Of a stretch of DNA of 41,325 nt, positions 1 to 41,325 are shown in pieces. The notes under the pieces are model-generated. The model saw only the letters and a list, made by a program, of their open reading frames with translations, did not search any database and was not told where the DNA came from. The first letter of the stretch is position 1. Each line of letters starts with the position of its first letter. Both the position numbers and the translations under genes were made by a program. This stretch comes from Capsulimonadales bacterium (GTDB taxonomy: Bacteria > Armatimonadota > Armatimonadia > Armatimonadales > Armatimonadaceae): positions 1 to 41,325 of the forward strand of contig JANRLW010000127.1 in NCBI GenBank assembly GCA_033762295.1, in the 5' to 3' direction.

Positions 1-38
1 TTTCAAGGCGGTTGCGATACCATTCCGCTCACCCCTCC
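1..38 (-). tRNA. tRNA-Ser(UGA), 5' half only (cut by window edge)
   Basis: Minus strand reads GGAGGGG-TG-AGCGGAATGGTATCGC-A-ACCGC-CT-TGA-AA. This gives a Ser-type GGAG acceptor 5' strand, a D-loop GG, and an anticodon loop CU-UGA-AA. A sigma70-like promoter lies immediately upstream. The 3' half is outside the window. Confidence 0.75.
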
Positions 39-48
39 CGGCCCATCC

Positions 49-78
49 AGTATACCTTGGAACCGCCTTCCCTGGCAA
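49..78 (-). promoter_or_regulatory. sigma70-type promoter for the tRNA
   Basis: Minus strand TTGCCA (78-73), 18-nt spacer, TATACT (54-49), about 10 nt upstream of the tRNA 5' end. Confidence 0.6.
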
Positions 79-147
79 ATGATCGGACGGGAACCGTCGG
101 GAATACGGGTGCGTGTCGATCGCTCTTCCCGACCCGGGGCCGGGGCT

Positions 148-176
148 TTGCGTCCGCGGGTTCATCCCTTTATAAT
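148..176 (+). promoter_or_regulatory. sigma70-type promoter for mcsB-like gene
   Basis: TTGCGT (148-153), 17-nt spacer, TATAAT (171-176). An in-frame GTG at 183 sits at the expected transcription start. Confidence 0.65.
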
Positions 177-182
177 CGCATC

Positions 183-1304
183 GTGGAAGTCTCCCGTGAC
201 CATCGTCGTCCTCTGGCCGCCTACTTGAAAACGCCTGCCTGGGCGGATCAGGTGAATTCGGCGACGGACGGCGATGTGGCGCTCTGCTCGCGCGCGCGCC
301 TGGCGAGGAACCTGGCCGACTATCCGTTTCCGGGCCGAGCCAGCGACCGGGACCTGCGGCGTGTGGCGCAGGAGGTCCGACGCGCCGCGCTCGCGGATAC
401 CGAATGGCTGGGGGACCTTTCGGCGGTCGCTCTGGCGTCCCTGTCCGAACGGGACCGCGCCGATCTGGTCGACGCCCGCCGCATCTCTCCGGAGATGGCC
501 GAACCGGGCGCGGCCAGTTACGCCCTGCTCGATGACGACGGCACACTGACCGTTTTCATCAACGAGGAGGACCATGTCCGGCTCCAGACCCTGGCGGCCG
601 GAAACACGCTGATCGCCGCCTTGAAGACGGCGGAGGAGGCCGAAAGCCGACTCGCCCGTCGCCTCCGGTTTGCCCACCATCCGCGCTGGGGCTACCTGAC
701 GACCGCCCTTTCCAACATCGGCACCGGCCTTCGCCTGTCCGCTCTGGTGCATCTGCCCGCCCTCGCCTTTCTGGGCCGATTGAGCGAGACGCTGGAAGCG
801 GCCCATCAACTCGGTATCTCGGTCCGGGGAGCGCACGGAGAGGGTTCGCAGGCGGCCGGCGACCTGTATCAGGTCTCCAACGCGATCTCTTACGGGCTGA
901 CGACCGCGCATATCGTCCGAAGGGTAAGGCCGGTCGTCGACTATCTGGTTGCGGCGGAGCGCGAAGCGCGTCAGGAGGTCGGCGAACGGCGTTTCGAGGA
1001 CGCCATGAACGGGGCGCGTCTCGCCTGGACCCGGATCGAGAACGCCGACCGGCTCGACGCGCCGACGGCGCTGACTCTGCTGTCCGCGCTCCGCCTGGTC
1101 GCTGTTGCCGGAATGGCGCTCAGCGGCAGGTCACCGGTCCCGGACGCCACCCAGTTCGCCACTCTGATCGCCGACCTTCGCACCGGCGGCAGCCTTTCCG
1201 CCGAATCGGATCGTCATGCCGGCCCGCTTCCGTCCGTTCGGGATGCGATTCAGCGCCCCGCACGTATCCGTTCCGCCCTGCGCGCCTCCTTCCATCTGCT
1301 CTGA
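183..1304 (+). CDS. mcsB: McsB-like ATP:guanido phosphotransferase (protein-arginine kinase homolog, divergent)
   Basis: Motifs SRARLARN..YPFP, INEEDHVRLQ, GYLT..SNIGTGLR, HLPAL, RG.HGEGS..GDLYQVSN. Start moved from 12 to GTG 183 because the longer ORF runs over the tRNA and both promoters. Confidence 0.85.
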   Translation: MEVSRDHRRPLAAYLKTPAWADQVNSATDGDVALCSRARLARNLADYPFPGRASDRDLRRVAQEVRRAALADTEWLGDLSAVALASLSERDRADLVDARRISPEMAEPGAASYALLDDDGTLTVFINEEDHVRLQTLAAGNTLIAALKTAEEAESRLARRLRFAHHPRWGYLTTALSNIGTGLRLSALVHLPALAFLGRLSETLEAAHQLGISVRGAHGEGSQAAGDLYQVSNAISYGLTTAHIVRRVRPVVDYLVAAEREARQEVGERRFEDAMNGARLAWTRIENADRLDAPTALTLLSALRLVAVAGMALSGRSPVPDATQFATLIADLRTGGSLSAESDRHAGPLPSVRDAIQRPARIRSALRASFHLL

Positions 1305-1331
1305 GGAACAGGTTTTGCGCAAAACGATTTT

Positions 1332-1375
1332 CTTAACATTTATTTAACCAAAGACCCGCCAACCTGTGTTATACT
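1332..1375 (+). promoter_or_regulatory. Pho-box-like direct repeat plus extended -10 promoter
   Basis: CTTAACAT-tta-TTTAACCA (TTAAC at 1333 and 1344), then TG-t-TATACT (1367-1375). The same layout occurs at 10940-10983. Confidence 0.6.
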
Positions 1376-1413
1376 CCTTCGGTTAGGCTTTATTTTTGAA
1401 AGGTCATTCATCC

Positions 1414-2382
1414 ATGCGTTCGCCACGCCAAGCGTTCACACTGATCGAACTCCTCGTTGTTATTGCCATCATTGCCATTCTGGCCGCCATTCTCTTCCCC
1501 GTTTTCGCCCAGGCTCGCGACAAGGCCCGTCAGGCGACCTGTACCTCCAACCTGAAGCAGTTCGGTATCGCCTTCGCCATGTACGCGAGCGACTACGACG
1601 GCTACTTCCCGAATCCGGGGGGACGCGACGTCACCAACGCGCCGGTCTGCCGGACCAGCCCGTTCACGATCCGGAACTGTGCCGCCTGGTACAGCACCAA
1701 CAAGAACACCACGACCAACACCGTCGAAAACTTCGAGTACGGCGTCTGGCCGTATATCAAGCAGCGCGGAAACTCGACCGACAACCTCTGGTCGTGCCCC
1801 AATTCGCTGCGCGGTTCGGACGGCACCTTCGCCCTCGGCCAGAACTTCTCGATGAACGACTACTCCCGCGCCTTCCATCCGGGCCAGGGCGTCACCTGCG
1901 CCGGTAACCTTCCCGCCGGTTCCTCCCTCACCTACTACTCCGGTCTGAACCCGGACATGGTCGGCACGGGCAGCAACCCGAACGGTCCGCAGGGTCCGGC
2001 TCAGCACATCATCCTGACCGAGATCGTTCAGAACGATCAGGGCAACAACAACCGCAACGTGTCCCTGTACTTCTCCTTCTCCCCGAACGGCCGCGCCAGC
2101 CGGTACGGTCGCCCGGCTCCGGCCTCCGGCTGCACCACCTCCGCGGTCGCCGGCGACGCTCTGCCGACCGGCGCGATGGAAGAGTACCATGCCGGCGTCT
2201 CGACCTTCCTGTTCGCCGACGCCCACGTGAAGGCGATGCGTCCGACCCAGACCTTCATGGCGATCGAGGACCCGGATGTCCAGCGACTCAACCCGTCCTA
2301 CGCCAATGCGAAAGGCGGACGGCGGGGCGGCGGCACGGTTCAGATGTGGAACCCCAACATCGGCGGCGTCACCTATCCGTAA
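1414..2382 (+). CDS. DUF1559-type prepilin N-terminal cleavage/methylation domain protein with H-X9-DG-like C-terminus
   Basis: [34 protein letters not shown]...C.SN.KQ...MYASDYD, and C-terminal [25 protein letters not shown] lies before ATG 1414. Confidence 0.9.
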
Positions 2383-2401
2383 TCCGAAATAACGCTCGTT
2401 T

Positions 2402-2437
2402 GCGGGGCGACCCGTCGCTTCGGCGCGCTCGCCCCGC
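2402..2437 (+). other. intergenic GC-rich stem-loop between the two prepilin-like genes
   Basis: GCGGGGCGA...TCGCCCCGC inverted repeat with a weak U tail. Confidence 0.5.
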
Positions 2438-2482
2438 CTTCGTCTCTCATTCCTTATCGTGATTTCCAGAAAGGACCCTACC

Positions 2483-3379
2483 ATGCGATCCTCTCGTCAG
2501 GCGTTCACCCTGATCGAACTGCTCGTCGTCATCGCCATTATCGCGATTCTTGCTGCCATTCTTTTCCCCGTCTTTGCCCAGGCTCGTGAGAAGGCCCGCC
2601 AGACCTCCTGCCTTTCCAACGTCAAGCAGATCGGTCTCGGCATGATGATGTACGCTCAGGATTATGACGAAGTCATCTCCCGCAACGCGCATCCGGACCC
2701 GCCCCGCGTTCCCGAAGGCGCGCACTTCACCAACTGCTCCACGCCGCGCTGGATGGACGTCATCAACCCGTACATCAAGAACCTGGATATCTTCAACTGC
2801 CCGTCCGACCCGTTCGCCTCGATTAGCGGAACTCTGGTCACCGGCGCCGCGCATACCCTCGCCGGGAACCGACGGTATCAGTACCAGCCGCCGAATCCGA
2901 ATAACAGCCCGACGATCCCGATGCGCGAAGCCGACTGCGGCGACCCGAACGGTCTGACCAACGTCGGACGCCGGTTCGGCTCCTACGCCATTAACAACGT
3001 CTACTACAACGGCAACCTGGCCGCCAACACCGCCGCCTGGGGCTTCAGCCTGACGCCGCCGAATAACGTGCCGCTGGCCCGTATCGCCCTCCCGGCCGAT
3101 ACCGCCCTGATCTGCGAAGTGCAGGGCATGGGGCAGTCCGGCGACTTCTATCGTGCCGACCTGAGCGATCCGCAGCCGACCACGCCGAACGAGACCTTCC
3201 CGTTCCCTGCGCTGTTAAACCGCCGCAACAACGGCGCGATCCTCGGCCGCCACATGAAGCTGACCAACGTCGTCTGGTGTGACGGTCATGCCAAGGCGTT
3301 CCGCCTGGAGAAACTGGGCGAACTGCGCACCCGAAACGGCTTCTCCTACATGCACTACTTCTCCTGCGAAGAGGACTGA
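2483..3379 (+). CDS. DUF1559-type prepilin-like protein with H-X9-DG-CTERM
   Basis: [15 protein letters not shown]...[56 protein letters not shown] before ATG 2483. Confidence 0.92.
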
Positions 3380-3405
3380 TCCCCTCGCGTCGGAGAGCGA
3401 ATTTC

Positions 3406-3442
3406 ACGCCCGGGACCGGAAGGTTCCGGGCGTTTCGCGTTT
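3406..3442 (+). terminator. rho-independent terminator
   Basis: ACGCCCGGGACC-ggaa-GGTTCCGGGCGT followed by TTCGCGTTT. Confidence 0.6.
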
Positions 3443-3487
3443 CCGTCGGAGGAGATACCTGACAGGCCGGAGAACTTTCGTCTACTG

Positions 3488-4066
3488 ATGGACCATCCCC
3501 CGTTAAGGCCCCTTTGGACCCGCGAGGAGATCTGGCAGCAGGTCGCCCGCCGGATCGGCGGAACCTATCACCCCGGCGGTTTCTTCGAGCACGAACGGCT
3601 GGTCGTGCCGATCCCGCCCTGGACCGTCTCGCTGCGGCTGGTCACCGAGGACGTCCGTCATCTATACACCGCCGCGACTGCGCCTTACCTGTCCGAGGAC
3701 GGCTTCACTTTCACCCTGCAGACGATCGGTTCGTTCGAGGAGACCGGTCATCTGAGCCTGTCGGAGGAGATCGAGATCGGCGAACCGCGGTTTGACCGGC
3801 GTTACCGGATTGCCGGTCATCCGGCGGAGCAGGTGCGGCGGCTTCTCACTAACGACGCCCTTCGGCAGTATCTGGACTGTGAGTCGCGCATCCGGCTGTC
3901 GGCGACGCCGGTTCCGCACTCGCGACGCCGGATCGACCTTACCTGCACCGTCGTCGGAGCGGTCGCCGAACCGGACCGCCTGCAGTCGCTGTTCGAACTG
4001 ATGGGGGAGACGCTCCAGCACCTGTGCGCCATCGGTTCCGCCGAGGAACGGACACCCGATCTTTGA
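3488..4066 (+). CDS. conserved hypothetical protein (recalled resemblance to DUF3137-annotated proteins)
   Basis: 192-aa ORF with protein-like composition (EEIWQQ..GG.F, APY..DGF.F, EIEIGEPRFD, LC.IGSA). The family assignment is from memory only. Confidence 0.7.
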   Translation: MDHPPLRPLWTREEIWQQVARRIGGTYHPGGFFEHERLVVPIPPWTVSLRLVTEDVRHLYTAATAPYLSEDGFTFTLQTIGSFEETGHLSLSEEIEIGEPRFDRRYRIAGHPAEQVRRLLTNDALRQYLDCESRIRLSATPVPHSRRRIDLTCTVVGAVAEPDRLQSLFELMGETLQHLCAIGSAEERTPDL

Positions 4067-4253
4067 TCCGCCAACTTTCGACGTCGGGAATCACGAACCG
4101 GGATCGAAGTGGGTAAATCGGGAGGAAGTCGGATACAATACACCAAATATTTCGGAGCGGGAAGCGTCCGTCCCCGCTCCTTTCCGTTTTGTTCGGAAAC
4201 GAAAACCGCTTGAAAGGACGTATGAAACAACGGCGGTGGAATAGGAAACATTC

Positions 4254-4673
4254 GTGGCAGCGACCTTTCCTCTGGATATCGTAACCCCGGAAAAGACGGT
4301 TCTTTCGGAAATCGTCTCGTCGGTACAGTTGCCTTCCGTGTCCGGCAGTATGGGCATCCTGGCGGGCCATGCTCCGCTGGTCGCCGAACTGGGTGTCGGC
4401 GAATGCGTGGTCAAGATGCCGAGCGGCGCGGAGGAGCAGTTGATTCTCTCAGGCGGCTTCGTTGAGGTTTCCCGCCAGAAGGTCACCGTTCTGGCCGACA
4501 CGGCGGATTTCGCCCATGAGATCGATACCAACCGTGCGGAGGAGGCGTTGACACGGGCGCGCGAACTGCTGGCGCGGGTGGAACCGCTCTCAGCCGCGGA
4601 TCGCGAGGAAGCCAACACGACGCTTCGACGCGCGCAGGCCCAGCTTCGCATCGCGCGGGGTGGCCAGGGGTAA
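4254..4673 (+). CDS. atpC: F0F1 ATP synthase subunit epsilon
   Basis: LDIVTPEK, GSMGILAGHAPL, LSGGFVEV, VTVLADTA, EID..RAEEA, and C-terminal helices ending LRRAQAQL. Confidence 0.95.
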   Translation: MAATFPLDIVTPEKTVLSEIVSSVQLPSVSGSMGILAGHAPLVAELGVGECVVKMPSGAEEQLILSGGFVEVSRQKVTVLADTADFAHEIDTNRAEEALTRARELLARVEPLSAADREEANTTLRRAQAQLRIARGGQG

Positions 4674-4787
4674 CCTTCGGGCCATCTCCCCCGTTCCCGT
4701 ATTCCGCTCCGCAAGTCGGTTTCACGTTCCGTTGCCGGTCCTGTCCCGCCGGCGATTCGCTTGTTTCCCGGCAGGAGAAACGCACTT

Positions 4788-6026
4788 ATGTCGACATCCA
4801 TCTGGCGTTCGGTGCTGACGTTCCGATTTATCTTTACCCTGTTGCTGGCGGCGATGCTCGGCCTGTTCGGCTGGTACTCCGTCGGTGCGTTTCTCGACTG
4901 GGTAACGCAGACGCCCGGAATGCGGGAAATCTTCGGCAGCGGGAACACTCTGACCTGGGTCGGCTGGCTGTACCGGGGTATTTTCATCGCGGTCGGCGCG
5001 ATCTTCGGCTTCGCTCTCGGCGGCTTCATCTTCCGTCGTCTGGAGTTGATTTCGGACAATCTGCGGACGATGTCGGTGCGCGACAAGCTGGCCATGACCG
5101 GCGGTGTCATCGTCGGCATCGTCCTGGCGGTCGCCCTCTCCATTCCGACCATCCTCCTGATTCCGAACAAGGTGATCGCGTTCGTGACCGCCCTGCTGGT
5201 CGGCATCGCCGTCACCTACCTGTCCACCGCGGCGGCTCTCTCCATGAAGGAGGAGATCCACTTCTACATCCCGCCCCCCAAGGAGGAGGACAAGGTTCCG
5301 GCCAATGAAAAGTTCAAGGTGCTGGATACCAACGTCATCATCGACGGACGGGTTGCCGATGTCGCCAAGGCCGGATTTGTCGAAGGCTCGCTGTACGTTC
5401 CCGGTTTTGTTCTGGAGGAGCTTCAGCATATCGCCGATTCCTCCGATAATCTGAAACGAGCGCGGGGCCGGCGCGGCCTGGACATCCTGAACCAGATGCA
5501 GAAGGAACTGACCCTGGTTGTCCGAACCTATGACCGACTGGCGCCCGCGGGCGAAGAAGTCGACGGACGTCTGGTTCGTCTTGCCAAGGCGTTGAACGGC
5601 GCTCTGGTCACCAACGACTGGAACCTGAACAAGGTCGCCGAACTGCAGGGCGTTCCCGTGCTGAATATCAACGAACTGGCGAACGCGATCAAACCGGTGG
5701 TGCTGCCCGGCGAGGACATGCGGGTCACCATCGTCAAGGAAGGCAAAGAGGCCGGTCAGGGTGTCGGCTATCTCGATGATGGCACGATGATCGTCGTCGC
5801 GAACGGTCGTTCCTATATGGGCGATACGGTCGGTGTCCGGGTGACCTCCCTGATGCAGACGGTAGCCGGCAAAATGATCTTCGCCCAGTTGACGGACGAA
5901 GAAGGTGGCGACGATGAGGGTGACAACTCCGGATACGGCGGACCGAACGGCAACGGCGGGGGAGGCGGTATGCGCTCTTATCCCCGCGGCGGGTCGCGGC
6001 GTCCGTTTCGGCGGAACGGACAATAA
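4788..6026 (+). CDS. yacL: membrane-anchored PIN/TRAM domain protein (YacL family)
   Basis: Four N-terminal hydrophobic segments. PIN motifs VLDTNVIIDGR, FVLEELQHIADS, RGRRGLDIL, TND.NLNKVA; TRAM motifs GVGYLDDGTMIVV, QT.AGKMIFA. RBS AGGAG before ATG 4788. Confidence 0.92.
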   Translation: MSTSIWRSVLTFRFIFTLLLAAMLGLFGWYSVGAFLDWVTQTPGMREIFGSGNTLTWVGWLYRGIFIAVGAIFGFALGGFIFRRLELISDNLRTMSVRDKLAMTGGVIVGIVLAVALSIPTILLIPNKVIAFVTALLVGIAVTYLSTAAALSMKEEIHFYIPPPKEEDKVPANEKFKVLDTNVIIDGRVADVAKAGFVEGSLYVPGFVLEELQHIADSSDNLKRARGRRGLDILNQMQKELTLVVRTYDRLAPAGEEVDGRLVRLAKALNGALVTNDWNLNKVAELQGVPVLNINELANAIKPVVLPGEDMRVTIVKEGKEAGQGVGYLDDGTMIVVANGRSYMGDTVGVRVTSLMQTVAGKMIFAQLTDEEGGDDEGDNSGYGGPNGNGGGGGMRSYPRGGSRRPFRRNGQ

Positions 6027-7182
6027 GGTCTTTTCCCCGCTTCTTGATCGTCCGCTGCTGGGTTGGACGTTGGGCGCGTTTGCCGAATGCGCCGATATCG
6101 AGGCGATCGTTCTGGTCGGAGCGCCCGGCGAACTCGACCGTTTGCGGGAGATGGGCGAGCGGTACGGCGGCGGGAAACGGGTCACGGTCGTTGCCGGAGG
6201 CAGCGACCGCCAGGCGTCGGTGCGGAACGGTCTGTCCGCCTGCGAGGATTATCCCTTCGTCGCCGTGCACGACGCCGCCCGCCCCTGCATCACCCCGGCC
6301 CTGATCTCCGCCGCCGTTCGTGCCGGACGCCTGTTCGGCGCGACCACCCTGGCGGTTCCGGTCGCCGACACCCTGGTTCGCGGACATGAGTCCGTCCTCG
6401 ACGGGCCGGATGTCGATCGCTCCCACCTGTATGCCATCCAGACCCCTCAGGTTTTCGAGCGTACCCTGCTCGTTTCCGCGCACGAAATCGCGGCGCGGGA
6501 CGCCGTCCACGGCACGGATGACGCCGGGCTCGTTCGTCGCCTGCGCGGTTCCACCCATATGGTCGCCGGGTCGCCGGAAAATCTCAAGGTTACCCGTCCG
6601 GAAGACCTGACTCTGGCCGCGGCCATTCTGCGAGGGCGGGATGCCCTCGCCCCTTCCCCCCGGACCGCTCCCGACACACCTCGTAAAACGGCGGGCGTCC
6701 CGTTCCGGGTCGGGCACGGCTACGACGTCCATCCGTTCGCCGAGGGGCGCCCCCTGTTTCTCGGCGGGGTCGAGTTTGTCGGCGCGGAACGGGGCCTTCA
6801 GGGGCACTCCGACGCCGATGTGATCCTGCATGCGCTCTGCGACGCCCTGCTCGGAGCCGCCGGAATGCCCGATATCGGGAAGCTTTTCCCCCCCTCCGAG
6901 ATGCGGCACAAGGACCGTCGTTCGACCGAGTTTCTGGACGAGGTTCGGGCGCGGCTGGACGCCGCCGGATGGAGCGTCGGCAACGCCGATATCAGCGTAC
7001 TGGCGGAGACGCCGAAAATAGGCCCAATGGCGGAGACGATTCGCCGGACGATTGCAGTACACTTAAATATCCAACCGGAACAGGTGGGAATTAAGGCCAC
7101 TACCAACGAGGGTATGGGTTTTGTCGGACGGCGTGAGGGGATCGCGGTTCATGCGACGGTTCTGCTCTTCCGCTCCGATTAG
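5914..7182 (+). CDS. ispDF: bifunctional IspD/IspF (MEP cytidylyltransferase / MEcPP synthase)
   Basis: IspD motifs ALIPAAGRGVRFG..NK, GG..RQ.SV, VHDAARP, QTPQ.F, TDDA, NLKVT.PEDL. IspF motifs GHGYDVH, GHSDADVILHA, DIG.LFP, KATTNE. Start is uncertain (5905/5914/5920). Confidence 0.93.
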   Translation: MRVTTPDTADRTATAGEAVCALIPAAGRGVRFGGTDNKVFSPLLDRPLLGWTLGAFAECADIEAIVLVGAPGELDRLREMGERYGGGKRVTVVAGGSDRQASVRNGLSACEDYPFVAVHDAARPCITPALISAAVRAGRLFGATTLAVPVADTLVRGHESVLDGPDVDRSHLYAIQTPQVFERTLLVSAHEIAARDAVHGTDDAGLVRRLRGSTHMVAGSPENLKVTRPEDLTLAAAILRGRDALAPSPRTAPDTPRKTAGVPFRVGHGYDVHPFAEGRPLFLGGVEFVGAERGLQGHSDADVILHALCDALLGAAGMPDIGKLFPPSEMRHKDRRSTEFLDEVRARLDAAGWSVGNADISVLAETPKIGPMAETIRRTIAVHLNIQPEQVGIKATTNEGMGFVGRREGIAVHATVLLFRSD

Positions 7183-7241
7183 TCTTCGGACGGCGGCGTT
7201 TTCGAACCCGTAACGTCCATTTCCGTAAGGAGGGTTTCGAC

Positions 7242-7817
7242 ATGGAGGTACAGGTTCGCGGCAAAGGAGTCGTGGTGACGGATGCGTTACGGGAGTACGC
7301 CGAGCGGAAGGTGAACAAGCTCAACAAGCACTACCAGAACCTGCATGGAGCGACGATGGTTCAATCCATTCAGGGACAGACGCACCGTGTGGAGGTCCAG
7401 CTGGAAGCGGATGGCGTCAAGGTGCGCTGCGAGGACCGGGGAAACGACCTTTATGCGGCGGTCGATCGTGTGGTCGATAAGCTCGAACGACAGCTTGCCA
7501 AGTTCAAGGGACGGAGTCACCGGAACGGCCATACCAACGCCCATCATGCCGGCCACCATCATCACCACTACGGCCACCACGGCGAGGTCGTCTCGCCACG
7601 TACCGCGACCATCGAGGAGGAAGCCGAACCGGTGACCGGTCGTATCGTCCGGCACAAACGTTTCAATATCAAGCCCCTGTCGCCCAGCGAAGCCGTGCTG
7701 CAGATGGAACTGCTTTCGCACGATTTCTTCGTCTTTGAGAACGCGCAGAGCGGCGAGGTGAACGTCCTGTACCGCCGCGAGGACGGAAACTACGGGATTC
7801 TCGAACCGGAACGCTGA
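7242..7817 (+). CDS. hpf: ribosome hibernation promoting factor, long form (HPF/RaiA)
   Basis: VTDALREYAERK, DLYAAVD..DKLERQL.K.K, and C-terminal domain IVR.KRF..KP.S..EAVLQMELL.HDFFVF...VNVLYRR.DGNYG. RBS AAGGAGG. Confidence 0.95.
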   Translation: MEVQVRGKGVVVTDALREYAERKVNKLNKHYQNLHGATMVQSIQGQTHRVEVQLEADGVKVRCEDRGNDLYAAVDRVVDKLERQLAKFKGRSHRNGHTNAHHAGHHHHHYGHHGEVVSPRTATIEEEAEPVTGRIVRHKRFNIKPLSPSEAVLQMELLSHDFFVFENAQSGEVNVLYRREDGNYGILEPER

Positions 7818-7846
7818 TATCCGCAGGTCCGGACCGAACGTCTGCG

Positions 7847-7875
7847 GGCCGCTCTCCTTCGGGGAGCGGCCTTTT
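7847..7875 (+). terminator. rho-independent terminator after hpf
   Basis: GGCCGCTCTCC-ttcg-GGGAGCGGCC-TTTT. Confidence 0.7.
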
Positions 7876-7879
7876 CGGT

Positions 7880-8410
7880 TCAATACTCCGCCCAGTAGGC
7901 GATCCCGGTCTCCGGCGAGACGGCGATGAAAAACCGGGTCGGATAGCCGTCGTCGCGAACACGGGTCAGGGTCAGCGATTCGATCCGGGTATACCTCAGC
8001 CCGCCTTCGGTTCGCTCCGCCGGAAGCGCGGGGCTTCCGGGCGGATAGGTCATGCTGCGCACCCGGGTACGGAACTCCGCGCAGTACGTATTCGCGGGCA
8101 GGTAGTCGATCGTGATGCGCCGCCAGACGCGGTTTCTCAGGTCCTTTTCCCGCCCGCTCTCCGCCAGTTTCTCCTGAAGAAAGAACGGCAGATCATCGTA
8201 GGCGGACGGTTCGCCGAAATGCAGCACGTTTTCGGGCGGGACGACCGCGCTCTCATCGCGCAAGTGCGGTCGGACGGACGGCGGAATCGGCGGAATTGCC
8301 GGACGAGGCGTTCTTTTTCGTTCGACCGGTCGGTAGGCTCCGTCGGTTCGGTGAGCGATTCCCGACGCGCTGGTAGAACGAGGCACGGATACAACGGTTA
8401 CAACGGACAT
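7880..8410 (-). CDS. hypothetical protein
   Basis: 176-aa ORF filling the gap between the hpf terminator and pcrA. The C-terminal part looks globular. No family recognised and the start is uncertain. Confidence 0.6.
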   Translation of the reverse strand: MSVVTVVSVPRSTSASGIAHRTDGAYRPVERKRTPRPAIPPIPPSVRPHLRDESAVVPPENVLHFGEPSAYDDLPFFLQEKLAESGREKDLRNRVWRRITIDYLPANTYCAEFRTRVRSMTYPPGSPALPAERTEGGLRYTRIESLTLTRVRDDGYPTRFFIAVSPETGIAYWAEY

Positions 8411-8550
8411 TTCGTATTCCCGGGCAATTCTTATCGTGAAAATTGCCTGATTTTTGACCGGACAGGTGACAGGATTAGAGATACCAGCCCGTCATTAAAC
8501 CGCGATTAAATTTTCCCGATCCGTTTTTCCGTTCAAATCCGGTTCTCCCG

Positions 8551-10863
8551 CTACGATACCCGCTCGAGACGGGCGTAACCGGCGACCAATTTCTTGATAC
8601 CGACATTGGGAAAGGCGACCGACACCTGGGCGTTCTCCCCCTCACCGGTACAGGCGACGACGACGCCCTGCCCGAACACGGCATGTTTGACCTTCTGCCC
8701 CGGCTTGAACGGGGTCGCCGCGCCCGGTGTCTGCGGCGCTTTTGACGGGGCGACCGACGGAACCGGGCGTGGTCGCGCCACCGCCTTCGTCGCCTCGCGC
8801 GCTTCGTCCCAGGACTCGATCTGGCTGTACTCATCTCGGTGCCGGTGTCCGCCGCGCCCGCCCAGTACGTGCGTCGATCGGTCCCGCGCCGGCGGTTCCT
8901 TGAACATTTCGGCCGGAATCTCCCGAATGAAGCGCGAGACGGACGCCGGCAGCGTGTTGCCGAAGATCGTGCGCCGGGTCGCGTAGGTTAGGTAGAGTTC
9001 CTCCCGGGCGCGGGTGATCCCGACATAGGCCAGCCGCCGCTCCTCTTCCATCTGCGCATCCTGCTGCATGGAGTTCCGATGCGGGAAGATCCCCTCCTCC
9101 ATCCCCGCCAGAAAGACCACCGGGAACTCCAGACCCTTCGCCGAATGCAGGGTCATCAGGACGACCGCGTCGGTCCCGTTCTGATCCAGGCTGTCGATAT
9201 CGGCGATCAATGCCGTCTGCTCCAGGAATCCGCGCAGACTCGGGTCCTCCGTTGTCGCCTCGAACTGCCGGGTGACCGTCAGAAGCTCCTTGATGTTCTC
9301 GATGCGCGACTGGGCCTCGACCGTCCGCTCCCGTTCCAGTTCCCGGAGATAGCCGGTGTTCTCGAGGATCTCCTCGGTGATCTGCGTGACCGTCCGCTCC
9401 TCCCGTTTGCCGCGCAGGTAGGCGATCAGCGCGACGAACGCTTCGACCGCCTTTTTCGTGGTCGGCTTCAGCCCCTCGATCTGCCCGAGGTCCGCGACGA
9501 CATCCCAGAGCGTGACATTCATGAAGTTTGCTCGCTCCTCGACCTTCGCCAGCGTTCCCGCGCCGATTCCGCGCGTCGGGACATTGATCACCCGGCGCAA
9601 CGACACCGAATCGTACGGATTATGCACCAGGCGGAGATAGGCGAGGATGTCCTTGATCTCCTTGCGTTCGTAGAACTTCAGACCACCGACGATTCGATAC
9701 GGGATGCGGTAGTTAATCAGCATCTCCTCCAGGACGCGGGACTGGGCGTTGGTCCGATACAGCACGGCAAAATCGCCGTAACGCCGCTGCCCTTTCCGCA
9801 CGGCGTCCTGCACCACTCCGGCGATAAAGACCCCCTCCTCCTGCTCGTTGGCCGCTTCGTGCAGGGTGATCTCCTCGCCCTGCGGATTATCGGTCCGAAG
9901 CCGTTTGTCGGCCCGATTCCGGTTGTTCCGAACGACATGGTAGGCGGTATCGAGGATGTTCTTGGTCGAGCGGTAGTTCTGCTCCAGCTTGACGATCTTC
10001 GCTTCCGGGTAATCCCGCTCGAAGGAGAGGATGATCTCCACATCGGCCCCCCGCCATCCGTACACGGATTGGTCGTCATCGCCGACGATGCAGAGGTTCT
10101 CGAACCCGCCCGAGAGCAGACGGGTCAGCCGGTATTGCGCATGGTTGACGTCCTGGTACTCATCGACCAGCACGTAGCGGAACTTCCGCTGGTAATGCTC
10201 CCGCACGTCCTCTCGCTGTTCCAGCAAACGGACCGCGCGGGTAATCAGATCATCGAAATCCAGGGCGCGGTTCAGGCTCAGTTTGTCCCGGTACAGAGCA
10301 TAGCATCGCCCCACCACGCTCTCGAAAAGCCCTTTGAAATGGCGGGGGAACTCCTCCGGTTCGATCAGTTTCTCCTTCGCGCGCGAAATGAGCGACAGAA
10401 CGCCGCGTGGCGTATACTGCCGGTCGTCCAGATTCAGTTGGTGCAGGCACTCCTTTATGAGGGTAATCTGGTCGCCATCGTCGTACACCACGAAATCACG
10501 CGGCAGGCCGATGCTTTCGCCGCGTTCGCGAAGAAGACGGGCGCAGATGGCGTGAAAGGTGCCGACCCACATCTCCTTGCTCGCCTGCATACCGACGAGT
10601 TGATGGAGACGTTCCTTCATCTCCGTCGCCGCTTTGTTGGTGAAAGTGACGGCCAGAATATTCCAGGGCCGGACTCCCCGCCGGGCGATCAGGTACGCAA
10701 TCCGATGGGTCAGCACCCGCGTCTTACCGGACCCCGCACCGGCGAAGATCAGCAGCGGGCCGTCGCCATGCAGAACCGCCGCCTGCTGGGACTCGTTCAG
10801 CGACCGGAGCAGGGGATCATCGGGCATCGCCGCGGACGCCGTGGAGGGATCGGAACCGTTCAT
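8551..10863 (-). CDS. pcrA: ATP-dependent DNA helicase PcrA/UvrD (SF1A)
   Basis: AGAGSGKT, VTFTNKAA, GTFH, VDEYQD, VGDDDQS.YGWRGA, LEQNYRS, LYRTNAQSR, MTLHSAKGLEF, EEERRLAYVGITRA, plus a C-terminal Tudor-like domain (V.H.VFG.G). Confidence 0.97.
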   Translation of the reverse strand: MNGSDPSTASAAMPDDPLLRSLNESQQAAVLHGDGPLLIFAGAGSGKTRVLTHRIAYLIARRGVRPWNILAVTFTNKAATEMKERLHQLVGMQASKEMWVGTFHAICARLLRERGESIGLPRDFVVYDDGDQITLIKECLHQLNLDDRQYTPRGVLSLISRAKEKLIEPEEFPRHFKGLFESVVGRCYALYRDKLSLNRALDFDDLITRAVRLLEQREDVREHYQRKFRYVLVDEYQDVNHAQYRLTRLLSGGFENLCIVGDDDQSVYGWRGADVEIILSFERDYPEAKIVKLEQNYRSTKNILDTAYHVVRNNRNRADKRLRTDNPQGEEITLHEAANEQEEGVFIAGVVQDAVRKGQRRYGDFAVLYRTNAQSRVLEEMLINYRIPYRIVGGLKFYERKEIKDILAYLRLVHNPYDSVSLRRVINVPTRGIGAGTLAKVEERANFMNVTLWDVVADLGQIEGLKPTTKKAVEAFVALIAYLRGKREERTVTQITEEILENTGYLRELERERTVEAQSRIENIKELLTVTRQFEATTEDPSLRGFLEQTALIADIDSLDQNGTDAVVLMTLHSAKGLEFPVVFLAGMEEGIFPHRNSMQQDAQMEEERRLAYVGITRAREELYLTYATRRTIFGNTLPASVSRFIREIPAEMFKEPPARDRSTHVLGGRGGHRHRDEYSQIESWDEAREATKAVARPRPVPSVAPSKAPQTPGAATPFKPGQKVKHAVFGQGVVVACTGEGENAQVSVAFPNVGIKKLVAGYARLERVS

Positions 10864-10939
10864 CGTCGATTATTGTAGCATAGGCCGCTCCCGACCGGCC
10901 CCGTAGATTTCGAGACCCGCACCGGAGGGTATAAAGGAA

Positions 10940-10983
10940 GTTAACAATTTCTTAACATCAGGACCGGATTTTTCCGATAAACT
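10940..10983 (+). promoter_or_regulatory. Pho-box-like direct repeat plus -10 promoter
   Basis: GTTAACAA-ttt-CTTAACAT (TTAAC at 10941 and 10952) and TAAACT at 10978-10983. Spacing is identical to the site at 1332-1375. Confidence 0.6.
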
Positions 10984-11038
10984 GTTAGGAAGGTGCGACC
11001 GGCGCACCCGTTTGGTATTTTCTTTTGGAAAGGCCCTT

Positions 11039-11863
11039 ATGCAAGTCCGACATTCCCAGGTTCGAGCCCCCCGCGCCGGGGCGGCGTTCACCCTGATCGA
11101 GTTGCTCGTGGTTATCGCCATTATCGCGATCCTCGCCGCGATCCTGTTCCCCGTCTTCGCCCAGGCCCGTGAAAAGGCCCGCGCTATCTCCTGTCTGTCC
11201 AACCTGCGTCAGCTGGGCACCGCGACGCTGATGTACGTTCAGGATTACGACGAAACGTTCCCGCAGAGCGCCTACAGCCTCGACACGACGACCTTCGTCG
11301 GCGGCGTCGGCGTCCTGGTCCCCGGCAGCGGCGACCGTGTCTTCACGGCCTACTCCGCCCTGATGCCCTACATGAAGAACACGGGCATCCTCAACTGCCC
11401 GTCGCTCGCCCCCGGCATCGACTTCAACGCGATCCTCGCCACGGTCGGTCTCCGCTCCGATAATGTCTTCCGCTACTCCGGCTACTCGCTGAACTACGCG
11501 CTGTTCCAGGACCCGGCGCTTCCGCCCGGACTTGGCGCGAACGACCCGGTCGTTCCCCTGGCCGCCCTGCAGGCCCCGGTCGATACCATCGTTTTCTACG
11601 ACTCCCGGTATGATGCGCCCGGTATCACCCGCAAGGACGGATGTCCGACCCTGGGTCCGACCGAAGCGTTCGGCTGGAACAACTTCCCCGGCGACGGTCG
11701 CCACTCCGAAGGCTTCAACGTCAACTATGCCGACGGTCACGCCAAGTATATTCGCAAGAACGGCACCATCCCCGGCCGGTCGATCGATGGCGGCGTCGAG
11801 GTGAATACCTACAACCTGCCGTGCGATGTCTCCGGAATTCCGGGCGGCACCGCCAACACGTAA
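11039..11863 (+). CDS. DUF1559-type prepilin-like protein with H-X9-DG-CTERM
   Basis: [15 protein letters not shown]...[62 protein letters not shown] before ATG 11039. Confidence 0.92.
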
Positions 11864-11897
11864 ACACGTACCCCCTGCGGGTCTTCCCGCCCGTTCC

Positions 11898-11934
11898 GAA
11901 AACCCCGCCGACCGACCGGCGGGGTTTTCTTGTT
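11898..11934 (+). terminator. rho-independent terminator
   Basis: GAAAACCCCGCCG-accgac-CGGCGGGGTTTTC followed by TTGTT. Confidence 0.8.
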
Positions 11935-12045
11935 GGTCCGATCCGCCTGGTCCGATCCGCACCGTGACGGAACCGACGGAACCCCGGTTCGCCCCTTGCC
12001 GACTTCTGCATGACATCTTTATTTGTTAGGGAAGGTGAGAAAAAT

Positions 12046-12885
12046 ATGGCATACGCGGATACGTCCGGTACGATGAACGCCGGATCGACGGACTCCGATA
12101 CGACCCTGCGGATCAGTCGGTTCGAACACAACGACGGGCCGGAGCCCACGCACAGCGGCGCGAACCGGAATCAGGGAATGATGGGCTCCATCAACATCGG
12201 CATGCCCGAACGGATCATTTCCGGCGTCGCCGGAACCGCTCTGACCGCTTACGCAATGAAACGGCTCAAGACTCCGGATGGTGCCGTGCTCGCCGCGACC
12301 GGACTTTATCTGGTTGCGCGCGGAGTGTCCGGGCATTGCTTCGGTTATGCCGCTCTGCGCACCGGCACGAACGGCGCTACCGACAGCCCGAACGCCGCCA
12401 TTCCTCATGGGCAGGGAATCAAGGTCGAAAAGACCGTGACGATCAACCGGCCTGCCGCAACTCTTTACGATTTCTGGCGACGGTTCGAGAACCTGCCCCG
12501 GTTCATGAAACACCTGGAATCGGTTCGTGAAATCACCGATACCCGTTCGCACTGGGTGGCCAAAGCTCCGCTCAACAACACGGTCGAGTGGGACGCCGAG
12601 GTGATCCAGGATATTCCGAACGAACGGATCGCCTGGAAGTCGCTCGAGGGCGCCCAGGTGCCCAACGCCGGGTCGGTCCGGTTCCGGGAACTTCCGAACG
12701 GTCGAGGCACCGAACTGAAGGTTAATCTGGAATACAATCCGCCCGCGGGAGCCCTGGGAGCGGCAATCGCCAAACTGTTCGGCGAGGAACCGAGCGTTCA
12801 GGTGGAGGATGATCTCAACCGTTTCCGCAGTCTGATGGAGACCGGTGAGATTCCGACCGTCTCCGGACAGCCCAAAGGTAGGTAG
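12046..12885 (+). CDS. SRPBCC/polyketide cyclase-dehydrase family protein with N-terminal DUF2892-like membrane segment
   Basis: NIG..ER..S, RG.SGHC..Y.AL, V..TVTINRP, Y.FWR.FENLPRFM.HL.SV, SHWVAKAP, VEWDAE, IAW.S, Y.PP.G.LG, METGE.PT.GQP.GR. Confidence 0.9.
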   Translation: MAYADTSGTMNAGSTDSDTTLRISRFEHNDGPEPTHSGANRNQGMMGSINIGMPERIISGVAGTALTAYAMKRLKTPDGAVLAATGLYLVARGVSGHCFGYAALRTGTNGATDSPNAAIPHGQGIKVEKTVTINRPAATLYDFWRRFENLPRFMKHLESVREITDTRSHWVAKAPLNNTVEWDAEVIQDIPNERIAWKSLEGAQVPNAGSVRFRELPNGRGTELKVNLEYNPPAGALGAAIAKLFGEEPSVQVEDDLNRFRSLMETGEIPTVSGQPKGR

Positions 12886-12892
12886 GCGCGCT

Positions 12893-13063
12893 ATGTCCGA
12901 CAAACAGGACCAGAAAAAGAAGGACGGTCACCGTACCGACAAGAAGCATCAGGAGATGCGAGAAAGCGTGAACGAACGTCAGGAACAGGCAGAGCGTACC
13001 GCCGAGGGTGACCCGCATCAGCGGAATCCCGAGGAGACCAACCGCTCCGGCACCAAATCCTGA
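12893..13063 (+). CDS. small hydrophilic (hydrophilin-like) protein, 56 aa
   Basis: AGGTAGG upstream of ATG 12893. [56 protein letters not shown] is highly charged and lies between two stress genes. Confidence 0.6.
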
Positions 13064-13160
13064 CGGCTTCGGACCCGATCGCTCCGTCACCGGGGAGGGG
13101 CAGACAGTTCCCCTCTCCGGTACGAACACAGAAAAATTACATACAGGGAGACAGAAAGCA

Positions 13161-14336
13161 ATGAAAGCACTCTGCTGGCAGGGTAAGGGAAAAGTCCAGG
13201 TGGACAACGTTCCCGACCCGACGATCCTCAACGACCGGGATATCATCCTCAAAATCACCTCGACCGCCATCTGCGGTTCCGACCTGCACATCTTTAACGG
13301 CCTGATCCCGATGATGCAGCCGGGCGATATTCTCGGGCATGAATTCATGGGTGAGGTGGTCGAAACGGGCAAGGGCGTGCAAAATCTGAAGATCGGCGAC
13401 CGGGTCATCATTCCGTTCACCATCGCCTGTGGCGGTTGCTTCTTCTGCAACAAGGACCTGTACAGCCTCTGCGAGAACTCCAATCCGAATCGGGCGATCG
13501 CGGATCGCATCTACGGTTATTCGCCCTCCGGGTTATTCGGCTATTCGCATATCTTCGGCGGGTACGCCGGAGGTCAGGCGGAGTATGCGCGGGTTCCTTA
13601 CGCGGACGTGGGCGCCTATAAGGTGCCGGACGGGCTTACCGACGAGCAGGTCCTTTTCCTCACCGATATCTTCCCGACCGGTTATGAGGCCGCGGAGAAC
13701 TGCGGCATCGAACCGGGCGAGACGGTGGCGATCTGGGGGTGCGGACCGGTGGGGCTGTTTGCGATCAAAAGTGCGTTCCTGCTCGGGGCGGGGCGCGTGA
13801 TCGCGATCGATCGGATTCCCGAACGGCTCGCTCTGGCACAGCAGGCGGGCGCGGAGATCTTTGACTATTCCAAAGCGGGCAACGTCGCCGAACGTCTGAA
13901 GGAGATGACCGGCGGTCGCGGTCCGGATCACTGTATCGACGCCGTCGGTATGGAGGCGCACGGAACGACGCCGGATGCCTATTATGACTATGCGAAGATG
14001 GCGGCCAAAATGGCCACCGACCGACCGCATGTCATTCGGGAAGCGATCATGGCCTGTCGCAAGGGCGGCACCGTCTCCCTGCCCGGCGTGTACGGAGGTT
14101 TTGTGGACAAGATCCCGCTGGGCGCGGCCCATGCGAAAAGTCTGACCTTCAAAATGGGACAGACACACGTCCATAAGTACCTTCCGATACTGATGGACCA
14201 TATTCAAAACGGTCGGATCGACCCGACCTTCTTGATCTCGCACCGACTGCCGCTCAGCGATGCCCCCCGCGGCTATCAGATTTTCCGGGACAAGCTGGAA
14301 AACTGCACCAAAATCGTTCTGAAGCCCGGCACGTAA
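13161..14336 (+). CDS. zinc-dependent alcohol dehydrogenase (glutathione-dependent formaldehyde dehydrogenase-like MDR)
   Basis: MKALCWQG start, ICGSDLH, GHEFMG, CGGCFFC...C structural Zn site, [15 protein letters not shown]. Confidence 0.93.
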
Positions 14337-14368
14337 ACGCCGATTCCCGGCGACCGCCCGGATATCCT

Positions 14369-14899
14369 CTAGGTGTCCGGACGATCGCCGGGTCCGCAGG
14401 CGACGGTTTTCAGAGCGGAGTCATGGGACGTTCGCGCCGTCGAGAGTACGGTAAAACTCCCATCCGTTTCCAGTACGACCGCCCCGGCCTCTTCGAGAGC
14501 GCCGAATCCCTGACTGCGTATCGCCGCGTAGACCTCCTCTTCCGTTACCCGCTCGCAACGCATCACGTCACGCTGAAATTCGCCCCGGTAAAGGAGCATC
14601 GACGGTTCGGCCTTCACCAGACGACTTATCCTCTTGCTGCGAACGGATGCCCAGGTCAGGACGAACTGCAACAGGACGAGAAGAACGAAGGCGAGAACAC
14701 CCTCCGCCAGAGCGACGGACTTCGTCAGCAGAACCGTCGCCAGCGTCGACCCGAGAGCGACCGTCACCACCAGGTCGAAAGCGTTCATCTTGGACAGGGT
14801 TCGTTTGCCGGATACTCTCAACAAAAAGACCAGGGATGCATAGGCAAGCGTACCGACAACGACAACCCGTCCAAGCCCGCTCCAGCTATCAAAGAACAC
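14369..14899 (-). CDS. DUF421 (YetF-like) membrane protein
   Basis: LRVSGKRTLSKMNAFD.VVTVALGS.LA, VK.EP.ML, E...A.R.QG, VLETDGSF.V. GAGGG RBS before GTG 14899. Confidence 0.9.
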   Translation of the reverse strand: MFFDSWSGLGRVVVVGTLAYASLVFLLRVSGKRTLSKMNAFDLVVTVALGSTLATVLLTKSVALAEGVLAFVLLVLLQFVLTWASVRSKRISRLVKAEPSMLLYRGEFQRDVMRCERVTEEEVYAAIRSQGFGALEEAGAVVLETDGSFTVLSTARTSHDSALKTVACGPGDRPDT

Positions 14900-15048
14900 G
14901 GCGTTCCCTCGCAATCACAGGGACGGTTCTCCGGCGCCGTCCGGCAATCCGGTTTATCCCTCCGTTCGTAATTCGCGGATCACGTCCTGAAAGTTCGTCT
15001 GCTCTTTTGAACGGGAAATCCTTCCAGAATATTGACGTCGTTCGATCG

Positions 15049-15660
15049 TCAGGCGGCGGCTCGTTTCCGGCGGAATCTCGACAGAGGCGCGACGACCGCC
15101 AGCGTTCCGAGAAGCGCGAGCGTTCCGGGTTCCGGGGCGGCCGAGACGTCGACCAGGAATCCGCGAACCTCTCCGTCCGGAAAGGCGGTCGTCCGGAGGC
15201 TGAAATAAGCCTGACCGTTTTCAATCGCGTTGTCGAGGGCATTCAACGCATCCGAAACCGTCCCTCCGCTGGCCGTGATGAAGGCGGGGTTATACGATTC
15301 CGCCACGGTCAGGTCGAACGTCTGATCGTAAACGCCGCTCGAAACCCCGAGCGGAAAGCCGGTCAGGGATGGCGCTTGCGTGGCGATGATTGCCGTGCCG
15401 TCGAAGGGAACGGCGGTCGGCGCATGGAGACTCGCCCCGGTGACCGTCCCGGTCAGTCCGCTGAAAGCGACGTTGACCCGGAGGGTAATGAGGTCCAGAT
15501 CCATGGTGATGAAGGCATTGCCGATCGCCGGCGAGGTATTGACCGGCGACTGGTTCAGACCGCTGAGGATCGCCCGGTAGAGAGCGGTATGGGCATGGCC
15601 GGCCGTGGCAAATCCCGCCAGCGCGAACAGAACGAGTGCGGCGCGTGAAAGAGAACGCAT
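15049..15660 (-). CDS. secreted CHRD-domain protein with PEP-CTERM sorting signal
   Basis: Signal peptide ending AGHA, CHRD motifs L.G..Q.P, S.A.G, F.GL, AYF.L.T..FP.GEVRG.L, then APEPGT + TM + RRKR. RBS GGAGG. Confidence 0.9.
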   Translation of the reverse strand: MRSLSRAALVLFALAGFATAGHAHTALYRAILSGLNQSPVNTSPAIGNAFITMDLDLITLRVNVAFSGLTGTVTGASLHAPTAVPFDGTAIIATQAPSLTGFPLGVSSGVYDQTFDLTVAESYNPAFITASGGTVSDALNALDNAIENGQAYFSLRTTAFPDGEVRGFLVDVSAAPEPGTLALLGTLAVVAPLSRFRRKRAAA

Positions 15661-15711
15661 CTATTCCTCCTATAAACCTATGAACAAGAACGGAGACGAG
15701 GCTCCGCTCTG

Positions 15712-15745
15712 AAAAAATTGCCCCGCACGAACGGCGTGCGGGGAG
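15712..15745 (-). terminator. rho-independent terminator between the two CHRD genes
   Basis: Minus strand CCCCGCACG-ccgtt-CGTGCGGGG followed by CAATTTTTT. Confidence 0.65.
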
Positions 15746-15767
15746 ATTCAACTTACCGAGACGTCGG

Positions 15768-16358
15768 TTACTTGCGTCGTCGCACGAGCGCAAAACCGAT
15801 CACGCCGACCGCTCCGAGCAGGCTCAGCGTTCCCGGTTCGGGCGCCGAGGTCTGCACCAGGAAGCCGCGGATTTCGCCGCCGCCGAACACGGAGGTGTGG
15901 ATGTTGAAGTAGGTGCGCTGGGCGACCATCGCGTTGATGAACGCCGTTTCCGCCGTGGCCGGCGTGCCACCGTTCGCGGTGATAAACGCTGCGTTGTACG
16001 AGGAGGACAGGGTCATGTCAAAGGTTCGATCGTAGAAACCGAAGGTATTTCCGGCGGGGAATCCGGGGTACGTCGGGGTCGGGGTAATGACGCCCGCGGT
16101 GCCGGTCAGGGGGGTCGCCGTCGCGCCATGGATGTGGGCGACAGTCACGTTTCCGAGCAGGCCGGAGAAAGACGCGCGGACGCGCATCAGGTGGCTGACG
16201 GGATCGTAGTTGACGATCGCCAGACCGGTGCCCGGCGAGGAGTTCGGCGGGGCTTCCGCCGGACCGGACATACGAGCGATAAAGTTTTGCGCCTGGGCGG
16301 CCGGGCTCATGACAGCCAGAGTCGTCGCGACGACGACGAACTTAAACACGTTCTTCAA
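15768..16358 (-). CDS. secreted CHRD-domain protein with PEP-CTERM sorting signal
   Basis: TTG start after GGGAGG. Signal peptide ending AAQA, G..E.PP..SPG.G, AHIH, YFNIHT..F.GGEIRGFL, APEPGT + TM + RRRK. Confidence 0.92.
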   Translation of the reverse strand: MKNVFKFVVVATTLAVMSPAAQAQNFIARMSGPAEAPPNSSPGTGLAIVNYDPVSHLMRVRASFSGLLGNVTVAHIHGATATPLTGTAGVITPTPTYPGFPAGNTFGFYDRTFDMTLSSSYNAAFITANGGTPATAETAFINAMVAQRTYFNIHTSVFGGGEIRGFLVQTSAPEPGTLSLLGAVGVIGFALVRRRK

Positions 16359-16456
16359 ACTTCGTTCCTCCCAAATGAGATATTGGTATGATCGGCCCGA
16401 GCGCCTGGCACGGCGTTGGACCATCGCGCATTGGATGAATCGATTCTCGCCTGATG

Positions 16457-16486
16457 ATTATACCCATATTATTGCAAAAATAACAA
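16457..16486 (-). promoter_or_regulatory. candidate sigma70 promoter for the CHRD gene
   Basis: Minus strand TTGTTA, 18 nt, TATAAT within an AT-rich patch. Confidence 0.45.
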
Positions 16487-16568
16487 ATGCACCGAATTTT
16501 CGTTTTTCGGTCCGGGCGCCGTCGATGTCGGGACGGACGGTGGAACGTCGTCCGGACGCCGACGCAGG

Positions 16569-16598
16569 TTGACGGAAGCTTCCGGGGCATGATATGGT
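16569..16598 (+). promoter_or_regulatory. candidate promoter for the T-box/ilv transcript
   Basis: TTGACG (16569-16574), 18 nt, TG-a-TATGGT (16590-16598). Confidence 0.45.
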
Positions 16599-16659
16599 GT
16601 ATCGGCAATAGCATGGGGTATCGTTCTTTTCGAAACGCCTGCTTACATATCGTTTTGTG

Positions 16660-16985
16660 GCGATGACGAGGCCAGTAGGCGTGTGTCGCGCTTTCAGAGA
16701 GCCGCCGGACGGTGCGAGGCGGCAGGCGCACACGAGGAGTCCCTTCCGGATCTCCGACCGAATCTCCCCTCCGAGCCGTATCTTCGAACCGCCCCGACCG
16801 GGCACAGTAGGGATGCCGGGTGCGCCCGATACAGCGCATCGAGTGGCCGCCGATTCGGTCTGAAGCCGGACACGGGGCAATTCGGGTGGTACCGCGGGTG
16901 GCCCGTATTTCGCCGGTCGGCGAAGACAAAGGATGGCCCCTCGTCCCGATTCAGCTGCGTCCGGGGCGGGGGGTTTTGTGTTTTT
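16660..16985 (+). promoter_or_regulatory. T-box riboswitch (transcriptional), probable Leu (CUC) specifier
   Basis: K-turn GCGATGA/CGAGC; AGTA (16674) and GAA (16760) loop E; AGAGA bulge (16696); GGTGCGA distal loop (16711); stem II with GAA/AGTA; T-box AATTCGGGTGGTACCGCGG (16879-16897) pairing with CCTCGTCCCGATT; overlapping terminator with T tract (16937-16985). CTC at 16764-16766. Sits upstream of ilvB. Confidence 0.93.
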
Positions 16986-17043
16986 CGACCCCTTCCCCGA
17001 TACGGTTACGAAACAGGACACAAAGTGGAGGGAACGGATAACG

Positions 17044-18852
17044 ATGGCGAAAATCAAGTCAACCGGAGCGAAAGCACTGCTCGAATGCCTGCGCCGTGAG
17101 GGTGTGGACATCATCTTCGGATATCCCGGCGGCGCGGTCATTCCGCTGTACGACGAGATCTACCACTGCGATTTCCTTCAGCACGTCCTCGTCCGCCATG
17201 AACAGGGCGGCGGACATATGGCGGAAGGCTACGCGCATGCGACCGGGAAGGTCGGCGTCTGCATCGGCACGTCCGGCCCCGGCGCGACCAACCTGGTGAC
17301 GCCGATCTGCGACGCGATGATGGACAGCATTCCGATGGTCGCCATTACCGGACAGGTGCGTACCGAGGTGATCGGCAAGGACGCCTTTCAGGAGGCCGAT
17401 ATCACCGGTATCACCATGCCGATCACCAAGCATAACTGGCTCGTCAAGAATGTCAACGACCTGCCGCGCATCATGCACGAGGCGTTTCATATCGCCCGGT
17501 CCGGTCGACCCGGTCCCGTGCTGGTCGACGTTCCCGTGGACATCGCCCGCGCCGTCTTCGAGTACGATCCGGACGAAGCTCAGAAAGTCGACATCCGTTC
17601 GTTCAAATCCGAGTTCAAGATCCATAACCTTCAGGTCAAGCGCGCCGCCGAACTGATCGCGGAAGCCAGGCGTCCGGTTCTCTATGCCGGTGGCGGGGCG
17701 AAAGCGGCCCACGCGCACGCCGAACTGCTGGAACTGGCCGAGCGGACGGGCATTCCGGTCACCACCACGCTGCACGGTCTGGGAACGTTCCCGGAGGACC
17801 ACGACCTGTCTCTGGGCATGCTCGGAATGCATGGTACCGCCTACGCCAACTATGCCGTCCATCACTGCGACCTGCTGATCGCCATCGGCGCGCGGTTCGA
17901 CGACCGGGTGACCGGCAAGGTCGCCGCGTTCGCTCCGGAGGCGAAAGTCATCCATATGGATATCGATCCGGGCGAGATCAACAAGGTCCGCCGCGCCGAT
18001 GTCTCGATCGTCGGGGATTGCCGCGCCGCTCTGATGGAGCTGCTGAAGTACGTCGAGCCCCAGACCGAGATGGAGCGGATTATGGAGCGGAGCGAATGGC
18101 GGCATCGAATCGGCAAATGGAAATCCGATTACCCGCTCGAAGTGCCGGACGGACGGGAGGACGGTCAGCTACATAGCGAGTTCGTCATTCGGGAGATCGC
18201 CCGAATGACCGACCGCAAGGTCGTGGTCACCACCGATGTCGGGCAGCACCAGATGTGGTCCGCGCAGCATTTCGGCATGCGATCGCCCCGTCAGTTCATC
18301 ACCTCGGGCGGACTGGGCACGATGGGCTTCGGCCTTCCCGCCGCCATCGGCGCGGCGTTCGGTTTGAAAGGCGAAACACCGGTCTGGTGCATCTCCGGCG
18401 ACGGTTCCATCCAGATGTGCATCCAGGAACTGATGGTCGCCTCCATCTATCAACTGCCGGTCAAGATCGCCATTCTGAACAATCAGTTCCTGGGGATGGT
18501 CCGCCAGTGGCAGGAGATGTTCTGGCAGAAGCACTACTCCGAGGTCAACCTGGAACGCGCCCCGGACTTCGTCAAGCTGGCCGAAGCCTATGGCGTGACC
18601 GGTCTTCGCTGTTCCGACGTTTCCGATATCGAAGCGACGATCCGGAAAGCGATCGAGACGCCGGGTCCGGTCCTGATCGATTTCCGGGTCGCCAAGGAAA
18701 CCAACGTCTTCCCGATGATTCCGGCCGGTCAGACCATTCATGATATGGTGATTCGCAAGCCGGAACCGATGCCGACGCCGGTCGCCCCGCCCGTCGAGGA
18801 GCGCGATACCCGCTTCCCGCAGCCGGATGAGGTGATCGAGGTCGGTCGGTGA
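17044..18852 (+). CDS. ilvB: acetolactate synthase large (catalytic) subunit
   Basis: IFGYPGGA, RHEQG, TSGPGATN, TGQV, FQEAD, GRPGPVLVD.P.D, GMHG, RFDDRVTG, TDVGQHQMW, SGGLGTMG, GDGS..M...EL...LNN.LGMVRQWQ. RBS GGAGG upstream. Confidence 0.97.
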   Translation: MAKIKSTGAKALLECLRREGVDIIFGYPGGAVIPLYDEIYHCDFLQHVLVRHEQGGGHMAEGYAHATGKVGVCIGTSGPGATNLVTPICDAMMDSIPMVAITGQVRTEVIGKDAFQEADITGITMPITKHNWLVKNVNDLPRIMHEAFHIARSGRPGPVLVDVPVDIARAVFEYDPDEAQKVDIRSFKSEFKIHNLQVKRAAELIAEARRPVLYAGGGAKAAHAHAELLELAERTGIPVTTTLHGLGTFPEDHDLSLGMLGMHGTAYANYAVHHCDLLIAIGARFDDRVTGKVAAFAPEAKVIHMDIDPGEINKVRRADVSIVGDCRAALMELLKYVEPQTEMERIMERSEWRHRIGKWKSDYPLEVPDGREDGQLHSEFVIREIARMTDRKVVVTTDVGQHQMWSAQHFGMRSPRQFITSGGLGTMGFGLPAAIGAAFGLKGETPVWCISGDGSIQMCIQELMVASIYQLPVKIAILNNQFLGMVRQWQEMFWQKHYSEVNLERAPDFVKLAEAYGVTGLRCSDVSDIEATIRKAIETPGPVLIDFRVAKETNVFPMIPAGQTIHDMVIRKPEPMPTPVAPPVEERDTRFPQPDEVIEVGR

Positions 18853-19787
18853 AAGCGCACGGAACGGAGATCGCGCCCGGAGTCTGGTGGTGCGATCTCG
18901 GTCCGGTCAACGCCTACCTGGTCGGCGAACCGGGCGGGCCGTGGTCGGTCGTCGATACCGGGTTGTCCCTGCATTTCGACGCCCTCCGCGCCGCCGCCGA
19001 TGCCCGGTTCGGCCCGGACTCCCGCCCGGAAGCGATCTATCTGACGCACGGGCATCCGGACCACGCCGGTTCGGCGCTCGCCCTGGCCGCCTTTTATGAC
19101 GCGCCGGTCTACGTCCACCGCCGGGAACTGCCGTTCGTCACCGGACGAGCCGTCTACCCGCCGCCCGATCCGACCGTCGGCGGGGCGCTCGCCTGGATGG
19201 TCCGCCTCTACCCGCCGATGAAGCCGATCGATCTGGGAATGTGGGTCCATGCTTTGCCCGCCTCCGAGGGCATCCCGTCCGACGACCTGCCGGGTATGGC
19301 CGGGTGGCAGGTCGTCGAAACACCCGGGCACGCTCCCGGACAGGTCGCTTTCTTCCGACCCACGGACCGTTTCCTGCTGGCCGGGGACGCCTGTACCACG
19401 GTCGACCTCGACTGGTTGCCCTCGATCCTGTCCCGATTGCGCGAACTCGATATCCCGCCGCGACCGGCGACCCCGGATTGGGTCGCGGCCCGAAAATCCC
19501 TGCGAACGCTGGCCGCGCTCAAACCCCGAAGCATCGCCTGCGGTCATGGCGTCCCGATGGAGGGAGCCGAGGTGGCGACGGGTCTTTTCGAACTGGCCGA
19601 ACACTTCATCGCCCCGCTCAGCGGTCGTTATATCGCCGAACCCGCGCGTTTTGACGAGAACGGAGTCACCTTCCTGCCACCGAAACCCGCGGACCCCGTC
19701 CTCAAAGCGGCCATCGTGGTCGGAGCGGCGGCTCTGGCGGGCTGGACGTTTTCCCGTCTCCGAACGCGACGAAAGGAGCGTTCATGA
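18849..19787 (+). CDS. metallo-beta-lactamase-fold hydrolase with C-terminal membrane anchor
   Basis: VNAYLV, VDTG, LTHGHPDHAG, TPGHAPG, AGDA, GHG, followed by a C-terminal hydrophobic helix and basic tail. GTGA overlap with ilvB. Confidence 0.9.
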   Translation: MKAHGTEIAPGVWWCDLGPVNAYLVGEPGGPWSVVDTGLSLHFDALRAAADARFGPDSRPEAIYLTHGHPDHAGSALALAAFYDAPVYVHRRELPFVTGRAVYPPPDPTVGGALAWMVRLYPPMKPIDLGMWVHALPASEGIPSDDLPGMAGWQVVETPGHAPGQVAFFRPTDRFLLAGDACTTVDLDWLPSILSRLRELDIPPRPATPDWVAARKSLRTLAALKPRSIACGHGVPMEGAEVATGLFELAEHFIAPLSGRYIAEPARFDENGVTFLPPKPADPVLKAAIVVGAAALAGWTFSRLRTRRKERS

Positions 19788-20848
19788 TCTTCGCAACGTT
19801 CCTGAAATCTTCGTTTCCCCGCACCATGGGCCGTATTGTCGGCGGTCTTGCCGGACTGACCCTCCTTTTGCCGGGAACCGTCCCGGCACAGTCCCCGACC
19901 GACTCACCGACCACGGTCGAACTCCGCGAGATCGTCAGAGCCGACCAGGCCGAACGGAGCCGTACGTCCGCTCCCACCCCGGAGACCGCGGAAAAGGGAA
20001 TTGCGGAGGACCTGCGGCGACGGCAACGGGTCGCCGCGCTCCTTCGCGACGACAAACTGCGCACCGGGGAGGATTTCGCGCATGCCGCGCTCGTCTTTCA
20101 GCATGGCGAAACGCCCGATGACTTTCTAACCGCGCACGAACTCGCCATTCTGGCCACGCTGAACGGTCGGAACACGACGCTGATCGTCCTGGCGGAGGAT
20201 CGGTTCCTCCGGCGGATCGGCCGGAAGCAGCGGTTCGGCACGCAGTTTTCGGTCGGGGCGGACGGACGGATGACCCTGGACCCGGTCTCGGAAGGACGCC
20301 CGACCGATGTGACCGATGCCCTGCGGGCGGATATGGCGGTGCCCACTCCGGCACAATGGCGCGAACGTCCGAACGCCGAAGCGTATTCCCTCGCCATGCC
20401 GACCATCGAGGCGCGACGGAAACGCGGTACCGATCCGAAGCGGATCGTGACGGAGAGCCGGCGTCCCTGGGCGATCCGTCTGCGACAATGGGCGATGGCA
20501 ACGACTGCCCCTCCGATGGCGCTCGAGCAGACGCTGAAGGTCTACGAGGTGGATGAACTGGCGACTCCGGAGGATTTTCGCAATGCGGCGATTGTGCTGG
20601 GACGCAGTTCCGACGCGGAAACCCTGCTACTGGCGCACGAACTCGCGGTGGTCGCCCTCTGTCGGGGCGACCGGGCCGCCCTGCCGGTGGCGACACGCAC
20701 GCTCGACGCCTTTCTGACGCGGATCGGCGGGCCACCGCGCTACCGCCCGCGTCCGAACGGGGTTCGGGTAACGAACGCCGCGCTTCGGGACCTGCCGCTT
20801 GCGGCGGCGGCCGTTCGCGCCGTCTTCCTTGGCAAGGCGACGAAGTAA
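19784..20848 (+). CDS. exported hypothetical protein with internal duplication (DUF6624-like)
   Basis: Signal peptide, ADQ..R, AALVFQHG, DRFL...G.KQRFGTQF. A second degenerate copy of the helical unit follows. ATGA overlap with the upstream gene. Confidence 0.75.
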   Translation: MIFATFLKSSFPRTMGRIVGGLAGLTLLLPGTVPAQSPTDSPTTVELREIVRADQAERSRTSAPTPETAEKGIAEDLRRRQRVAALLRDDKLRTGEDFAHAALVFQHGETPDDFLTAHELAILATLNGRNTTLIVLAEDRFLRRIGRKQRFGTQFSVGADGRMTLDPVSEGRPTDVTDALRADMAVPTPAQWRERPNAEAYSLAMPTIEARRKRGTDPKRIVTESRRPWAIRLRQWAMATTAPPMALEQTLKVYEVDELATPEDFRNAAIVLGRSSDAETLLLAHELAVVALCRGDRAALPVATRTLDAFLTRIGGPPRYRPRPNGVRVTNAALRDLPLAAAAVRAVFLGKATK

Positions 20849-20905
20849 CGGCGGAACCGGTCTTGAGCCTATTTCAGGTTCTTCAATCACAGGGAAAAAA
20901 ATACT

Positions 20906-21442
20906 ATGGCGAATGCGACAGTGGCGACTGGTGCGACAGGGAGGCTGCGGGTGCAGGAACAGCATACGATTACGGTTCTGGTAGATAATAAACCGGGGGT
21001 ACTGGCCCGCGTTTCCGGACTGTTCGCGCGACGGGGTTACAATATCGAATCCCTGTCCGTATCGATTACCGACGATCCGGACGTTTCGCGTATGACGATC
21101 GTGGTCGTCGGCGACTCCGATATCCTGGAACAGATCACGAAACAGCTGCACAAGCTGGTCGATGTCCTGAAAGTTTACGACTATCTGGATACGCCGATGC
21201 TGGCGCGCGAACTGGCGCTGATCAAGGTTTCGGCGGAGCCGGGACAGCGTACGGAACTGCTGCAACTGGTCGAAATCTTCCGCGGACGTATTCTGGATGT
21301 CGGGGAGAAAACCCTGGTAATCGAAGTCACCGGCGGTTCCGACAAGATCGATGCGTTCGAGAAACAACTGGAAACGTTCGGCGTCCGCGAACTGGTCCGC
21401 ACCGGTCGGATCGCCATGATGCGCGGCGGACGCACGGTGTAG
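20906..21442 (+). CDS. ilvN: acetolactate synthase small regulatory subunit
   Basis: HTITVLVDNKPGVLARVSGLFARRGYNIESL, SRMTIV, EQITKQLHKLVDV, RELALIKV, ELVRTG. Confidence 0.97.
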   Translation: MANATVATGATGRLRVQEQHTITVLVDNKPGVLARVSGLFARRGYNIESLSVSITDDPDVSRMTIVVVGDSDILEQITKQLHKLVDVLKVYDYLDTPMLARELALIKVSAEPGQRTELLQLVEIFRGRILDVGEKTLVIEVTGGSDKIDAFEKQLETFGVRELVRTGRIAMMRGGRTV

Positions 21443-21491
21443 GAGTTCGGGCCGAACACCCGACACTCGGAGGATGTACTCGGAGGACGTT

Positions 21492-21842
21492 ATGGACACG
21501 GGGCGCGAACTGGAAGCGGCGATGCGTGAGTTGGAAGTCAAGCTACCGCAACTGCGGCGGCTGATGGCGGACGCCACCCTGCCGTTCGGAGTCGCCGAGG
21601 AGGCGGAAGCCTGGGCCAGCAGTCTTTTGCATTCGATTCGCCTGACGGACAGCCTCGCCAGTCAACTTCGTCGTGTCCTGCTGGGTGAATCGACGCGGAA
21701 ACCGGCGGATTCGGACATGGAAGCGCCGTTTGTGATCCTCCGGTTGAATCCGCCCCCGGTCATGACCGAAATGGAGGCGGAACTGGAACGTGTGTTCGGT
21801 AGCGGCGACATTTCCCACAATGAGGACACCGACAAAGCCTAG
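21492..21842 (+). CDS. hypothetical protein (helical)
   Basis: GGAGG RBS before ATG 21492 (alternative ATG 21474). Amphipathic helical composition; no family recognised. Confidence 0.7.
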   Translation: MDTGRELEAAMRELEVKLPQLRRLMADATLPFGVAEEAEAWASSLLHSIRLTDSLASQLRRVLLGESTRKPADSDMEAPFVILRLNPPPVMTEMEAELERVFGSGDISHNEDTDKA

Positions 21843-21872
21843 CGTTCTTTTGTTCGTGCGCTCAGGCCCCCT

Positions 21873-21897
21873 CCCCTCCCCTTGCCAGGGGGAGGGG
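21873..21897 (+). repeat. REP-like palindrome, left copy of a 25-bp perfect inverted repeat
   Basis: CCCCTCCCCTTGCCAGGGGGAGGGG, itself a hairpin. Exact reverse complement of 22041-22065. Confidence 0.9.
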
Positions 21898-21918
21898 CAA
21901 GAGAACGACGTGGGCCGT

Positions 21919-22084
21919 ATGACCAGGATATTTAATCGGAACAGTGAACTGGAAAAACGCGCGTCACCAATGCGGAATCTACAATGATCTTGACCGGGTT
22001 TGTAGTCGATTAGCTGTAACCTGTGAGCAGCTTCGGTGTTCCCCTCCCCCTGGCAAGGGGAGGGGGCAGGGGAGGGGTTTATGA
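21919..22084 (+). pseudogene. internally deleted, frameshifted DUF559 (Vsr-like endonuclease) gene remnant
   Basis: ATG 21919 reads MTRIFNRNSELEKR, resembling DUF559 N-termini. It is joined in other frames to VTNAE-(I)YNDLDRVCSRL..., resembling the DUF559 C-terminal RFTN.E...NLD.V, and ends at TGA 22082-22084. The catalytic middle is absent. Homology recognised from memory. Confidence 0.6.
22041..22077 (-). repeat. REP-like palindrome, right (longer) copy of the inverted repeat
   Basis: CCCCTCCCCCTGGCAAGGGGAGGGG plus GCAGGGGAGGGG extension. Confidence 0.9.
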
Positions 22085-22275
22085 AAGTACGAATTTCGCT
22101 CGGACGGAAGGGATCGAAGGATCGGCGGAACTGGCTGCCGGAACGCCCGCAGGATCATCGTCCGGGACTGCCCGAGGACCCGCAACAGGACCTGCGTCCC
22201 TGGCTGCCGGAGCATCCGACGGAACGGCGGAAATGGCTGTTGCCGAACGAAAGCGGTGTCCGCAAGGAGAAGTGA
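22081..22275 (+). CDS. 64-aa repeat microprotein (R.WLPE.P repeats)
   Basis: GGAGG within the repeat tail serves as RBS for ATG 22081. Four 11-12 aa repeats: RRNWLPERPQD / HRPGLPEDPQQD / LRPWLPEHPTE / RRKWLLPNE. Confidence 0.7.
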   Translation: MKVRISLGRKGSKDRRNWLPERPQDHRPGLPEDPQQDLRPWLPEHPTERRKWLLPNESGVRKEK

Positions 22276-22279
22276 CGCG

Positions 22280-22603
22280 ATGAAGGAAGAATCCGAACTC
22301 TGGCTATTGACGGATAAGCGTTTCCACGGTGCTATCGAACAGTTGATCACGCAGACGCAGAACGCCCTGACGAACGGACGCACAGTGGAAGCGCAGGCGC
22401 TGACCGCAGCAACCCGGATGCTCCTGGAACAGTACAAGGCCTGGAAACGGGACAGCGAGCCTTATCGGTGGTATTGGGAACCGCGCGACCGGCCTTCCTA
22501 CTTTCCGCCCTGTGCGCCGCCCCCGCCGCACGGGTATCCGGGGCGACATGATGAGCGGCGCTGGCTACTGCCCAATGAGGATATCCTGAGGAGTGACGAG
22601 TAA
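22280..22603 (+). CDS. 107-aa hypothetical protein with C-terminal ERRWLLPNE motif
   Basis: AAGGAG upstream. Helical N-terminal half, Pro/Trp-rich C-terminal half. Shares WLLPNE with the upstream microprotein. Confidence 0.72.
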   Translation: MKEESELWLLTDKRFHGAIEQLITQTQNALTNGRTVEAQALTAATRMLLEQYKAWKRDSEPYRWYWEPRDRPSYFPPCAPPPPHGYPGRHDERRWLLPNEDILRSDE

Positions 22604-22606
22604 GAT

Positions 22607-23353
22607 ATGTCTGCCGAAACACGCTGGGCGTCGCTCCATGACTTTATTGCGCAGTGGCATCGTCCCCTGACGCCCGAGGATGGAGTTCCTCCGGAGGAGA
22701 TGAACACCGTCGAGGAGCGATTCGGTCGCAAACTGCCTGAAGCGGTACGCGAATGGTACGAACGGGCCGGGCGGTTCACGGAAATCACCGACCGGCAGAA
22801 TCATTTGGTTCCTCCGTCGGAAATGGTCATTTCTTCCTATGCGGAGCCCATTGAGGGTCAGGACGATACCTGCGCGTTTCCGGTGGGACTGGAGGTCTGC
22901 AACGAGAATCAGTATGTTTACGGATGGAAGATCCTGGAAACCGATTTGTACGCTTCCGATCCTCCGGTCTATCTGGAGGACCCGGACAATGTTCTCGGCG
23001 AGGAACGCCTTTACCGCGAGGCCGACACGTTCTCGGAATTTATCAGCAAGTCCGTGGCGCTCGAGACGCTGTACGCCCCTGCATATGACGACCGGCGATC
23101 GCACGGAACCGCCTCGGTCGAGAATGTGAGGATGACGCTTTCCGAGCAATACACCTCCCTCTCCGATACACCGCTCTGCCGGGGGGCGTTCTTCTGGAAG
23201 GGCGACGATATCTTGCTCGGAACGCTGGATGAAGGTGGGTCCTTCGTTTTGATCGCTGCCACACGGGAACGTCTGGCTCGGGCGAAAGCGGATCTGGGTG
23301 ACCTGATCGTCTGGACAACTCAAAAAATGGAGAACATTCGCGAAGATATCTGA
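22607..23353 (+). CDS. SMI1/KNR4 (SUKH)-like protein
   Basis: FI..W.RPL...DG....E...EERFG.KLPEA.REWY..AG, ENQ, DPPV, F.EFI pattern typical of SUKH-family domains. GAGGAG upstream. Confidence 0.75.
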   Translation: MSAETRWASLHDFIAQWHRPLTPEDGVPPEEMNTVEERFGRKLPEAVREWYERAGRFTEITDRQNHLVPPSEMVISSYAEPIEGQDDTCAFPVGLEVCNENQYVYGWKILETDLYASDPPVYLEDPDNVLGEERLYREADTFSEFISKSVALETLYAPAYDDRRSHGTASVENVRMTLSEQYTSLSDTPLCRGAFFWKGDDILLGTLDEGGSFVLIAATRERLARAKADLGDLIVWTTQKMENIREDI

Positions 23354-23449
23354 TTCCGGCGGCAGTCTGCGCCTCAGAAGCGCAGGCAACCAACATGAGT
23401 GTCAGGATGAATGACGACGAAGCGTCCTTCGGATAGTTAACGGGCCGTA

Positions 23450-24160
23450 ATGTTGAAACACGATCACTGGACGGACCTGAAAACGTTCATCGAAGAGTGG
23501 TACCGCCCACTCAAACCACAAGATGGTTTGCAGGCGCGCGAAATCGAGTTAGCGGAAACGCGTCTGGGAATCCGATTGCCGGAAGCTTTACGGGAACTCT
23601 ATCTGATAGCCGGGGCTTATCTACCCTGCGGTCATCGCTGGGATCGTCTGGCGGATTTACACATCGCTGAAAGACCGGAACCTGTATTATTTATCTACAG
23701 GGATGAGGGGAGTTTGGATGAGTACATCGTGCCACTGCGATTGATCGGAGAGACTGATCCGCCAGTGGTAAAGTCGTACTGCGAAGAGGAGCAGAAGTCC
23801 GTCGGAAGCGTTTCCGAATGGGCGTTTTATCAAATCATCAAAAACACCTTCCATAGGAAGGCTGTCTATAATAACTCTGCTTATTCGATGTACTGTCCAC
23901 CCCGAGTCAGTCTGAGGGGGGTGCGACTCCTATACTCGCTCGGTGAATACGATGATGAGTTCCGGGCGGGGGATGGTGTACTGATCCGGACAAAGGATCG
24001 CCAGCGATGGATACAATTACTGGCAAAGACGGTGGAAAAAGGTGAGGCGTTTGTTTGTGCGAATCGGGATCACCTTATCTGGAAGCATAAGCCGGATTGT
24101 ATTGAGCGGGAGATAAATGACGGTGGGTCCGCAAACGCTCTGTCAACGAAACCGGTTTGA
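23450..24160 (+). CDS. SMI1/KNR4 (SUKH)-like protein, paralog of 22607-23353
   Basis: FIEEWYRPLKPQDGL...EIELAETRLGIRLPEALRELY..AG, DPPV, SVSEW. Visibly AT-richer than the flanking genes. Confidence 0.75.
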   Translation: MLKHDHWTDLKTFIEEWYRPLKPQDGLQAREIELAETRLGIRLPEALRELYLIAGAYLPCGHRWDRLADLHIAERPEPVLFIYRDEGSLDEYIVPLRLIGETDPPVVKSYCEEEQKSVGSVSEWAFYQIIKNTFHRKAVYNNSAYSMYCPPRVSLRGVRLLYSLGEYDDEFRAGDGVLIRTKDRQRWIQLLAKTVEKGEAFVCANRDHLIWKHKPDCIEREINDGGSANALSTKPV

Positions 24161-24185
24161 TATCGCGAGTAACATAAGCCGGTAG

Positions 24186-25355
<1,170 letters not shown>

Positions 25356-25371
25356 AACAGCAGGAGGTTAC

Positions 25372-25426
25372 GGTGCCGGGGAGCCGGGTGTCAGGTAACA
25401 GGAACCTGTCCCCGACTCCCCGCACC
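25372..25426 (+). other. long intergenic stem-loop after ilvC
   Basis: GGTGC.GGGGAG.CGGG..CAGGT ... ACCTG.CCCG.CTCCCCGCACC imperfect inverted repeat with no U tract. Confidence 0.5.
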
Positions 25427-25434
25427 TAGCACCT

Positions 25435-25674
25435 ATGCCGGATATCAAACCGAATCCGTTCGACCGTCCCGGTAAAAAACCGGTCCGTCCTTTTTCGCCC
25501 GAGGAGGGCTGCCTGACCGTCGGAGTCGGAGCCGGTCTTTTGTTGCTTTCGATGATCTTCTGGGGATGGTTCTACTGGCAAAACAACCCGGAATTCCATC
25601 CCGAACGAGCGTCCTCGTCTCCCGGAACGGAACGCTCACAGCGGAAACGTGCGACGCCTGGTCTGAACCCATGA
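25435..25674 (+). CDS. small single-pass membrane protein
   Basis: 79 aa with one hydrophobic segment (VGVGAGLLLLSMIFWGWFYW). Its stop overlaps the leuA ATG (ATGA). Confidence 0.55.
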   Translation: MPDIKPNPFDRPGKKPVRPFSPEEGCLTVGVGAGLLLLSMIFWGWFYWQNNPEFHPERASSSPGTERSQRKRATPGLNP

Positions 25675-27227
25675 CGAACCGAATTCATATCTTCGACACT
25701 ACCCTGCGGGATGGCGAGCAGTCGCCCGGCGCGGCCCTGACCGTGGATGAAAAGCTCGAAATCGCGCGCCAGTTGGAGCGGCTCGGCGTCGATATCATCG
25801 AGGCCGGATTCCCGATCTCCTCCCCCGGCGACTTTGAAGCGGTGCGCCGGATTTCGGCGACGGTCCGGACCGCGACCGTCTGCGCCCTGACCCGCGCCCG
25901 CAAAGAGGATATTCAGGTCGCCTGGGATGCCGTCAAGGACGCCGGACGACCGCGTATTCACACCGGTCTCGGCGTTTCCGATAACCACCTTCAACACAAA
26001 TTGCGCAAGTCGCGCGACGAGGCGCTGGAGATCGGGGTCAATGCGGTGGCGTTCGCCAGGAGCCTTGGCTGTGAGGATATCGAATATTTTACCGAAGATG
26101 CCGGTCGCGCGGACCCGGACTACCTCTGCCGTGTCGTGGAAGCGGTAATCGCCGCCGGAGCGACCGTCATCAATGTCCCCGATACCACCGGCTACGCCAC
26201 GCCGGAGGAGTATGCGGCGATCTTCCGGACGCTGCTCGAACGGGTGCCGAACGCCGATCGGGCGATCTTTTCCGCGCACTGTCACAACGACCTCGGCATG
26301 GCGACCGCCAACAGTCTGGCGGCGGTCCGTGCCGGAGCGCGGCAGGTGGAATGCACGGTGAACGGGATCGGCGAACGGGCGGGCAATACGTCGCTCGAGG
26401 AGATCGTCATGGCCCTCCGAACCCGGAAGAGTTTCTACCAGGTCGATACCGGAATCGTCAGCGCCGAAATCTACAAGACCTCGCGCCTCGTCTCCAACCT
26501 GACCGGCATTCTGGTCCAACCGAACAAGGCGATCGTCGGGGCGAACGCCTTTGCCCATAGTTCGGGCATCCACCAGGACGGTGTCCTCAAGGAGCGCACA
26601 ACCTACGAGATCATCGACCCGAAGGACGTCGGCATCAACGAAAGCAAGATCATCCTGTCGCCCCGGTCCGGGCGTGCCGGAGTTCGGCACCGGTTGGGCG
26701 AGCTGGGTCACGTCTTCGACGACGAGCAGTTCGAGCGCATCTATCATCGTTTCCTGACCGTCGCCGACCGCAAGAAGATCGTCTACGATGAAGACCTGGA
26801 AGCCATCGCCAGCGACGAGGGCCGCGCCATCCATCAGGTCTACGAACTCGTTCAGTTGCAGGTGACCTGCGGAGACAGTTCGATCCCCACGGCAACCGTC
26901 AAGCTGCGTCACGAAAACCGCGCGATCCTGATGGACGCCGACACCGGCAACGGCCCGGTCGATGCCGTTTACCGGGCGATCAATCGAATCGTGCGTGTGC
27001 CGAACGAACTGATCGAAATCTCTTTACAGTCGGTGACGGAAGGGACGGATGCGCAGGCCGGGGTCACGATCCGGATTCGTGCCGAGGACGAGGTGTTTTC
27101 CGGTCATGCGGCCCACACCGATATCATCGTCGCAGCGACGAAAGCGTATCTGCACGCCCTGAACAAACTGCTCGCCCGCGCGCCCGGACGTCAGGAACAG
27201 GCCGTCTCCGCTCGCTCCGTCGTCTGA
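25671..27227 (+). CDS. leuA: 2-isopropylmalate synthase
   Basis: IFDTTLRDGEQSPG, IIEAGFP, PDTTGY, HCHNDLG.A.AN, NGIGERAGN, NKAIVGANAFAH.SGIHQDG, regulatory domain GNGPVDA. Confidence 0.95.
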   Translation: MTNRIHIFDTTLRDGEQSPGAALTVDEKLEIARQLERLGVDIIEAGFPISSPGDFEAVRRISATVRTATVCALTRARKEDIQVAWDAVKDAGRPRIHTGLGVSDNHLQHKLRKSRDEALEIGVNAVAFARSLGCEDIEYFTEDAGRADPDYLCRVVEAVIAAGATVINVPDTTGYATPEEYAAIFRTLLERVPNADRAIFSAHCHNDLGMATANSLAAVRAGARQVECTVNGIGERAGNTSLEEIVMALRTRKSFYQVDTGIVSAEIYKTSRLVSNLTGILVQPNKAIVGANAFAHSSGIHQDGVLKERTTYEIIDPKDVGINESKIILSPRSGRAGVRHRLGELGHVFDDEQFERIYHRFLTVADRKKIVYDEDLEAIASDEGRAIHQVYELVQLQVTCGDSSIPTATVKLRHENRAILMDADTGNGPVDAVYRAINRIVRVPNELIEISLQSVTEGTDAQAGVTIRIRAEDEVFSGHAAHTDIIVAATKAYLHALNKLLARAPGRQEQAVSARSVV

Positions 27228-27232
27228 CGGTT

Positions 27233-30200
27233 TCACTCCGTGCGCCGGTGAAACGTCGAGAGCAGATGCGGTTCGCAGAACGCCGGTGGTTCGACACGGA
27301 GAAAGCGTTCCTCGATTTCGCGTGCGGACAGGGGATGCGCGAAAAGGTATCCCTGGCCGAACTCACATCCCAGCTGGCGCAGCCACCAGAGTTGCCGGGG
27401 GGTCTCAATACCCTCCGCAACCGCATCCAGACCCAGTTGATTGCTGAGCGCGACGATGGTACTGACGATCTGGTAGTTCCGATTGCCCATCTGCATCTGA
27501 CCGACAAACGATCGGTCGATCTTCAGGCTGTTGGCCGGAAGACGATGCAGGTAGCTCAGCGAGGAATAGCCGGTTCCGAAATCATCGATACTGATCCGGA
27601 TCTCCCGCTCCTTCAGTTGCGTCAGCAGTTCGATCGTCTTGCCGATATTTTCAATCAGCATACTTTCGGTGATTTCCAGTGTAATGGCGGTTCCGGCAAG
27701 GCCGGTCACCGCCATCGTCCGGTCGATATCGTTGATCAGGTTCGTCTTTCGCAGGTCCTGAGCCGACAGGTTGATACTGACGGACAGCGACCGGGCGGCG
27801 GGATACGCGGCCCACTCCGCCATCTGTCGACAGGCGGAATACAGCACCCATTGATCGAGGGGAACGATCAATCCGGTCTCCTCGGCCACGGGCACGAACT
27901 CGTCCGGCGCGACGAATCCGTGGCTCGGATGCCGAAGCCGTGTCAGCACTTCGAAACCCACCAGACGATCCCGTCGCAGGTCGATGATCGGCTGGTAGTA
28001 AACCTCGAACTCCTCCCGCTCGAGCGCCCGGCGCAGATAGGTTTCCAGAGTCAGTCGGTTCACCGCCTGGATATGCATCTCCGCGTCGAAAAGGCGATAA
28101 TTCCCGCTTCCCAGCGCTTTCGCTTTATACATGGCGATATCGGCATCGCGCAACAGTTCTGCGGCGCGGCGGTACGTGGCCGATCCCATGGCGATCCCGA
28201 TACTCGTATCAATCACGACCTCGCCGTCATTCAGCGGCACCGGCAGACGGAAATCTTCCAGAATGCGCTCCGCGATCAGAACGGCCTGATCGGTATCTCC
28301 GACATCCTCGAGCAAAATGACGAACTCGTCGCCGCCGATCCGAGCCACCAGATCGACGCCGCGCAGGTGCGATTGCAGACGGCGGGCGATCCGCTTCAGA
28401 ACGACGTCGCCGGCCAGATGGCCCAGGCTGTCGTTAATGACTTTGAAGCGATCGAGGTCCAGAAACAGAACCGCGTACCCGTAGCTGTCGATCCTCCGGG
28501 CGCGTTTGATCGCCAGTTCCAGTCGTTCCAGCAGCAGCGTTCGGTTCGGCAGCCCGGTGAGGGGATCATGGAGCGCGTTATAGGCGATCAGCTCCTGATC
28601 GCGCTTTTGTTCGCTGACATCCAGGATCACGCCATCGAAAAGCATACTGCCATCGGGCAACGGTTTCGGTTTGGCCGATCCGCGCAACCACTTCAGTCGC
28701 CCCGAAGGAAGCACGATACGCCATTCCCAGTGCCACGGCTGAAGCGACTCGACCGCCATCATCAGGGACTCCTCGAGCGCCGTCACGTCCTCCGGATGCG
28801 CCCCGTTCAGGATCGAACAGGCGAGACTCCGCATCGTTTCCGGTTCCTGCTCCCAGACTCCGCGACAACCCGGACTGATATAGAGCAGTTCCCTTGTACC
28901 GTCACCATGCCGTACCTCCTGATAGATGACCCCCGGCATATTGGCGGCCAGATGGAGAAAACGGGCTTCCGCCTCCTTGCGATCCGTGACATCGAGCGCG
29001 ACGCCATGCCAGAGGACCTCGCCGTTCTCCCTCACTTCCGGCTGGGCGCTGGCGCTCAGCCATTTGACTTTTCCGGACGGTGTCCGAATACGCCACTCGT
29101 ATTCGAATCGCCCGAGCGTCTCCCGGCTGTGCGCCACCCGTTCCCAGTAACCGTCCGTGTCGTCCGGATGAAACTGCCGCAGAACCTGATCCGGGTCTCG
29201 CAACGCGTCCGCCATCGGGATTTCATGGATGGCTTCGAACGCGGGCGTCAACAAGAGAAAACGGAACGATCGCTCTCCGGTTTCGACATAGCTGAAAATC
29301 ACCCCCGGAGAGGCGTCGGCCAGTTGACGAAAACGGCTCTCGCTTTGTTGCAGCGCCTCCTCGGCTCGTTTGCGGTCGGTAATGTCTCTCGCGACCCAGA
29401 GAACGGTGTCCTCCGAGAGCGGCGAGACATTGGTCGAAAACCAGCGTTCGTTGCCGTTGAGCGACAGCGGATACTCCAGGGCGGTCGCCGCCCGGTTGTC
29501 CAGCACCTGACGAATTGTCTTCAGAAAACGGTCGGCGACTTCGGTCGGAAAATGGCGATCCAGAGTGTCTCCGACCTTTTTCAGCGCGTCCTCGTTGGTC
29601 GGAGCCGCTTTCCGGTAGACGCCGTTCCGATCCAGGACGAAAATATACTCTTTCATCGACGCGAACAGCGATTTCAGTTCGGTTTCGGAGGTTCGAAGCG
29701 CGTCCTCACGGTCGCGCAGCGCCCGGAACGCGCTGTCGTTATCGAGCACCAGGCCGGTAAGACGCGCCGCCCAGGTCCCGATGCGTTCCTCGTCGGCGGT
29801 CGGCACGGCCGGGGCGGGAAGGTAGATACCGTACGTACCGAAGACGTGCGGTGGGACGCACTCCTCGCCCCGCCGGACCGAGAACACGGGGAAGAACCAG
29901 CAGGCGAGCAGACCGAAACGAAGCGCCAGGTCGTGAAAATCCGTCCGCAGCGGGTCGGTAGCGATATCGGCAATGAAGACCGGTTCCTGACGGTGCACCG
30001 CCGTCCCCCAGGAATCGACCGTCGGCCCGATGTCAATCCCGTCAATGGCGGTGTTGAACTCGGCGGGCAGACTCCGGCCGGCAGCGACCCGGAGACGGCG
30101 ACCGTCGCGATCGACCAGCAGAATGGAGCAGAGGGCGCCGGGAATCAGTTGCTCGACCGCCGACGTGATCTCCTCCAGAATTTCGGAAAGAGGGTAGCCG

Positions 30201-30268
30201 GTGGCGATTCGTTCCGGAATACGGTACTGAAAGGCGGCGAATTTCTCCTGTTTCGTTTCCGAAGGCAT
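27233..30268 (-). CDS. GAF-PAS-PAS-PAS-GGDEF-EAL c-di-GMP metabolising protein
   Basis: GAF region (DIATDP...ACW.FP); three PAS/PAC units ending DITDRK, DVTDRK, DVSEQK; HDPLTGLPNR, DLDRFK.IND.LGH.AGD, RGVD-x5-GGDEF (I-site intact); EVL variant of EAL; DDFGTGYSS, LKIDRSF, AEGIE, QGY. GAAGGA RBS before ATG 30268. Confidence 0.95.
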   Translation of the reverse strand: MPSETKQEKFAAFQYRIPERIATGYPLSEILEEITSAVEQLIPGALCSILLVDRDGRRLRVAAGRSLPAEFNTAIDGIDIGPTVDSWGTAVHRQEPVFIADIATDPLRTDFHDLALRFGLLACWFFPVFSVRRGEECVPPHVFGTYGIYLPAPAVPTADEERIGTWAARLTGLVLDNDSAFRALRDREDALRTSETELKSLFASMKEYIFVLDRNGVYRKAAPTNEDALKKVGDTLDRHFPTEVADRFLKTIRQVLDNRAATALEYPLSLNGNERWFSTNVSPLSEDTVLWVARDITDRKRAEEALQQSESRFRQLADASPGVIFSYVETGERSFRFLLLTPAFEAIHEIPMADALRDPDQVLRQFHPDDTDGYWERVAHSRETLGRFEYEWRIRTPSGKVKWLSASAQPEVRENGEVLWHGVALDVTDRKEAEARFLHLAANMPGVIYQEVRHGDGTRELLYISPGCRGVWEQEPETMRSLACSILNGAHPEDVTALEESLMMAVESLQPWHWEWRIVLPSGRLKWLRGSAKPKPLPDGSMLFDGVILDVSEQKRDQELIAYNALHDPLTGLPNRTLLLERLELAIKRARRIDSYGYAVLFLDLDRFKVINDSLGHLAGDVVLKRIARRLQSHLRGVDLVARIGGDEFVILLEDVGDTDQAVLIAERILEDFRLPVPLNDGEVVIDTSIGIAMGSATYRRAAELLRDADIAMYKAKALGSGNYRLFDAEMHIQAVNRLTLETYLRRALEREEFEVYYQPIIDLRRDRLVGFEVLTRLRHPSHGFVAPDEFVPVAEETGLIVPLDQWVLYSACRQMAEWAAYPAARSLSVSINLSAQDLRKTNLINDIDRTMAVTGLAGTAITLEITESMLIENIGKTIELLTQLKEREIRISIDDFGTGYSSLSYLHRLPANSLKIDRSFVGQMQMGNRNYQIVSTIVALSNQLGLDAVAEGIETPRQLWWLRQLGCEFGQGYLFAHPLSAREIEERFLRVEPPAFCEPHLLSTFHRRTE

Positions 30269-30553
30269 GTGTCCTTCGCCGGTTCCATCTGCGGAAGATG
30301 CCCTGCCTGACTTCAAATAATTACCCTCTGTTTTCCGCTGAATTACTTATAAGCCTGTCTGAATACTACCATAATTAAACGCAACTTTTATACCCTGGCC
30401 TTCTACGATGCGATGAACGGGTCGGTGCCGCGCCGTGGGTCAGCACCTCAGGATCGAACAGGAGATTTGCCGATCCGAAGCGAATAGAGGCATCGGAAGG
30501 ATCGCCGCCCGCGTCGTCGCGGTGCGCCCGCTCCGAATCTCCATCCGAAAGCG

Positions 30554-32614
30554 ATGCCATCGATGACTGCGGAACCTATTCCTCCCGTTGCCACGAAACG
30601 CCCCCGTGTTTTCACGATCCACGGTCGGGAGCTAAAAGACGATTACTTCTGGCTCCGGGAGAAGACGAACCCGGAGGTCCTCGAGTACCTGAAGGCGGAG
30701 AACGCCTATCAGGAGCGGATCATGCAGCCGACAAAAGACCTGCAGGAGCGACTCTATCGTGAGATGCTCGGACGGATCAAGGAGACGGATGAAAACGTTC
30801 CCTATCGCCAGGGGGCATTCTTCTATTACACGCGAACGGAAGAGGGAAAGTCCTACCCGATCCACTGCCGCAAGGCGGGCGATCCGAACGCCCCAGAGCA
30901 GGTCGTCCTCGACCTGAACGAGATCGGAAAGGACAAACCGTTCACCGCGCTCGGTGCCTATTCCCCCTCCGATGACGGTCGCTTCCTCGTTTACAGCATC
31001 GACCATTCCGGCTTCCGGGAGTACTACGGACGGATTCGTGACCTGACGACCGGCGAGGACCTTCCGGATGACCTCGGCAAAATCACCTTCGCCTTCTTCG
31101 CCGGAGACAACGAAACCGTTTTCTACGGGGTCGAGGACGCCGCCAAACGTCCCTACCGGGTGTGCCGACATCGTCTCGGACAGCCGAAGGAGAGCGACAT
31201 CCCGGTCTACGAGGAAGCCGACGAGCTATACCGCGCCTATGCCTACCGAACGCGGAGCAAGCAGTTTATCATTTTCCTTTCCGCCTCCTCGGTGACGACC
31301 GAGGCGAGTTTCCTCACCGACGACGCCCCCGAATCCGCCCCGAAACTCCTTTTCCCCCGCCGGACGGAGATCGAGTACTATCCCGACCATCACGGCGAAT
31401 CCTTCTACCTCCGGATCAACGACCGGGGCAGGAACTTCCGTCTGGTGACCGTGCCGACGTCCGAGCCGGACCTGTCGAAAGCGGTCGAAATCCTCCCCCA
31501 TCGCCCGGAGACTCTGCTGGAACGGGTCGATCTCTTCCGCGATTTCCTGATCTGTTCGGAACGGGAGGGCGGACTGCCGCGCCTCCGTATCACCGAACTG
31601 GCGAGCGGCGACACGCACTATCCGGCGTTCCCCGAACCCGCCTATTCCGCCTCGGTCGGAGTGAACCCGGAGTTCGATACCTCGACGCTTCGATATGTCT
31701 ACCAGTCGCTGGTCACCCCGTCCTCGGTCTACGACTACGACCTCCGGACTCGTGTCGCCGAACTGAAGAAACGGCAGGAGATTCCGAGCGGATACGATCC
31801 GTCCGGTCTTCGGTCGGAGCGTATCGTCGCGACCGCCGCCGACGGGACGAAAATCCCGATCTCGCTGGTCTATAAAGAGGGGTTGGTTCGGGACGGTTCC
31901 GCGCCCCTGCACCTGATCGCCTACGGTTCCTACGGCTTCTCCTACCCGATCACCTTCAGCACCAACCGGCTTTCCCTGATCGAACGCGGTATCACGGTCG
32001 CGATCGCCCATATCCGGGGCGGGGCGGAGATGGGCAAGGCGTGGCATGATCAGGGCAAAATGATGAACAAGAAGAACACCTTCACCGACTTCATCGCCTG
32101 TGCCGAACACCTGATCGCCGAGAAGTACACCTCCTCCGACCGTCTGACCATTCAGGGCGGCAGTGCGGGCGGGCTCCTGATGGGCGCCGTCGTCAACCTT
32201 CGGCCCGACCTGTTCAGGGCCGTCATCTCCGATGTGCCGTTCGTGGATGTCATCAATACGATGCTCGATGCCACCCTGCCGTTGACCGTACAGGAGTATC
32301 TGGAGTGGGGCAATCCGAACGAACCGGCGGCGTTCGAATACATGCTCTCCTACTCGCCCTATGACAATCTCGAAGCGAAGGACTATCCGGCGATCCTGAT
32401 TACGACGTCGCTGAACGATTCACAGGTCATGTACTGGGAACCGGCGAAATACACGGCCAAATTACGAACCCTGAAGACCGATCCGAATCTTCTGTTGCTG
32501 AAGACCAACATGGACGCCGGACACGGGGGCGCGTCGGGCCGCTACGATGCCCTCCGGGAGATCGCGTTCGAATACGCTTTCCTGCTCGCTCAGCTGGGGA
32601 AGGCGGAGGAGTAA
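30554..32614 (+). CDS. ptrB: oligopeptidase B (protease II, S9A)
   Basis: DDYFWLRE..NPEV..YL.AEN, YGSYG, H.RGG.E.G..W, KKNTF.DFI, GGSAGGLL (Ser), PFVDV..TM.D..PLT..E..EWGNP, ND..V.YWEPAK, AGHGG.SGR. Confidence 0.95.
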   Translation: MPSMTAEPIPPVATKRPRVFTIHGRELKDDYFWLREKTNPEVLEYLKAENAYQERIMQPTKDLQERLYREMLGRIKETDENVPYRQGAFFYYTRTEEGKSYPIHCRKAGDPNAPEQVVLDLNEIGKDKPFTALGAYSPSDDGRFLVYSIDHSGFREYYGRIRDLTTGEDLPDDLGKITFAFFAGDNETVFYGVEDAAKRPYRVCRHRLGQPKESDIPVYEEADELYRAYAYRTRSKQFIIFLSASSVTTEASFLTDDAPESAPKLLFPRRTEIEYYPDHHGESFYLRINDRGRNFRLVTVPTSEPDLSKAVEILPHRPETLLERVDLFRDFLICSEREGGLPRLRITELASGDTHYPAFPEPAYSASVGVNPEFDTSTLRYVYQSLVTPSSVYDYDLRTRVAELKKRQEIPSGYDPSGLRSERIVATAADGTKIPISLVYKEGLVRDGSAPLHLIAYGSYGFSYPITFSTNRLSLIERGITVAIAHIRGGAEMGKAWHDQGKMMNKKNTFTDFIACAEHLIAEKYTSSDRLTIQGGSAGGLLMGAVVNLRPDLFRAVISDVPFVDVINTMLDATLPLTVQEYLEWGNPNEPAAFEYMLSYSPYDNLEAKDYPAILITTSLNDSQVMYWEPAKYTAKLRTLKTDPNLLLLKTNMDAGHGGASGRYDALREIAFEYAFLLAQLGKAEE

Positions 32615-32620
32615 ACGGCG

Positions 32621-33634
32621 ATGCGACGCACCCTTCGGCCCCCTGACGAAGCCGCCGGTCCGCCCCGGGACTTCGGTCCGGACGCTCCACCGATCCGTTA
32701 CCCGGACCCGGATATTCTGACGCTGTCCCCGCGCTTCGATCGGTACCGTATCGGCAACACGACGATTCGTCGGCTATATACCGGAATGCTCTGGGCGGAA
32801 GGCCCCGCCTGGCATGGGGCGGGCAGCTACCTTCTGTGGAGCGATATTCCGAACAACGTCCAGCATCGGCTGTTGCCCGAGGACGGGCACGTCTCGCGCT
32901 TACGTGCGCCGTCGAACTACGCCAACGGAAACACCTTCGACTACCAGGGGCGGCAGATCGCCTGCGAGCATGGCACCCGGCGGGTCGTCCGCTACGAGTA
33001 CGACGGAACGGTCACCGTCCTGGCCGATCGCTGGCAGGGCAAACCGTTCAACGCACCCAACGATGTCGTCGTTCATCCGGACGGCGGCATCTGGTTCACC
33101 GACCCCGGGTACGGGTCGATGTTCGATTACGAAGGCAACAAAGGTCCGCTCGAGATCAAGGAAGCCGTCTATCGCATCGACCCGGCGACCGGACGCATCG
33201 ATCTGGTGACCGACGCGCCGGATAAGCCGAACGGACTCTGTTTCTCACCCGACTACCGTCGGCTCTATATTGTCGACACGGGAACGCCCCGGAACATCAC
33301 GGTGTGGGACGTCACCGACGACGGAACGGGATTGGGCGGCGGGCGGGAGTTCGTTCGGATGACCCTGCGCATCGGTGGGCGGACGATACACGGGTGTTCG
33401 GACGGCATCCGCACGGACACCGACGGCAATCTGTGGGCGGCGGCAATCGGCGGTCCGGGTTTTGACGGGGTCCATATCTTCGCTCCGGACGGCGAACGAA
33501 TCGGCCGGATTCGTCTGCCGGAGATGTGCAGCAACGTCTGTTTCGGCGGACCGAAACGGAACGTCCTGTACATGACCGCATCCCAATCCTTATACGCGCT
33601 TTACGTCGAGGCGCGGGGAGCGCATATCGCCTAG
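32621..33634 (+). CDS. SMP-30/gluconolactonase family protein
   Basis: WAEGPAW, WSDIPN, NGNT.D.QGR, NAPNDVVV..DG.IWFTDP.YG, PNGLCFSPD, DG...D.DGNLW, NVCFGG. Confidence 0.93.
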   Translation: MRRTLRPPDEAAGPPRDFGPDAPPIRYPDPDILTLSPRFDRYRIGNTTIRRLYTGMLWAEGPAWHGAGSYLLWSDIPNNVQHRLLPEDGHVSRLRAPSNYANGNTFDYQGRQIACEHGTRRVVRYEYDGTVTVLADRWQGKPFNAPNDVVVHPDGGIWFTDPGYGSMFDYEGNKGPLEIKEAVYRIDPATGRIDLVTDAPDKPNGLCFSPDYRRLYIVDTGTPRNITVWDVTDDGTGLGGGREFVRMTLRIGGRTIHGCSDGIRTDTDGNLWAAAIGGPGFDGVHIFAPDGERIGRIRLPEMCSNVCFGGPKRNVLYMTASQSLYALYVEARGAHIA

Positions 33635-33705
33635 GCCGTTCGCACCGTAAACCGGGCGAAATCGGCTACGATGAGAGCAACCTCCTCTCCACACCGGGTT
33701 TTAAT

Positions 33706-35214
33706 ATGGAAAATTATCAAAAACTTCTTGCCCGTCTGGCCGAGATCGGCCACCTGCATACGGCCACCGCCGTGCTGGAATGGGATCAGCAGTGTTACAT
33801 GCCGCGGGGCGGGGCGCAGGAACGCGCCGAACAGACCGCGTTAATCGGTCGAATCGCCCACGAGATGTTCGTCGCCGAAGAAACCGCCGGCCTGCTCGCC
33901 GCCGCCGAACAGGAACTGGCGGGCGCGCCGCCGGACGGGGATGCGGCGCTGACCCTCCGGGTGATTCGCCGCGATTTCGATAAAAGCGTCAAAATCCCCT
34001 CCTCGCTGGTGGCGGAGTTGAACAAATCCGTCGCCCTGGCGCACGAAATCTGGGTCAAGGCGCGAAGCGACTCCCGGTGGTCGCTTTTCGCTCCCTCTCT
34101 GTCTCACCTTCTCGATCTGTCACGCCAGGTGGCCCAGTGCTACGGATACGAGACGGAGATGTACGATGCCCTGCTCGATCAATATGAGCCGGGAATGAAA
34201 ACGGCCGAGGTGCGCCGGGTCTTCGAGGAGATTCGTCCGGGCCTCGTTTCGCTGGTGCAGACCCTGGCCGCCGCGCCGGAGATCGACGACAGCCCCCTGC
34301 GACGCGATTTCGCCGAGGAGAAACAGGCCGCGTTCTCGCTCTCGGTCATCCGGCGGCTCGGCTACGATTTCGAACGCGGCCGACTCGATAAAGCCGTCCA
34401 TCCGTTCTGCACATCGTTCACCCGCAATGACGTCCGGATCACCACCCGCTACGACCGGAACTGGCTGCCCTGTGCGCTGATGGGGACGATCCATGAGACC
34501 GGACATGCCCTTTACGAACTCGGGTTCGATCCGAAGGACGACGATACCCCGCTGTCCGGCGCGGCGTCTCTCGGCTTCCATGAGTCGCAGTCGCGCCTGT
34601 GGGAGAACATCGTGGGCCGTTCCCGCGCCTTCTGGAACGTCTTTTATCCGGAACTGCAGGCCGCCTTCCCCGGCGTTCTGGACGATGTCTCCCTCGATGC
34701 GTTCTATCGCGCCATCAATAAGGTCCAGCCCTCGCTGATCCGGGTCGAGGCCGACGAGGTAACCTACGGGCTTCATATCATGTTGCGCTTCGAACTGGAA
34801 CAGGCCATGATCAACGGACAGTTGACGGTGGACGACATTCCGGAGGCATGGAACGAGCGGATGCGAGAGTACCTCGGTATCGTGCCGTCGAACGACGCCG
34901 AGGGCTGCCTGCAGGATGTCCACTGGAGCGGCGCGAGTTTCGGGTACTTCCCGACGTACGCGCTGGGTTCGATCCTGTCGGCGCAACTGTATGAAACGGC
35001 CGTCGCTCAGGACCCGCAGATTCCCTCGGACCTCGAAAAAGGCGAGTATACCGGGCTTCTGAACTGGTTGCGGGAAAAGGTGCACAAACCCGGTCGCCGT
35101 TATCTTCCGGCCGAACTGGTCGAGCGGATCTGTGGCGAACCGGCGCAGTCTCGTTCCTATTTACGTTACCTGAACCGGAAGTATCGCGACGTCTACGGGC
35201 TGGATACCGCCTGA
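33706..35214 (+). CDS. thermostable carboxypeptidase, family M32
   Basis: LEWDQ..YMP.GG..R, YDALLD.YEPG, HPF, DVRITTRY, HETGHALYE, HESQSR.WEN, IRVEADE, GCLQDVHW, GYFPTY.LG. Start at ATG 33706. Confidence 0.95.
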   Translation: MENYQKLLARLAEIGHLHTATAVLEWDQQCYMPRGGAQERAEQTALIGRIAHEMFVAEETAGLLAAAEQELAGAPPDGDAALTLRVIRRDFDKSVKIPSSLVAELNKSVALAHEIWVKARSDSRWSLFAPSLSHLLDLSRQVAQCYGYETEMYDALLDQYEPGMKTAEVRRVFEEIRPGLVSLVQTLAAAPEIDDSPLRRDFAEEKQAAFSLSVIRRLGYDFERGRLDKAVHPFCTSFTRNDVRITTRYDRNWLPCALMGTIHETGHALYELGFDPKDDDTPLSGAASLGFHESQSRLWENIVGRSRAFWNVFYPELQAAFPGVLDDVSLDAFYRAINKVQPSLIRVEADEVTYGLHIMLRFELEQAMINGQLTVDDIPEAWNERMREYLGIVPSNDAEGCLQDVHWSGASFGYFPTYALGSILSAQLYETAVAQDPQIPSDLEKGEYTGLLNWLREKVHKPGRRYLPAELVERICGEPAQSRSYLRYLNRKYRDVYGLDTA

Positions 35215-37556
35215 TGCGTTCGACTTTGGCGCTCCTCCTGTTGCTCGCCGGTTTCCTGTGTCCGATCCGTCCCGGTCGGGCGCAGGAGGCTGTGGCGCGA
35301 AAACGGATCGGCCTGGTCCTTTCCGGCGGTTCGTCCTACGGGTTCGCCCATCTCGGCGTCCTCCAGTGGATGGAGGAGAACCGGATTCCGATCGATTACC
35401 TGGCCGGAACCAGCATGGGCGCGTTGATCGGCGGGCTGTACGCCACCGGGATGACCGTTCCGGAGATGAAGGCGCAGCTTTCGCGGATCGACTGGGACGA
35501 CCTGTTCCGCTCCTCGACGCCGCACCGTCTGCGAACCTTCCGGCGTAAGGAGGACGCCCGTGAGTTCCAAAACAATCTGGAGTTCGGTCGCGGGTTCACT
35601 TCGCAGACCGGTCTGGACTCCGTCTACCCGGTCAGCATCCTGCTTTCCCGGCTGACCCTTCCCTACCCGGATGAGATCTCGTTCGACGATCTTCCGATCC
35701 CGTTTCGCTGCACCTCCGTCGAGCTGAACGAAGGCCGGATCGTCCGCTTCTCGTCCGGTTCTCTCGGTCAGGCGATGCGGTCCAGCATGGCGATCCCGCT
35801 GGTGTTTACGACGGTCGATGCGAATCGTCGCTCCTACGTCGACGGCGCGGTTTTCGAGAACCTGCCGACGGCGACGATGGTCCCTGGTCCGGATCGCCCC
35901 GCCACCTGGCGTCCGGAGGTCGTCGTCACCGTGCGATTGAAAGGGGAATCCGACGAATCCGCGGAGGCCACCGGAGATAAATCGGAACCTCCCGGAGATA
36001 AACCGCCACAGTCGGTCAGCACCGGAATTCGCCGTGATCCGACGCCGTCCAACCTGTTCGACGTGATCGGTCGTCTGATCGCCGCCGTGACCAACGAGAA
36101 TGTCGAGCGGAGCATCGCTCTGGTCGACCGTTTTCCCGAACTGTCACATATTCCGCTGGTCGCGCGGATCGGCAACTTCTCCGTTGAGGATTTCGCCCGG
36201 TGGCGCGAACTGGCCGCGATCGGCTACGCGGAAGCGGAGAGGAACCGGGCGGCGTTTCTGCCATTTCAACTGACGCCCGCCGACTGGGAAGCCTACGTCG
36301 CGACCAAGGGGAGCCGACGACGCCTTTCCGTGACGCCCACCCGTGTCACCATAATTCCCCAGGACCCGTCCCGTCCGTTCGATCCGCGCCTGAACTCCTA
36401 CCTTCTGACATTTCTTCGGAAGTACGCCGGGCGCACCTTCACGATTCGTCCGGACGCCTCTTCGGATGACGATACCCGCGAACTGATCCGTGACCTGGAC
36501 TATCTTACCGGGACCGGAATTTTCGAAAGCATTTCCTACAACCGCACAACCCTGGGAGGGCAGCCCGCCCTGGCGATCCGCCCCAAGGAGAAGCCCTACG
36601 GACCGCCCTACTTTTTGGCCAATCTTTCGATCGATTCCGGCAACACCGACAATGTGCAGACGGTCTTTCATGTTCGGGCCAACTTCATCGGTCGCGGTCT
36701 GGACGCATCGGACGAATACCGGACCGACCTGCGTCTGGGGTCGCGGCGCGAACTGTCCTGGGAGTGGTACCGTCCGCTGCCGTTCCGTTCGGTCTTCGTC
36801 CTGCCGTCGGCGTACACTCGCCGCTGGGAGCGGGGTATTTCGGTGCCGACCGTCCCTTCCACGACCTTTGCCACCGACGAAACCGCCGTCGGACTGGACC
36901 TCGGCGTCGATCTGGGTCGTTTTTCCCAGGTTCGCGTCGGTCAGCGGTTCGGCAATCGGGAATATACGCCGCGCGCCATCCCCGGTTTGAGCGATGCGCA
37001 GGGAACGATTTCCACGACCACGTTCCGTTACGTCTACGACGGACAGGACGATCCCATTATCCCGCGTTCCGGTCTCTACAGTCATGTGCGGGGCGAGTGG
37101 TATCAGAGGGCGCCCGATTCCGGGCGGGGGTACGGTCAATTCTCGGCGGAGAACTGGTTCGTCTTCCCGATTTCCCGGATGGAAACGGTCCAGACCATCG
37201 TCAACTTCGGCGAACAGACCAACGGACGGGCACCGCTGGCCGAACGGTTCGCGCTGGGCGGTCCCTTCCGTCTCACCGCCCATTTCAACGGCGAACTGCG
37301 CGGTGAGCGTTACCGATTCGGGTCGGTCGGCTATGTCCGGCGTCTGACCCCGAGGTCCGCCCTTCTGGGAGGCGCGCTCCACCTCGGTGCCTGGTACGAG
37401 GACGGCCAGGTGTTTTCCGTGGGCGACCGTACCCGACGCCGGGACCTGCACCTGAGCGCGTTCACTCCGACGCTCGTCGGCCCGGTTGCGATCGGCCTCA
37501 GTGTCGGCGACGCCGGAAAGAAGCGGTTCTACGTCCGTTTCGGCCAGTTGTACTGA
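35214..37556 (+). CDS. patatin-like phospholipase fused to POTRA/Omp85-type beta-barrel (PlpD-like)
   Basis: Signal peptide, IGLVLSGG..G.AH.GVL, GTSMG, F..LPIPF, R.SM.IP.F, VDGA..NLP. The C-terminal half is beta-strand rich with FALGG and ends GPV...FYVRFGQLY. Confidence 0.88.
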   Translation: MRSTLALLLLLAGFLCPIRPGRAQEAVARKRIGLVLSGGSSYGFAHLGVLQWMEENRIPIDYLAGTSMGALIGGLYATGMTVPEMKAQLSRIDWDDLFRSSTPHRLRTFRRKEDAREFQNNLEFGRGFTSQTGLDSVYPVSILLSRLTLPYPDEISFDDLPIPFRCTSVELNEGRIVRFSSGSLGQAMRSSMAIPLVFTTVDANRRSYVDGAVFENLPTATMVPGPDRPATWRPEVVVTVRLKGESDESAEATGDKSEPPGDKPPQSVSTGIRRDPTPSNLFDVIGRLIAAVTNENVERSIALVDRFPELSHIPLVARIGNFSVEDFARWRELAAIGYAEAERNRAAFLPFQLTPADWEAYVATKGSRRRLSVTPTRVTIIPQDPSRPFDPRLNSYLLTFLRKYAGRTFTIRPDASSDDDTRELIRDLDYLTGTGIFESISYNRTTLGGQPALAIRPKEKPYGPPYFLANLSIDSGNTDNVQTVFHVRANFIGRGLDASDEYRTDLRLGSRRELSWEWYRPLPFRSVFVLPSAYTRRWERGISVPTVPSTTFATDETAVGLDLGVDLGRFSQVRVGQRFGNREYTPRAIPGLSDAQGTISTTTFRYVYDGQDDPIIPRSGLYSHVRGEWYQRAPDSGRGYGQFSAENWFVFPISRMETVQTIVNFGEQTNGRAPLAERFALGGPFRLTAHFNGELRGERYRFGSVGYVRRLTPRSALLGGALHLGAWYEDGQVFSVGDRTRRRDLHLSAFTPTLVGPVAIGLSVGDAGKKRFYVRFGQLY

Positions 37557-37641
37557 GAGTACCGACCTATCCGCACCCTCGTCGGGTCCGTCCGGGCGGT
37601 GGCGGAAACCGCCCGGACGCAATACACTAGGGCCGTTGACT

Positions 37642-39576
37642 ATGTCGAATATGTGGAAACCGTCCCTTGTATTTCGTCTCCTTCCTGTCCTGCTGATTCC
37701 GACGCTGACGATGGCCCAACCCGCTTCGGCACAGGAGCCGACGTCCCCGGTCCCCCCGAACACGCCCGCGACGACGGAAGTGCGGCCCTCGACTCCGTTG
37801 CCCGAACCGATCCGGGTGCCGCCGCCGCTCGCTCGGGTCCCCTACCTGCCGTTTCCGAACCTGCCGTTTGCGAATCTGGATGAGGCGAACAACGGGGTCG
37901 GCATCGCGCAGCAACGGACGCGGGAGAAGGGTTACCAGGCGCGCATCCTCTGGATCGACGCCACGGCCAACCTCGATAAGGTCAACAGCGACGCGAAAAT
38001 CGCGACCCTGATCTCGAAGATCAAACAAGCCGGGTTTAACACGATCGTCTTCGAAGTCAAGCCGATTATCGGGCTGACTCTGTATCCCAGCAAGTACGCG
38101 CCGAAGATGACGGAATGGGTGCGTCCCTGGAAAACGCAGACGCTTCCCCTCGATTTCGACCCGCTGAAGGAGATGGCGGCCCAGGCGAAGGCGCAGGGGA
38201 TCTCCCTTCTGGTCAATATGAACGCCTTCTCCGAAGGGCACCGGGACTTTCCGGGGAAGGGACCGGGCTGGGACAACCCGCAGTGGCAGACGGTTCTCTA
38301 CGAGCCGGACCTGAAAGTGCGGCGGGATATTCTCGGCACCCCGGCCTATCCGTTGACGGATCGCGCCAATATCCCGCCGCGCAACCCGGAGGATCTGGCG
38401 GTTTATACCGACCTGTCCCGCTGGAAAGCGGACCCGAACGCCCTGATCGCTCTGGTCGACCGTAACGATACCGTCGTGGCGCAGGTCGCGGGAGCGGCGG
38501 TCGCCACCCTCGGCGTCGCCGTTCCGGAGGGCGGTGCGGCCCTGATCGCCACCGCTCCCGCTTCCCGGAATTTTCTGATTTTCAATGCCGTTCCCGGCTA
38601 CCGACTGACCATGGACACGACGCCCGCGTTCGTCCCGATCGGCCAGCGTATCGATCGCCAGGTGCCGCTGATGACCAACCCGCATCATCCGGATGTCCGG
38701 CAACGGCTGCTGAACATGGTGTCGGAGATCATCAACGGATATCCGGTCGACGGCATCATCTTTGACGACCGTCTTCGCTACGCCTCGCTCAACGCCGACT
38801 TTTCCGAATCGACCCGGCGTGAGTTCGAAGCCTATCTGGACGGCAAGGGGATTCAATGGCCGGACGACGTTTTCCGTTACGAAGTCAACTTTCCGTCGCT
38901 TTCGCGCAGTGTCGTTCCGGGACCGTATTTTGACGCCTGGCTCACCTTCCGCGCGTTGAACCTCCGGAATTTCATGGCTGAGGTCGTGCGGAAAGTAAAA
39001 ACGGACCGTCCGAACGCGCTGGTCGCCACCTATGTCGGCTCCTGGTACCCCGACTACCCGGACGTCGGGGCGAACTGGGGTGCGACCGATCTCCAGGCGG
39101 GCTTTCGCTTTCTCAACGATGCCTATCGCCGGACCGGGTGGGCGGGTCTGGTCGATTTCGTGACGACCGGCTGTTACTATGAGATCGCCAGCATCCATGA
39201 GGCCGCGGCAAACAGTTCCGACATCGGCGAAACGGTGGAGGCCGCCGGTCAATTCTCGAACCGGGCGGTCAACGACGAAACCTTCGTTTACGCGGGTCTT
39301 CAACTGGACCGGTTCAAAAACAAACCGGAGGCGCTGAAAAAGGCGTTGCAGGCAGCGGTGGCGACCACCCAGGGCATCATGGTTTTCGACCTGTCCCATG
39401 ATTTCGACCAGTTCGCCGCCGTCTTTGCCGAGGCGTTTCAAAAGCCGCAGACCGCCCCGCATCAGGTCGCCGGATTCCTCGACGAAGTGCGCGCCGAGAA
39501 GGCGCAACGGAAGTCGATCGGGACCGCGCCGCCGCCGGTTATCCTTTATCGCGGAAAATCGGGAACGGGGTTCTGA
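37642..39576 (+). CDS. exported glycosyl hydrolase-like family 10 (GHL10/DUF187) protein with inserted domain
   Basis: Signal peptide and Pro-rich linker; R.LWID, AGFNTIVFEVKP.G.TLYPS, FDPL, NP.HPDV, Y.VDGIIFDD.LRY, W..FR. Start at 37642 or 37651. Confidence 0.8.
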   Translation: MSNMWKPSLVFRLLPVLLIPTLTMAQPASAQEPTSPVPPNTPATTEVRPSTPLPEPIRVPPPLARVPYLPFPNLPFANLDEANNGVGIAQQRTREKGYQARILWIDATANLDKVNSDAKIATLISKIKQAGFNTIVFEVKPIIGLTLYPSKYAPKMTEWVRPWKTQTLPLDFDPLKEMAAQAKAQGISLLVNMNAFSEGHRDFPGKGPGWDNPQWQTVLYEPDLKVRRDILGTPAYPLTDRANIPPRNPEDLAVYTDLSRWKADPNALIALVDRNDTVVAQVAGAAVATLGVAVPEGGAALIATAPASRNFLIFNAVPGYRLTMDTTPAFVPIGQRIDRQVPLMTNPHHPDVRQRLLNMVSEIINGYPVDGIIFDDRLRYASLNADFSESTRREFEAYLDGKGIQWPDDVFRYEVNFPSLSRSVVPGPYFDAWLTFRALNLRNFMAEVVRKVKTDRPNALVATYVGSWYPDYPDVGANWGATDLQAGFRFLNDAYRRTGWAGLVDFVTTGCYYEIASIHEAAANSSDIGETVEAAGQFSNRAVNDETFVYAGLQLDRFKNKPEALKKALQAAVATTQGIMVFDLSHDFDQFAAVFAEAFQKPQTAPHQVAGFLDEVRAEKAQRKSIGTAPPPVILYRGKSGTGF

Positions 39577-39577
39577 C

Positions 39578-40165
39578 ATGCGATCCGTGGCGCTGCCGTT
39601 GCGGCTTCCGGTGATTCTGCTGATTCTGTTCCTTTCGGGCGGCGCTCTCCCGGTATTCGCCCAACGGTCGGACGATTCGTCCGACCGCCGATCCTGGCAG
39701 TTCGCCTCCGGTACCGGCAATCTCCTGTATCTGGGCCTCGGGGTTTTGCGGCCGGTCCTGATCGACGGTTCCTCCGGCGGGGAGCGAACCGGGCGGACGG
39801 CGGACGCTCTGCTGGTGACGGGGCTGGTGACGCAGGGTCTGAAACGCCTGACGCGGGAGGAGCGACCGGACGGTTCGAACCGGGAAAGTTTCCCGTCCGG
39901 GCATGCCTCCGCCGCCTTTGCCATCGCCGCCATGGAGTCGCACTGGCACCGGGGCGAGACGCCGCTCTGGTTTCTGGGCGCGGGCCTTATCGGAGCCTCC
40001 CGTGTAAAGCTCCGGCGGCATTACCGGCACGATGTCCTGGCGGGCGCGGCGCTGGGCTACGTTCTGGCGCGGGTCGAGCGAGCGCAGCCGGCGGGCCTGC
40101 TCACCGCGCCGTTCGTCCGCCGCGACCGGTCGGGCCGCTGGGTTTCGTTCGATATCCGGTTCTGA
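39578..40165 (+). CDS. PAP2 family phosphatase
   Basis: K-x6-RP (KRLTREERP), SFPSGHAS, SR-x5-H-x3-D (SRVKLRRHYRHD). Confidence 0.9.
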   Translation: MRSVALPLRLPVILLILFLSGGALPVFAQRSDDSSDRRSWQFASGTGNLLYLGLGVLRPVLIDGSSGGERTGRTADALLVTGLVTQGLKRLTREERPDGSNRESFPSGHASAAFAIAAMESHWHRGETPLWFLGAGLIGASRVKLRRHYRHDVLAGAALGYVLARVERAQPAGLLTAPFVRRDRSGRWVSFDIRF

Positions 40166-40177
40166 GGCGATTCGAGG

Positions 40178-41323
40178 CTATTCGATAAGGTTCACGGGAT
40201 AGGGCACCCGGATCGTGCCGTCGATCTGCGGCGTTTCGAGAACGGCGGTCGCCCCACCGGGCCAGACGATGCGAACTCGATCCACCTGGCGCACCGACCC
40301 GAGCCCGAAGTGCGCAACCGGTTCCATCTGGCAAAGGTAGCCGCTACCGCCGTCGATGACCCGCCGCTGAGTTCGCCCCCCGGCGGTGAGGGCGACAAAC
40401 GCCCCACGGGCCGGCGCGCCCGCGCGAGTCAGCGGTTGAATCCGCAGGTAATGATTCGGCGTCGGCGCGGCGTGGTACAGCGACAGGGGCTGGGCCTCCT
40501 GTTCGCCGTGCGCGATCAGCAGTTCCAGGCGACCGTCACCGTCCAGGTCCGCGACCGCCGCCCCGGTCCCGTAGCCGTTCGGTTCCTCGGCGTCGCCGAT
40601 CTCCACCCGGTTCCAGTAGCCGAATCGCTGGGCGAAGAGACGGTTCGGTTCACCGATGTTGTTGAAGAAAATCTCCTCGTGCCCATCGTTATCGAAATCG
40701 GCGACGATGACGGTCCGTACCGCCGAGGGCCGACGCATTTCGGGCGTGGCGGCATCGGCGAAGATGCCCGGCGCGGTCTGCATTCGGAACCGGTGCTCGT
40801 CCTGCCAGTTCCCGATCACCAGATCGAACAGGCCGGTACTGTCCGCATCCAGAGCGGCGACGCCCCGTCCATGCGCCCACTCGTCGGTCAGTCCCGCCTC
40901 CGCCGCCATCTCCGTGAATGTCCCGTCGCCGTTGGAGCGAAAGAGAAGATTCGGACCGTTCTCGGTCGCGGCGAACAGGTCCAGTTGTCCGGGCGGGGAC
41001 ACCAGGGGCAGCGCGATCAGCGAACGCCCCCCGGTGACAAAGGCGATCCGGGCCTGGCGCGCGTGATCGTACAGTACGTCGCCGTCGGTACGCTCGTACA
41101 ATCGCATCGGCCCACCATAGTTGGCGACCACCATCCCGTAGGTTCCCATCCCGTGACGGTCCAGGGCGCAGACCGAACGACCGGCCACCCGGTTGATCGC
41201 GCCATGGTTCTCCGGCAGGGCGAACAGGTCGACCCGTTCGCCGTTCCGAAACGCAAAAAGATGATCGCCGAACCGCTTTGCGCCGGCCAAGGTGTCGGCA
41301 TTGAGGATGTAAATATCCTCCAG
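40178..41323 (-). CDS. CRTAC1/ASPIC-UnbV family FG-GAP repeat protein (5' end outside window)
   Basis: Repeated D.D.DG..E motifs (ADFDNDGHEE, ADLDGDGRLE) and C-terminal ARGA.V, IDGGSGYLCQMEPVAHFGLG, V.IVWP.G. The frame stays open to the window end (LEDIYILNADT). Confidence 0.9.
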   Translation of the reverse strand: MEDIYILNADTLAGAKRFGDHLFAFRNGERVDLFALPENHGAINRVAGRSVCALDRHGMGTYGMVVANYGGPMRLYERTDGDVLYDHARQARIAFVTGGRSLIALPLVSPPGQLDLFAATENGPNLLFRSNGDGTFTEMAAEAGLTDEWAHGRGVAALDADSTGLFDLVIGNWQDEHRFRMQTAPGIFADAATPEMRRPSAVRTVIVADFDNDGHEEIFFNNIGEPNRLFAQRFGYWNRVEIGDAEEPNGYGTGAAVADLDGDGRLELLIAHGEQEAQPLSLYHAAPTPNHYLRIQPLTRAGAPARGAFVALTAGGRTQRRVIDGGSGYLCQMEPVAHFGLGSVRQVDRVRIVWPGGATAVLETPQIDGTIRVPYPVNLIE

Positions 41324-41325
41324 CC

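Follow-up and report, generated by a model that had tools for sequence, protein, structure and literature searches.

The window, by which we mean the whole stretch of 41,325 nucleotides analysed here, is contig C127 of a 5.16-Mb genome (132 contigs, 62% GC) from a Capsulimonadales bacterium. Its PcrA/UvrD protein is nearest to those of Armatimonadota, Armatimonadaceae and Armatimonas genomes, at 65–72% identity, which places the organism in the Armatimonadota. Open reading frames (ORFs) were called by simple rules, without a gene finder. Three genes on the forward strand encode prepilin-like proteins of the DUF1559/H-X9-DG family, and all three products match the Pfam models N_methyl and DUF1559 (PF07596)/SBP_bac_10 above the gathering scores. 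The genes at 1414 and 11039 are each preceded by a pair of TTAAC units and a -10 hexamer (Table 1); the gene at 2459 is probably co-transcribed with the one in front of it. The C-terminal H-X9-DG signature is present in an alignment of 23 paralogues, in which D217, H219 and K221 never vary and H207 and G218 reach a conservation of 90% or more, and no H-X9-DG model stood among the NCBIfam matches listed. For the product of gene 1414–2382, the sequence match to solved pilins is restricted to the N-terminal helix. An AlphaFold2 model of the 11039–11863 product, built with the 23 paralogues, has a pilin-like long helix followed by a sheet at a mean pLDDT of 69.1; a Foldseek search of this model against the PDB gave no matches at E ≤ 0.001, and the best hits were type IV pilins at E 0.2–1. 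Neither sequence, model nor Foldseek search yielded a functional or ligand clue for the DUF1559 head domain. Elsewhere in the window, an ATP:guanido phosphotransferase gene of the McsB or arginine-kinase type (3–1304, forward strand) lies upstream of the first site, and a CHRD-domain protein with a PEP-CTERM anchor is encoded at 15768–16424 on the reverse strand.

Table 1. Prepilin-like genes of the window and the promoter elements in front of two of them (PWM, position weight matrix).
Feature	Positions	Strand	Remarks
Putative Pho-box unit 1 (TTAAC; TTAACA at 1333–1338)	1333–1337	+	Promoter of the DUF1559 gene at 1414; site scores 27.9 bits (25-nt PWM)
Putative Pho-box unit 2 (TTAAC; TTAACC at 1344–1349)	1344–1348	+	11 bp after unit 1
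Extended -10, TGT-TATACT	1367–1375	+	Hexamer at 1370–1375, starting 26 nt after unit 2
DUF1559/H-X9-DG prepilin-like gene, 322 aa	1414–2382	+	Pfam N_methyl 7.8e-09, SBP_bac_10 6.8e-10
Second DUF1559 gene	2459–3379	+	Pfam; tandem position, 76 nt behind the first; no box of its own (PWM below 16 bits)
Putative Pho-box unit 1 (TTAAC; TTAACA at 10941–10946)	10941–10945	+	Promoter of the DUF1559 gene at 11039; site scores 27.3 bits
Putative Pho-box unit 2 (TTAAC; TTAACA at 10952–10957)	10952–10956	+	Exact pattern match
-10, TAAACT	10978–10983	+	26 nt after unit 2; hexamer and offset are those of the genome's pstS promoter
DUF1559/H-X9-DG prepilin-like gene, 274 aa	11039–11863	+	Pfam; H207-X9-D217 G218 H219 in the paralogue alignment

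The two promoters share one layout. A preliminary description of this DNA had reported that TTAAC recurs with a period of 11 bp in both, that a -10 hexamer begins exactly 26 nt after the second unit, and that no consensus -35 is present. The period and the offset are exact at both sites, and the hexamers at the usual -35 position, ACCAAA and ACATCA, match TTGACA at two of six positions. A sigma-70 scan of both intergenic regions returned no promoters. Two copies of TTAAC-N6-TTAAC are present in the window, where 100 shuffles predict 0.01. A weaker site, TTAAT-N6-TTAAT (8493–8509, reverse strand, 20.1 bits), is flanked by the end of pcrA/uvrD and by a reverse-strand ORF at 7880–8410 that encodes 176 residues with no Pfam match; it may be non-functional, since no -10 is found at +26. 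Both leaders (1382–1416 and that of gene 11039) finish in a common TTTGAAAGG-like ribosome-binding stretch, and their 5'-UTR folds are no better than those of shuffled sequences (z of -1.39 and -0.68). The leader of gene 11039 also contains a GC-rich hairpin followed by a T-run at 10992–11008, which is terminator-like by scan score.

The 11-bp pairing is a property of the genome as a whole. Same-strand TTAAC pairs number 34 at a spacing of 11, five at 10 and two at 12, with smaller peaks at 22 (six pairs) and 33 (five pairs), and a reversed-pattern control for the spacing of 11 gave two occurrences. The 34 exact pairs fall into 29 clusters, 18 of which lie upstream of prepilin-like genes (as counted from the list of sites), and 10 of the 34 have TAnnnT at exactly +26. 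When one mismatch is allowed, usually giving TTAAT, a pair is found within 330 nt of 34 of the 131 prepilin-like genes, versus 17 of 5000 random windows. Alignment of the 34 DUF1559 sites produced the logo AAAAT-TTAAC-(c/a)TTnnC-TTAAC-(A/c)(T/a), then G-n-TAtAaT as the -10. The second unit is defined by a preceding C (27 of 34), TTAA (33–34 of 34) and C (26 of 34), followed by A (17) or C (12) and then T (18); nothing is conserved between the box and the -10, nor at the position of a third unit. Fourteen of the aligned sites have TAnnnT starting at +26 and eight at +27, which makes 22 of 34. A 25-nt PWM built from these sites was scanned over the genome and over a locally shuffled version of it, which gave 79 versus 6 sites at 16 bits or more and 67 versus 0 at 20 bits or more. 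The PWM sites form 71 clusters, 36 before DUF1559 genes and 35 elsewhere; the count before DUF1559 genes is partly circular, because the PWM was built from such sites, and the matches before other families are not.

Those other families include the core genes of phosphate acquisition. The pst operon (pstS-pstCA-pstB-phoU), which was found with PstB and PhoU models and whose identity Pfam and NCBIfam bear out, has the promoter AAAT-TTAAT-N6-TTAAC with TAAACT at exactly +26. Looking for the motif in pst/pho promoters had been put forward as the check on the phosphate connection, and its presence here leaves that connection standing. A five-unit array lies directly before phnD-phnD-phnC-phnE-phnG-phnH-phnI, an operon for phosphonate uptake and C-P lyase, and a four-unit array precedes the gene of a 900-residue beta-propeller protein with a PF04185 phosphoesterase domain. 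Weaker or two-unit sites stand before three further PF04185 phosphoesterases, a purple acid phosphatase and a Y_phosphatase3 gene. In total, 8 of the 35 non-DUF1559 clusters are clearly phosphate-related (pst, phn, four PF04185, purple acid phosphatase and Y_phosphatase3), and the other 27 have no evident phosphate link or no Pfam match. Of the 11 PF04185 genes in the genome, four have a site of their own, three lie downstream of a DUF1559 gene, one lies before a box-bearing DUF1559 gene and three have no box nearby. Of the three DUF1559 genes that precede PF04185 genes, the scan assigns a box to two; for the third, a site of 20.1 bits is found some 380 nt in front of it. Since the box also precedes phosphate-uptake and phosphatase genes, the pilin-like genes of the window are most likely switched on at low phosphate.

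Box targets of other kinds include glnA, LacI- and GntR-type regulators, two PadR-family genes and an FAD amine oxidase, and a metallo-beta-lactamase-fold protein is encoded among the first ORFs behind the sites. The FAD amine-oxidase/phytoene-desaturase-like gene lies about 200 nt behind a four-unit array (TTAAT three times, then TTAAC; C106:40853, forward strand, L026), and its link to phosphate is not obvious. The best non-pilin site in the genome, at 32.4 bits, precedes the gene of a 76-residue CxxC protein without a Pfam match (C20:29144–29374, reverse strand, L020). A similar small protein is encoded behind a TTAAC pair in a relative (L180, genome G012), and the 76-residue protein may represent a small, conserved component of the predicted regulon.

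The box is kept beyond this genome. Of 20 related genomes, many have more pairs than reversed-control matches (for example 9 versus 1, 11 versus 0, 21 versus 3, 18 versus 4, 12 versus 1 and 10 versus 0), and five show no such enrichment (G005, G006, G009, G010 and G013). Orthologues of pstS, sought at E ≤ 1e-30, were found in six relatives. In five of these (G001, G002, G003, G011 and G012), pstS is preceded on its own strand by an exact TTAAC-N6-TTAAC, followed at +25 or +26 by TACAAT or TACACT. In G009, the sixth, the pstS relative (40% identity) has no same-strand box. Prepilin-like genes follow 12 of the 49 pair sites sampled in relatives (5 of 29 and 7 of 20). On a wider scale, triple TTAAC arrays are present in 8 of 61 sampled genomes of the phylum, and 12 such arrays lie outside the present genome. 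Six of the 12 precede DUF1559 genes, three of them in family f8 and three in one genome of family f1; two precede PstS genes that score above NCBIfam cut-offs, in two other families; the remainder stand before one OmpR/PhoB-type regulator gene in another family, one gene for a ModA-like binding protein and two genes without a family match. Three other families of the phylum carry triple arrays before DUF1559 and pstS genes. In the sister family f2, searches with the PstS of this genome (E ≤ 1e-30) and with TIGR02136 (E ≤ 1e-40) found no pstS.

A motif far above chance, its sites before pst, phn and phosphatase genes and its conservation before pstS are together best read as the Pho box of this lineage. 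We consider it likely that the TTAAC boxes form a Pho box of the PhoB/SphR type, recognized by a PhoB/SphR orthologue, and that the window genes belong to a predicted phosphate-limitation regulon. A candidate for the binding protein is encoded on contig C36, where a PhoB-like regulator gene adjoins a kinase gene. The best NCBIfam match of the regulator is PhoB, at 236.4 bits for a cut-off of 296.2, with YycF, CreB and RpaB scoring nearly as high; the best matches of the kinase are PnpS and PhoR, both with scores below the NCBIfam cut-offs. No box lies upstream of the pair, and autoregulation of the PhoB-like gene in this genome was rejected on that ground.

The genome encodes three further full-length OmpR-family regulators. 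None of the four reaches the PhoB cut-off, which leaves room for a reading in which another OmpR-family protein, or a winged-helix regulator of some other kind, binds the boxes, responds to a wider cue (general nutrient stress, envelope stress or growth phase, for example) and counts the phosphate genes as only part of its regulon. Most targets outside the DUF1559 family do lack a phosphate annotation, and two PadR-family genes carry the two-unit box with the -10 at the same +26 register (C84:20905–21252, reverse strand, L023; C73:62542–62913, forward strand, L024). The same strand of C84 carries a DUF1559 gene and a gene for a metallophosphoesterase about 2.1 kb downstream of the box. The usual targets of PadR proteins are inverted repeats, whereas the boxes here are direct repeats, which argues against PadR as the binder. 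More generally, a regulator of broader scope must be set against the presence of the box at both core operons, pstSCAB-phoU and phn, its retention before pstS in five relatives and in two other families, and the fit of the unit to the SphR box in the form in which that box has been described. We regard such a regulator as unlikely.

A Pho box placed where a -35 would otherwise stand has to be separated from a -35 element proper. TTAACA matches TTGACA at five of six positions, and most sites have an A-rich AAAAT before unit 1, so that unit 2 could be conceived as an unusual -35 with a 20-nt spacer, used by an alternative or the housekeeping sigma factor, and unit 1 with its A-rich flank as a UP-like element, with no activator involved. 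The genome's own promoters speak against this. With 3674 -10-like hexamers as anchors, TTGAC peaks 23–24 nt upstream (90 and 54 cases), which is the classical spacer of 17–18 nt, whereas TTAAC relative to the same hexamers peaks at 26–27 and 37–38 nt and occurs zero or one time at 23–24. Because TTGAC and not TTAAC fills the -35 position genome-wide, TTAAC promoters constitute a separate class without a -35, and the reading of TTAAC as an ordinary -35 was rejected. The phased arrays of four and five units are likewise unexplained by a -35 element. In these arrays, the start of a -10-like hexamer falls 15 nt behind the last unit and 26 nt behind the penultimate one; the register is thus maintained in whole helical turns and tracks helical phase, not one hexamer. 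An unusual -35 is, in our estimate, very improbable.

The genome holds 131 DUF1559 genes, and their box scores are bimodal: 36 reach 16 bits or more, 38 reach 14 or more and 93 fall below 12. The preliminary description had proposed that a subset of the family is co-regulated through phosphate, and comparative evidence supports this, in that 36 of the 131 genes carry the predicted box, the scores separate into two groups and pst and phn share the box. The subset does not follow descent closely. Mapped on a FastTree phylogeny of the full set of 131 paralogues, the box label has to change state 26 times, versus 31.5 ± 1.9 in 300 shuffles with a minimum of 25, so its clustering on the tree is weak; a single Pho-specific subfamily is unsupported, with box status scattered over the family tree. 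The two window genes are distant paralogues, and the nearest paralogues of gene 11039 (47% and 45% identity) have no box; these facts and the scattered box status led us to reject a duplication relic as the origin of the shared layout. That the layout is due to chance, or is a relic of duplicated pilin-like genes without a regulatory role, is hardly credible: the family is large and paralogous, with AT-rich upstream regions, as such an account would have it, and yet the observed counts contradict the chance expectation, motif and register are conserved where the spacers are not, unrelated families (pstS, phnD, phosphatases) share a box that the nearest paralogues lack, and the box is kept in other genera and families.

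The genes behind the box-bearing DUF1559 genes offer a view of what the predicted Pho subset may do. Of the 36 box-bearing genes, 25 have a co-directional ORF within 200 nt behind them, and in three cases this ORF is itself a DUF1559 gene. The 22 others include three metallophosphoesterases, a beta-propeller phytase, a glycerophosphodiester phosphodiesterase (GDPD), a phospholipase C-like PF04185 phosphoesterase, a PstCA-like double permease and three PSCyt1-PSCyt2-PSD1 proteins. As a control, 39 of 55 ORFs behind boxless DUF1559 genes were scanned and contained three metallophosphoesterases and one NMT1/phosphonate-binding-like protein. Phosphoesterase partners thus number 6 of 22 behind box-bearing genes versus 3 of 39 behind boxless ones (Fisher p = 0.06), an enrichment that is suggestive only. 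The earlier proposal of a nutrient-scavenging role for the pilin-like proteins gains support from the phytase, the GDPD, the three metallophosphoesterases, the PF04185 phosphoesterase and the PstCA-like permease, and the proteins may take part in such a role. No secretin, ATPase or platform gene was found among the first ORFs behind predicted sites.

Two of these arrangements deserve separate mention. On contig C64 (96391–100543, reverse strand), a PF04185 phosphoesterase, a predicted Pho box, a DUF1559 gene and a 665-residue double-permease gene resembling the fused PstCA of the pst operon follow one another in this order, and the pilin-like gene may head a second uptake system of the phosphate type. 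The large PSCyt1-PSCyt2-PSD1 (DUF1549/DUF1553) proteins, encoded behind three box-bearing DUF1559 genes at C107:6190–8751, C30:29578–32403 and C125:45532–48804 (L217, L219 and L225), belong to a family typical of Planctomycetes and occur here in an Armatimonadota genome.

If the boxes are Pho boxes, as we think likely, the promoters of the window could work as follows. Upon phosphate limitation, a PhoR-like kinase would phosphorylate a PhoB-like regulator, and a head-to-tail dimer of the phosphorylated OmpR/PhoB-family protein would dock on the two TTAAC units along one face of the helix. Assuming that transcription starts about 7 nt after the -10, the units would lie at about -49 to -45 and -38 to -34. 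The bound protein would act as an activator rather than a repressor, recruiting RNA polymerase with the housekeeping sigma factor to a good -10 that lacks a -35; because the box occupies the place of the missing -35, the -10 is proposed to be usable only with the activator bound. The window genes, and probably the tandem gene at 2459 as well, would then be transcribed alongside pst, phn, the phosphoesterases and about 34 other DUF1559 genes. The predicted regulon would comprise pstSCAB-phoU, the phosphonate/C-P lyase operon, several exported phosphoesterases and about 36 of the 131 DUF1559 genes, many of which would head small operons with phosphorus-releasing enzymes.

DUF1559/H-X9-DG is among the largest protein families without a known function, with 131 copies in this genome alone, and a conserved promoter code now marks which copies should respond to phosphate limitation. 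The pilin-like genes are predicted to make up about half of the Pho regulon, an unusual composition that may bear on how these soil and freshwater bacteria mine organic phosphorus. A broader idea, which we hold to be rather doubtful, is that DUF1559 proteins are cargo-specific partners of exported hydrolases, each co-transcribed with its own enzyme, helping to export, anchor or present it, and wired to the regulator of the matching nutrient. If this were true, the hundred or more DUF1559 paralogues per genome would constitute a modular pilin-based system for exoenzyme display or secretion, and the Pho subset of about 36 genes would be its organic-phosphorus arm, serving phytase, GDPD, metallophosphoesterase and phospholipase C-like enzymes. 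In the portions of the literature consulted, on DUF1559, on the planctomycete Pho regulon and on planctomycete transcriptomes under phosphate limitation, no link between DUF1559 and phosphate appears.

As far as sequence can tell, the comparison with other bacteria supports a Pho box of an established type, found in a phylum that has received little study, and a predicted regulon in which pilin-like genes have an unusually large part. It would define the Pho box of Armatimonadota, with a recognition sequence common to cyanobacteria. The sites bound by SphR in Synechocystis consist of three or more 8-bp direct repeats with the consensus CTTAACCT, separated by 3-bp linkers (Su et al. 2007, PMC1906773). 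The likeness of the TTAAC unit to the SphR box, suggested from the window alone, extends to the 8-bp unit of the 34-site logo: the unit C-TTAAC-[C/A]-T fits, and is nearly identical to, CTTAACCT as that paper gives it for strain PCC 6803. Judged by the same account, the two systems also share the 11-bp period, the direct orientation of the repeats and their place before pstS and phosphatase genes. They differ in architecture: SphR sites as described there have at least three units at a variable distance from the gene, whereas most sites here have two, 26–27 nt before the -10. Both window sites and pstS, with two units each, fall short of the three units required in the SphR system, and four or five are reached at the phn operon and at one phosphoesterase gene. 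The host phylum, Armatimonadota, is another, and about half of the predicted sites here precede pilin-like genes.

In Escherichia coli, PhoB recognizes two 8-bp units with an A/T linker, placed 10 bp upstream of a TAN3T/A -10 in lieu of a -35, with the unit quoted as CTGTACTA (PMC1906773). Measured against that summary, the boxes described here are alike in their 11-bp direct repeats, the missing -35, the fixed register to a TAnnnT -10 and the pst and phn targets, and differ in the unit itself, which is TTAAC here versus CTGTACTA. Compared with the E. coli box as summarized there, the two-unit boxes are also shifted away from the -10 by about one helical turn, and an E. coli-like position, with the last unit 15 nt before the -10, is reached only in the arrays of four and five units. 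A TTAACA-like hexamer once per helical turn is likewise a feature shared with the region bound by PhoP of Bacillus subtilis. PhoP recognizes TT(A/T/C)ACA repeats with an 11-bp period upstream of Pho promoters, and is said to need four of them, for two dimers. A connection between pilin-like proteins and phosphorus supply has a precedent in the Hxc type II secretion system of Pseudomonas aeruginosa, whose pseudopilins and secreted alkaline phosphatase are both induced by phosphate limitation. Unlike Hxc, which is encoded as one complete secretion operon, the genome studied here has dozens of scattered single DUF1559 genes, each with a box of its own.
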